This document shows, one piece after another, positions 1 through 64,000 of a stretch of DNA of 64,000 nt. Source of the stretch: Anolis carolinensis (lineage: Eukaryota). The translations under genes were made by a program, and so were the position numbers. Numbering within the stretch: position 1 is the stretch's first letter; each line of letters starts with the position of its first letter. Where the stretch lies: assembly GCF_035594765.1 (NCBI RefSeq), contig NC_085842.1:291695749-291759748 (forward strand), given 5' to 3'. Below the pieces are notes generated by a model. That model did not search any database, was not told the DNA's origin, and saw only the letters and a program-made list of their open reading frames with translations.

Positions 1-17
1 TGTCCCACACAAATATA

Positions 18-391
18 CAAGGTGTCCCAGAAAGGTATACACCCTTTAACAGACAATAGTAGCTATGGTGATAATCTGAAAGCTAAGTAAACACATTTAT
101 ATTTAGGAATAAATGTTATAATAGTGATCTAATCAGTTATAAATTCCATCTTAAATTAAATTTTATGTAAGGTGTTCAAATTATCATCCCTGTGCGACAA
201 TGCATTGCTCGTATTGCCAAAGTACAGAGTTGCAAACCTCACTTAAAGTTTCTGTTGTATACCTGCGAGACTTCTCTACGATTGGAATCTTTAATCCTCT
301 TAAGGAGGCATACATTTTTGGAAAAAATCTCCCTAAAATCCAGAATTATAAATTGTTCATGATGTATTTATGGGCGTTCTGGGACACCCTG
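18..391. mobile_element. Mariner-type MITE
   Basis: TA|CAAGGTGTCCCAGAA ... TTCTGGGACACCCTG inverted ends. Confidence 0.65.
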
Positions 392-667
392 CGCACACAC
401 AGCAATATTAGTCATTTCAGAAGAGAGGCACACCCTCCTGTCAATACCTGGCAACAAGCCTGCCATAGGCAGTTACCGTAGGGTGGCCCTAAGGAGAAAG
501 GCAATGGCAGACACAGCCAGCGGCTGGTCCCTCCCTCACCAGTCAAGGTCAGCAGTCACCCTACTTCTCACCACAAGTGGCCCAGACTTGCCCAGTAGGC
601 AGCAACCATGGCTGGATCTACACTGCCAAATAAAGGAGCTTGATTATATTATATGGTCGATCTAGAC

Positions 668-784
668 CAGGCATGGGCAAACTTGGGCCCTCCAGATGTT
701 TTGGACTTCAACTCACACAATTCCTTATAGCCGGTGGGAATTGAAGTCTAAAACACCTGGAGGGCCCAAGTTTGCCCGTGCCGG
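668..784. mobile_element. Palindromic hAT MITE nested in another MITE (610-840)
   Basis: CAGGCATGGGCAAACTT TIR, TSD ATCTAGAC. The host has TIRs GGCTGGATCTACACTGCC / GGCAGTGTAGATCCAACC. Confidence 0.85.
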
Positions 785-894
785 ATCTAGACCCATATAA
801 TGCAGTTTGAACTGCTTTGTATGGCAGTGTAGATCCAACCCATGGCAGATGGCTAAGTCCAACCTTGGTTTCTCCGCACCCAACCCATTCCTAC

Positions 895-1790
895 TTTGAG
901 CAGTCCTGATTCAAGATGTTTGGTACAAGAAGTGTTTTTGATTTTTGAATAATTGCGTATACATAATGAGATGCAAGTTAAGCCTCCCTTATCCAGAATT
1001 CCAAAATATTCCAAAATCCAAAACTGTCCACATGGGTGGCTATGATAGCAATGATTGCTTTCTAATGGTTCAATATACATAAAATTTGTTTCATGCACAA
1101 AATTATTTAAAATATTGTGCATAAAATTAGCTGCAGGATATGTGCATAAGACGAATATGAAACATCAATGAATTGATTAGACCTGGATGTCAGTTCCAAA
1201 ATATCTCAAATTTTACACAATGCCAAAAAAAACCCAAAATATGCAACAGTTCTCATCTCAAACATATCAGAAAAGAGATACCCAACTGTATCTTGGAGAT
1301 GGGACCCAAGTCTAATGATGGAATTCATTTATGCTTCATATGTGCCTTACACAGGTAGCCTGAAGGTCATTTTCCTTTGTAATATTCCTGTGCATACAAT
1401 GAAGTCTGTGTAGAAAGCAAAGGTGAACAGTTTTGGATTTGAGAGCATTTTGGGTTCCTGGAGGATATATGTATAAGTTGTATATGAAACATGGGATCAT
1501 TTTCATGACTAGATGTGAGTCCTATTTTCAAGATGTCTCATGTATGTGTCCCATATCTTAGGAGAGGTTTTGGAATATTTGCATAAACATCATGAGATAT
1601 CTTGGAGATAGGACCCAAATCTAACCACAAAATTCATTTATATTACTGTATACCCATAGCATGAAAGTCATTTTATATATAATACTTTTAAATACTTACA
1701 TGAAACAAAGTTTATATACATTGAACCATCACAAAGAAAATACTGTCACTATCTCAGGGTAAACAATTTTGGAGCATTTGGAATTCCCAA
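895..1790. mobile_element. Cluster of Tigger4/MER46-like DNA transposon fragments in both orientations
   Basis: Recurrent GAGATATCTTGGAGATGGGACCCAAGTCTAA..AATTCATTTA and TGAAACAAA..TACATTGAACCAT units. Confidence 0.6.
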
Positions 1791-1805
1791 CTCTATGATT
1801 CCCAT

Positions 1806-2225
1806 CTAGAATCATAGAGTTGGAAGAGATCTCAGAGCCCATCCAGTCCAACCTCTTTCTACTATGCAGGAACATGCAATCAAAGCACTCCCAACAGATG
1901 GCTATCCAGCCTCTACTTAAAAAACTCCAGAGAAGGATACTCCACCATGTTCAACAGTTGAAAAGCTCTTTCCTCTGAAAGTTCTCCCTAGTTGCAGAAA
2001 ACAACGTGACATCCTTTCAAATATTTAACCATGGCTATTTTGTCCCCTCTCAGCCTTTTCTTCTCCACGTTAACTGACCCAGCTCCCTAAGCCGATCCAA
2101 ATAAGACTTGGCTTCCAGACCTTTTATCATTTTGGTCATTTTTCTCAGGACATGTTCCAGCTTGAACTATGGTGCCCAGAATGGGCACTGTACTCCAGGT
2201 GAGGCCTGACCAAACTAGAACAGAA
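1806..2225 (-). mobile_element. CR1 LINE 3' fragment
   Basis: Inverted ATTCTATG-type tail (AGAATCATAGAGTTGGAAGAG) and CR1 3' body. Confidence 0.8.
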
Positions 2226-2327
2226 CAGGATTGTTCATTTCTTCACCTGCAGCCTCAACCCTAGCATCCTGAACAAGCTCCTCACTATCTAATAAACAGG
2301 CTGGTCTCGTTATCGAATCATACTCAA

Positions 2328-2965
2328 GAATCATAGAGCTGGAAGAGATCACAAGGCCCATCTAGTCCAACCCCACAGAATCAAAACATTCCTGACAGAT
2401 GGACATCCAACTTCTACTTAAAAACTTCCAGAAAAGGAGATTCCACCATGTTCTGAGGAAGCAGCATATTCCACTACCGAAAGGCTCTCACCTTCAGGAA
2501 GTTCTTTGTAATGTTTAGATGGAATCTCTTTTCCTGCAATTTGAACCCAGTGCTCCGTGTCCTAGTCTCCAGAGCAGCAGAAAACAGACCTGGCCTCTTC
2601 CCAATATGGTATCCTTTCGAATATTTAAACATGGCTATTATGTTCCCTTCTCAGCCTTCTCTTCTACAAGCTAAGCATACTCAGATCCCTAAGCCATTCC
2701 TCCTAAGACTTGACTTCCAGGTCTGTAATCATTTTGGTCATATTTCTCTGACACATTTATTTGAATGGTAGAGGCCAAAATTGAACACAGTACTGACCAA
2801 GATACAGCATAATGGGACTATGACTTCCCTCTATCTTGACACTATAGTCCTGTTGATGCAGTCTGGAATCGCATTGGCTTTGTAAGCTGAAGCATCACAC
2901 TGCTCAGCTTGTTGTCTTCTTAAGACTGCTAGATGCCTTTCACATGGACTGTTTTCAAGCCAAGT
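2328..2965 (-). mobile_element. CR1 LINE 3' fragment
   Basis: Same tail and body, extending further into ORF2. Confidence 0.8.
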
Positions 2966-3493
2966 AACATAATTGATGTTTCATATACAAGCAGTCACCG
3001 AGTTACAAACAACTCTTAGTTATGAACGGGGATGAGACAACAAGAAGTGAGAGAAATCTACCTCTCAGAAGGAAAATCCATGCCTGAAAGAGTTATCATG
3101 GGGGAAAGGGATCTCCACAGAAGTTTTACCACCAATTCTTGTTTCTGCAACAAGTCAAATGTTTCAAAATCCAATTATCACAAGGACAGGAAGTGTGGCG
3201 AAATCTTCGGAAAAGGGACACAGGCAGCAAAACAATCAACACAGGAGTATTGCTATCCAAAGCTCTGTGTGTATCTAGAAGAGGTTGCATGTGCCTGTTC
3301 CAACAGAGGTTGTGAGGTCTGTTAGACACTAGTCAAGTGGGGTTTATACTGTAGATCTGCCTGGGGGAATCCTTTGTTGGGAGGTGTTAGCTGACCCTGA
3401 TTGTTTCATATCTTGAATTCCTTTGTTTTCTGAGTGTTGTTCTTCATTTACTGTCCTGATTTTAGAGTTTTTAAATACTGGTAGCCAGATTTT

Positions 3494-3825
3494 AGGAGCC
3501 GCCAGTGGCGTAGTGGTTAAACTGCTGAGCTGCTCAACTTGCTGACTGAAAGGTCAGTGGTTAGAATCCTGGGAGCAGGGTGAGCTTCCGCTGTCAGTCT
3601 GTGCTTCTGCCAATCTAGCTGTTCAAAAACATGCAAATATGAGTAGATCAACAGTTATTGCTCCGACGGGAAGGTAACGGCACTCCATGCAATCATGCCA
3701 ACCACATGACCTTGGAGGTGTCTACGGACAATGCCGACTCTTCAGCTTAGAAATGGAGATGAGCACCAACCCCCAGGGTCAGACATGACTAGACTTAGTG
3801 TCAGGGGAAAACCTTTACCTTTACT
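3494..3825 (+). mobile_element. Sauria SINE inserted in Penelope
   Basis: tRNA-like head, ACCTTT-repeat tail, TSD TAGCCAGATTTT (3482-3493, 3826-3837). Confidence 0.9.
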
Positions 3826-4073
3826 TAGCCAGATTTTGTTCATTTTCATGGTTTCCTCCTTTCTGTTGAAATTGTCCACATGCTTGTGAATTTCAATGGC
3901 TTCTCTATGTAGTCTGAAATGGTAGTTTTTAGAGTGCTCCAGCATTTCTGTGTTCTCAAATAATAAGCTGTGTCCAGCTTGGTTCATCAAGTGCTCTGCT
4001 ATGGCTGACTTCTCTGGTTGGATTTCCACAGATATATAAACCCCACTTGCCTAGTTTCCAACAGGCCTCACAA

Positions 4074-4114
4074 CCTCTGAGGATGCCTGCCATAGATGTG
4101 GGTGAAATGTCAGG
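4074..4114 (+). ncRNA. Minimal hammerhead ribozyme motif in the Penelope pLTR
   Basis: CCU-CUGAGGA-U-GCCUGC(loop)GUGGGU-GAAA-UGUC-AGG: core boxes, 6-bp helix II, short helix I, and helix III reduced as described for PLE hammerheads. Confidence 0.65.
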
Positions 4115-4269
4115 AGAGAAAGCTTCTGGAAGATGGCCAGACAGCCTGGAAAACTCACAGCAACCCAGTGGTTCCGGCCAAGAAAGCCTTCGACAGAACC
4201 TATCTTGTTCGTAACTCTGGACTGGGGCTGGAAGAATCCCGAACTCAACAGAGCAGAATACAGTACTCC

Positions 4270-4580
4270 ACTCGAAACAAGCGAGAGTCCAAAAGTGGCA
4301 GGTTGAAACCCAGAAGCTCAATCCGTGGCTGAGAAACGCCCTCATTCAAGACTGGGCAACTTGGAAGCTGCTGAATAGACTAGGCAATATTCTGGGACTT
4401 AAGAAAGGGGCTACAAAGTGGAGTCCACAACATGCAAGTGTGGAGAAGAACAAACCACAGACCACTTACTACAATGTGGTCGGCACCCTGCCACATGCAC
4501 AATGGAGGACCTTCTCACAGCGAGAAGGAAATGTAGTATAATGCCAAGTTTATGACTTTGTGGGTTCTTTTATACATTCT
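4270..4580 (+). mobile_element. Vingi/Ingi-clade LINE 3' fragment, decayed
   Basis: Pieces read DWATWKLLNR and YKVESTTCKCGEEQTTDHLLQC (C-terminal CCHC). Confidence 0.65.
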
Positions 4581-4586
4581 AACTCG

Positions 4587-4776
4587 GGCATGAGGAAACT
4601 TGGGTTCTGCAGGTGTTTTGGACTTCAACTCCCACCATTCCTGACAGCCTCAGGCCCCTTCCTTTCCCCCCTCAGCCGCTTAAGCGGCTGAGGGGGGAAA
4701 GGAAAGGGCCTGAGGCTGTCAGGAATGGTGGGAGTTGAAGTCCAAAACACCTGCAGGGCCCAAGTTTCCTCATGGC
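4587..4776. mobile_element. Near-perfect palindromic hAT-type MITE
   Basis: About 95-bp arms centred on CTTAAG (4679-4684), related to 668-784. Confidence 0.85.
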
Positions 4777-4905
4777 ACGACAAAGAAATAAATAAATAGC
4801 CCTCCACCTGCAGCCCCAACCCTGCCATCCCACTCTACCTCACTTTCTGAAGGCGACCAGAGCTAAAACGGGTTACACCACCACCCCGACGTTTCAAACC
4901 CGCAC

Positions 4906-5283
4906 CTCCTCGTCCTGCTCCTCCAACGAGGCTCCTCCACCGCCTTCCTCGCCCCTTCCAAGGCCTTCCCGCTGCGGCTTCCCACGGTCCCCAAACGCCG
5001 GCGCCTTCTTCCTCCCTTCTCCTTCTTGAGGCGCCGCAGGGAAGCCCGTGGCTGCTTGTAGTTCCTTCCCCGGCCGCTGGGAGGCGCTGCGCCGGAGGGG
5101 GAAAGGCAGCAACCGCGGAGCCGCGGCGCCCGCGGGAGTTGCTTGCTGCCCGCTGCCGCCTTCCTCGGAGAGAGTTTGCGAGCCGGAGGAGCCGGAGCTG
5201 GAGGAGGAGGAAGAGCAGGCAGAGGAGCCCCTCCGGCCGGCGAGGCGCCTCTGCTGCCCCTCACTCGAAACTTTCTCGCCCAT
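4906..5283 (-). CDS. MAST4: MAST4 (microtubule-associated Ser/Thr kinase 4) first coding exon; gene continues leftwards beyond the window
   Basis: ATG at 5283 in good context (gccATGg) gives MGEKVSSE...SSSGSQTLSEEG...ASLEEQDEE, followed by a phase-0 donor GAG|GTGCGG at 4905. This matches my recollection of the human MAST4 N-terminus (MGEKVSE...SSSGSETLSEEG...SQEEQDEE|LDHIL). 378 nt, 126 codons. Confidence 0.9.
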
Positions 5284-5317
5284 GGCCTCGGGAAGCGAAG
5301 CGGGTCGGGGAGGAAAG

Positions 5318-5359
5318 TCAGCCGCCTGTCTCCGACGGCAACAGCAGCAGCGGCAGCAT
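5318..5359 (-). promoter_or_regulatory. Upstream ORF (13 aa, MLPLLLLPSETGG) in the putative MAST4 5' UTR
   Basis: aggATGc at 5359, TGA ending 5318, 34 nt before the main ATG and out of frame with it. Only real if the TSS is upstream of 5359. Confidence 0.5.
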
Positions 5360-6049
5360 CCTCTCTCCTTCCCTCTTCTCTCCCTCTCTGCCGGGAACAC
5401 AGCGCTACAGCCGGGCACCGCCTAGCGGCAGCCACGTCTCCTCCCCGTTCCCTCCTTCAGGAGACACTGCTTCGCGCCAACCTGCCTCAGGGGCGGGGAA
5501 GACAGGCAGCCCGAAGAGCCAATGGCAGCGCGCAGGGCGGAGGTGGGCGGGGTTCCTCAGAGAGAGCCCCAGGTAGGTGTGGAGTCGATATGAGAGAGAG
5601 GGGAAGGAACCCCGAAGGTCGTCCAGTCCAACCCAGTTGGAACACAGTCAAAGAACTTGGCTTCCCAATAACACACAGGCCGACTTAACAGCCCAGGGGT
5701 GCGTCTACACCAGGCATGGGCAAACTTCGGCTCCCCAGGTGTTTTGGACTCCAACTCCCACATAATAATACAGTAGAGTCTCACTTATCCAACATAAACA
5801 GGCCGGCAGAATGTTGGATAAGCAAAAATGTTGGATAATAAGGAGGGATTAAGAAAAAAGCCTATTAAAAATAAAATTACATCCCTGAGTCCCTTCGGGT
5901 GAGAAGGGCGGGATATAAATGTTGGAAATAATAATAAATAATAATTGTGGGAAATGGGATCCAAAACATTAAATCTACAGTGCAGACCGAACCCTGCACT
6001 GTAGATTTAATGTAGTTCGATCCCATTTCAATTATGATTTATTTATTTA

Positions 6050-6377
6050 GTAAAGGTAAAGGTTTCCCCTGACGTTAAGTCCAGTCGTGTCCGTCTCTGG
6101 GGGTTGGTGCTCATCTCCATTTCTAAGCCGAAGAGCCGGCATTGTCCATAGACACCTCCAAGGTCATGTGGCCGGCATGACTGCATGGAGTGCCGTTACC
6201 TTCCCGCCAGAGCGGTACCTATTGATCTACTCACATTTGCATGTTTGCGAACTGTTAGGTTGGCAGAAGCTGGAGCTAACAGCGGGCGCTCATTCCGCTC
6301 CTGGGATTTGAATCTGGGACCTTTCGGTCTGCAAGTTCAGTAGCTCAGCACTTTAACACACTTCGCCATCGGAGGCT
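6050..6377 (-). mobile_element. Sauria SINE
   Basis: AAAGGT repeat tail and body matching the other copies. Confidence 0.9.
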
Positions 6378-7761
6378 TTTATTTAAAACATTTATATTCT
6401 GCCCTTCTCACCCTGAAGAGGAGTCCAATGTACTCACAGCCTTTAGTCTTAACTGTGCTGACTTCAAATGGAAATCATGCTGTTGGGTTTCTTTCCAGAG
6501 TAAGCATGACTGAATGGGACTGGCTACCCAAATGTGTGTGTTTGTGCAAGGGAGCGCTGCATTAAAAACTCAATTCTGAGGGAGAAAGAGAAGAAAATGA
6601 ACTGCTCTACACTTGCCCCCAGGATTCTGGGGACCACAAGCCATCAGTCCCTATTTAGATTTCCATTCAGCTGTGAAACTGCTTTGGTGGCCTCAGGCGT
6701 CACTCTTGGCAGCTCAGCCACCCTTGGCTGGTTGAAGGGGCAAAGGCAAAGCGCTGCTTTGAACTCCTTGGTGAAAAGGTGGCATTAGGAGGTGAAAAAC
6801 CCATAAAATCCTGTGGCCAACAGGCTATTTTTAATATGCCACAGTGTCTTGTAAGCTTTGGCAGGGTGCATTAATGAGAAAGATGTTGATCCAATTGCCC
6901 AACAAGAAAGTTGTTGATCCTTTTGGTGAGCACTTATTTTCCAGTAATAGATTCCTGAGACAGAAAATGTAAAGGGAATGGTGCTTACAAAACGGAGAAG
7001 GGAATTGTGTCAACTTCAACATGTTGTTAGACTGCTACTCCCAGTGTGCCTCATAAATACCTGCACTGACTATAGCCGCTGGGACTGGTAGTCAAAAACT
7101 ATCTTGAGGATCATATGATTCTTGCTATTACAAACCTGTAAGATAAACAGAAGTCTAGCTCCCCCTTTCTTTTCCCTCCCCTCAGTACTAGTGGTAGAGA
7201 AAACATGTTGTGTAAAAGGCAAAAAATTGGGACACTATGCATATTTCTGAAGGACATTTCAAATTCACATCAGAATTTCCTTCCTACCAGTGCCCACCTC
7301 CAGGACACTGTGCTTCGCATATTTGAATTGGTTTCAGGAGACTCATTCTTACAATGTCTGAAGCAAAGACTGACAACATTTTCTTTTCTCCAGTGTGCCT
7401 GAACCATATTTGTGCCCATTGATTATAACTGTTTGTATCTCTCCTAGAAACTCAGCAGACCACCTCAAAGACCCCCAGTTTAGGCATCATTGCTCCAAAG
7501 GCTCAAAGATCTCATAAAAATACAGTGCAGTATTTATTCCTATTGTGTCAAACAGCATCTTAGAGCCACCCCAGAGCTCACTGTTGAGGTCCAAATCACA
7601 TGTGATATGGGAGATTCATAATAAGGATTTTGCCCAATGAAAATAACAGAAGAAAAAATACAAGTACCAATGGATCTGATGGATATCACATATTGTGTGG
7701 ATGAAAAGAAGGGCTAGACAATGTCATGTGCCTTCATAAAAGTTGGATTACATGCATGTAG

Positions 7762-8098
7762 TAAAGGTAAAGGTTTCCCCTGACGTTAAGTCTAGTTCAT
7801 GTCCGACTCTGGGGGGTGGTGCTCATCCTCATTTCTATGCCAAAAAGCCGGTGTTGTCCATAGACACCTCTGAAGTCACATGGCCAGCATGACTGCATGG
7901 AGCGCCATTACCTTCCCACCTAAACGGTACCTATTGATTTACTCACATTTGCATGTTTTCAAACTGCTAGGTTGGCAGAAGCTGGGGCTAACAGCGGGAG
8001 CTCACCCCGCTCCCCGGACTCAAACTACCAAGCTTTCGTTCAGCTAGTTCAGAAGATCAGCGGTTTAACCCGCTACAGCACTGGAGTCTCCACACTAT
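7762..8098 (-). mobile_element. Sauria SINE
   Basis: As above, TSD ATGCATGTAGT. Confidence 0.9.
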
Positions 8099-8721
8099 AT
8101 GCATGTAGTGTGACCCTATTTAAACCACTCAGTCTAACACATGCATCCAGATGAATGTATATGCACAACTGCAGAAATGAACAATTTTTTTTCTAAAATT
8201 TTGTTTTTGAAATATGTTTTCATTATGCAGTCTTTACATGTAAGATGAATCACAGACAACTAATGTGAGATAAATGCCTGCACATCTTTCTGTTTCGTAT
8301 AAAAGCTATAGATGGGATTAGGATTATACAGTAGTATTTACTCAGTGGGTGTATGATACAGTATTATGATAAGAACTTTACATCCTGAAATTTGACACCA
8401 GGGAAACAGAAGAAAGAAAGAAACAGTATGGAGAAGCTTAGTTACTGCTGAGTTACAGCATAAAAACTAGAACAAGGCATACCAAAATTTCCAACCTCCT
8501 ACCCTCTTAAGGTTGCTGAAAAGGGGTGAGGCACTCCACTTCCATAATATACAGAGAGAATCAATGGTAGCAGTAGTGATGGGATATGGATAGTCAGAAG
8601 GCATTTTTTTCAGGGGGTTTTTTACATTTATATCCAATGCAGTTATAGAAAATGCTTTAAAAAAAGACCCTAGAGATAACATTTTACGTACCGAGGAATC
8701 CAAAAGTTTGGCATTTCCATA

Positions 8722-8878
8722 TTTATTTATCACGTCAGAAACAAATTGAAGGTATATTTATAATGTATTTAAAAACACAAAGTTAAAAACTTGGCATTAT
8801 ACTAAATGTCCTTTGACCAGAAGCTGGCCACTTGGAGTGCGTCTGGTGTCACTGAAAGAAGGTCCTCCATTGTGCACA
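8722..8878 (-). mobile_element. Vingi-like LINE 3' end
   Basis: Reverse-complement similarity to 4490-4580, (TAAA)n tail, TSD TGGCATTTCCATA (8709-8721, 8879-8891). Confidence 0.75.
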
Positions 8879-9509
8879 TGGCATTTCCATAATAGGCTGT
8901 GATTCTGGAAGTATCATGATTCAGTTTCAATTTCAGGCAGATCTTTCTGATCCAGAGACTCCACATAGGAAACACTTCATATTATATTTTCTTTGCCCTT
9001 TAAAGTGCTCTTATTCTCATTTCTTCTCCTTTTCTGCTTGTATTCTCTCCTCACTGCCAGTTTCTTTCATCTCTCCCTCCTGCTGACTTTCCACTCACTT
9101 TCTCCCACAACAACCTCTCATATATTATTTCCATTTATTCTCAAATTTATTATTTAAAGTTACTGTTATTATTGTTACTTCTTTTAAAAAAAAACCTCTC
9201 GCAGTTCTTTTCTAGTCAGCAACCTCCAAAGTTTCTTCCCTTTCCTCTCTTTTGTATATTTAATGTATTTTTGTTCTGCCATTTGAGGTAAAATCTCCTC
9301 AAGCCAGTTTGCAAAATAAATGTTAGAATACCGCATTTCATCTAATCTAAGGTGCACTTTTTCTGATTTCTAAAAGGCTTCAAAAACAGGGTGCTTTTTA
9401 GATTTGATGGTACCTTACATTTGCTAGGTTTTTTAAGGAGGTGGAGAGGAAGGACTCCAGCCCCAATGGCTCTGCCATTCTCAAAATCTGAAGAAGATAA
9501 GAAAGTATA

Positions 9510-9843
9510 AGGTAAAGGTAAAGGTTTCCCCTGATGTTAAGTCCAGTCATGTCTGACTCTGGGGGTTGGTGCTCATTTCCATTTCTAAGCCAAAGAGCTG
9601 GTGTTGTCCGTAGACATCTCCAAGGTCATGTGGCCGGCATGACTGCATGGAGCGCCGTTACCTTCCCGCCAAAGCGGTACCTATTGATCTACTCACATTG
9701 GCATGTTTTCGAACTGCTAGGTTGGCAGGAGCTGGAGCTAACAGCAGCCGCTCATGCCACTCCCGGGGTTTGAACCTGGGACCTTTCGGTCTGCAAGTTC
9801 AGCAGCTCAGTGCTTTAACACACTTCGCCACTGGGGCTCCCAT
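9510..9843 (-). mobile_element. Sauria SINE
   Basis: As above, TSD AGAAAGTATA. Confidence 0.9.
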
Positions 9844-10063
9844 GAGAAAGTATACATAGTTGGAAATATGTAGTTCAGAGTAGGAATCATAAGCCCTCCA
9901 GATGTCAACAAACTTCATTTCCATCAATCTTAGCCAGCACAACCAATGATAATTAATGCGAGAGTTACATTGCACCATTATGTGGGGGGCCACTTGATTC
10001 CCATCCCTGGGTTAGCCCTTCACAAAGCTTTCTGGACTTCCATTAGCCAGCATAGCTAATGGG

Positions 10064-10332
10064 CAGGCATGTAGCCGAGGGGGGGGGCTTGAGTGGCTAC
10101 AGCCCCCCTCCTCGAAATTCTCAGGCTGGTCCGCGAGAAGGCCTTACTGGTATTATTTAAACTGTTATGTTTATTCATATCATGATCTGATCACCATGCT
10201 CAATATATCCCATATACATGGGGGTATTGGGATAATGATACAAAATGTTTGCTAGGGTAGATCCTCTCTCACTCTGACTCAGCCTCCCCCCCCCCCCCCC
10301 ACACCCAATCCAAAATCCTGGCTACGGGCCTG
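10064..10332. mobile_element. hAT MITE
   Basis: CAGGC..GTAGCC / GGCTAC..GCCTG ends, 8-bp TSD CTAATGGG. Confidence 0.85.
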
Positions 10333-10528
10333 CTAATGGGGATGGATGGCTGGGTTTATAGTCCAAAACAGTTGAGGATACTGCATTCCCACATACAACA
10401 GAGGTCATATTTGAAGACAAAAAAGTAAAAAGGGACCTTAGGTTATGGCAACCTTTCTTCTCTTCTGCCTCATGTAATCCTAAGCAATTTTCCATCTCCC
10501 TTCCTTAAGGAAAATAAAACAGTGTTTA

Positions 10529-10822
10529 CACTAGACAACACACATTTTGGTGCCTCAAATATTAGCCTTGTTTCTGGGTATATTTGACCTGCTATTCCAA
10601 AACTGGCACCAGTTTTCCCCTATCGACTTCAGTTTTTGAGATACAAAACATATGCCATCTGTCACTCTTTATCTGCTCACCCATAGAAAACCATGATGAC
10701 CATATCTTTAAAAAAAACTATAGCTAATGTGATCTATCCAATGCAGTTTTCTGAATCAGCACCTCAAATAACCCCAGGAACAGGCCTAAAAACCAAGACA
10801 CCACAATTTTTGTTGGGTTGTG
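10529..10822. mobile_element. Non-autonomous DNA transposon, possibly Chapaev3-like
   Basis: TTA|CACTAGACAACA ... TGTTGGGTTGTG|TTA, imperfect inverted ends with a 3-bp TSD. Confidence 0.5.
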
Positions 10823-12677
10823 TTATCAGTGGCAGTTAATGTTCTTTACCCTTCAAACTTTCCATTTTGGTTATACCTAATTCTTAAAAGTGGTAGCATT
10901 AGGTAAATCTAACTTATCATTATACATTGACTGAATTACTGAGACTTGGGAGCCAGTTCCCTTGCTTCTGATGAAAGTTATTATTCTTAAGAAGGATAGG
11001 GGACGGGCTGTGATTTAGCTATGATTTAGAATATAGCATCTGAATTTGACGCAGAGTTCCACACTCCCAGTCCCTTTATTCAGATACTCACTCAATTCCA
11101 GGCCCTTTCAATTTCTGTACAGTTCTAGAAATCAGTTTGTTTGACTAGCAGGAAGTTGTTAAGTAGCTGTTCTTGCAGAACCACTTATGGGAAGAAAAAA
11201 AAACATGATTAAGTAAGATGTCCAGAAAACTTGACATAACATATCAGTCTTTTTCAGCAACAAAGTAGAATAAAGTGGTGGAACTCAGTATGATTTCACA
11301 TGTTTACGGACATGATTTAACTTTTTTGTTTGTTTTGCAAATGCTTGTTAGAATGCCACACAAATTGAGTATACTAAGAAAATATGTTAGTACCAAGACT
11401 TTTTAAAGAAATATGCTGAAGAGATATGGATACAGTTCTCTAAGCTCCTCATCTAGAAAGGACATTAATTCATGGCTCAATAGTAAAGCTCGTGCTTTGA
11501 ATGTTCTAGTATCATTGTTTGGGAGGATTTCAGGTTACTGGGCTGGCAAAAAAAGATTCCTGGAGAATCACTGTCAGTCACAGTAGTACTACCAATCTCC
11601 ATAGAAAAATAGTTTGACATGGAATATGACAACTTGCTGTGTTTCTAAAAGTGCAATTAAATTATAACGTTCTGTTGGGAATACAGTAAGACTTGTCTAA
11701 CTGTGGAACCCACATCCATAGTTTCACTTACCTGCACCTGCACCTAGGAATAGCCTAGGACAGGTGCTCCAGGCTGTTCTATGGTGTGCTTACCTAGAGC
11801 TACATTGGAGGGCTTAGCAAATTCCTCAAGCACCATTCTAGGAATCTTTTGATCTTCCAGTGTAACTCTGTGGTATGCTAGGGCTGAAGGTCAGGTAACT
11901 GAATGGCATTTTGTTGTATCCATGATTTTAGGTAACAATTGCCCAGCTAGGAATGTAGACCACATGGATACAGTGGTCATACTCCATTCTCATACTGTAT
12001 AATGTCACCCATGCAATTTGTGGGAGTTTTGCTTGAAATTGTATCTTCTTCAGAAGCAGAAATCTCCTCCTAACAATAACTTCAAGTTTAGACGTTTGTA
12101 CACACAGGCTAACTCCATCTCACATCCCAAGAAAACATCCCATTATGATCATCTTTTCACCTTTTGTCTTCATTGTCCCTTAAAGATTTAAAACCTGCAT
12201 TTTGAGGCACTGAAGTACATCTCTCCTCTGATTTACTGGTATTAAAGGGAATGAAGAGGCCACTCTTTTGAATGAAGCGGACTCCCACCAGCAAGGATTA
12301 GTCATTACTAGAATGAAAAACAGAGGTTTATGCAATGCAAAGAAGTGTGGATTTAAGATAAGAGTATAATCTTATACGTGTGCACTCAGAAGTTGTCCCA
12401 CTGAGTTCAGTAAATCTTATGTTTCACACAGGTACATATACAGTTGCAGCCTCAGTGACTGTCATAGCTTATGTATAGAGAACTAAAGAACACACAGGGA
12501 AAACAATTACTAATAGGTAAATGGTCACTAAAGGCATTACAGTAGTGCATTACTAGACATTGTTTGCAGCCAGCATTCCTGCAGTACAATGGCTTTAAGA
12601 GTATCCCACAGCTCCTTACATCTCTCTTAGGAATTTGAAAGAGAAAATAGCCACTGTTTCCAGTGGTCCTCCTTCCA

Positions 12678-12814
12678 NNNNNNNNNNNNNNNNNNNNNNN
12701 NNNNNNNNNNNNNNNNNNNNNNNNNNNNNNNNNNNNNNNNNNNNNNNNNNNNNNNNNNNNNNNNNNNNNNNNNNNNNNNNNNNNNNNNNNNNNNNNNNNN
12801 NNNNNNNNNNNNNN
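12678..12814. other. Assembly gap
   Basis: Run of N. Confidence 1.
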
Positions 12815-14666
12815 GCATTGATCTAACCAACCCAGAGGATAAGGTTATGAGAACAGAAGCCCTTTGATGAAACTACAGAAACTGGATATATTTAGCCTGG
12901 AGAAATATTGAAAGGGAGATGTGTTTTAAACATTTAAGGACTGCCATGAAGCAAATTGAGGTTATATTTTTGTCACTGGTGACTAGCACTAGAGTTGCTG
13001 ACAAATATATAGCATGGAGGGAGTTTAGCTTCTCAAATATTGTTGACAAAGGCAAAACCTCTCTTAAAAAGAACGGCACTGACAAGTTCACCTTACAGTC
13101 ATTACATATTGGAAATGACTTCAAGGCACACAACAACAACAATCAAGGGTTAAAAGAGAGAGAGGTTTATGTATTGGAGTTTCAATTATATGGACACTTA
13201 ATTTAGAAGTACAGTAAATCTCACTATCTTGGTCTAACATATTCTTAGTTAAGTGCGCACAGGATTGCAGTCTCGGTGCCAGTAATTTCTTCCCTTTTGT
13301 GTAGTCTGAGAAGCCTGAAGGACATGACGTGACAAATGCTTTCCTTGTGGCCTGGGAGTTAACCACACTTCTAGAAGACAATTATACAGTATTATCAGTT
13401 ACTTGGCTAAAAACTCTCTTCTGTTGTCTTGACTGACTTCATGTAGAAAAACAATCATGATATGAAAGAATGGAAAAAAATATTGTGCCTGCCTTTTTGA
13501 ACATTGCAATTGACATCTGATGCACCCTTTTGTTGTTGAGCCACAGTGCCTCCCTCTACAAAAGCTTATGGACATTAAAGAGATTCCAAGCAAGATATAT
13601 GATTTTTTTTCTTTTTTATTTAAACATTTTCCATGGCTCCAAAGTTGTGGAATGTCAAAGCCGTCAGAGGCTCCAAGGTGGACCTAGCAGCAGCTGTACC
13701 CTAAAAACTCTATCAAATCTAACACTTTAATAAATGTATCAACTTTATATTTTATGTATAACTTATATCATGTGTAGAATATATCAATTCCTAAATGTAT
13801 AAAAGGGAAGATGTTTAACTTTTAAATATCATTTTTGTTGTATTTTTTATTATATTTTACTTTATTTCAACTTTTGTATCCATGTCACAAATATTTAATT
13901 GTATTTTGTTATTGTTGTTGTATTCACCTTGGTTTTAAACTTCATTGGATTGTGTCATATTGCTGTTAGCTGCCTTGAGCCCCTATGGGGAGAAAGACGG
14001 AATAAAAATGAAGCAAGTAAGTAAATGCCTCTTCCAGTGCGCAGGCAGGATGGTGAGTCTGCAGCATGAGGCCTAATAAGATATTCTCCATTTTTGGGGA
14101 GGTTTTTTAGATGTGTTTCTGGCTCAAAATGGTTACTGAAACTTGATAATGCACTAAAACATTAGTAACTTTTTGTAAATTTTATTCACAGGGGGCTTGC
14201 CTTTCCCTCTAAGGCTGAGAGAGTGTAACTTTTTCTTAAGGTCACCCAGTAGGTTTCCATGTCTATCCAGGAATTCAAGCTCTTGTCTCCAAAGTCTCTC
14301 AAACCATTACACCATTCTGAGTCTCTAGAAACTATAGTACATATAGATAAAATCAGTAGCTTTATCTTAATGAATCTGTGATACAAAAAGGTAAACTATT
14401 GGTTTTCACACAAAAATAGAATCTTGAATTGAATGAATGATTTTTTATTCAAGCAGGCACTTTTAAAGAAGAAGGTTTTTAAGATCATATCAGCAGCTGC
14501 TGTGGTTTTATATTTTTTATGGATTTAATCTGAATTGTTTTAATACTAATGATTTTTCATGCTGTTTTAATATGTGTATAATTTAAATTGTATGCTGATG
14601 CCTTTATGTTAAGCCGCTTTGAGCCTCCTGCGGGAGAGATAAAGCGGGATATAAATAAATACAATA

Positions 14667-14700
<34 letters not shown>

Positions 14701-14701
<1 letters not shown>

Positions 14702-14825
14702 CTGCACGCATTATCCATTAATACATCACACAGTCTTAGACACTTGGGAAGTGTTCAACATGCGATCCAATACAAAAACCAGCATAGTGATCTTGTTTGC
14801 TGTATACTAATCTTGTGTATCAAAC
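14701..14825 (+). mobile_element. Short 3' fragment of the R4/Dong-like family in (AAT)n
   Basis: Shares TACATCACACAGTC..AGACACTTGGGAAGTGTTC..CTTGTTTGCTGT with the 26.9-kb copy. AAT repeats on both sides. Confidence 0.75.
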
Positions 14826-16699
14826 AATAATAATAATATGAATCTGTATACCATAATAGCTAAATAGAGGTATATGCTGGTATAATATATTCTAAGTGAC
14901 CTGTTTGTCAGGATATTCCAATGTAATTACCTGAAACTTTTGAAAAAGTGTCAAGGATACCTCATATCATATAGCTTTTTAACCTTAGAGTTCTGAAAGC
15001 CTGACTGTTGATAACTCCATATTGTTGCTGAAATTTGGAGCAGTCTCAGATCTGGGATCACACAAGTTTGCAAATCTAAGATACTGGCGATGAGTGTATC
15101 TCTACAAGGCATAAAGTAGTCTTTCTATTATTTCATATTAATGTGAATATCCCTCTTCTTGTTGTGGGGTGCTTTTAAGTCATGTATGGCAATCATAAGG
15201 TGAGACTCCCACAGGGTTTTCTTGCCAAGATTTGTTCAGAGGGGGCTTGCCTTTTCCTTCCTCTGAGGCTGAGAGAGTGTGACTTGCCCAAAATCACCCA
15301 GTGCATTTCCATAACTAAGTGGGTATTTGAACCCTGGTCTCAAGAGTCATTGTCCAGTGCTCAAACCACTAAACCACTTTGGCGGTCACCATTAACTCAT
15401 TATTAGAACTGAAAGAAAAAAAAGTGCTGAATATCATCAGCATAGAATTTTACACCGAACTCGAAATCCCAATCCAGTCTCATGCAGCAGTCTCATATTT
15501 AAAAAGAGTGGGGATGAAGTATGCAGAATTCTTATCAAAAGTCTCAGAAAAACCATTATCAAAATATACATTTAATGTAGAATTAAGATAAGAAAAAGAG
15601 AAATGATTGTGCAAATGTCTGCTTCTTAATAAAATATTTGTTAACACTGGCCTGGGAAAAGTTTACAATTTTCTTTCTGTATAGTTCTGTCAGATGTCTG
15701 GCCTGAAGCAACCACTTTTTATGCTTTCTCAGGCTTCGGCCTCCCTATTGAGTCTGCCAACAGTATTGCCAATTAGTGCCAATCCTGATGTAAATAATAA
15801 CATGAATAATATCAGTCCTTCTTAAATTTTAATTCTGCAACATTTGCAGTCATGCAATATAAATGTTTCATTAGAGAGATCAGTAAGAGAGAGTTCATCC
15901 AAACCGCTTTGATTTCTAGTGTAGCTCTGCTAGATAAGAAGAAAGTGCCAGCAGGAAGCAATGCATTAGGAATGCGAAATTCTATGTGTCTTTCACAGAT
16001 ATTGCTATAACTCATAATTTCCATTCTTTCAAGATTCAGATTTTGTTTTCATCCTTCAACCTTTTGCTCTGTTCCATACTCCACTTTCATGAATCTTCAG
16101 TACACCTGTCACACAAAGCTACCTATATTTGTTACTAAACTCCTTATTTCAAAATTCAACAAAATTACACATTGAAAAAAATGGATTGAGTAGATTTGTG
16201 TGATGTTGTTCAAAGTATGTGCTTAAATTGTTGCATAAGTGATTAACTATATACACAACAAGCAAATCAACTCTCTCTACCAGCCATTTAGAAGTTGTAA
16301 AATACGACTTTATCTTAGGGAAGATGTTGCTATTTACTGTTGTCAAGTTACCAGGTTTTTACTCATGTCCTACAGATTCAGCACCATGGCTTCCTTGACT
16401 GAGGGAAAAATTGATACACACCCTTGATGGACAGAGATGAATTAAATATTATTTTATTTTATTTTTTCCTTTATTCCAGTTTTGCAATTCCAAAGTGCTG
16501 TTTTGCTTCAACTGTGGAAAAGTTCAGCCAGCTATATCTCTTCCCGTGTATTAAATCCACTTTTATGAAATTATATAAATTATACAAAATATAATCAAAT
16601 TAAATTGGACCCTTAAAGTGTTACTGGAACTGCAGACATATAAATCTGTTTTACTTAATCTCAGGTCTGAGAACAGGAAATCGGCTAAGATGGATAATA

Positions 16700-17330
16700 T
16701 ATGCAACCCTGGAGCCCAAACCTCCTTCATGAGTTTTCCATTGTGTGTATGCAACTCCCTCCCATTGTCCCATCTCTCCCCATTCACAAATTGTCCTAGG
16801 TGTGCTGGGAAACTTCCTGGTCTTCATTTGTGGGATCAGAGCAGACCAACCTTTGTTTCACCAGATAATCTCAATCACCCTTTTTACATTTTCCAGACTA
16901 TCTCTTTGTGTTTACCTGGACTGGACCTTAAGTCGATCACGGAACTATTTACATTTTACATTAACACATTCCTGGACTCACACCCTCACGGGGGCGTATC
17001 ATTCAACCGACTTTGACTTTAACCCTACCAACCACAGCTGTTCCTTTTTCCTGCCATGGGGGAAACTCCTTCAGACAGTGACATCAGGAGGTGACATCAG
17101 CTTTTCAACTAATCAGGGGAAGGCACCGCTATTTTGGATGGCTGTCAAAAGGGGTAGAATGTTCTGTACTTTCCTGTATGCTTTATATTTTTGAGCACAG
17201 ACTGTGTACCGACATCCTGTCTGGCCAGATTGAATAAACTGCTGTTCGTTGCCTTCAAACCCATGTCTTCAATCTGGCTCATTGGAAGTTCCGAAGCACG
17301 CCAGGCTCAAACCCACTTTTTGTGGTTAGC
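16700..17330 (+). mobile_element. Possible solo LTR
   Basis: CpG-retaining island in AT-rich DNA, with a GTGACATCAG repeat and AATAAA at ~17235 followed by a U5-like tract. No TSD found. Confidence 0.35.
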
Positions 17331-17669
17331 TGAAATCACTCATCAGTCTCTGTGTGAATCTCCAACTCACCTGCTACAGCAGCAGCTTGCCACAATTTGT
17401 AAGGCTTAATTGACTTCTTGCTGCAACTTGTAAAGTTAGCTTTCTCCTTCCCTTCCAGCTGTTGTGGCACCAGGGCTTACCCAGAGCTTTGCATCTCCCT
17501 TCTGGCTAGAAGCAAGGAGGCTAAATTAAATGTTCCTAAACTCATTTACCAAAATAAGCAAAAAGAAATAATGTCTTCATTTTCCCTTGATCTGGAAACA
17601 GACCCTTTAGCTAAGATTTCTGTTTTAATTTTCAAACAGGGAAGCATGTTTGGTGTGTGTTTGACTCAG

Positions 17670-17935
17670 ATTTGGAAGAGGGCCATCCAACCCCTTGGCA
17701 TGCAGGAATACGCAATCAAAGCACTCCTAGAAGATGGCCACTCATCCTGTGTTTTAAAATCCTCCAGAGAAGGAGACTCCACCATATCCTGAGGCAGTGT
17801 ATTCCAATGTTGAACAGCTCTTTCTGTCTTAAAGTTCTTCCTAATGTTTAAGTAGAGTCTCTCGTCTTGTAGTTTGACTCCATTGCTCTGTTTCCTAGTC
17901 TCATGAGCAGCAGAAAACAAGCTGCTTCTCAATGT
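17670..17935 (-). mobile_element. CR1 LINE 3' fragment
   Basis: LFSAA...SNGVKLQ..R..LNIRKNF.TERAVQHWNTLP...VESPSLE.FK, the CR1 ORF2 C-terminus. Confidence 0.85.
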
Positions 17936-20900
17936 GACATCTGCTAGTGGAAAGTCAGCAGGGAAGGGGGCAACCAGACTTCCTCAGGAAGGGAGTTCCA
18001 TATCTTGGGAGGAAGCCACTGAGAAGCTCTTTCTGGTGTCCTCACTGGATGTGTCTGGGATGATGATGGGACCGAGAAGAAGCTTAAATGACAAACTGTG
18101 AGCATATAACCAGAGGCCATCACAAGATCTCAAGTTCTGGCATAGAAGGACTTGGGATGATCCTGAACTGGCATGCCTACATGTAGCCCCATAGCCCACA
18201 CTTTCCTATCCAGTAACAGACAGTTGGTTGACCACAATGTGAACAGATCACTGGATTACATGGGACTTTGGTCTAAACATCTATGGTTGTTTTTATTGTC
18301 TTCTTCCTTTCATTAGAAACTGGCTAATCTACAGAATCATTTTAAGTTCTGCAGGTCTGTAAAATATAAGAAGTGTTTTGAAGCTAGGAGTGCATGGAAG
18401 GGATTGTTACTGCTGATTAGTACTGATCTAAGTATTATCTAGCTTACTTTGAAATGTGCATCTTCCTGGTGCTATGTAACAAACAGCAAGTGTGATTTGG
18501 AAATGTTATATGATCCCAGTGTACTATAGCAATTGAGATTGAAGACAAATAATACACTTGTCTTCTTCCACTTTGCAGTTGTCTAATTCACTGAATCCCC
18601 TAAGGTGTTTATTGTTCATCTGTGTTATATAGATGCCTTATTTCTCCCTGAAAACTAATGAGTTGTGAAGGTAAAAGCATTGTAGAGATGCAGAAAGCAA
18701 TATCTGACCATCACAGGGAAGATGAATGTGGGGAGAAATTCATAGTATACTCTTGGTGAAGTTGTGCCTAAAACATCTCTTCTGAATTTAGTGTGCCAAG
18801 TAGTCGTCTGAGCCAATATGTGTTAGGTTACACATAATAAGCTAAATTAGAAAAACCAATACATGCTTTATTTTCACGGTTTTTCATTTTATACTCTCTC
18901 AAAAATTAGCCCATATTATATCCTTCAGAGTAGTATATATTAACTGAGATTGCAATTAATTTACTACACATTGTTGTGCACAGAGAATATATATATTAAA
19001 TCTTTGTATGGAAGACATTTAAATGGCATTCTGTCTTATTCAATCTTCTAGAATGAAGCTAAAAAAATTTTCACACCAAAAAGCAATTAAGGCCCCAGAT
19101 ACAATGGTTTATTGATAACAGCTATATTAGATTTTTTTCAGCAGTTTTGCCTTTCAAAATAAATGTCTTCGAGTTTTCAAAGTCAATCCACAGATAGCCT
19201 TATATAAGTTATTTCTGTCATTCTGGAGCATTTAATGTGGCCATTAGAACTGTTAGTGAATATAGAAAAAGGTTATAAATGTATTCAATCATCCTAATAC
19301 ATTTCTGACAGATTTAATAAAGACGTCCAAAGAGACTTTTCAGTCACATTAAGCAATTTAGGCTGTACCTCTGTAGGACATGTTTGAATTAGGGAAATCT
19401 CCAGAAACACATATAAAGCTGGTATTTCCCTTCTTTATGTGCAGAGCCTGAAAAGTTATTTTTGAACTAGAACTCACATTTCCATTGGTCTTACAGTTAT
19501 AGTGCCCCCCCCCCCCCCGCCAAAAAAAAAACCCTCTAGGCATGTGACTACATTGTCTGTACATACATCTGTTCCCCTATGTATGTAGCACATTCAGACA
19601 CATGAAAAGTGACACAGTGAAAGTATTGATTCGCATACACATTTATTTATAAGTTGACCTCAAGTATAAATGGAGGACAGGTTTGAGGGTGAGAATTATG
19701 GATTTTGAAATAGGTCAAGGGTCATTTCATGGATATGAGGAAATGCCAGCATATCTCAGGGGCTAACAACCTATGGCCATTGCTGCCATTTCCCCACCAA
19801 AACATTCAAAAAGGCAGAAGTGGCGTTCAGTGAGACTGGAGGAGTTGGTGCTTCCTTTATGTTCTTCTCTTTTCACTCTACTCAGAGAAGCAGATGGTTC
19901 CTTTTTTATATAAGTAATTGATTGAGCCATGGATAAGTTGATGCAGGTTTTTTTTTCAAAGTGATTTTTTAAACTAAAATGTCTAGACTTATACATGAGT
20001 ATATGCAATAAATGAAATACAATAGAATTTCACTGTTGAAATTAATGGAACAGAACAAGAAACAGACCTCATAGATCAGACCAAAGGTCTGTCTAATCCA
20101 GTTGGCCTGTTTTTACTGGAAAGCCTACAAGCAGAGCACATGCAACCACAGTACAGCTATTCTATTCCCAACTGCAGTTCACAGCATGTGGCCCTGGTTA
20201 GTGTAAAGAGAATACAAAATGCCTTTGAGTGTTTGTGGCATTGCTGCCTATGTAGACACAAGGATTATCTTATTAGTGCTTCATTTTTAAAGTCTTGTCA
20301 ATGAATATTACTGCTAAATAAAAGTGTTCACACTTGGAAGTTTTTCCTAGAGTTGGAGAAGGCCCCGAAGGTAATCTATCTCAGTTCAGTAAGTCCAAAG
20401 CTAGAGCATGTATTCTTGACAAGTGATTGTCCAATCTCTGCTTGAAAAATTGCCAGTGAGACAGTTGGTTTTACTGTCACACTGCTCTTAAGATATTTCT
20501 ACTAATATTTAACCCAAATCTACCCTTCTGTATCTTCCATATCTGCTTATTCAATCTTGCCTTGCCTTCTGAGAATCCAGAAAGCAAGAACTGATGCTGA
20601 TGTGTCAGATATTCAGAAAAGTATTAGACTGAATTCCTTTTCTTTGTGTGTACACACATTGCTCTTCTAACCATTCCTCATACGACTTATCAATCAACAG
20701 AAAGAAAACACACATTTTGTTTGATGAAAAGAGTTCTTCCAAACTGAAGAATTCAGTCATTGAAACTTTCATAAGTCAGAACACTAAGCATTGCCTTTCC
20801 ACTTCGCATTTCTTAATATTTCCATGCAACCTGGCCTCATCATTTCTTCCTAGGCTGCAACTTGAACAAATCCATAGAACAAAAGCTCTCACTCAGAAAT

Positions 20901-22091
20901 CTACCTCCTCATATCTCATGAAAATAGCACAGACTGTTTATGTACACAATTGCATCTATTAGCTCATGGGTTACAAAGGCACACTGCCAAAGTCGAAGAA
21001 TAATTTCTCAGCAACTAGCCTTCCTGTCATCATTTCGGCTGAGATGTTTACAACAGCATATGGGAAAATTTTATCAGCACTTAACAGTTCATGCAGCTCT
21101 AGGGACTGGAGGATGCCAAAAGCTAGAAGGGAATTTGACCCAAGAAAAAAATAACTGCCATCACATGACTTCAAATCACAATTTTAGTTGAACAGTGTTC
21201 AAGAAGTTGAAGTTGTGATTGCACTATGATAGTACTCTTATCTTGTTGCTGTCATCTTTCATCACTGTTTGTACATAAACACTTAAATGATGCTCCACCA
21301 TGTTGAAAGTTATTGTCTTAATGGGGCCAGCCCTGTCATTAAAGGAAAGGAGAGGCAGTAGCTCCAAGTGGCAGGTGCTGGGGAAAAGAAGAGCCATTTT
21401 CTTACCACCCCCTCTTTCCTGCTGATTTCCCTGGAAATGTTTTTTTTTTTTTTTTTTTTGGCTTGGAAGTTAGCTTCCTAAACTGCTGCCCCCAGGTCAA
21501 TACGGAGTTTTGTCCAGTTGCCAACACTGAAGTGAGATTCAACTATCAGTCCAATCTGCCTCTGCTTATAGAGTGAAGGATGGGTACAATTTTGCCTTCT
21601 GCTTCAGGCAGCCAAATATCTTAATCTGGCCCTGCATCTTAGAACATGAAACAAAAATAACATGTAAGTACAAGATTCAACCTCAAGAAAGGAAACGCCT
21701 TCACACTAGATGCTAGAAAATATTAATAACCATGCCTCCAACAACACTGAGATCACTTGGTGATCTAAAGAGCTAATTTGATGCAACATCTCTTCGGAGC
21801 TGTTTTGTTTATAATGCCCTTTCTGATTTATGGTGATCTCAAGGCAAACCTGTCAGGATTTTTTTTTCTTGGCAAGATTTGTTTAGAGCAGGTTTGCCTT
21901 TGCTTTCCTTGGGAGCTGATATAATGTGACTTGCCAGTGGGCACCCAATGGGCTTTCATAGTTAAATGGGGACTCAGCCTGGTCTCCCAAAGTCAAACTA
22001 CTATATCATGCTGGCTCTGTATGTTTATAATAACCAGAGCTTGTTTTATGCAAACAGACAAACACACATTTCTCTGAACAGCTATTCAGAT

Positions 22092-22395
22092 TGTGTTGTT
22101 GAAGGCTTTCATGGCCAGAATCACTGGGTTGTTGTGAGTTTTCCGGACTGTGCGGCCATGTTCCAGAAGCATTATCTCCTGACGTTTTGCCCACATCTAT
22201 GGCAGGCCTCCTCAAAGGTTGAGGGGTCTGTTGAAAACGAACTAAATGAGGTTTATATATCTGTGGAACATCCAGGGTGGGGGAAAGGACTCTTATCTGC
22301 TTAGGGCACGTATGAATGTTGCAATTGGCCACCTTGATTAGCATTTTAATAGCCTGCAGTTTCAAGGCCTGGCTGGTAGCGTCCTGGGGGAATCA
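22092..22395 (-). mobile_element. Penelope 3' fragment with decayed hammerhead
   Basis: Reverse complement of the 4023-4194 sequence. The core reads TTGAGGA...AAAACGTC. Confidence 0.8.
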
Positions 22396-25300
22396 TGTGT
22401 TCATGCTCTTATACCACACATATCTTTATGCTGTGAAAAGGAATCAAAATACTGAAGATGACTTTAACTGATTGGCCATCAAGTTCATTCACCTAAAAAT
22501 CCACAAAACATCCATCCCTATAAAACAAGAATGATTTCAAAAATTCACCTGATCTGTAGTACATATGCCATAACATCCAAAGTATGGTTGTTCTCTATAA
22601 GTAGAAAGCATTCTAGGAGAAGTGGTGGTGTGGTGGAGGCAATCATGATGATGATAATTGTGATAGCAATAACATTAATCATGCATTTCTGAAACAAACT
22701 GTACTCAAGGAGACAAAAAATAATAAGACGAGTAAATATTACAGGTACACATTATATTAAAGATAAAACCAGGGAAGTATTGCATTTTAAGTTCATGTAG
22801 TGCACTCTATTGAAATGAAGACAATGACAGTCTGGCTCAATTGCCTCCTTTTGATATATTGTAAAAAGTACCTAAGATTAGAAACGACCGTTGCTGTAGG
22901 TTACAAGATATTGCTTTTTAAAAAATGGTTCTATATTTAAAGAGCTTTGAATTCTGTGTGTCCCTGTCTGTAATAACTGTAATTTCATATTAGAATTGAA
23001 AACCAAGAATTTAAGAAGGCAGTTTATCTGCAGGCAGATAATCCTTGGACATTACTTAAATATTAGGACCATGCAAGGCACAGGGATCAGACATATAAAA
23101 AGAAGGAAAAAGTTATAATCATAGCAGCCCTAGGAAGTGCACTCAGTCCCCAAATATTCCTCTTAAAGTTCTCTTTAGCAAGATAGCTTCAGAAGCTTTT
23201 TGCCTCTAATGTTGTAGTCCTTTGGTATGCATGATTTGTGCCATTATTTTTCTACAATATATATTCATTATCCTTTTATCTCCTATGGTTCTCAGATGTG
23301 GGGGTAGTTATTCTCCTAATTTGCTTAACAACAAACAACAACCCCCCTCCCCCAATCGAAAGAGGAAGTAGATTTCCTACTCTGATCCATTCCTGGTTGA
23401 AATTCTAAAATGGCATCTACTCCACAGTCCATTTCCCCTAATCAAGGCTTCATTGGAAGGAATAGGCTATTGGCTAAAGACTCTGGTTTGCTAAAGTACT
23501 TGGAACAATGGCACAGAACCATCTTCACTAGATTCTTTTTTCATAGTATCATATGCTAATACGATTACATGAACTGAACCAGCAACAAAATCAATATAAT
23601 AGGTCCTCTACTTTCATGGGGGTTAAGGTTGCAGGACCTCCACAAAAGTGGAAGACTCACAAATAAAAACCCACTATTTTTAACCTCTCTAGGAATTTTA
23701 AGGTCCTCCAGCATTACTCTGTGGTAAACTTCCACCAGAAAATGGCCATACAGCTGTCCTGTAGGACGTAGAGATCTCTAAAGAGAACATATTAATCAAA
23801 TCCACAAAAGTTAAAAAAAAAAGCAAATGTGGAGGACCAACAGACTAAAGATGCCCTTTCAAAGTGGTATGTACTCTAGTATGGTATACAGATGAAAGAA
23901 TGATAGATTTCAGTTTCAGATGTGAGCAATTGAGCATTTACATTTAATTACTTTGCATAGTATCTATATCATACACCAGTTATGTCAGGGTTCTGACAGT
24001 TAAAATCATAAATGAATAGTTACACTGATGGGCTGAGTTCGGTAAGGACCTCTCCTAGGACGCTTCCAGGACGGAGATCAACAAAGCCTTTCACACAGGG
24101 CTATTTCTGATGGGGCTACATCCTGGAAGTGTCTTAAGACAGAGCCCAGAGAACATGGGAAACTTCCCATGTTCTTGTTGCCTAGAACGGGGCCAGCGCA
24201 GGATGAAGCCATGTGATGGGGAAAGTGACAATGCGGGCGATGCGGAGCGTGGGGTGTCAGTTTCCCATGCCGCCCCATGGATTTGTCACAGTGCCCAGCA
24301 GATCCCCATGCGGTCACCCCATTTGGGACCTCCATGTGAAAAGTGATAAGTTAGGAAAGCTCTGTTCTGAATCCTAAAGTGTCTGGGACAGAAAATTTAA
24401 ATTACCCCAACCCATGGCATGATCGATCTGATATGAAGGTGGTCCTTGCATACTTACTTATAAGTGAAAAAGAAAGTAAGACTTCCTCATTCTTTTTATA
24501 TTTAACATATCATGTAAATATATTCCTGGGTTGTCTTAAAAATCTTCTTTTCTTTAAGAAAAATTCCTCTATTCCCTTTATGGCCTCTCAACTATTTAAA
24601 TCATGTGTAATTATAACATCGCATAATACCTCTTAAGTATCCTACCGTAATTTTTTTCTAGTAGTAATGTAAATGCACATTGCTATTATCAAGTTATAAT
24701 AATTTTCCCCCATTGCATGACATCATCAAAAGAAGCAGATTTTCAGTATTCTCTGGTAAAACTAGCAATATTTCTTATTTTTAATTTTCTTAAAAGTTTA
24801 CACTGGAATGTATTTTTACTTTTTGCTTGTAAACCTGTAATCAGTCATGCCACGATGGCACTATATCTCCAGTTTCACATGAAATATGTGTTTATATTTA
24901 ATGCCCTCATTTAACATGCTGCCATAAATGCTGCCCACAAGATATTATTGTAAGTGAAGATGACATGAACAGCATAACACTAAATCATGACAGATATTGT
25001 ACACAGCCTGTTTCCTGTGGAAAATGTAAGTATTAATCTTCCATCTTTTATGTCGGATACTGTGGTGTATAGCAGCTGTAGCTCAGATAGTGAGTTGCCA
25101 CCTCCCATACGGCACAAAATACAACATTGCACGACTCCAGGACAAACTAGACAATTAAATACTAACTTCAAGGCTGGTCCCTCAATAGATAAGGAAGAGG
25201 AACTTTCCAGGACAATCTAAAGTTTGCCAGCCAAGTTGGCTTAATCTAGTCTGCAGGGTTTCAGAATAACGCACTTCCCCAAAGTCCCCCATTACCCTCA

Positions 25301-25786
25301 AAAGAAAGTCAATGTCAGGAAGTAATTAATCCATAGCCTTGAGGACACAGCTCGGCCACTTAGCTTCCTCACACAGGAAAGGAAAATAAGTCATCGTGGC
25401 TGTACTATACTTGATGCTGAAGAGGCTGGCTGAAGCTGCGGTGTTCATCCATTCCTCTCCCCATGCAGGGAAGGATAAGAAAGAATAGAAATCAACTGAA
25501 TAAGTTAAAGTCTGGATGAATTCCCAGCTGATTCCCATGGAGTGAGACCTCAGACCAGATTCTTAAGCCAAGTACTATCTGGAAAGACTGGCATCCTCAA
25601 ACTGTGGTCCTCCAGCAATTTGGGCCCCCAACTCCTAGAATTCCTGACCATTGAACAAACTGGCTAGGGCTTTTGGAGTTGCAGGGCAAAACAGCGGGAG
25701 GGACACACTTTGAAGATGCCTGCTCTAGATTATATATGATGAGTCAGAGGTTGTGGTCCTTTGATAATCTATCTATCTATCTATAT

Positions 25787-26111
25787 GGTAAAGGTTTCCC
25801 CTTGACATTAAGTCTAGTCGTGTCCAACTCTGGGGGTTGGTGCTCATCTCCATTTCTAAGCCACAGAACCAGCGTTGTCCACAGACACCTCCAAGGTCAT
25901 GTGGCTGGCATGACTGCATGGAGCGCTGTTATCTTCCCTCCAGAGTGGTACCTATTGATCTACTCACATTTACATGTTTTCAAACTGCTAGGCTGGCAGA
26001 AGCTGGGGCTAACAGTGGGAGCTCATCCCACTCCAAGGATTTTTACTGCTGACCTTTCAGTCAACAAGTTCAACTGCTCATTGGTTTAACCCGCTGTGCC
26101 ACCAGTGACTC

Positions 26112-26112
<1 letters not shown>
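25787..26112 (-). mobile_element. Sauria SINE
   Basis: Body matches the other copies. Confidence 0.88.

Positions 26113-26162
<50 letters not shown>
26113..26162. repeat. (CT)n(AT)n microsatellite
   Basis: Direct reading. Confidence 0.95.
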
Positions 26163-26165
<3 letters not shown>

Positions 26166-26497
26166 TAGAATCTCACTTATCCAACACTCGCTTATTCAAC
26201 GTTCTGGATTATCCAACGCATTTTTGTAGACAATGTTTTCAATACATCATGATATTTTGGTGCTAAATTTGTAAATACAGTAATTACTACATAGCATTAC
26301 TGAGTATTGAACTACCTTTTCTGTCAAATTTGTTGTATAACATGATGCTTTGGTGCTTGATTTGTAAAAATCATAACCTAATTTGATGTTTAATAGGCTT
26401 TTCCTTAATTCCTCCTTAATTCCTCCTTATTATCCAACATATTCAGTTATCCAACATTCTGCCGGCCCGTTTATGTTGGATAAGTGAGACTCTACTG

Positions 26498-26618
26498 CAG
26501 GGGTCCCCAAACTAAGGCCCGGGGGCCACATGTGGCCCATCAAAGCCATTTATCCGGCCCCCACGGCACAAAGGCAGAAGAGGGTTGGGCTAAATGACCC
26601 AAGGGTTCTCCTCTTCTC

Positions 26619-26676
<58 letters not shown>

Positions 26677-26785
26677 AACATTGAGGTTGGGAGGCCATCT
26701 GTCAGGGGTGCTTTGCTTGTGCTTTTGGTGCACAAAGGCAGAAGGAGGTTGGACTCAATGGCCCAAAGGGTCTCTTCCAACCCTC

Positions 26786-26846
<61 letters not shown>

Positions 26847-27227
26847 TGTATGACACAGCAAACAAGATAGATATGCTAGATTTCGTATCACAGAATCACA
26901 AGTCGAACACTTCCCAAGTGTCTAGGACTGTGTGATGTATTTTCGGATGATGCGCGCAGATCCCAGTAGGGTGGCCTTTTGAAGTTGACAGATGGTGATT
27001 TTGTCAATGTCTATTGTTTCCAAATGCCGGCTGAGATCTCTTGGCATGGCACCCAATATGCCAATCACCACCGGGACCACCTGCACTGGTTTCTGCCAGA
27101 GCCTTTGCAGTTCGATCTTGGGGTCTTGATGTTATTATTATTATATTATTGCTTGGTGGCCAACTATAGTCCGGCCCTCCAATGGTCCGTGAACTGGCCC
27201 CCTGTTTAAAAAGTTTGGGGACCCCTG
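26498..27227. mobile_element. Non-autonomous hAT (OC1/Charlie-like)
   Basis: TIR CAGGGGTCCCCAAACT / AGTTTGGGGACCCCTG, 8-bp TSD CTCTACTG. Confidence 0.88.
26846..27130 (-). mobile_element. 5'-truncated R4/Dong-like non-LTR retrotransposon in (TAA)n
   Basis: Translates KIELQRLWQKPVQVVPVVIGILGAMP...QLQKATLLGSARIIRKYITQS*, the C-terminus of RLE-type elements. Flanked on both sides by TAT repeats. Confidence 0.8.
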
Positions 27228-28373
27228 CTCTACTGTATACACACTCACACACACACACATTCCACTTTTTTCCCAGCATGGGATTCATGGCAGAATACAA
27301 CCTTTAAAAAATACAACCACAAAATTTTCAGTCCATAAAATATATGAGTTTAAAATGCAGGTTAAAGCAGCTTTTAAACACATATGTAAAAGCGACTCCC
27401 CTACTTTAGAAGCTCGACCTGCCATAACACATCAAAGCCTTGTTAAATAAAAAGATATTCACCTGCCAGATGAAAGACTGCAGGGAGAGGTTTAACGGGA
27501 TCTCCCATGGAAAGGAGTTCCACATTGTCCTTCCAATTGTTACTCAGTTCACATAGAGATCCATGTGTTTGACAGCTTCCTGGTGCTCAAATGTTCTCCA
27601 TCAGCATTAGAGCAATACTTACGCTATAACCATCATGTTCTTTGCTTAAAGCAAAGAACATGATGGTATTTCTCAGCATTCTATATACAGAAGCCATTTA
27701 AACCAGCAGCTGAAAATGCATTCCTGGAAATAGGACCAATAGGAGCATCCAGCACCAATTTTGAGGCAGCAGCCTGGCTCTAGGCATACAGGAAAAGTTA
27801 AATGGCACAGTCATTTTTGCTTTTTGATACCTTACCACTCCTCCTGCCTCACTAAGTATAACATTATTTCACTCCAAATTACCTTTATTGTAGAAATTAT
27901 TCACTCTCTTTGTGCAGAGCAAATAGCCTGTGTCTCTTTCTAAACCATGTTAGAACTATGAAATGCTATGCTGTTCATAATTAAGTACATACATTCCAAA
28001 TGAAATAATGAAACAAAAAGTTTCAGTAAGTGGCAGGAATTGCTAAGGAGAGAGAATGAAATGCAAATGCTCTCCCCTTCATCACATGCCAAATGCTACT
28101 TTCAAAATTCAAGAAATACCTGATCTGATTGGCCAATATGCTATTGAGGAAAAGCCTGCCAATATTTGAGTATCCCTAACCTTTAACAGTCAATAAGAGC
28201 CACCAAGTACAAGAACACTTTATCCTTGAGAGATGAGAGCCACTATATGCATACCGAACCAGTGCTCTACTTAGCTGCTAAAAGCAAACATATATCAACA
28301 GGTTGAGTGTGTAAGACAAGTAAATAAGCAAAGTTCCATACTGCTCAAAATAGGCTGTGGTGACTCCTTTCCT

Positions 28374-28375
28374 GA

Positions 28376-28418
<43 letters not shown>
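28374..28418. repeat. (GAAA)n microsatellite
   Basis: Direct reading. Confidence 0.95.
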
Positions 28419-28419
<1 letters not shown>

Positions 28420-28784
28420 CCACCGTGAATCCAGCTGCATTAGGCAACCATAGCCAGTCTTCAAGGTCTCTTTTTGAGCAATGTTCTGGGACATGTGGTG
28501 GTTTCAAAACTCCAGGAGTTCCCAAATGAAACAAATTATCTAGACCTATTTCATTCTGACTTCAGGCCTGGGACAGAGACAACATAGACCACCTTCATGG
28601 ACAGAGCCGGCCCTAGGTAATTTTCAAGTGTAGGCGAACAGAATTTTGGCAACCCCCCCCCCCCCCCAAACCAATCACCAGGTGTTTTGGCCTACAACTC
28701 CCAGAAATCCCAGCCAGTTTACCAGCTGTTGGGGGAGTTGAAGGCCAAAACATCTGGGAACCCACAGGTTAAGAATTACTTTCT

Positions 28785-29225
28785 ACAGGTTTGGATACCT
28801 TTAATCATAACCTGCCTCTCTGGAATAGGTCTAGAGGACACTGTTTTATAGCAATTCTAGTCCATCTTCCTTGAATGATCTCAGGAGGTAATGCGGGAGG
28901 GTTCTTACTCTACTCATTGGCTGTTGGCTTGTGAGGTTCCTTGGGGCTCAATTTTTGTCCACCATCTGTTTGATATCTACATGAAACTGCTCGGAGTCAT
29001 TTTCTGGAGTTTTGGAATTCCATGCCATCAGTATCTCTCCATTCATCTAATTCCCAAAAAACTGCCTTGGTGCTAAAACAGTGTCCATTATCAGTAATAG
29101 CCTGAATGAAGGCAAATAAATTGAAGCTTAATCCAGACAAAATAGAGGTGTTCTCAATCAGTCAAAAAGCAGAGGACAAAACAGGAATTTGGCCTGTCCT
29201 CAGTAAAGTGGCATTCCTCCCGAAG
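28785..29225 (+). mobile_element. L2 LINE RT fragment, decayed
   Basis: CEVPWGSIF (GVPQGS-like) and MKANKLKLNPDKIE motifs. Confidence 0.7.
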
Positions 29226-30853
29226 GAAAACTGTGATCTCAGAGGCCAAGGAGCAGTGTTTTCCTCCCTGCAGTTCAGTTCATGACTGGGCTGCAAGAAA
29301 AGGTTGATGGGATTCCTGCAACTTTGGGAGTAGACAGGAAACAGGGAAGCATTGAATCTGACCTCAGGCCACAGACTGCACAACCCTGCTGTAAATAAAT
29401 GAGAACAGAAGGCCACATTAAAGACTAACAAAAAAGTGAACTACTGTAACTTTTAAAAATATTAATTAAAGTCTGGTTTGATTCAGAGGGTTTTATTTAT
29501 GTTCATTTATTTGCTCAAACAATTGAGATGAAGAGAGAGAGAGAAAATTTCTCCATTAGAAATGTTTCTGTACAAAATGCATATTTTTCAAGTAGAAAAA
29601 TGTTGTGATAATGGCTATTAATGAATACACTTCACTTAACTATTAGAAAAAGATGGCTATTCATGAATCACTTCGTCTGTTTACTTTTAGTCTGACTGCA
29701 GGTACACTCACACACTTTAACTCTACTGTAGTTGTACTGTAGCCATATTCACACTTTCAGTGCTGTCAGTGTATTTACAAAATGACATCTGCAGTGAGCC
29801 TCAAAGACATGATTGGAGGAGAATCAACTCATTAGTGGTGAACAGGAACTTTTCCTGGTGTGAGAGGTTGGAGGATCCTTTTAAGCTACTTTTTTATATA
29901 GATTTCAAGTTTTCACAGAGAAAGTTGTTCTTACAGCAGAGATAAAATTTTGAATGCTAACAGCATCCTTTTCTTTTCTTATTTAGCCTGTAGAGACACT
30001 ATTTGCAGCACATCTGGGCTGCCCCTACTTCCCAAAGCAGTAATATTAAGCTGATGTGCTTGCTATTAAGAACACTGTAGGAAGTAGAGAGATTAACAAA
30101 ATGAGATGAGATTTATGCTGCTGATAGTTGGCCAACAGCTGTATGTGGCACATAAGAAAGATTCCTACCTCCTTTAGGAAGTCCATATGTTAGAAAGCTC
30201 AAACTCCAGCCAGATGGCTACTCACATACAAGAGTTAAGAGCACAGATACTCAAGAAGCATCTTGTATTCTTTTCCCCGGGCCAACTATTATATATGGCA
30301 GAACCAATTGTTTTTCTTGTTTTATAGTAAAGCACCATGTACTATATAAATAAACAAACATGATAATAATAGTTGGCACTGTAGCTCCCATCATCCCTGA
30401 TGGCTCGTCATGCTATCTGATGGGGGCTGGAGTTCAGAAACATCTCAAAGAAACTGTCCCACTGCCAGTGCTTAAAATCATAAAGAGCTTCTGTGCTTTT
30501 ATATCTGTATGGACAGGAGACATATGACATCAAGTTATCTATGTAATAGTGTGTGCAGAAGAGATGCGCTTTCTTCATTCGGGAAGCCTGCTTGAGAAGA
30601 CGCCACAGATAAACACTTCTTACCAGTTGCTCTCCATCTTGGGCTCCTCTGAAGTATGAAAAAGTCCTTTGAGATTAGCAGTTGCTGCCTCTTCTGGACC
30701 CATAGGACATCATCTACATCAGTGATTCCCAAACTATAGTCATCCATGTGTTTTGGACTCCATCTCCTAATAGCCTTATCAGCCTTGGTCAATGATCTGA
30801 AAACAAGTCCAAAACAGCTGGAAGACCAGAGTTTGGGAACCAATGGTCTACAT

Positions 30854-30988
30854 CCATGGTTTTCAACCTGTGGGTCCCCAGGTGTTTTTGCCTACAACTC
30901 CCAGAAATCCCAGCCAGTTTACCAGCTGTTAGGATTTCTGGGAGTTGAAGACCAAAACATCTGGGGACCCACAGGTTGAGAACCACTG
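30854..30988. mobile_element. SPIN-like hAT MITE
   Basis: GGTTTTCAACCTGTGGGTC / GACCCACAGGTTGAGAACCACTG, TSD G(T/C)CTACAT. Confidence 0.8.
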
Positions 30989-32906
30989 GCCTACATATTA
31001 CTCTAGCCTATGAAAGTTGAGGTCTCATATTTATACTTTAAGTCTCTAAAATTAGCAGTGAGTTGAGTAAAATCACTAACTTTTTGGCCACTTGAGCTCC
31101 ATCAAAATATCCTCCACTCTCCAGTGATTCCCTGAAGAAATTGCTCCCTCACTTTACAACAGGCTTGGTTTTTTATCACAAGTCTGGGAAAGCAATGCTG
31201 AAATAAATTGAAACACTCACCTTATATTTGTATAATTTAAGCAAAAAATTACAATGATTAACCCATTATCTGTTACTCAGACAGGTGGACCACCTGAATG
31301 ATAACTTCCTTACTTTCATTTTGCAACTTGTAATGGTGAAACTTTGTCTTCCTTGCTCCCTCACAGCTCTGTTTATGTTGTAATTTAAAGTCCTCAGAAG
31401 AGGAATTACTGAAGCATTCAATCTATCCCTTGCCCTCCTCTTCCCCCACTCCTGTCTACCTACCTATCAATTAAATTCAGTTAACCCCTACCAAATGTAG
31501 CTGTCACCAATTTTATGTCAACTAAAATTGCACATTTGCTCATGGAATCCCCTGACCTCACCTCTTCTAGTTGTGCTTCTACCTAATACTGGCTCTGCTG
31601 AACCACAGAAATATCCTGCTTGTGATATCTAAATAGTTGTGGAATCAGCAACATAATATCTGGGTGTTACAACTGCAGGAGACTTTTTCATGATTCATGT
31701 GACTAGGGTATATAGCAGTAATAAAATTGTCTCCAGCTGTACCAGCTGAGAAAATTTGAGATTCTGATCAAGTTCCCTGCAGTGGTGGACCTCGAAGATA
31801 AGCTGGCACCAGACCCTAATGAATCGCAAGATCAACCAGTGGAGGTAAGAAAGAAATAGGTGGTGTCAAAAAAAGAGCTTAGTTTGTTCCCTATGCAACT
31901 TCAGAGCCTACATTTAGCCCCTGTAATGTTCCACTGGGGAAATGAAATGAAATGATATTAAAACTCCCAAGGTGAACTCAGTGAAGTTGCCTCCAACACA
32001 TAATGGAGATATCTTCACAAAGCAGCACACTGTCTATATACGTCTTTGATCTCATGATATATACACCTTGAACAGACAGGGACAAATTTAGTGACAGGTG
32101 CACAAAACACCTTTCTCCATCCTTTATTGAGGAAATAAACAAGATGAGATGACACTTCAGCTGTGTATTTGATCAGCCAGAAAATATGGCTCATGGGGCG
32201 GCGGGGGGCGAGGGGGGGGAGGATTCAGACCTCTTACTTTTTCTGTTAGCCCCCACAGCAGACACTACACAAAGCTCCATGGAAACTTTTGATAGGGGAA
32301 TTATGTATTATTGCAGTCACAAGAACCCTTATCCCAATATTTGGAGCCCCAAATGCACGCAGAACAGGAAATTCTGAGAGATCCTTCTGGTTTCACAGTT
32401 TTCTTCCTATATCCATCTCTCACCTACTGAACATGTAGACAAAAGTCTAGGTATTGTACATTTCAGTATTCATGTATCTCCCGGTTTCCAAATAAGCTGA
32501 CAAACTATCCCTTTTCTCTTCTCTCTTTCTCTCTCTCTCTCCCTCTCCCGGCAGTAATAAATCCATTATCTAACTTGGAATGAATATAGTACACACCCTG
32601 TCCATGGGAGAATATGTTCCTGGACTTCACATGGAAATGCAAAACCATGGATAATAGTGAATTGGAGGACTTCTGACCCAATAATACCATAGCAGAGTCA
32701 CGCTGGAAGATCTAGAAAATGCATAGATAGGAAATATGTTGTCAGGTATGGATAAATGAAACTCTGTGTACTGGTTCTGCGGATCCAAGGGTCATACCTG
32801 TATAAAAGTTGGTATTTGAGAGCTTTTCTTTTACCCAAACTACACACTTAATAGTCTCAACCAATAGAGCACATGTCATATATCAACTGCCTGAATGAAA
32901 CATATA

Positions 32907-32907
<1 letters not shown>

Positions 32908-32995
<88 letters not shown>

Positions 32996-33000
32996 GTCTG
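32908..33000. repeat. (TCTG)n(TCTA)n compound microsatellite
   Basis: Direct reading. Confidence 0.95.
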
Positions 33001-34495
33001 GAGTGGTGAATGTGTAGTTCTCCACAAGTTGTTGAACAACAGATCTCATCATCCCCCACTGGTTATGGTAGCTAGGTCTGATAGTAGTTGCACGTCAGTC
33101 TGCAAAGGTAAATTCCTCAGCTCTGACACAGATTGTTCATGGCAACACTATGTGTAGTGATTATGTTTTAATACAGGAGAACAACTATTACAAATATGCA
33201 ATTTTTCATTCCTAGCTAGCAAACTAATCCAGTTGATTGACACTTCCAGCCCCACCCATGTGATGAGAAGTGTCTTGAGATTAAAAATGATAAAATATTA
33301 TACTGCACAGCTACGGTATTTATTCTCCTCCTTCCTCAAACAAGCCTTTAACTGAAGATACATAATCTTTGCATAATGGTTTATAGCAAAATAATCATCC
33401 ACTACTTCTCTTAGAATTAATCCTGATGTGCTTCCTTCTTCTACAGATCTATTAGAAGATATACAATAGAAATAGTGGGGAGGGGTACCCTAGTGACTAG
33501 AAAGGTGCAAACCTGCCGTGCACACAAGCCTTCCAGCTCTAACTGTCTGTGGAACATTTGAGGCTTAGATAATTAAAACACAAACAGAAGAGAACTCTAT
33601 AAAGGCATTTCTGTGATGTTAAAAACTGGTTCATTATAGCTCAGTGAAGAAAGGAATTGTATTAGGTGTGTGAGAGAAAGAAAGAGAGACATCCAATTCA
33701 AATAACACAAGTGGACAAGAAGCTTTTTACACCTATGATACAAAACACATCATTTTAACTAACAGTTCTAGGATGTGTCCAGCTTCATTAGGCTCTTCTT
33801 CCAACTGCAATGACTCTTTGATGTGCATGGACAATTGATCTACACTTTCTGTTGCTTCTGTTTTAAAATTCTTCTCACATGCTTCAGTTTAATTATTTGT
33901 TGCTCTATACATTTCTCTTTGAACCAGTTACTCTGCTTATCTCGAATTTCGCATAGCTCTCTTCTTAGGCTTCTTTATCTGATTTTCAGGTAAATCATCC
34001 TTTCTCTTTGTCTCCTGTTCCCTCTCTCAAAAATCACTACATTCGTTGTTTGCCTTCCAAAGTGATAAAATTAATCATGGTTATGGTTGCTCATATTATA
34101 AGAGCATGGCACACTATTGTATATGCAGATTTTTCTTCAGATTTTCTTTCCTGCATTTTCTAGAGCTCATTATTGCTAGTGTCATATTATTTAATTCCCT
34201 GTATTGCTTCCAGTTTTCTTTTTCTTTTTCTTTAACCTCATGTTTTATGTGAAGGACATGATAGGATTTTTTAAAAGAGAAGTTCAAGACAAGATACTCC
34301 CAACCTTCTAGTTTTATCCCTTTACTCGCTTGATTATAAGTGTTGGAAATTAATTTTGGTCATGTTTTTATATTTTATATTCCATGGCTTAAATTCCTGA
34401 CCTTGGCCTGTCTTTGGTCTGCTTCTAGTTCCCACCACCAGTTATTGACAGCACCAGTTATTATGCAAATATTCTTTCTATGGGTTTATCTACAC

Positions 34496-34630
34496 CAGTG
34501 GTTCTCAACCTGTGCTTCCCCAGATCTTTTGGCCTTCAACTCCCAGAAACCATAACAGCTGGCAAACTGGCTGGGATTTCTGAGAGTTGGAGGCCAAAAC
34601 ACCTGGGGACCCACAGGTTGAGAACTACTG
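34496..34630. mobile_element. SPIN-like hAT MITE nested in the TIR of a TCTACACT-type MITE (~34483-34836)
   Basis: CAGTGGTTCTCAACCTG TIR, TSD ATC(T/C)ACAC. Confidence 0.8.
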
Positions 34631-36418
34631 ATCCACACTGCCAAATTGACACAGTTTGACAGCACTTTAACTGCTGTGGCTCAATACTATGTAATCATGG
34701 GTGTTCTGGTTTTGCAACGTCTTTAGCCTTCATTGTCAAAGAGGCCTGGTGCCTCACGAAACTTCAACTCGATAACATTCAGCCATGACAGTTAAATTGT
34801 TGCCTAACTAGATTAATTCTACAGTATAGGTGCCCCTAAGGCAGCCTCCCTTTAATAATACACCCCAATGACCAGAATCAATTTAAAGTTAGAATGAGTT
34901 GGGTCACTGGAACCTTTCACCTGCTTCAGGACCAGAATTAACACAGCTATACCTTGGGATATTATAAGGCACAAGGAGCCATAGGGTTGTGCATTTTGCA
35001 GTGAGGAATACTCAGTGAGATGTAATCTAACATGATATTAATTTGGAGCAACTGGGAGGTTACATCTTAATGACTAAGGAAGAGAAGGGACTCTATGAAA
35101 TTAAGGGCATGCACAACACCGAGGAAATGTAAATGGTAAATAACAAGATTAAAGCAGACATAATTGTGAATCAGAACAGACCTAGGGGAAATCCACTCTT
35201 TTCTGGTCTGTAATTTTGAGAATCACAGCCAATATGCCCATGGTCTTACTGACAGGGGATTCTAAGAGTTGCGGTCTAAAATGACATTTCCAATATCTAG
35301 TTCAGTAAATATTCAGCACAGAAACAAAGACAAGAAGTTAGAGAATATCCTTTAACTGCCATTTCACTGTTTACTTGACAAGCTAACCTCTTTCCTTGTT
35401 CATTCTTCACTGAATGCAGTTATTCCAGCTCCCAAACTTGCTGAGACAGGCAAGCGGCTGGTATCCTTCAACACTTCATCTGTTAAGTTTCTGTTGCGAT
35501 TCTTAAAAGGGGGAAATGACTAAAAGAAGCGTGCCATCCTCATTCCCCCCCTCCTACTCCCAAATGTGGTTCAGGGATTTCATCATGTAATTCCCACTCA
35601 TGTTAGCAAAAGTTAAAAAGCTAAAGATTCCAAAGATAAAAGCATTAAAAACTGAGCAATGTAAAATTGAAAATCACACTCCTTGAGATGTGACACAATT
35701 TCACTGTGGGGTTTTTTTTTTGTCCAAAAGGCAGGAGCTGAGCAATACTCAAAGCAGCCCCCTGCCACTTCTGTTTAGGAAAACAGCAAAAAACATGATT
35801 CAAATGAGTCTTAAATTACTTGAACAGAATTAGATTTTAAAGTCTGTATATTAGTGCTGATAGTGAAGCAGAATCGATCAGCAAGGAAAACAAATAGATT
35901 CTGTTCAGTATTTCAAACAGGGATACGGCATGAGCTGAGCATAACTTCTGAAAACAGCAGGTAAGAAAACAGAACCAGCTCTGGCAGGGATTGGGAGGTG
36001 GGCAAGGAAGCCTCATGAATGAGCAGTGAAAAATCACCTGTCTCCTAGAATTACAGCAAAACAGCAGGGTCCTGAATATGAGGCAGATTTTCTTTATACA
36101 GATTGGGATTTACACTTTGTACACCTGCTGCCGGTAAGCATTAGAGCATAAACATCAGCAAACATTGATTAAGCGGATTGCCCGAATGAGACATCAGGGA
36201 GAGAGGAGGGGAGTCCAATCACTCCATTAAATTAAAGACAAGACCTGTGCAACAATTAAAAAGAGCTCACATTTTCCCCTTTATGCAAAGATAATTGGAA
36301 AAATATTTGATCAGATGTTTTGAGAATTATCAATTTTTTTAACATGGAGAATACTGTTTTTCTGCCTCAAATTTAATACCTCCAAAATTCTAAATTTCAT
36401 TTTAAATTTTAAATCCAA

Positions 36419-36735
36419 CTGGTGGCGCAGTGGGTTAAACTGCTGAGTTGCTGAACTTGCTGACCAAAAGATCAACTGTTCGAATCCAACGGGCAGGGTG
36501 GGCTCCTGTTGTTAGCCCCAGCTTCTGTCAACCTAGCAGTTTGAAAACACACAAATGTGAGTAAATCAATAGATACCACTCTGGCGGGAAGGTAACAGTG
36601 CTCCATGCAGTCATGCTGGCCACATGACTTTGGAAGTGTCTACGGACAACCTCCAAGGCTTAGAAATGGAGATGAGCACCAGGCCCCAGAGTCAGACAAG
36701 ACTAGACTTAATGTAAGGAGAAAACCTTTACCTAA
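36419..36735 (+). mobile_element. Sauria SINE
   Basis: GGTGGCGCAGTGGGTTAA A-box head and ACCTTTTACC tail. Confidence 0.88.
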
Positions 36736-37292
36736 AGACCCAACAGTCCGCTGTATGATCAACTCAAATGTCTAAATTCAAATTGCAGTGTTGATCATGC
36801 ATTCTTTCAAAGGAAGGCAATGTTAGGACTGAGAACTGTTTGTAGGGAAATAGCCAATTAATGTGATATTATTGGGCAGTTTCAAGTTATCCCCTCTCCT
36901 TTCCTCTTGAAAAATAGACTTCTTTGATGGGTGGGAGATTATGGGTTTGGGGCAGAAAAAGGCCCCAAAACCACTTAATCTCCCCATGTAGAAGATGGGG
37001 AGTAGGGCCGGTGGGAGATGCAGGAAGACATACAACTACAATCATAAGAGAGGAATAGTTCATAAATAGGTTCCGCACCTGGATAGCACTTTCAAATATC
37101 AAACTAAAACCCAGAGTGGATTCACTATTCCACTGACATTGGAGCCACCACCATTGCCTCCTACTTCTCTTATAATGTCCTCTTCCTCTTCCTGATACTC
37201 TGTTTGATGGACGCAGATTTCTTAGTGTTGCAACACACTTCTTTTTCAAGTGGAACCTTGGACATAACATGCATGGCATTTTTTTCTTTTTT

Positions 37293-37296
<4 letters not shown>

Positions 37297-37338
<42 letters not shown>

Positions 37339-37590
37339 AGGAGCAACCGGAGTTGCTTCTCGAGTGAGAAAATTGGCCATCTGCAAGGATGTTGCCCAGG
37401 GGATGCCCGGATGTTTTGATGTTTTACCATCCTTGTGGGAGGCTTCTCTCATGTCCCCGCATGGAGCTGGAGCTGATAGAGGGAGCTCCTCCGTGCTCTC
37501 CCCAGGTGGGATTCGAACCTGGCAGCCTTCAGGTCAGCAACCCAACCTTCAAGTCACAAGGCTTTTATCCCCTAGGCCACCGGAGGCTCC
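37297..37590 (-). mobile_element. tRNA-derived SINE of a second family with a (CA)n tail
   Basis: Sauria-like head GGAGCCTCCGGTGGCC, B box GGTTCGAATCC, different 3' half ending in CA repeats. Confidence 0.75.
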
Positions 37591-39711
37591 TTTTTCATGG
37601 TAGTAGCAACTCAATTCCTTCAATCCTAAAAGCCTCTCAGGATTGTGGAGACTCTACATGCTTGAATATAATCTTTTTTTTATTTTGGTCTAACACAAAA
37701 TAAATGCAAGAGATTAAACTGTGGAGTGTTCTCTTGTTCTGCAGCTAATCAGAATATCAATTGGTTACATTCAGCAGTTAAGTAAATGGCGCAAACTTTT
37801 CATAGCTGCAGTAAAAATAATTTGCTGTTTTGAGGATACCTGTCTGTTTTCAGAGTAATATTGATACTCATTAGGCTTGCTCTCTTGATGTTCTGATCTA
37901 ATATCATGCTGTCGGAGCTTGGAAATTAGGGCGGGGGTTACTCAGCATGCCACAGCTTTTTGTGCATTTCCTATCTTCCAGAGATTTGTATATGTCCTAT
38001 ACTAGGAGTCTGGAACTTTGCCGTCCAGATGGTTTGAATTTCAACTCCTACCTTATTGTTGGTCATGCTAGCTCAGTCTTCTGGGATTTGAATCTCTAAA
38101 CATCTGAGGGACTGGAAGTTTATATTTATGTAGCTCCATGCAAGGCCATGGGAATATAAGAAAGCCTATGCTGACTGTGACCAAAGGCCTATGTGATCCA
38201 GGATCCTGCTTCATATAATACCCAGATATTTACATCCACAGGCAGGTCAGAAAGGAAATGATCATTCCTCACTTTTATTCCTCAGAGGTGACAACCAAGA
38301 ACATACAGCCTCTGCTCATAGAGGTACATGTAGGTGCAATGGCTAGATTGACCCTCCCAACTAGTTTGCCCAATTTTCTTTAAACCAATCAAGTTTGGCA
38401 ACTGCACATTTATTCTGAAAGTGTTACAAATCAATTATGTGAAAAATATTTTCATTTGCCTGTTCAGAATTGTTTCATCGGCTGGTCCAGCATTCTACGA
38501 TAAGGACAGAGGGAAGGAAAGCAGATTTTTCTCATCAGGGAAATGATTCAACCCAGTGATCATTTTGGTTGTCTGTCTCTATATCTTTCCTAGCTTAATT
38601 AATCATTATTAATTATTCTAAATGGTGTCCATTACAAAAATATGGAATGGCTGGTATTTTGGATTCCTTCTGTTGAACAGTTTTGTAAGCTGTACTGGTC
38701 ATTGCTTATCTCTATTTAATATAAATAATGAATGCATACATGGAGGATCAAATCCTAAATCTACTAACATTTGATACCAGGAGCCCCCCCCCCCCCACCT
38801 CAAATTGAATTTCAAAATCCATGGATGTTCACATCATGTTATATACAATGGTGTAGTAAGATGGTGTCCCATATATAAAATGGCAAAATCAAACGTTGCC
38901 TTTGGGATTTTAAAATACATTTTCAAGCCATGGATGGTTGAATTCACGAGTGGTTGAATTCATGGTGTATATGGAGAGCCAGTTGTACATCCATTGCTTT
39001 GCTGCAAGAAAAGATTTGTCAGGAAATGGTCCTTCCTGATTTGTACATTAAAGTGAAAAAGTTCCAGTGAAAACAGAAAAGCCTTTCCACCTAGGATATC
39101 AACACTAATTGTTACCATGAAACATTTCTGATTACAGATAACAGATGAGACTTAATTAGCGAGGGCAGCTGGAGCTACCACTGCGATAACATGATCAGAG
39201 AAACCCTGCAATCTTCATTTAGGCATAGCCATTAACTCCTCCTTCAATGGACTGAAATAGTTGAAGGAGATTCAAAAGACATTCAGTTGTTTTGCACTGC
39301 AAGAGACTACATTATTACCAACATCGTATTGTTAACACTGGGAGTAGCTGTTCATCATGACCTCACACAGTATATTCATTTTATCTGTAGATCTTGAATG
39401 ATGTTTTGTTGAGGTTGCTAAAGCGTTAGCTACAAACGTTGCAGCAGTACTCTAGCATACACACAAAGATAAGCAAAAGAAATGCCACTGTAGTGCTTGG
39501 AATCTTAAAAACCATCTTCACCATGTCCAGGAACATAAGCACAACCAGTCGTATTTTTTCTTTTTTTTTTCCTTTGAGCATCAGACACTGACCTTCAGTT
39601 TCCAAAGCATATTGCTATGTAATATGGAGAGGGATTCTATTTAAGAGAGAGGCGTCCAAAGCCTCCTTAGGCATGCAATGCTAGTCTCTGGACCTCAACC
39701 ATGCACTTCAT

Positions 39712-40018
39712 AGGTAAAGGTAAAGGTTTTCCCCTGACATTAAGTCCAGTCGTGTCCGACTCTGGGGGGTTGGTGCTCATCTCCATTTCTAAGCCATAGA
39801 GGCAGCGTTGTCCGTAGACACCTCCAAGGTCATGTGGCCAGCATGACTGCATGGAGAACCGTTATCTTCCCTCCAGCTTGGTCTACTAACATTTGCATGT
39901 TTTCGAACTGCTAGGTTGGCAGAGGCTGGGACTAACAGCGGGAGCTTACCCCACCTCCCAGATTCGAACTGCCAACCTTTCAGTCAGCAAGTTCAGCAGC
40001 TGCGCCATCAGGGGTTCC
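39712..40018 (-). mobile_element. Sauria SINE
   Basis: Body matches the other copies, with small internal deletions. Confidence 0.88.
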
Positions 40019-41917
40019 TGGTGCATACTATGCATTTCATAGTAGTCTGAAAACTTAAATATACCAGGCTTTTTCTGATATTCAAAAGTGCTAAAATAAA
40101 GACAAACAGGCAAAGCAATGGGGCGGGTCACTGCAAACTGCTAAAGCTGATTCAACCCTTCGAATCACCAAGTAGCTTGAAATCCTGGATAACTCCTGAC
40201 AATCAATGCATTGCTGACACACATCTGCATGTGCAAAGTTTCCATCACATGTGCCCTGTACAGGACTAGAACCTGCTGCCAGGATGCCTGAATTTATTTT
40301 AGCCTCTTTGAGTGCCTGAAATAAAGCAACAGCTCATGACAAATGCACCTTTCCCTCTTAAGTCAGAAGTAGCCAACTTCAATGAATTCAGCAGAGAATT
40401 TCTTGGCCTGAGCCTCTCTGGTGGTCAAACAGAAGCCTTGAAACCTGGCTGGGAAAGAACAGCATCCTTTTATATATATATAATACTCTCATCTATTCCA
40501 GAAACCTTGCTTTTCTTTAAGCTCATGTTCTGATGTAGGATACATTTTCACTGAAGTATGAACTAGTTATTAGAGTGCTGAGACAGCGGTTTCAAAGCTA
40601 ACAAGAAGCCTGAGCCGAATCTCTGTGTTTTAGGTGTGTGAAAAGGAATGTGTCAAAGGTCATTCCTACTTTAAAGCCAAACAGTGCAATTGAATGAAAG
40701 AGACAGGTTTTCGTTCTGTGGCTGTAACTGATGTGTGCTTTAGTTTAAAAAAAAAACCCCTTAACACATTTTTAATAGCGTGTTCTGAAGAACCAACAAC
40801 GTTTTAAGTCCATCTTGGTCTTCCTTTCAAAAGGTGTTCTCCCTTCTTCTTCAAACATTCATTTCATATTGTAGTTCAAGGTTTATGAAATAATCCCTCC
40901 CCTCCCCCAGCAATGGCTTGATTTTCAAATAGTGAAGAAACTGGAAAGCAACTAATTTTGAGAAATTTCAAAGAACTGAGAATTTGCATGTCTCTATGCT
41001 CAAAAGGTTAAAATATTAGATAAATTGGGTGCCAAGATCTGTGAAACTGATTGTGGAGAAAAGAAAACAAAAGGATAAAATTCTTTTATAACATCTCAGC
41101 TTTGGCACTGCTAGCAGAAGTATTGGTTGGCCTATATACGTGAAAAATAGTATCTGGCCAGCAATAATTCTCTCTAAAGTGTCTTTCGAAGAAACCTACT
41201 AGCATATTTTTGAAACGTGTATTGATCTCTTCCTAGGGTGCCAGAAGGGAGTTCTAACATATCCATTTCAGGGCAAGGAATCCAGGGTAAAAAGCTGTTG
41301 TGCTTTAAAAACAATGCAGGGCTCTGAGTGTCTCCGGGGCACTGCTGTTGGTGGTGCTCGTAGGAGCCACGTAAGAACACTTCAATCGCCAAGCTGTGAG
41401 ATCAATTTTTTTGTATCAAGAGAATATTTTCACAAGGAGGAGCATGATTGCCGGTTCCCTGCCACTGCATTTAAATTTGTACAATCGTTTTTAAAATTCC
41501 TGGGACATAGACTGTATTGTCAGTGCATGAATAATAAGGAAGGAGCAGAGTGCAGAAGAGCCCCGCAACTCAAAGAGACAGTATCTCTTCTGCCGTTCCT
41601 TGTGATTTTCAGGAAAACTACTCCATAGTACCAGATCTTCTAAACCAGCATGGGAGGAGGGTGGCAGGGAAAGAACTGTTGAGCAAAGGAGGAATAACCA
41701 GAAATAAATCTCCCCTCTCTCATTGTTTTGGATTATATCACACTAATCTGCTTAACCCAGTAACAGGTGCATACTGGGTTGAATACATTTGATGCTACAA
41801 ATCCCTTTAATAGTATAATTTTGCCAATTCACCATTACATGGGCCCGTAATCATACTTTCACGCAGAAATAGAAGAAAAGATAGGTGATAGGAACATTAC
41901 AGGATTGAGAACTAGGT

Positions 41918-42172
41918 TAAGGTAAAAGTTTTCCCCCAACATTAAGTCTAGTCATGTCCGACTCTGGGAGTTGGTGATCATCTCCATTTCTAAGCCGAAG
42001 AGCCGATGTTGTCCGTAGACACCTCCAAGGTCATGACCGGCATGACTGCATGGAATGCCGTTGCCTTTCCACCGGAGTGGTACCTATTGATCTACTCACA
42101 TTTGCTTGTTTTCGACCTGCTGGGTTGGCAGAAGCTGGGGCTAACAGCGGGAGCTCACTCCACTCCCTGGAT
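41918..42172 (-). mobile_element. Sauria SINE, 5'-truncated
   Basis: Tail and body present, head missing. Confidence 0.85.
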
Positions 42173-42420
42173 TGTGTACTATTGATGCAAAGTTCAAAGT
42201 GCTGGTAACAATCCATAGAGCCCTATATTGCCCAAGCTATTTAAATGATCATATCACCCTTTCTCTTTGTCCCACCACTTTGTCATGCTTGTTTGGTAGG
42301 AATAAGAGAGAGATTCCTCCTTCCCAAGGGATGCTAGGAAAGGTCTTTCGTTTTTCTCAAATGAAAACATACTTTTGTCATTAAGCTTTTAGAAATTGAT
42401 TGAAATAGGCTTTGAATGGT
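42172..42420 (+). mobile_element. L2 LINE 3' fragment
   Basis: FKVLVTIHRALY.PSYL.DHI and KTY.F..AF resemble the L2 ORF2 C-terminus. Confidence 0.6.
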
Positions 42421-43502
42421 GTGGGGTGCTGTTGGTATGACCACATTTATTTATTTATTTTATTTCCACGGGAGATAAATAAATATCCATATCCACAGGA
42501 GATCCATCCCAACACCCCACATGGATACTTGAAATTGTAGATAATAGCAAACCCTGAATTTTTACTATACTTGGACTGGAAGCATACTGAAGAATCAGAC
42601 TAGAGGACTAGAGAGGCCCACAAACACTTTTTGGGGAAATTTATTTTTGGAGCATGGATACTATGGATATCAAATTCATGGATTAGGTGGCTGCACAGTA
42701 CTTTTTAAAGGTATCTTAATGGTTTTAACTTTATAAGTTGTTTAGTTGCTTTTAGAAACAGCTGTTATATTTATATTTTTTATCGATGCATTTGTATAGT
42801 TTTTCATTTGCATTGTTTTAGCAAGTTGTAAGTTACCTTGAGACTCATTATTGGGGAAATGGCATGATAAAAATTAAATATAATAATAAATAAAAATAAA
42901 TACTGAGAGAAGTAATTCATTTCTAAAACATAGCAATATAATATGACCAATCCATATTACCACCATGACCACTTGAGGTTGGCAAACAATCCAAGGTAAA
43001 ATGCATGATTGGGGTACTTCGATTGTACTTGGAGTAGATGACCCATGTGGTCTCTTCCAATGCTATGATTCTATGATCCTATAATTCTATAAAGTTATTT
43101 ATCAAAATGAAATAATTAATATGTTTAATAAAAAAATACAACTGCTTTGCTTTGACATGGCTGAATTGTTTTATTACATTGTGATACAGTAGAGTCTCAC
43201 TTATCCAAGCTAAACAGGCCGGCAGAAGCTTAGATAAGCGAATATCTTGGATAATAAGGAGGGATTAAGGAAAAGCCTATTAAACATCAAATTAGGTTAT
43301 GATTTTACAAATGAAGCACCAAAACATCATGTTAGACAACAAATTTGACAGAAAAAGTAGTTCAGTACACAGTAATGTTATGTTGTAATTACTGTATTTA
43401 TGAATTTAGCACCAAAATATCACGATATATTGAAAACATTGACTACAAAAATGGCTTGGATAATCCAGAAACTTGGATAAGCAAAGTTTGGATAAGTGAG
43501 AC

Positions 43503-44652
43503 TGTCAAGGACAGAACGCCACAAGATTCAAAGTAACAGAGTTTATTAGATTACAGAACTCAAAAATGCCCGTAAAACACAAGGGCCAGGCAGTTTTTGC
43601 CTTTAGGAGCAAAAAGGGGCAAAAGTAAATGTTCAAAAGATAAACCGGATTAAACCGGAGTTTAATCCGGGTAAAAAACAAACTGCTTGCTTCAGCCTGG
43701 GTATAAACGAAACGAAAGCCAAGGAACAAAAGATACAAAGAATGCAACTAATTGGCAGCAGATTCCTCTCTGCTGCCAACACTGTGCTTAGAGTAACTTG
43801 CGTCGCTCCCCCACACACACAGCAGACAGGATCTCCAACACGAGTAAATCAGCCAAGGATTGTAGCAGTTGAGTAGACCAGTTCCGTTCCGTAGATCAAA
43901 GCCAGAAGCAGACGTTTGTAGTTTTTCCAAGTCCAAGAAGGGGGGAAGACAAGCCGTGGTCAGTTCAGTCCGAGTTCTCAAAGCAGGAGATGGCGTCCGT
44001 CAAGAAGACGACGGAAGGTCAAGCTAATAAGAGTAAGCACAGGTTTGCACAAACAAATGCCCACACAATCCCTCCCGCCGTCTGACCCTGGATTCCAATC
44101 AACTTACGTCACAGCACAGGAAAGCACACAAGTCTTCAGGGAAGCGTCCCACACACACACGGATCCCAAGCGTTTGCCCAGATTACCTTGCCCAACGCAA
44201 TTTGCAATTGCTCTCAAGCCCCATTTTATGCCAGTTACAAATCTTCATCACTGTCAGCTGTCCTCCTTAACCCGGGCGTTTCCTCATCACTTTCCTCGTC
44301 AGAGCTGGAACACCTCTGACTACGCCCAACAGCATCTCCAGCTGTGGATCCCGTCCCATCCCTCCAGCTAAACCATGGGTCTAATCCTGAAGGTCCCCAT
44401 TCATCTTCTGTCCCATCATGGCCAGTGGCACCCACTTCCTCCCTTACCCGAGTCCAATCCATCTCATCCTCCTCTGAGCTAACCAGCCCCTCCTCCATTC
44501 TCTCCGTAAACCCTTCGAAAGACTCCTCGTCAGATGGTGCTGCAAATATGTCTCGCAGTCTTTTTCTCTCTCGCTCCTCGAGAGTATCTGACTCTCGAGG
44601 AGTCTTACGCCCACGTCTGTCAGTAACAGAGCCATGAGGCTCAATCATAACA
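43503..44652 (-). repeat. 3' LTR
   Basis: Direct repeat of 48696-49845, preceded on minus by the PPT GAGAGGGGATAG (44664-44653). AATAAA at 43547-43542. Confidence 0.97.
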
Positions 44653-47600
44653 CTATCCCCTCTCACAAAGGCCTCCTCCCCCGATGGCGGAGAAGTGGCA
44701 GTGATACCCTCCGCTATAGCACCACGACGACTAGAGGTATCAAGTTTCAACAGCGAACGATGAAAGACTGGATGGACCTTTAAACTAGACGGTAAACGCA
44801 AACGAAACGCAACAGAAGAAATCTTTTTAACGATAGGAAAGGGACCCAAATACCGAGGCGCAAACTTTCCCCCAGCCTGTTTAATATGTTTGGAAGATAA
44901 CCACACCAAATCCCCTTCTTCCAACTCCTCCCCTGCCTGCCTGTGGCGGTCAGCCTGAGTCTTCTGCGTTGCCTTAGCTTCCAACAGTAAGCGACGGGCA
45001 ACATCATGCAATGCAGCCATTTCCGAAGAGCGGTACACAGGGTCCGAAGAGACCACATTGGTCGACGGCGCCACACCTCCCCGTGGGTGAAAACCATAAG
45101 TTAGCTCAAATGGCGTATGCTGACTAGACGTGTGCACCGCATTGTTGTAAGCAAATTCCGCCACCGGTAACCACTTTACCCAAGCCGTGGGTTGATCTAA
45201 ACAAAAACAACGCAGATACTGCTCTAAGAGCCCATTAACCCGTTCCGACTGTCCATCCGTTTGCGGATGGAAAGCTGAAGACACGTTTAACTTAGTCCCC
45301 AAACACTCATGGAAGTGTTTCCAAAAGCGTGACACAAATTGCGGAGCCCTATCTGAAATAATCACCTCGGGTGCTCCGTGCAAACGATAGATGTGCTTTG
45401 TAAATAGTAAGGCCAACGTAGGGGCCGCCGGAATGGTTGAACAAGGAATAAAATGAGCCAGTTTACTAAATAAATCCACCACCACCCAAATACAAGTATA
45501 ACCCCCAGACTTAGGCAAATCTGAAATAAAATCCATGGAAATGATTTGCCATGGCCTCTCCGGAACAGGTAAAGACGATAACAACCCTCTAGGGCGCCCA
45601 ACAGGCGTCTTACTCTGCTGACAAACGGCGCAGCTGTCACAAAAGCGCAGAATGTCTTGCCGCATCTTTGGCCACCAGTAGCTCCTGGTGATAAGCTGTA
45701 CGGTCTTGAACCTGCCAAAGTGCCCAGCCATGGGTTCGTCATGGTGGGCTCTAATCACCTCCAACCTGAGGGTCCCTACTGGTACGTAAACCTGCCCCCT
45801 ACGCACCAATACCCCGTCTTGATCCTGGAGATGCGGCAGTATGGTACGGTTACCTGCAGAGAGCAGCATCAGTTGCTCCTGAGTCCATACATCATCCTTC
45901 TGAGCCTCAAGGATCTGGTCATGTAACCCAAGCTCATTATCTACAACACACAGAGAGGCAGTAGGCAAGATGGTCTGACATACTACCTGCTCATTGGTCT
46001 TAAATTCCGGCTTGCGGGATAAAGCATCGGCCCGCAAGTTTGCCTTCCCCTCCACGAACTGCACCTTGAAGTTAAACCTGGAGAAAAACAAAGCCCAGCG
46101 GATTTGACGCTGGTTTAACTTCTTTGCTGTTTGCAAGTGTTCTAAGTTCTTGTGATCAGATCTGACCACGATCTGGTGCCGTGCCCCTTCAAGCCAGTGC
46201 CGCCACACCTCAAACGCCACCTTAATCGCCAACAACTCCTTCTCCCATATGGTATAGTTCTGCTCGAAGGGTGTTAGTTGCCGCGAGTAAAATCCACAGG
46301 GACGCAAGGTCCCTGAGGAATCCTTCTGAGACAATACAGCCCCCAACGCGTAGCTAGAAGCGTCCGCTTCTACCACGAACGGTCTGTCAACATCAGGATG
46401 GGTTAGTATGTTGTCCGATTGAAAACTAGACTTTAGTTGTAGAAACGCCTCGTGAGCTTCCCGCCCCCACACAAATGGCTGTTTCTTGCGCAGAAGCTGC
46501 GTCAAAGGTACCGTGAGCTTTGCAAAATTCGGAATAAACTCCCGGTAGTAATTAGCGAAACCCAAGAACCTTTGTACATCCTTCTTAGTCTTCAGCTCCT
46601 GCCATGAGTTGACGGCGTCAACCTTATGTGGGTCCATTTTAAGTTCCCTACCTGACACTACATGACCTAGGAACTCCACTTCAGGCACATGAAAGACGCA
46701 CTTGGAAGCCTTGGCGAAAAGCCCATTAGCCCGCAGTCGGTGCAGAACCTGCTTGACATGTTGACGATGTTCTTTCTCGTCCTTAGAAAAAATCAAGATA
46801 TCATCCAAATAAATCACTAAAAATTGGTCAATTAGGTCCCTGAACACATCGTTCATGAACCTCTGGAATACCGCAGGAGCATTACAAAGCCCAAAAGGCA
46901 TGACTCGGAACTCGTGGCATCCGAAACACGTGTTAAATGCCGTCTTCCATTCATCCCCTTCCCGTATACGGATTAAGTTATAGGCCCCCCGCAGGTCAAG
47001 CTTGGTAAAGACCTTAGCCCCTTGCACCCTTGATAACAGTTCCGAGATTAAAGGCAGCGGGTACCTATCCCGAATGGTGTATTTGTTTAGGATCCGATAA
47101 TCGCAGACCAACCTAAGTTCCCCAGTCTTTTTGGCTACAAAGAATACCGGTGCCGCAGTTGGAGAACTAGATGGGCGAATAAACCCCTTGGCTAAATTTT
47201 CATCTAGAAACTCCCGCAAAGCTTGCCTTTCCGGTACAGTCAAGGCATACAGCCTCCCTGCTGGCAGTTTCGCACCTTCTGCCAACTTGATGGCGCAATC
47301 ATATGGCCTGTGCGGTGGTAATTTGTCCGCTTCTCTTTTACAAAATACATCAGAGAACTCCCCATACTCAACAGGCACTCCCTCCATATCAGAATGAGTA
47401 ACATTTAGAGTGCAACAATCCTGCCTCTTTAAGATCACTTTACGTGTTGCCCAATCTACATGTGGGTTTACTACAGCTAGCCAATCCATCCCCAGGATCA
47501 CATCATATCTAGGCAAGCTCGTAATATCCCACACAAACGTTCCCGTTACTCCCTGCACCTCCCACGTTACTGCTGAGGTTTCATGGTTAACCACCCCAGT

Positions 47601-47858
47601 CTCCAGCAGTCTCCCATCTGCTCCTTCCACCCACACGTCGCATGCCTTGCGCACTCTAGGAATGCCATGCTTCTTAGCAAACTCAATATCTACATAGGAG
47701 ACCGTAGCTCCTGAGTCCAGCAGTGCCAAAGTAGAAACAAGTTCCCTTCCCCCAACAGATAATGTAATGGGTACGAAAACATGCTTCCTCCCCTCAGTTG
47801 ACTGCTTGAGGAGCCCTAGTGCGTTGGACTCACGTCGCACTAGGGCTGGCCTTTTCCC
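44235..47858 (-). CDS. pol: Pol (protease, RT, RNase H, integrase with GPY/F motif and LTR-encoded acidic tail), expressed by -1 frameshift from gag
   Basis: LLDSGAT (PR), MPFGL and YLDDILI (RT), EADAS (RH), HH..GH..CxxC and D..D..E (IN), RYLGPF. Open for about 1200 codons with no stop. The frame is -1 to gag and open through the slippery site. Confidence 0.96.
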   Translation of the reverse strand, partial: GKRPALVRRESNALGLLKQSTEGRKHVFVPITLSVGGRELVSTLALLDSGATVSYVDIEFAKKHGIPRVRKACDVWVEGADGRLLETGVVNHETSAVTWEVQGVTGTFVWDITSLPRYDVILGMDWLAVVNPHVDWATRKVILKRQDCCTLNVTHSDMEGVPVEYGEFSDVFCKREADKLPPHRPYDCAIKLAEGAKLPAGRLYALTVPERQALREFLDENLAKGFIRPSSSPTAAPVFFVAKKTGELRLVCDYRILNKYTIRDRYPLPLISELLSRVQGAKVFTKLDLRGAYNLIRIREGDEWKTAFNTCFGCHEFRVMPFGLCNAPAVFQRFMNDVFRDLIDQFLVIYLDDILIFSKDEKEHRQHVKQVLHRLRANGLFAKASKCVFHVPEVEFLGHVVSGRELKMDPHKVDAVNSWQELKTKKDVQRFLGFANYYREFIPNFAKLTVPLTQLLRKKQPFVWGREAHEAFLQLKSSFQSDNILTHPDVDRPFVVEADASSYALGAVLSQKDSSGTLRPCGFYSRQLTPFEQNYTIWEKELLAIKVAFEVWRHWLEGARHQIVVRSDHKNLEHLQTAKKLNQRQIRWALFFSRFNFKVQFVEGKANLRADALSRKPEFKTNEQVVCQTILPTASLCVVDNELGLHDQILEAQKDDVWTQEQLMLLSAGNRTILPHLQDQDGVLVRRGQVYVPVGTLRLEVIRAHHDEPMAGHFGRFKTVQLITRSYWWPKMRQDILRFCDSCAVCQQSKTPVGRPRGLLSSLPVPERPWQIISMDFISDLPKSGGYTCIWVVVDLFSKLAHFIPCSTIPAAPTLALLFTKHIYRLHGAPEVIISDRAPQFVSRFWKHFHECLGTKLNVSSAFHPQTDGQSERVNGLLEQYLRCFCLDQPTAWVKWLPVAEFAYNNAVHTSSQHTPFELTYGFHPRGGVAPSTNVVSSDPVYRSSEMAALHDVARRLLLEAKATQKTQADRHRQAGEELEEGDLVWLSSKHIKQAGGKFAPRYLGPFPIVKKISSVAFRLRLPSSLKVHPVFHRSLLKLDTSSRRGAIAEGITATSPPSGEEAFVRGDSVMIEPHGSVTDRRGRKTPRESDTLEERERKRLRDIFAAPSDEESFEGFTERMEEGLVSSEEDEMDWTRVREEVGATGHDGTEDEWGPSGLDPWFSWRDGTGSTAGDAVGRSQRCSSSDEESDEETPGLRRTADSDEDL
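47812..47858 (-). promoter_or_regulatory. -1 programmed ribosomal frameshift signal
   Basis: G GGA AAA heptamer (47858-47852) in the gag frame, 4-nt spacer, then a perfect 12-bp stem AGCCCUAGUGCG/CGCACUAGGGCU with a 12-nt loop. The gag stop lies in the stem. Confidence 0.88.
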
Positions 47859-48640
47859 GAAAACTGGGAAGGTTTCACATTACAATTTTTGGCAAAATGC
47901 CCAGCATTCCCACAGTACAAACACAAGCCCAGCTGCCTCCTACGGCTCTTTTCCTCTGTAGACAGCTTTTTAAAGACCCCAAGCTCCATGGGCTCTTCCC
48001 CCATCACCACAGGTGCCCTGGTTACATGCATGGGTGGCGCACACATTGCTTTTGAGTGTTTACGAGCCTCGAACCTTGCGTCTAAACGCAGCACCTTAGC
48101 TACTAAGGCGTCCCAGCTTTCAGCCGGCTCCAAGCGTGCTAATTCATCCTGGAGCATATCACTTAACCCGGCAGTAAATAAAAGCATGAATGCATTTTCC
48201 CCCCAATCCAGCTGGTGGCGATACAGGTTAAACTTATTTAAGTAATCCAAAACAGTCCCCTTTCCCTGTTTCAACCGATACAGAGCCCACCCAGCGTTCT
48301 CCGTGCGGAGAGGATCCCCAAAAGTATCAGTTAACAACTTTTTGAAATTATTCAAATTGTCCTTGACTGGGTCATTTCCCAAAATTAAATTAGTGGCCCA
48401 TTGTCCTGCGGGACCGGTCAACAAACTCAAAATAAAGGCCACCTTGCTAGTGTCTGTAGGAAAAGCATGAGCACTGAGCTGAGAAAAATAAAGCTCCACT
48501 TGTGCCAAAAAGGTTGGCAACTTGCACCTGGTTCCGTCAAAGCGTTCAGGAGTCAAAACATGTCCTTTCACAGCCTGAGCTGTTTGGATAACGGTAAAAG
48601 CCGTTTGCAATTGGTCTACTTTGGCCCTTAACTCATCCAT
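47840..48640 (-). CDS. gag: Gag (266 aa, capsid-like domain plus one CCHC knuckle; PEG10/Sushi-like)
   Basis: PERFDG...FL.Q, KVAFILSLLTGPAGQWA, LKQG..V..Y...F, EEPMELG and CLYCGNAGHFAKNC (CX2CX4HX4C). Confidence 0.95.
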   Translation of the reverse strand: MDELRAKVDQLQTAFTVIQTAQAVKGHVLTPERFDGTRCKLPTFLAQVELYFSQLSAHAFPTDTSKVAFILSLLTGPAGQWATNLILGNDPVKDNLNNFKKLLTDTFGDPLRTENAGWALYRLKQGKGTVLDYLNKFNLYRHQLDWGENAFMLLFTAGLSDMLQDELARLEPAESWDALVAKVLRLDARFEARKHSKAMCAPPMHVTRAPVVMGEEPMELGVFKKLSTEEKSRRRQLGLCLYCGNAGHFAKNCNVKPSQFSGKGQP

Positions 48641-48682
48641 CGTCTTCCTGACGGGTTTATTGCTGCAATAAACTTTTTATGG

Positions 48683-48693
48683 GCGTTGGGCAA
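48683..48693 (-). promoter_or_regulatory. Self-priming primer-binding site
   Basis: TTGCCCAACGC starts 2 nt after the 5' LTR, lacks the TGG of a tRNA PBS, and is exactly complementary to GCGTTGGGCAA at 49391-49381. Confidence 0.85.
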
Positions 48694-48695
48694 TC

Positions 48696-49845
48696 TGTCA
48701 AGGACAGAACGCCACAAGATTCAAAGTAACAGAGTTTATTAGATTACAGAACTCAAAAATGCCCGTAAAACACAAGGGCCAGGCAGTTTTTGCCTTTAGG
48801 AGCAAAAAGGGGCAAAAGTAAATGTTCAAAAGATAAACCGGATTAAACCGGAGTTTAATCCGGGTAAAAAACAAACTGCTTGCTTCAGCCTGGGTATAAA
48901 CGAAACGAAAGCCAAGGAACAAAAGATACAAAGAATGCAACTAATTGGCAGCAGATTCCTCTCTGCTGCCAACACTGTGCTTAGAGTAACTTGCGTCGCT
49001 CCCCCACACACACAGCAGACAGGATCTCCAACACGAGTAAATCAGCCAAGGATTGTAGCAGTTGAGTAGACCAGTTCCGTTCCGTAGATCAAAGCCAGAA
49101 GCAGACGTTTGTAGTTTTTCCAAGTCCAAGAAGGGGGGAAGACAAGCCGTGGTCAGTTCAGTCCGAGTTCTCAAAGCAGGAGATGGCGTCCGTCAAGAAG
49201 ACGACGGAAGGTCAAGCTAATAAGAGTAAGCACAGGTTTGCACAAACAAATGCCCACACAATCCCTCCCGCCGTCTGACCCTGGATTCCAATCAACTTAC
49301 GTCACAGCACAGGAAAGCACACAAGTCTTCAGGGAAGCGTCCCACACACACACGGATCCCAAGCGTTTGCCCAGATTACCTTGCCCAACGCAATTTGCAA
49401 TTGCTCTCAAGCCCCATTTTATGCCAGTTACAAATCTTCATCACTGTCAGCTGTCCTCCTTAACCCGGGCGTTTCCTCATCACTTTCCTCGTCAGAGCTG
49501 GAACACCTCTGACTACGCCCAACAGCATCTCCAGCTGTGGATCCCGTCCCATCCCTCCAGCTAAACCATGGGTCTAATCCTGAAGGTCCCCATTCATCTT
49601 CTGTCCCATCATGGCCAGTGGCACCCACTTCCTCCCTTACCCGAGTCCAATCCATCTCATCCTCCTCTGAGCTAACCAGCCCCTCCTCCATTCTCTCCGT
49701 AAACCCTTCGAAAGACTCCTCGTCAGATGGTGCTGCAAATATGTCTCGCAGTCTTTTTCTCTCTCGCTCCTCGAGAGTATCTGACTCTCGAGGAGTCTTA
49801 CGCCCACGTCTGTCAGTAACAGAGCCATGAGGCTCAATCATAACA
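48696..49845 (-). repeat. 5' LTR
   Basis: TGTTATG...CTTGACA on minus. No difference from the other LTR seen by eye, and all overlapping ORF translations are identical. Confidence 0.97.
49416..49423 (-). promoter_or_regulatory. TATA-like box of the LTR promoter (copy at 44223-44230)
   Basis: CATAAAAT about 30 nt upstream of the predicted +1 (49391). Confidence 0.7.
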
Positions 49846-50088
49846 GAGACTCTACTGTACTTATAGAAGACTTGGATATGCTTAAGATTTTGCAATAGAT
49901 ATTATAACCACTCTCTGGACTGCTGAGATGCAGGATGAAACCACATTAGTATTATAGAATGGAGGCTTTTATCTTCCTATTGCCCAGTTTGCTCCTGCAC
50001 AATTCTGCTGAGCACCTTTGAGAATTCCAAAGGCTCTGCCCTAAACTACATTTCCCTGAATTCTGCAGGAGCAAACTAGGCTATAGGG

Positions 50089-50210
50089 CAGCCATGGGCA
50101 AACTTCAGTCCTCCAGGTGTTTTGGACTTCAACTCCCACAATTCCAGCTGTTAGGAATTGTGGGAGTTGAAATCCAAAACACCTGGAGGGCCAGAGTTTG
50201 CCCATGGCTG
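50089..50210. mobile_element. Palindromic hAT MITE
   Basis: CAGCCATGGGCAAACT / AGTTTGCCCATGGCTG, TSD CTATAGGG. Confidence 0.88.
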
Positions 50211-50329
50211 CTATAGGGAGACGAAAGCCTCAGTTATATAACACTAATGTGATCTTGTCAGCAAACATTTATTTTTTTAATTGATTGTTTGGAAGGTTTT
50301 GCTGCCTGGACCCCCAAAGGCCCTCCATA

Positions 50330-50700
50330 GAGCCAGGCTCTGGATATTTTGTCCCCTGCTCCTCTGCTCACCTTGTTGGTGTTGATGACAATCCAGAAAG
50401 TAAAATGCAAGCTATTGATGACTGCCAGAGGGTGACATTGTTCAAGCAAGAACAGCGATCACCAATCTATGCTGATGAGATTGTTTTGCTAAGTTCCATG
50501 CCAGATGGTTTAGTCCGCTGTATTACACCTATAATCAATCACCTTAACAGTTTAAAATTAAATATCAACCAAAGGCCAGCAGTTATCCTTTTTTGTGGCT
50601 ATAGAAGCATTCTTACCAGGTTATTTGTTTCATTTTCCAAAAGCTCCCAGGGCATCAATTACTTTTAGCATCCTTAGAAACATATCAATTGACAATAAAG
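50330..50700 (+). pseudogene. Ancient LINE reverse-transcriptase relic
   Basis: IYADEIVLLS...GL.R......L..L.LNIN resembles the YADD region. Surrounding motifs are lost. Confidence 0.45.
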
Positions 50701-51764
50701 GAAGCAACCTGTGAGTATCCTCTCTTCTATTTGTTAAAACAGTCATCCTCCACCATCTTTCAGATGGTAAAAAAAAAAAAAGAGGGGGGAGAAACAGGTT
50801 CAGAATTTTGTACTCAAAATGTGTATATTCCAAATTCGGTATCTCTAAATATTATCTGACAGGCCCTTGTTTTTCAGTCAAACATGCCTATGAGCTGTCT
50901 CTACAGAATTACTGCATAGGTAAGAAATAAAAACTCAAGAATACACATAAACAAAATATGCATAAACAGTAGAAATCACCTGGATGCACAGGTTGTCTGT
51001 ACCACAATACTCATCTATTGGGTATATAGTCTAATGGCTTTGAGCTTTGTAATCTGATCACAAATTAAACTTTTGCCGGTTAGTACAATTGGATTTAGAC
51101 AAAGAACTGGCTTATGATACCACTCAGACATAACTCAGGATAATCCTAGGTGGGAATCCAGCCAAATCACTTTGCAGAGTAAGCAACAATGATGTTTGTA
51201 TGTGTGAGAACTCAACTACAACCAGAGCTTGAGAAATTGCTTTTTGTAATATAGCTCCCCAAATCCCCATCCAACATAATAAATGCTAGGAACTGTTGTC
51301 CAAAAAAGTAAAATTTCCAATTTACAGCTGCAGACATTCAGTCAAGGGGAGCCAGGAGCTGGAAGATGTATAAGTAGGCAGACACAAAAGCTATCCCAGA
51401 GCAGCCACTCTTGCCCAGGCAGAAGCTCCACTCAAATAGGGTCATCTTTTATACTTCATGTTTGGAAGGATGCAGTGATCATGAGTGAGTGTCAGTCCAG
51501 AGCACTCACTCTTTATGATCTACAAAGAACCTCCAAATGACAATTCTGGTAGTTCATCATAGCTGCTGATGGAGACAAGTCATTTATACAGCACACTAAA
51601 GGACTGGAGACAACCCATTTATATCCCACACTAAAGATCTTCAAGTCTGATGTATTCCAGTAATCTGGTATAACAGAAATTAAACTGATAAAAAGCAAAA
51701 CTCTGTGACCATCAACACAAATACCAGAATCTCTCACCCTCTGGAAATATCCTTAGTTTTCTCA

Positions 51765-51987
51765 GGCTGCATCTACACTGTAGAATTAATGCAGTTTGAT
51801 ACCATTTTAACTACTATGGCACAATGCTTTGGAATTATGAGTGTTGCAGTTTTACAAGATTTCCAGCCTTCTCTGCCTCAGAATGCTAGTGCTTCTCCAA
51901 ACTACAGCTCCAATGATTCCATAGTATTGAGCTATGTCAGTTAAAGAGTTGTCAAACTGCATTAATTATACAGTGTAGATGCATCCC
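51765..51987. mobile_element. MITE with long TIRs
   Basis: GGCTGCATCTACACTGTAGAATTAATGCAGTTTGA / TCAAACTGCATTAATTATACAGTGTAGATGCATCC. Confidence 0.8.
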
Positions 51988-54345
51988 TAAGTATTTATTT
52001 ATTTACTGCATTTTTACCTTTCCAGGGGTATAATTTCCTTTGGCAAAGGTACTTTACAATGCTTTTTTTAAAAAAAATGCAAGCACATTATAAATACTGA
52101 CCTATTTGTTCCATGTATTTTCCAATGTCAGTACACCATTCTTTCTTATGAATGGTGCATTATATTAAGTTGCTGCTTATCCTCTTCTTGATCATTAATA
52201 AAGACTTTAAACAGTAACTCTGCCTCCTTGTGAAATTTTGTATTACAATACCGCTTGTCACTGACTACTCTGTTCTGGCATGTTATACATTATTTAATCA
52301 GTTATACCTTTGACACCTCTGTTTAAAGATTCAGATCACAACAATTGGCCGATGCAGTACCTGCTCCTGTTTAACACTTCAAATCTCTGCCTTCGTGCTA
52401 CCCAGAAAAGAATACACAGCCAACAGCCTTCCACAATTTCTGGATGTGAAAAAGAAAAAAAATATTTGGCTTATTCAAGGCAGATAAACACATATTCATT
52501 TTTCAGCTGTCCAGACAATACCAACTCAGTTCATTCCTTTGCTCTGAGAATACTCCTTGAGGATTCATTCGAAAAGCCATTTCAAGCTCAGTCGTCCTCA
52601 CAGTCACAAGTGAAGGGCATAACACTCTGTTACCCTTGTAAATGCGGAGGAGAGATGTAGTCCTGTCACCCACATTACTAGTGGCACTAATAACAATACA
52701 GAGCAGACTACTCCATCTTCATCAAGGGCTACGTATCTGTTGAGGCGCGCTGTTGATGATAACCTGACTCAGCTCTAAGTACAATGGTCTCTCTATTATA
52801 CAGGTCACTATCAGAGTGCATGGCTGCAAGTCCCAGCAAATCACATTTTGCTGAAGGCAGGGGGAGGGCAAAAATACAGAAACATTCCATTTTTATTATG
52901 GTGGAGAAAGGGGGAAATAAACTACAGAGCAAAAGCTTTAATTGGCTGGTTTCTGAAACGCATGCAAGGAGCATCAATACTACTGTTTGAATTATTTTGC
53001 ATGTAAGAAAATGTAAGCATACAGAGATAATCCTGTTCCACAGACATGATGGGTTACCTCTTGCTAGCTAATTGGGAGGGAGGGAACTAAAATGTGTCAG
53101 AATGACAGCATATCCAATTTTCAGATGAATAAATCCATAGGTATCTGTACAACCAACTAGGACAGGGGTAATCATAAGCACTTGCCCAAAGTGCCAAATG
53201 CAAATGTATTCATACTGAATATCCCATGATGCATCATCCTCGCAGATGGAGAAAAGAGAACTCAATTTTCTATCTCTCGTTTATATCAAAGCTTTTCTTT
53301 CTGTATTCATCAGACCATGTGGGTAAAGCTGGACCAAATGTACAAGCAACCCGAATGGCCCCTTGGGACAGCAAGGGCTTCAGTGAAAGATGAAAAAATT
53401 GTGTATCAGTGTCTTCAAAGAAACTGCAAGCATACAAAAGATGCACCTCTCTGACTGTATAATACTTAAATGACCTGTTACCCTGCACATGATTGTCCAG
53501 ATATCAAACTTTGGAACCAATGTGTTGTCATCCTAGTTAGACTATGAAACCAGAACTTGAGAGATTCAATTTGCACTCAACAGTCACAATCCAGTCACTA
53601 TTTTTAGTTAGGCTCATGTTCCTCACAGTTATAGTAATGGGGAAGAAGTTTTTGTGCCATTTTGTCAGTTTGGAATAAAGTTATTGAAATATAAATAGAG
53701 TTTATGATGTTAGTGATGAGTTTCACTGACATGTAGTGCTACAGTGAGGAAATATTATGACGGTGCACATATGCTGTCTAATCTCCACCTCCTTAATGTT
53801 GCATTCCCAGCTGGACATTAAGATGCTTGGATGATCAACATGCAAATCTATAAGGCAAGTGGTAACATGAATGGGTGAAGCTTTATACGAACGTCTGCAT
53901 TTTAATTTCACCACAAGCCCATCAGGTAGAACTGATATCTTTCCACTCATGTAGCATATGCAATGGCGGCACAAAGGTTGGTTTTATCCAATGTGGTAAT
54001 TCATGGTGTCATCCCCATAGACCCCTTCCCATATCAAACCATACCACAGTATTGTAAGGGAAATACCAGAAAATTTGATAAAATTGGTGACTATAGTATG
54101 TGCAGTAAAAACCACATGATTGGGGGCATCATTGTAATTGGGTAGTAATGACTTCTCTAGCCAGAGTACATGCACATTATCAGAAGATTCGAAAAGTCAA
54201 TTGACATAGACCTTTAGCCTTGCAGGTATATTGATCACAGCACATGTAATATTAACTTACAGTAAATGTTTTTGTGGTTATATCTAACTACAACAATATT
54301 TTTAATATTAAAAAATATGCTGAAACACTGCACAAGACTATAGAC

Positions 54346-54910
54346 CAGGGGTCCCCAAACTAAGGCCCGGGGGCCAGATGCGGCCCTCCGAGGTCATTTA
54401 CCTGGCCCCCGCCCTCAGTTTTATAATATAATATAGTGTATATACATATAATATTGATAATAATAATATAATGTAATACAATATAACACTAATAATAATA
54501 CCATATAATAATAATTATATATTCTATATTACATATAATATTACTAATAATATTACAGTATAGTGGTATCGTTCAATATAGTAATATATAATGCTAATAT
54601 TGTGCTATGCTAATAATATAATATATTGTATGTACATACAATTTGTAAGCCACTCTGAGTCCGCTTTGGGGTGAGAAGGGTGTGATACAAATGTAGTAAA
54701 TAAATGCAGTAAATAAAAAATAAATTTTAGACTTAGACTCGCCCAAAGTCTGAAATGACTTGAAGGCACACAACAACAACAACAGCAACAACAACCCTAA
54801 TTAACTTGACTATCTCATTGGCCAGAAGCAGGACCACACTTCCCATTGAAATCCTGATAAATGTATGTTGGTTAAAATTGTTTTTATTTTTAAATATTGG
54901 ATTGTTCTTT

Positions 54911-54957
<47 letters not shown>

Positions 54958-55090
54958 TTGCACTACAGATAAGACATGTGCAGTGTGCATCGGAATTTGT
55001 TTGTATATTTTTTTCAAATGATAATCCGGCCCCTCAACAGTCTGAAGGATTGTGGACCGGCCCTCGGCTTAAAAAGTTTGAGGACCCCTG
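54346..55090. mobile_element. Non-autonomous hAT (OC1/Charlie-like)
   Basis: Same TIRs, 8-bp TSD CTATAGAC, AT-rich and (CAA)n/(TTG)n interior. Confidence 0.88.
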
Positions 55091-55138
55091 CTATAGACAG
55101 TAATGTTGGTCTCACCCCCTCTGAGGGTGTCACCCATT

Positions 55139-55358
55139 ATTTATTTATTTATTTACAGCATTTATATTCCGCCCTTCTCACCCCGAAGGGGACTCAGGGC
55201 GGATCACATTGCACACATAAAGGCAAACATTCAATGCTATAACATAGAACAGAGACAGAGACAAGACGCAGGCACGGGCTGGCCTCGAACTCATGACCTC
55301 TTGATCAGAGTGATTTGTTGCAGCTGGCTTGCTTTCCAGCCTGCGCCACAGCCCGGCC
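55139..55358 (-). mobile_element. tRNA-head SINE with L2-type tail (short form)
   Basis: Head GGCCGGGCTGTGGCGCAG, B box AGTTCGAG, tail TGAGTCCCCTTCGGGGTGAGAAGGGCGG..(TAAA)n. Confidence 0.75.
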
Positions 55359-57276
55359 CATTGCAGTTTAAATCTCCTGCACCCCCAGCAATGCCATTTC
55401 TGTAAGGGGGCGGGGGATAATTTTATTTTAGAAGGTTACTTTTTTGCATTGCAACCACCAGATTATGTGACTATAATCCAAAAAGTAACATTTCCAAGAT
55501 ATGAGTAATCCATATCCTAGATAGGGAGATTTTGGGATATGTGTTCCTTGTACTGCATAGTTTTCAAGGGAGAGAGGGCAAAAGTGCCTCTCTCCCTCCA
55601 TTACAGTTTACCCTTGAGAGGTAGGAAATCTGGGCTTCCTGTTTCAAGGTTTTCCCATGATAATGCCCTTGAGTTTTACATCTTTGGATTTTTCATACTT
55701 TACTATGAAGAAAGGAATTGTCCATACTCTGAACCATTTTTAAAATGATGATGAGTGACAGAAATTTGATTTAGCATGTTATTAGCAAAGGCTGTATTAT
55801 GCGATTATATATTCTGATAAATTCTGCTTGAGGTCAAAGTGGCTTATCCATGATTAATCTGTGATTGATCTGGCTGCTAGCACAGCTGCAACATTTGCAT
55901 AGCTCCTCAAAGAGCAGAGGAGAAAATGCCCTCCTATTATGTGTGCGAAGGCACCCCTAAGCCAGCACCAAGGCCAAGGTGAGGGCTGTTCCATGCTTGA
56001 GCTGCAGTCTTGTCTCTTTTAGAATGAATTTTGCAGTTGAAGGACAGACACAATTGCTTTCATGTACAACGGAAAAAGGTGAAAAGTAGCAAGGACTGAG
56101 GAAGGGGAGGGAATTGTAAGGTAAGCATAAAGAAAGGAGGAGGGGAGAAGAAAGCAGAAAAATTGACTGGAAGGAAAGGTTAGGTGATCTCATTGAGACT
56201 TGATCTTTCCAAGAGCTATTCAGAGAAATGGCAGACAGGTTGCAATCTGATACGTTCAAGTAACCTGGATGAGTTTACTGAAATACGTCCTTGAAGGAAT
56301 TGGATCTCAATGATCAGTAAAACGTGGCTCTCAAAAAGTTCATGCAGCAATTTCTTGAAAGGTCCCGTCCTCATTACATTTCTTCAGACTTGTTAAATCT
56401 ATAAAATTGGCCCTAATAAGCCATAAAAAAGCTAGCAGAATACAATTGGGAACTTTCCAGTTGACTGGCCATCCAAAGTTGATAGAAAAATATCAAATCA
56501 AAAAGGAGCTTTTGCTCTTTTTTCTCTGCAAATACTTTCATTATTACAGGATGGTGCTGCAATGGCTAATGGCTTCTATAATGCTGTAAGATGATCAGAT
56601 TGAATACAATCTGTCACGTAAATATCAAAATAAAACTCCATTTATATTTTCAGATTTAACCTACTTCTATTTTGGTGACTGGAGGGGGAAATAACTGGGC
56701 AGAGAAATTATTGACTGCTCCTATTAAAAAGGAAGCCCTAACTGAAAACTGAAATTGCTATTAAGCTTGTTGACCAGCCACCTGGAGAATTCATTCCTTG
56801 AGCTACATCAAAGCAACATAACTTCTCATCAGCATGATCAGGAGAAAGTAGAAAATTCCACAGATTTAGCAGAGAGGATTAAATCACTGCAGTCAGTAGG
56901 AGAAATGTAGCACTGCGAACAAAGGGCTTGTCTACACTGATGAAAAATATTCTATTGGGACTGCATTTTCTCAATCCACATTGACCCTATGGGGACCTCA
57001 TTAATGCCAAACTTCACATACAACGTAGTGGGTTCACCATAACTGGCCACACATTTCCCCCTGAAGAACTCACCTCCCTGTTAGGAGGCAGTCCACACTT
57101 CCAATCCTGTGTGTTATATTTAGCTGCACAGCTATGCAGGTCAACTCCCCTCACCAATCATGTATGCGGACATATGTATTTGCTGTAAAGCAGGGTGTAA
57201 TCAATATGCAAGCATCTGCACTTTCTTAAAATCAAAATGTAACCCAGGAAAGAATCACTTCTTAGCAGAAATGATC

Positions 57277-57731
57277 ATTTATTTTATTTATTTATTTATT
57301 TACAGTATTTATATTCCGCCCTTCTCACCCCGAAGGGGACAATGAACACATATATGGCAAACATGCAATGCCAACAGACAAACAACATACATTAGACAAA
57401 CTCAGAGGCATTTTTAACATTTTTCCAGCTTCACAATTCCGGCCACAGGGGGAGCTGTTGCTTCACCGTCCAGTAGTGGCTGTACTTCCGCATTCCTTTC
57501 CTTGTGTTTTGCTGGCAGTTTTATGGTTTTGTAAATTAGCCTCCCGCATAAAGCGTCCCTAAATTTCCCTAATTGACAGGTGCAACTGTCTTTCGGGGCT
57601 GCATAGGTCAACAGCAAGCCGGGGCTATTAATGGTCGGAGACTTAACCCGACCCGGGCTTCGAACTCATGACCTCTCGGTCAGTAGTGATGTATAGCACC
57701 TGGTTACTAGCCAGCTGCGCCACAGCCCGGC
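57277..57731 (-). mobile_element. tRNA-head SINE with L2-type tail (long form)
   Basis: Same head and tail as 55139-55358 with a longer body. Confidence 0.75.
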
Positions 57732-58606
57732 GCTAACCAGTCCCACTAAATCCTCTCTGCATCTCCATAGTGAAACAATGCTGCTTGGAGGCCAGTCACA
57801 AACTAAAACAATCCAGATTTTCTATCAAACTCGGGGGGGGGGGGGGGGATAAATAGCAAGAGGGTTTTTAACCAAATTAAAGTCCAAAGGACCTTTTGAG
57901 TAAATTGTCAAGAATGTCATGTGTCAGGATTGCAGTGCCTATGAGGTGAGCATGGTTTTTTTAGCCCATGTAGGCATGCCTCTAAGGACCTCTTCACATG
58001 TCCCCTGAGGCCATGCCGGCAAAATGGCAGGCACACAGGGAACCTCATGGCACTGCACGCCCTCCCTCCTTCTCCCACCAGACAGCAATAACAGGACAAG
58101 GTGTGTTGGTGCCTTGTCCCTATCAGATGGTGGGGAGAACGGCAGTGCGCGTTGCCACGTTGCCCTTTCCACCATCACATGGGAGAAAGGACCCAAAAAT
58201 GTGGGTAGCTCCATTGGAACTACCCAAAACCCACTTACCTTTCCGTAGTTGCCAAGGAAGCATCTTCTAATGTTTCCTCAGCACTTGGAGGGTAAATGGG
58301 GTGGGGCCTACTGAGCATGATGTGATAGCATTCAGAAGGCCTTATTCCCAAAGTGCTGCAAAAGGGCAAAATTCCCCAGTGTGATGAAGTGGTCAGTACT
58401 ACATTATTCGAGTCATATAGATTTTCACATGGAAATAATACTAGTCATGCAGAATGTTCTGCATTCAGTTTTTAAACAAAAGTTTCAATCCTTGTGCTGG
58501 AAGTTCCTAAAGTACTGGCCTTCTTCACTACAGGAAGCCATTGTTGGTGCTTCCATGATGAAGTTCAGTAAGGGCTGAGAGAGAATGGATGGCAAAGAAA
58601 AATCAC

Positions 58607-58752
58607 AAATCATAGAATCATAGAATAGTAGAGTTGGAAGAGACCTCATGGGCCATCCAGTCCAACCCCCTGCCAAGAAGCAGGAAATCGCATTCAAAGC
58701 ACCCCCAACAGATGGCCATCCAGCCTCTGCTTAAAAGCCTCCAAAGAAGGAT
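58607..58752 (-). mobile_element. CR1 LINE 3' end
   Basis: ATCATAGAATCATAGAAT tail and 3' UTR. Confidence 0.85.
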
Positions 58753-59367
58753 GGAAATGGAAATTGTACTTAAGATAATTTGTTACCTCTGGTGAAGCAA
58801 CACACACACACATATCCTAATATAAGTGAACAGTACCCAAAGCCAGCCAAATTGTTTTACTATGTGAGGCAGAAAATCCCAGGTGGTTTTTCATCCCTGG
58901 AAGTAAAAGCACAAAATCAAATAATTAATAATTGGAAACCCTTTTATTATTTCCAAAATCTGCTGCCCGGGATGGCTGTCTCATCCTCTTTCCCTGAGCA
59001 CTAATTATTTCTTCAACAAGGGATCCCTGTTAACTTACATTCCAGTCAACCTACTTTCACTGCCTGTGGAATTCAAGAAAGGTTACAAGATATACCTTTT
59101 GAAGGGGGGAAATTGAAATGACAACATAATGGCATGTTTGGAGAACATGCTGCTGGACCAGTCATTCAAGCTGACATCCTGTAATTTAGCTCCAGTGTTG
59201 CATATAAAACAAATTAAATATGTTTGAGAGTAACAGCTAGTGTAACAAATTATCCCTCTTTTCTAATAGTTTACAGTCTAAACAGATATACAGCAGAAGT
59301 CATAAGAGAAGCAGCTAGCTTAGGCATGGATGGAACTAGTTTATATTTTCAGCAAAACAATATTGCA

Positions 59368-59587
59368 GTAGGGTTGTTATATGTCTTTCGGGCTGTGTGG
59401 CCATGTTCCAGAAGTATTCTCTCCTGACGTTTTGCCCACATCTATGACAGGCATCCTCAGAGGTTGTGAGGTATGCCTGCCATAGATGTGGGCAAAACGT
59501 CAGGAGAGAATACTTCTGGAACATGGCCACACAGCCCGAAAGACATACAACAACCCTGTGATCCCGGCCATGAAAGCCTTCAACAAC
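59368..59587. mobile_element. Penelope pLTR inverted pair
   Basis: Arms ~59370-59454 and ~59473-59557 are near-perfect reverse complements. Flanking duplication ACAATATTGCA (59357-59367, 59588-59598). Confidence 0.85.
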
Positions 59588-60604
59588 ACAATATTGCAAT
59601 ACTTTTCCTGTACATGAGATTGCAAAGGGGAAGATTGTGTATTATAATAGTTCCCTCAAAGGCTGGGTGGAGGTGGTGGTGGAATCCCTTCATATATAAA
59701 AATAATGCATCTCAGAGACGGCCAGGTGACCAGCTGTTCTTCCTGATATAACGTTTTATGAACAAGGTGTATGGTTTTGCTTTGTTTTGGACAGAATCAT
59801 ATTTTGAAGTAATCTGCAAACTCTGACCTGAACTACACTTTAAAAATGGCTTAGCAGCTGGATGCATTAACAGACTCTTTTCTTTCTTGCTTGACATCTA
59901 GTGGACTTATTTCCAAGGAAAAAATAATTAGTATGGTAAGGGAATTCAAAGTTCAGCACAATTTCTCCAGCTGAGTGAGAGCTGCTGAGAAGAAACTACA
60001 GTGATGTGGTTATTTCCTGTTAGGGTCTTCTGCGCCTGACATTCTCCAGAGCCAAAGAGATAATTTAACGAAAGGTCTGAGCTGTAGTTCTTCAGAACAA
60101 TAAGGCATGGGCTTCAAGCCACCCAGCACCTGAGAATTACATATAGCAGTTTTCTTCTCCTGGCCAATTATCCTTATGCCCTTGAGGTCCCTATGTACCA
60201 TAGAACATTCACCTTGGTTCAGTTTAATACTCTGCCCTCCATTTCCTTTGAGGGGACATGCTCATGTATCCTTTACTCTCAACATCTCTGCCCTTGTCAA
60301 TCAAGCATCACTCGAATCTCTATTTCCTATACGACAAGGACATTCTCATTTTGAATATTATTCCACTTTTAGAAGAACTTCTAGGCAGATCTTATTTTCA
60401 TTGCATCCTTCTTCTTTCAGATACTATGAAAGAAATTACTCTCAAGTTAGTCACATTTCATGTTCTAGCTTATTTTACTAGGTACCAGTTGGGTAAATCC
60501 TCTTAGTATTTTAATAGATTATATATAATGTTTTATAATGATGTGTTTTAATTGTGTTGTGCCCTGTTTTGAGCCTCGAGGAGAGCTGGGTAAGAAGCAG
60601 AAAT

Positions 60605-60657
<53 letters not shown>

Positions 60658-60658
60658 C
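60605..60658. repeat. (AAC)n microsatellite at an L2-type tail
   Basis: Direct reading. Confidence 0.95.
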
Positions 60659-60768
60659 CTCGTTGCTGTTCTATTCCCCCTGTATTTGCCACCTGGGACA
60701 ACTATCTCACTTGCTGGTACTGCCAATAGAAATATGCCATCTTGGCTTTATTCAAAGTGTGCATTAAT

Positions 60769-61085
60769 GAATCATAGAGCTGGAAGCATTGAATCCAACT
60801 CCACTGCAGGATGCCTAGTTAAAGCTCTCCCAGCAGATACCTGTCCAGCTTTTAAAGCCATCCAGTGAAGAGGACCCCACCACCACTCTAGGCAATTGGT
60901 TCCACTGCTGAATAGCACTTATTGTCAAGAGGCTCCTTCTAAGGTTCAATCAAAATCTATTTCCCTATAACTCCAAACTGTTAGACCTAGTCCTACCCTC
61001 TGGTGCAACAGAGAACAGGCTTGTCCTTTCCTCTCTATCACCACCCTGAAGGGCTTTTAGAAATGCAACCAGTGTCTTCTCTTCA
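60769..61085 (-). mobile_element. CR1 LINE 3' fragment (old; probably continues at ~61480-61980)
   Basis: LFSVAPEGRTRSNSLEL motif and decayed tail. Confidence 0.7.
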
Positions 61086-63104
61086 CCATACACACACATA
61101 TACATATACATACGCACATGATAGTTAACATCCATCTGGAAGACACTCCCAAAGACTATCCAGTCCAATCCTCTTCAAACATGCAAGAAAAAAACCATCA
61201 AAGCCCACCAAACAGATAACCAGGCAGCCATAGATGTGAAAAATTAAATGTATATCTATCTCTACATCTGTACAGACAATGGAACAACAAAGCATACTGC
61301 ATACCCACAAGCTTTATGAAATTACATGTATAAGAAAACATCTCTTTCTCTTTTCTCTCTTTTCATTGTGAAATCACATATAATAAAAAAAACCAGTTCA
61401 TTATCTTTGCTTTCATACCTATTTCACCACACTGGGCCACAGCAACGCGAAGCCGGGTACAGCTAGTTTATCAATAATAACCACAAGGTCCTTTTCACAT
61501 GTAGTACTGCTTTGCCATGTATCCCTCATCCAACACTTGCATTTTAGATTTTTGCATTTTTTCCAACTGGATTTCAATTTATTAATTTCTGCCTATTTCT
61601 CTAGTTAATTTGAATGTTTATTTATTTATTTACTTCATTTCTACCCCACCTTTCTCACCCCATGGGGGACTTAAGGTGGCTTACAACTTTAGCAAGATTC
61701 AATGCCGCTTAAAACATCATAGTAAACACATCCCATCAATTAAAATTGATTAACACAGTTATACAATAAAACATAGAACAAACATATAAAGTGCATAATT
61801 CCAGTCATGCATAATCCTTGTTTGTAATCCTTATTCAGACTGTGTCGAAATCCGTAATAGCTTATTCTTCAAATGCTTGAGTGCATGTGTTGTTCATATG
61901 TTCCAATGTGTTAGCCACCTCTCCTAGTTTTGTGTCATCTCCAAATTTGATCAAGATTCCCTCCACCCTCTTCTATAATCTCATAATAAATTCTCATTTA
62001 TCTTAACTAAAATGTGACACCTGTTGTCATAGAAGGTGTCACTTCACCTATTTTCCACAAGTGTAAATGAAGGGGAATGTAAATAACATCCAGGCACCGC
62101 CATAGGCTTATTCTTTTCCTAAGGGGTTCATTATACCCTTTGCAGTAAACAGGCTTTACTGCAATCTTTTATTAGAACATGCTATGATTTTATTCAATTT
62201 TCTTCAGGCCTTTTAGTGTGCCTCATTTATCTCTCCTTATCCATGGCAGTCATCGAGAGTAATACTGACGAGAACAGGGAGATATTCTCTGATACCAACA
62301 GAATGGAGCCGGCTCCAGGCTGCAGCGCCTTCAAAGCGGGCTAACAAGCAGGTCATGATTTCTAGGAGCAGCAGATCTGTCTTTCTTAGGTTAATGGGCA
62401 GTCTCTAGACAAACTAACTTTCTCTCTTTCCTTCCAAAGGGCCATCTTTCCCTTTCCCCCTTTATAATGCATTTATAATATTACCATGTATTTACACTTA
62501 AAAGAATGATCCCTTTATAAATGCACAGCGAGAGCAGGTTTTTAAAACTCACAGAATCTCACCAACCAGAAAAGTTTAAATAGCCACTTGTCATTCAGCT
62601 ATTCAGAAAAAAACCTTTTAAAAGATTCTCTTTCTCTCTCTTCTTCCTTCCCTCCCTTTCTTTGTGCCCATGAGTGAATGCCTATGTCTGTGGTGGCAGA
62701 CGGTGTATCTAAGCATAAGAATTAAATTGCACAATGTGTCGTTGAAGGTGTCTTTCTTTCTTGCACTTGAAGAGTGGCAACCTGGTGGCTTCCTGTCAGT
62801 GGGACAATGAACCCATTCCAAGATTTATTTCAGACTTTAGAGGATCTATTGCTTTGGATTGCTCCTTTAAAGTCTGATCCAAACCTTCCTGAATAAAGAT
62901 TATCTCTAGTAAATGGGTGAAATGGGAAAACGGGAGATAAAACATGATCTGATAACTAAAGGATAACGCCATTATCTGAATGCCCCATGAAAGGCATTTA
63001 AAGGCCCACAGCCAGTAAATGTTAACACTGAGTGCTGTTAACAATGACATTTAATCAATCTTGGTATAACTGTTAATGAATGCACATTAGAAATAAAACA
63101 AAAC

Positions 63105-63451
63105 CACAACAAATAAAGAACAACACTCAGAAAACAGGGGAATTCCAGACAGGAAACAATCAGGACCAGGTAACACCCCCCAACAAAGAATTTCCCCAGA
63201 CAGGAAGCAAACAGGCTTTGAAGCTGCAAGGCTTTTTGATGCTAATCAAGGTGGCCAAATGTAACATTCACTCAAACAGACAAGAGTTCTTTCTTTCACC
63301 CTAAACATTCCACAGATACATAAATTCCACTTACCTAGTTACCAACAGACTTCACAACTTCTGAGAATGCCTGCCATAGATGTGGGCAAAACATCAGGAG
63401 AGAATGCTTTTGGAACATGGCCATACAGACTGGAAAACTCATAGCAACCCA
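63105..63451 (+). mobile_element. Penelope 3' fragment with decayed hammerhead
   Basis: Matches the 3' UTR of the 3.3-4.2 kb copy. The core reads CTGAGAA...AAAACATC. Confidence 0.8.
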
Positions 63452-64000
63452 AACCCACAACTTTACACCTTTTTTATTATAGCTCACAGCATTTGGCCAT
63501 CTCATCTGAGAAACTCCAGCAGTCCAAAAACTAAAATTCTCCAACCCATGTCCCTTTCTGGCTACATTTCTTTTTCTTTTATGTAGAATCCTCCTTCATG
63601 TCCACATTAATAAATATCATGATCATAATAGCACATAATAACACTAGTTATAATAACCAAAGAATTTAGAGACGGCGAGGTGATAAACTTGAACATGACC
63701 ATAGAGGAAAAAGACAAATGTAGCCAGGGGAACTGGGGAATGGAAAGAAAGAAGAGGGGAGAAGGGATGTGACTAGGAGTGAGAACATGTGTGCATATGG
63801 ATGTTGGGAAATAGAAGTAGAGAAAGGGAAGAAAAACATAAAAGAGAAAATGGTGAGAAGTTGGAAGGAGAGAAGACAACAAAAATACAAAGAGAGGGAC
63901 TAGAGAAAACAGGTGAAGAAGAAAAAGTGAAAACATAATGAAGAGTGCAGGAAAGGGAACATGTTTAACCGGGGGTTTCTGGGAATGGGGAAAGAATTAC

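Follow-up and report, generated by a model that had tools for sequence, protein, structure and literature searches.

The window analysed here, a stretch of 64,000 nt from the Anolis carolinensis genome, contains an LTR retrotransposon of the Ty3/gypsy type, which is intact, lies on the minus strand, and has gag followed by PR-RT-RH-IN. The features that delimit the element and its genes are listed first; segment X and arm A are defined in the next section.

43503..44652, minus strand: 3' LTR, containing a second self-primer, a second X and a second arm A (44015-43997)
44235..47840, minus strand: pol ORF (PR-RT-RH-IN), in the -1 frame, extending 418 nt into U3
44653..44664, minus strand: polypurine tract
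47840..48640, minus strand: gag ORF, 266 aa, with Retrotrans_gag, DUF4939 and Ty3 capsid matches and a weak zinc knuckle
48696..49845, minus strand: 5' LTR, 1150 bp, TG...CA, matching the 3' LTR exactly at offset 5193
49846..49850 (other copy at 43502-43498), minus strand: 5-bp target-site duplication, GTCTC

The LTRs show 100% identity over 1150 bp, with an exact-match run that also takes in one common flanking G, and, being identical, they give no time depth within the window. The best matches of pol are Anolis carolinensis entries of 96-99% identity, in clusters of 75 and 46 members, and for this reason the lizard family appears to be young and multi-copy. The 64-kb window holds no further copy or solo LTR of the element, Rfam gave 0 matches at E <= 1 over the whole element, and a single pol query against viral contigs gave no match.

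An RT-RH tree of 110 sequences places the element among reptile, amphibian, and fish elements, in a clade of 25 tips with support 0.957. We interpret this clade as the vertebrate part of the Tf1/sushi group; the tree includes no named reference element and its remaining tips are mostly more distant relatives. We presume that the clade represents the V-clade (vertebrate) chromoviruses, a name used in PMC6317226. The element resembles V-clade members such as sushi-ichi and Amn-san in its RT-RH grouping, its self-priming PBS, and an AATAAA near the LTR end. Unlike many relatives with PF00385, it shows no match to this chromodomain, the strict criterion for a chromovirus, in pol at E <= 0.1. The close copies P0007 and P0010 likewise have none, and P0045, P0048, and P0049 carry PF00385.

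The pol tail (44652-44235, minus) runs 139 codons into the U3 of the 3' LTR and stops just ahead of the TATA-like box. It follows an integrase without chromodomain match, contains 28% Asp/Glu, and is 87% identical to P0010; in the chromodomain-bearing P0048 and P0045, pol seems to continue beyond a similar junction too. The gag-pol overlap (47858-47812, minus) has a G GGA AAA heptamer in phase, a 4-nt spacer, and a 12-bp stem, in a stretch that folds at -25.3 kcal/mol, and is likely a -1 frameshift signal, resembling that of PEG10. Elsewhere in the window we observe palindromic short repeats (4589-4774, 59370-59557, and 50082-50217), which we take to be MITE-like, a family of dispersed 300-bp repeats (at 6050, 7762, 9512, 25783, and elsewhere), and, far from the element, an assembly gap of 137 N (12678-12814).

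Leader, self-primer and predicted RNA ends

The RNA leader, read on the minus strand, contains the following features.

49417..49423, minus strand: putative TATA-like box CATAAAA, 32 nt before the predicted start
49381..49391, minus strand: predicted RNA 5' end and 11-nt self-primer, 11/11 Watson-Crick complement of the PBS
49264..49276, minus strand: segment X, which can pair locally with part of arm A in competition with arm B (13 bp, 2 G:U, with 49211-49199)
49190..49208, minus strand: arm A of the 19-bp duplex, in the predicted R
48735..48740, minus strand: AATAAA, likely poly(A) signal, giving a predicted R of about 680 nt and a very short U5
48694..48708, minus strand: 6-bp hairpin across the LTR end, adjoining the PBS (P 0.97-0.99), corresponding to the pretzel 5' duplex and U5-IR-like
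48683..48693, minus strand: PBS, 2 nt after the LTR, without the TGG start of a tRNA-type PBS
48655..48673, minus strand: 8-bp hairpin directly 5' of arm B (P 0.96-0.99), containing a second AATAAA (48661)
48636..48654, minus strand: arm B with the gag ATG (48640-48638)
48641..49391, minus strand: leader of 751 nt without upstream AUG (shuffle mean 9.2; AUG-free in 0/5000 shuffles)

On sequence grounds, the element is of the self-priming (Tf1) type, because its primer and PBS are complementary at 11/11 positions, the primer lies 32 nt after a TATA-like box, and the PBS does not begin with TGG. The mechanism is described for Tf1 in PMC7175516 and PMC4600332, and the former reports a structure-dependent RNase H cleavage after nt 11. 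Sushi LTRs typically carry an AATAAA close to their 3' end (PMC3601003). With a start at 49391 and the AATAAA at 48740, arm A lies inside the predicted R and is therefore predicted to be present at both RNA ends.

The AUG-free leader supports both the predicted start and scanning, and suggests that Gag is translated from the long RNA, a short start near the gag ATG being a possible alternative; for comparison, U3 contains 15 AUG in 454 nt. Stable hairpins are predicted in R (48973-48944 and 48863-48838, minus) together with a long irregular stem (49112-48871), with P 0.93-1.0, and these predicted structures are candidates for packaging or dimer signals. The second AATAAA, just past the PBS, is buried in the 8-bp hairpin (48673-48655, minus) that stacks on arm B.

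A predicted long-range duplex between R and the gag start

The initial annotation had reported an ungapped 19-bp pairing, about 540 nt in span, between R and the segment that contains the gag AUG. We confirm this complementarity, the duplex A:B, on the transcribed strand (49208-49190 with 48654-48636), where it comprises 17 Watson-Crick and 2 G:U pairs. It is the longest ungapped helix both of the 792-nt leader (-33.8 kcal/mol) and of the 4739 nt that precede the 3' LTR, and a bulged 6-bp helix (49216-49211:48632-48627) prolongs it. Arm A, about 540 nt from the gag start, lies some 490 nt ahead of the LTR end and some 450 nt upstream of the AATAAA at 48740, hence not in the predicted U5, and arm B begins 28 nt past the PBS. 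The order in the RNA is primer, X, A, PBS, B, so that A:B crosses the primer:PBS helix. The pairing of X with A uses 10 of the 19 bases of arm A, and a pairing as strong occurs in 1/1000 shuffles, in a test made post hoc.

The complementarity of A and B is beyond shuffle chance: its stacking energy of -38.4 was reached in 0/2261 dinucleotide shuffles of the leader (mean -21.8, sd 2.5). By length, 19 bp with any G:U content occurred in 18 of these shuffles, and a stronger helix is present in 10 of the 158 tiles of real window sequence, several of these helices coinciding with palindromic repeats. These last two counts favour a neutral reading, in which A and B match by chance, or descend from a short inverted duplication that arose through template switching, and have no function in a young family. 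The lack of time depth between the LTRs also leaves room for it, and the energy distribution and, as described below, the position of the duplex go against it, so that we find a neutral origin unlikely.

The earlier argument that the two G:U pairs favour RNA-level selection holds in part. Both are indeed G:U on the transcribed strand, and the best helix on the antisense strand is at -24.0. The asymmetry is nevertheless weak evidence, and was rejected as strong evidence, because both pairs would be G:U by chance with p = 0.25 (reasoned) if both changes were transitions, and because a search on the transcribed strand favours G:U. In contigs from four sequencing runs, none of the 40 variants listed, out of 211 in 48300-49900, falls in arm A or B, where about one is expected, so that this count carries little information. 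One contig of a diverged copy aligns to 49188-49238 only, its match ending 2 nt beyond arm A; the match of another begins at 48653, the edge of arm B. These match edges may be a hint in support of A:B.

Predicted folds of the leader

When the leader is folded, a check that had been proposed with the duplex, A:B is found in both the MFE and the centroid folds. Under nested folding, which is free of pseudoknots, two states come out close in energy: one has A:B and no primer helix (-250.9), the other has the primer helix with X:A and a free gag AUG (-245.2). Unconstrained, the probability of A:B is 0.70, 0.32, and 0.50 at the three RNA lengths folded, and the primer helix is excluded. If arm B is absent, the primer helix has P 0.96 and X:A about 0.78-0.79; if B is present, X:A has P 0.02-0.21. 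X:A is thus the predicted alternative in the absence of B, and provides the competing partner that a switch would need and that was missing from the initial annotation.

The primed state was imitated by keeping primer and PBS unpaired during folding. A:B then has P 0.99, 0.93, and 0.80 for the three RNA lengths at 37 C, and 0.98, 0.81, and 0.64 at 28 C, whereas X:A has P <= 0.06 and the 6-bp hairpin adjoining the PBS has P 0.97. A:B, the primer:PBS helix, and this hairpin are predicted to be compatible as a pseudoknot, in which A:B would close a domain around the PBS. The state with A:B and the primer helix has -241.1 plus -19.4, the pseudoknot penalty not being included, and all three fold states lie within model error, so that folding cannot choose among them. 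The 9 nt next to the PBS (48682-48674) are predicted to be unpaired, and no other duplex is predicted on the 3' side. A short PBS-adjacent duplex at 48770-48761 was considered as a pretzel arm and rejected, with P 0.0 in the primed state. The proposal that A:B holds the 5' region close to the PBS for self-priming is therefore retained as to the closed PBS domain and its compatibility with a pseudoknot; the nested folds, which exclude the primer helix, do not bear it out.

These states could also be read with the opposite polarity. A:B would then be the translating, unprimed state, keeping the first 11 nt off the PBS and the cap usable, and the RNA in particles would refold to X:A and primer:PBS with a free AUG. 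The closeness of the two nested energies and the high probability of the primer helix without B agree with this, and so does the AUG-free leader, which points to cap-dependent scanning. A helix at the cap would hinder such scanning. The exclusion between A:B and the primer helix, however, stems from the ban on pseudoknots in the algorithm, and the relatives described below bear on this polarity in both directions.

Another reading, missed so far, follows from the copy of arm A in the 3' R (44015-43997): B could pair with this copy and circularise the genome, or with arm A of a second RNA and dimerise it. Pairing of B with the 3' copy may also take over once RT degrades the 5' R, which would place the acceptor beside the strong-stop DNA. 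Both copies pair equally well with B (-36.5 each), but when both ends are co-folded 5'A:B has P 0.73 and 3'A:B 0.001, a two-strand penalty disfavouring the latter, and in isolated R-U5 arm A is sequestered in X:A (P about 0.78).

A third possibility is that A:B serves only translation or 3'-end control, by damping Gag, by a ribosome shunt, or by discriminating the 5' from the 3' poly(A) signal, without any role in priming. It would fit an AUG inside the helix and an arm B found only after the 5' LTR. A CaMV-type shunt needs upstream AUG or short ORF features, and was rejected because the leader has no upstream AUG; the lack of upstream AUG or short ORF points to full scanning. Occlusion of the poly(A) signal at the 5' end was likewise rejected, as the AATAAA is predicted to be more accessible in its 5' context than in its 3' one, opposite to suppression. 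We regard control of this kind alone as very improbable.

LTR-gag junctions in related elements

Ty3/gypsy contigs occur inside bacterial genome records and MAGs (L018-L060, L141-L148, and L197), where they are likely host or laboratory contamination. Five vertebrate-type LTR-gag junctions among them were tested: L020, which belongs to the fish clade of the RT-RH tree, and L143, L144, L147, and L197, which were found through gag similarity or the DUF4939 profile and are probably of fish origin. L146, with only about 13 nt of LTR, was excluded. The last 80 nt of the LTR were compared with the 45 nt after the PBS against 300 shuffles, in windows picked after inspection. Helices as strong were obtained in 0/300 shuffles for L020, L147, and L144, in 7/300 for L143, and in 129/300 for L197. 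In a wider 120/70-nt test, the counts are 0/400 for L020, 1/400 for L147, 0/400 for L144, 86/400 for L143, which loses significance, and 316/400 for L197.

Four of the five junctions thus have a stem between LTR and gag start around the PBS, with its LTR arm in U5, and, L143 and L144 being sister families, three of four independent families carry it. In all four positive loci, the 3' arm begins 18-19 nt past the LTR end, a loop of 37-43 nt contains the PBS, and the stem covers or adjoins the predicted gag start. The arm sequences differ among L020, L147, and L143/L144, and from those of the window. Counts of pair changes across the loci were discarded, since the registers are off by one between loci and the columns are not homologous. 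In the 80/45-nt test, the window's own U5 has no such stem (162/300 shuffles as strong), as expected if arm A replaced the U5 arm. A:B also lies on the AUG just past the PBS, where these relatives place their stem, and both observations argue against a neutral origin of the duplex.

In L147, L143, and L144, the stem is clear of the PBS and persists when the PBS is blocked, contrary to the opposite polarity. By contrast, the U5 arm of L020 can slide between a PBS-invading, AUG-covering register (-54.6) and a PBS-freeing register (-51.2), as that polarity would have it. Since, in addition, all duplexes of the published pretzel occur together, we consider it unlikely that A:B marks the translating state. 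In L020, and probably in L147, the arm comes after an AATAAA-like signal and may thus be absent from the 3' RNA end, which speaks against end-to-end pairing.

We made several further observations at these junctions. A tandem repeat at the gag start of L020 (590-660) underlies the sliding of its U5 arm, and the leader of L020 (82-642) has 0 AUG in 561 nt, as that of the window has 0 in 751 nt. The sole nearby in-frame ATG of L143 (110-170) is inside the LTR, in the U5 arm of the stem, and neither L143 nor L144 (reverse strand 219-280) has an ATG at the usual position after the PBS.

An automated search recovered no self-primer in the fish-type loci, four of which lacked an upstream LTR or a match while L020 gave its U5 arm; by eye, L020 has a 10/11 self-primer match about 545 nt upstream, common to L141. 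All 11 non-vertebrate loci with a located LTR end show a self-primer-like match of 9-13 nt. The U5 test was passed by 2/11 of them (1/150 and 3/150 shuffles) and the AUG test by 1/11, short stems being liable to escape these tests. A scan for the junction pattern gave 46 matches in viral sequences, 0 of them with gag, and 16 in genomes, one of which (L208) corresponds to the L147 contig. Neither a fish-specific profile nor 35 genomes of the same bacterial order yielded any new vertebrate locus; the profile scans gave mostly distant loci, and the metagenome scan spanned 4/64 parts.

Comparison with known systems

The initial annotation had likened A:B to the HIV-1 U5:AUG pairing; the closest precedent is instead the three-duplex pretzel of Tf1/sushi elements (PMC10085805). 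As presented there (after Lin & Levin 1997, 1998 and Butler et al. 2001), self-priming of Tf1 needs, besides the primer:PBS duplex, two more duplexes, each of which joins sequence next to the PBS to LTR sequence that lies downstream of the primer; other Tf1/sushi elements are able to form the pretzel too. The element shares with this structure the 11-nt self-primer:PBS duplex, a predicted duplex adjoining the PBS on its 5' side (hairpin 48708-48694, P 0.97), and, in topology, an LTR-to-post-PBS duplex, A:B, which crosses the primer helix but starts 28 nt past the PBS. It differs in the length of this candidate third duplex, 19(+6) bp, in the position of the LTR arm, which lies in the predicted R some 490 nt ahead of the LTR end, in the covering of the gag AUG, and in the competition of X for arm A. 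We file A:B as a variant of the Tf1/sushi pretzel, and not as a U5:AUG switch, because its arm is outside U5 and its conformers are only predicted. The literature searched, at abstract level, contains no report of an LTR:gag-AUG duplex in Tf1/sushi elements, and a vertebrate form that covers the AUG may be described in the 1997-2001 originals.

A:B also resembles retroviral long-range pairings. In the R/U5:gag interactions reviewed in PMC4878616 (HIV-1 U5:AUG, FIV, and MPMV LRI-I/II), LTR sequence also pairs with the gag start across the PBS, the pairing is specific to full-length RNA, and a translation/packaging switch has been proposed. An alternative conformer of the arm, as in retroviruses, is predicted here in X:A (P 0.78 without B), and an HIV-like translation/packaging switch is plausible for A:B. 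In contrast to retroviruses, the element has no env, its primer is its own 5' end, which results in a pseudoknot, and the arm lies in the predicted R; no dimer-initiation site was identified in the element, unlike in retroviral leaders.

Long-range pairings near the gag start or PBS are also known from Ty1, where CYC5:CYC3 accompanies a 5' pseudoknot (PMC3592414), and from HIV-1 gag:U3R (PMC1976439), and both are linked to reverse transcription. They are precedents for end-to-end pairing, with the difference that the partner there is unique 3' sequence, whereas here it is a repeat at both ends of which folding favours the 5' copy. Taken with the co-folding result and the position of the arm in L020 and L147, circularisation or dimerisation through A seems to us an improbable main role.

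Model and implications

We propose, with slightly more confidence than doubt, that A:B is the third arm of the pretzel, moved far up R, where it closes the PBS-presenting domain and covers the AUG in full-length RNA. This reading is favoured by the absence of any shuffle that matches the energy of A:B, by the presence of the central duplex and the 5'-adjacent duplex as in the published geometry, by the stability of A:B when primer and PBS are blocked (P 0.80-0.99), and by the positionally similar stem in 4/5 vertebrate-type junctions, which the U5 of the window does not have. It is weakened by the start of B 28 nt past the PBS, so that the arm is not strictly PBS-adjacent, by the variation of nested A:B with RNA length and its exclusion of the primer helix, by the reliance on five junctions, two of them from sister families, in test windows chosen post hoc, and by the low pass rates of the non-vertebrate loci.

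In the mechanism that we envisage, A:B would complete the priming fold around the PBS and at the same time hide the gag AUG. Because arm B is found only downstream of the 5' LTR, A:B would be specific to full-length genomic RNA and could mark it for priming, and perhaps for packaging. Wherever B is missing, in the 3' R copy and in LTR-only transcripts, X:A would represent the off-state, and perhaps it would do so during translation as well, with scanning ribosomes then detaching B from A. Such roles of A:B in priming, packaging, or translation are our inference.

A broader and more speculative hypothesis, which we hold to be doubtful, is that vertebrate Tf1/sushi elements turned the third duplex of the pretzel into a U5:AUG-like switch, coupling the shut-off of Gag to a self-priming that sacrifices the cap. 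The lizard family would then have rebuilt this switch as a 540-nt three-way toggle between X:A, A:B, and 3'A:B, with B passing from the A copy in the 5' R to the one in the 3' R to drive strand transfer. If true, a retroviral translation-versus-packaging switch would exist in a retrotransposon lineage, through convergence or older ancestry. Should A:B be no more than a pretzel arm, it would extend only modestly a structure already known from 1997-2001. What distinguishes this case is an LTR arm far up the predicted R, 540 nt away, with a 13-bp local competitor that gives two alternative predicted folds.

Self-priming elements cut off their own capped 5' end, so that one RNA cannot serve as mRNA and genome together. 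Tf2 solves this choice by alternative start sites (PMC5341516). The setting in the lizard is a young, intact, and apparently multi-copy vertebrate family, whose lineage is related to PEG10 and RTL1, two genes domesticated in mammals. In this family, a duplex that would complete the priming fold and cover the AUG, and that has a defined alternative partner, offers a testable model of how an RNA is assigned to be mRNA or genome.

Follow-up and report, generated by a model that had tools for sequence, protein, structure and literature searches.

How does an LTR retrotransposon prime reverse transcription when its PBS lacks the TGG that priming by a tRNA 3' end requires? The question is raised by a Ty3/gypsy LTR retrotransposon of 6.3 kb that lies on the minus strand, from 49845 to 43503, of a 64,000-nt stretch of Anolis carolinensis DNA (the window, whose coordinates are used throughout). 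A sequence-only reading of the window had proposed that the element dispenses with tRNA and primes with a segment of its own RNA. Covariation of primer and PBS within the element's family and across three families, together with the lack of any longer tRNA match among 60 host tRNA genes, supports that reading, and we consider it very probable that the element primes reverse transcription with its own 11 nt, by Tf1-like self-priming. (The direct evidence consists of primer/PBS complementarity, its covariation, a PBS that is not of the tRNA type and a TATA-like box at fixed spacing.)

The precedent is fungal. In Tf1, nt 1-11 of the RNA base-pair to the PBS; RNase H cleaves between nt 11 and 12, and extension by RT follows (PMC7175516). 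Self-priming, with a three-duplex "pretzel", has been described as what the Tf1/sushi group has in common (bioRxiv 10.1101/2022.12.06.519325); it has been demonstrated for Tf1, and elements from fungi to vertebrates have been implicated (PMC4600332; PMC6317226). For vertebrate Tf1/sushi elements it has been predicted since Butler et al. 2001, according to papers that cite that work (PMC6317226; PMC4600332; 10.1101/2022.12.06.519325), so that the sequence-only reading was right to treat vertebrate self-priming as a prediction already in print. The literature searched, outside which most subscription papers lie, holds no experimental vertebrate case of self-priming and no account of priming in lizard elements. 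The same literature yielded no copy-level covariation for these lizard families; Repbase, GyDB and supplements lie outside it and may already note it.

The window's element represents one family (A) and is compared below with two others, B (pol ~71% identical) and C (pol 49% identical, chromodomain-bearing). Its main features are the following.

48696..49845, minus strand: 5' LTR, TG...CA, 1,150 bp, 100% identical to the 3' LTR
43503..44652, minus strand: 3' LTR, located by sequence, containing the second copy of the primer at 44198-44188
49846..49850, minus strand: target-site duplication GTCTC, 5 bp, located by sequence; other copy at 43502-43498
44653..44664, minus strand: polypurine tract GAGAGGGGATAG, located by sequence; near-identical in families B and C
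48735..48740, minus strand: AATAAA poly(A) signal, located by sequence, 40 nt from the LTR end
47840..48640, minus strand: gag, 266 aa, open (PF03732, PF16297, PF19259)
44235..47879, minus strand: pol frame, 1,214 aa, open, PR-RT-RNase H-IN-SH3 (Pfam)
47852..47858, minus strand: heptamer G GGA AAA of a predicted -1 frameshift, where gag and pol overlap, from sequence and reading frames

LTRs, polypurine tract, target-site duplication and gag followed by PR-RT-RH-IN are those of Ty3/gypsy; pol resembles Ty3 pol (E 1e-141), and by likeness the element would belong to the Tf1/sushi lineage. The LTR ends, TGTTATG...CTTGACA, agree with the Sushi LTR end motifs of PMC3601003 Table 3. A poly(A) signal so placed would imply a long R and a short U5. 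The proteins nearest to the element's are labelled Anolis carolinensis (90-99% identity), and the sole PDB match of Gag is PEG10 (7LGA, E 1e-14). The heptamer is in the right frame for a -1 shift and may resemble the PEG10 frameshift signal. One of the terminal inverted repeats of a ~330-bp, TA-flanked, MITE-like element (43185-43502 and 49846-49861) apparently received the insertion; elsewhere in the window, a GC-rich island at 4850-5700, whose open frames are of low complexity, is probably where a host gene has its 5' end.

A Pfam search finds no chromodomain (PF00385) in the window's pol, although one is present in family C pol, and the element is not a chromodomain-bearing chromovirus in the strict domain sense. 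Its pol frame passes through the polypurine tract and continues ~139 codons into the U3 of the 3' LTR (44235-44652, minus strand), so that an acidic, U3-encoded integrase tail occupies the place of the relatives' chromodomain; the pol stop lies, by LTR position, 4 nt upstream of the TATA-like box. Family B likewise lacks the chromodomain and ends in a U3-encoded acidic tail, while a family C protein (P0019) and a Podarcis protein (P0015) have the chromodomain and then a comparable tail. A tree of RT/RNase H places the element within a starred 11-row clade (100/99) of mostly lizard-labelled sequences, several of them chromodomain-bearing. As rooted, this tree (35 chosen rows, midpoint root, no named Tf1, sushi-ichi or Amn reference) suggests that the chromodomain was lost in the window's element. 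A chromodomain-bearing Anolis element, Amn-ichi, is said to have been published by Piskurek et al., and family C may be that element.

The features that bear most directly on priming are these.

48683..48693, minus strand: PBS TTGCCCAACGC, located by sequence, with no TGG and no tRNA 3'-CCA match
49381..49391, minus strand: predicted self-primer GCGTTGGGCAA, putatively RNA nt 1-11, from exact complementarity to the PBS, covariation and conservation
49416..49423, minus strand: TATA-like box CATAAAAT, its first base 32 nt before the primer

The PBS begins 2 nt (GA) past the terminal CA of the 5' LTR (48696), that is, at offset 3. The exact 11-nt complement that had been noticed at 49391-49381 is confirmed as a sequence match and is absent from shuffles and control windows: the primer/PBS 11-nt sequences occur 3 times in the whole window and in none of 100 shuffles, and none of 200 non-overlapping 20-nt internal control windows has an exact 11-nt complement in the LTR (the best, 2 of the 200, reach 10 nt), which puts the chance of such a match at roughly P ~0.003. 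The primer is also conserved beyond its surroundings. In 14 divergent copies it is 99.4% identical to the window's, whereas identity is 79% in the spacer before it, 89% over the 20 nt that follow it and 73-78% in the remainder of R; the 100% identity of the PBS in these copies is forced by the way in which they were selected. LTR positions 1129-1152 are 91-93% conserved in divergent copies.

Family A is young and very abundant: 1,349 of its junctions are found in the genome, and the two LTRs are identical in 25 of 57 pairs (median identity 99.9%). Three junctions spaced at 5,205 bp (G000:C1:26757625-26768053) suggest tandem copies with shared LTRs, and similar junction pairs occur at C1:100252492 and C1:100566678. 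R is ~84-96 nt shorter in copies L145, L162, L176 and L190 (also L154, L164 and L201), whose primer and PBS are intact; the primer lies ~600-612 nt from the LTR end in short-R copies and ~695 nt from it in the usual ones.

PBS position 7 is G in 312 of the 1,349 junctions and as in the window in the remaining 1,037; no other letters occur at positions 7 and 8, the two central ones, in any of the 1,349, and there are no rare compensated variants there. The 312 junctions constitute a subfamily marked by one compensated pair, U-A to C-G. Genotyping of 62 copies (2 retrieved separately and 60 taken from the first 100 listed, among them all 16 of G type and 44 of A type) yields 61 with a readable 5' primer, of which 60 are perfectly complementary to their own PBS (18 C/G, 42 T/A). 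In 37 young copies primer and PBS alleles are linked with r2 1.00. The linkage is clade-structured and just as strong for an unrelated pol site, so that the subfamily pair counts as a single evolutionary event; linkage as additional proof of coupling was dropped for the same reasons. One full copy, L179, carries a mismatched T-to-C primer in both LTRs together with the common PBS. Its primer variant is present in 10 LTRs, the other 8 of them solo, and no compensated PBS was found.

Across families the letters change and the pairing is kept. In family B, GCGTGTGGCAA is paired with TTGCCACACGC, perfectly so in 22 of the 25 copies that could be read among 27 junctions; of the 3 imperfect copies, one contains two G-U pairs and each of the others a single mismatch. 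Family C has a 10-nt pair, GCGGAGTCAA with TTGACTCCGC, which is perfect in 8 of the 9 copies readable among 22 junctions (the other 13 could not be read, most of them probably because the flanking sequence retrieved did not reach far enough) and in 4 of 4 longer loci. In each of the three families the first PBS base is at offset 3. Covariation of primer and PBS, by which the sequence-only reading's proposal was to be judged, is thus present within family A (60 of 61 perfect) and in families A, B and C.

Three Podarcis-labelled pol queries lead to family C subfamilies where checked (10 loci), and the 1,261-aa frames of further lizard pol matches agree with that of family C. Relatives in metagenomes give an LTR-like pair at 24 of 79 loci, 12 of which were judged to have credible ends. 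Ten of these 12 have a 7-11-nt complement at PBS offset 2-3 (at least 10 nt in only 4), which we regard as weak, supporting context for self-priming. Eight metagenome loci, L219, L222, L229, L241, L234, L243, L268 and L274, have 8-11-nt LTR/PBS complementarity at offset 2-3, and in some of this set the match lies ~30 nt below TATAAG.

Self-priming of the Tf1 kind would require the primer to be the 5' end of the RNA. The primer had been placed ~30 nt downstream of the TATA-like box, and the distance is indeed 32 nt from the first base of CATAAAAT. The box starts -31/-32 from the primer in families A, B and C despite unrelated spacers, in the forms CATAAAA, AATAAAA, TATATA or TATTTA (degenerate in a few family C copies), as would be expected if TATA-driven transcription had its +1 at the first G. 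Transcription probably starts at 49391 or no more than a base or two from it. In wild-type cells Tf2, for comparison, shows a dominant downstream start. The public runs listed are all contigs and none is on record as RNA; contigs from 6 of the 24 listed runs reach across 49391 into the LTR on either side, and their ends do not accumulate there; as assembled contigs they bear neither way on the start, and coverage across 49391 is uninformative because the 3' LTR brings U3 into transcripts. The loose contig ends seen near 49391 in the same 6 runs have no adaptor or poly(A) tail.

Folding of the window's 5' RNA predicts the primer/PBS helix with pair probabilities of 0.98 for 9 pairs and of 0.93 and 0.63 for the last two (the 736-nt stretch folds with z -2.75). 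The helix appears in 6 of 10 full-length folds; its probability is near 0 in 3 of 3 family C copies, whose folds prefer an alternative U5/leader stem, and in one divergent family A copy. The sequence-only reading had added a second helix, AAUCUG with CAGAUU, across the U5/PBS junction. These segments can pair letter for letter; the helix does not form in the full-length ensemble, and it overlaps the PBS, requiring the same two U's as the last two A's of the primer. As the main second duplex it was rejected, since it competes with the primer and is not favored in folds. Two-strand folds point to a different partnership.

49363..49372, minus strand: R segment +20..+29, predicted partner of U5 (two-strand folds)
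48702..48712, minus strand: U5 segment GCGTTCTGTCC, predicted partner of R +20..+29 (two-strand folds)

This R/U5 duplex (R +20..+29 with 48712-48702) has modest support as the better second duplex: it is predicted in families A, B and C with different letters, and within family A its R side varies with pairing retained. It is equalled or beaten by 2 of 177 control windows, and in the window's full-length ensemble R +20..+29 pairs elsewhere and not with U5. No consistent third duplex was found around the PBS in the folds of the three families.

Covariation is evidence that the two segments pair, not that they prime. The primer/PBS pairing might be selected for a structural role (packaging, dimerisation or translational control), or the RNA might start further upstream with the primer made otherwise, and the alternative stem favored by family C folds, as well as a start site that is a prediction from sequence, speak for this. 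Yet in three families the pairing coincides exactly with the position of the PBS (offset 3) and has its beginning at the +1 that the TATA-like box predicts; its geometry (11 nt, just past CA) is that of Tf1, and a structural role offers no other primer. We judge it improbable.

A tRNA primer fares worse. The panel, incomplete, was of 54 and then 60 host tRNA genes (30 and then 31 anticodons). Among the 60, no tRNA 3' end fits the PBS, the longest CCA-ended suffix match being 2 nt; the best 18-nt register matches at 10 of 18 positions and lacks TGG, and no match is longer than the 11-nt self match, as the sequence-only reading would have it. The best internal tRNA matches to the window's junction are of 8 nt, and one of these is the 3' acceptor strand of tRNA-Lys(CTT), in the usual register. 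A truncated host tRNA-Lys(CTT) lacking CCA could accordingly be imagined to prime through these 8 nt of the PBS, with the LTR match as a copy or a helper; the G-variant PBS would still pair with it through G-U, and a panel of 31 anticodons is incomplete. But its CCA end would stay unpaired (GATT stands where TGG is needed), its match is shorter than the self match, and in families B and C the PBS changes in step with the family's own LTR and not with any tRNA, so that priming of this kind is very unlikely indeed. Chance, for which the shortness of 11 nt and the 10-nt matches in control windows might speak, is practically negligible as an explanation of a match that three families and one subfamily have at one fixed offset, each with letters of its own, and is contradicted by covariation.

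The self-priming that we favor would proceed as follows. Transcription would start at or near 49391, making the primer nt 1-11 of the RNA; these would loop ~700 nt onto the PBS, assisted by the R/U5 duplex. By analogy with Tf1, the element's RNase H would cut between nt 11 and 12 to generate a 3'-OH, from which RT would extend, copying U5 and R. (An RNase H domain is present in pol by Pfam; its role in cleavage here is a prediction.) The Tf1 primer is reportedly not removed. If this holds here too, plus-strand synthesis would copy the primer back into the PBS, and both daughter LTRs would take their nt 1-11 from the 3' R of the parent. A change in the primer could in this way become a matched pair, which would explain both matched drift and copies like L179. 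The loss of the helix in folds of family C copies, the L179 mismatch, the 3 imperfect copies among 25 in family B and the subfamily's standing as one event are points against self-priming.

Comparison with known systems sets the element apart in particulars. With Tf1/Tf2 of Schizosaccharomyces pombe (and Tj1, Tosmo1-3 and Tcry1), it shares an 11-nt LTR segment complementary to a non-tRNA PBS just past CA, the Ty3/gypsy gene order and a predicted flanking R/U5 duplex. It differs in its vertebrate host, in a primer-PBS distance of ~700 nt, in separate gag and pol frames (with the predicted -1 shift) and in lacking a chromodomain, and its cleavage and priming are predictions. Like the vertebrate Tf1/sushi V-clade (sushi-ichi, Amn-ichi/ni/san) it has LTR end motifs and an AATAAA near the LTR end that fit the Sushi LTR model, and a Gag closest to PEG10; unlike that clade, lizard families A and B have a U3-encoded acidic tail and no chromodomain. 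Overall anatomy, polypurine tract and 5-bp target duplication are shared with tRNA-primed Ty3/gypsy elements and retroviruses (e.g. Ty3), whereas the lizard PBS has neither the TGG lead nor a match to a tRNA 3' end.

The lizard element would add to the self-primed elements known in yeast and predicted for vertebrates, with good comparative support, and to a specialist self-priming here is expected rather than surprising. A larger proposition, which we hold to be about evenly poised, is that an amniote genome hosts a recently expanding self-primed lineage (one family accounts for more than 1,300 junctions) that copies its LTR primer afresh into the PBS at each cycle and in two of whose families the chromodomain has been replaced by a U3-encoded acidic integrase tail. 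If so, primer and PBS would drift together, which fits the one natural compensated subfamily and the absence of any other variant at the two central PBS positions, and RNA from tissue would allow RNase H cleavage of a capped RNA-RNA duplex to be read out directly, for the first time in an amniote system. A self-primed lizard family also bears on the ancestry of PEG10/RTL1-type genes. With a family so abundant and young, and with a natural compensated variant in it, RNA ends in lizard tissue could tell whether this tRNA-free mechanism runs in an amniote.
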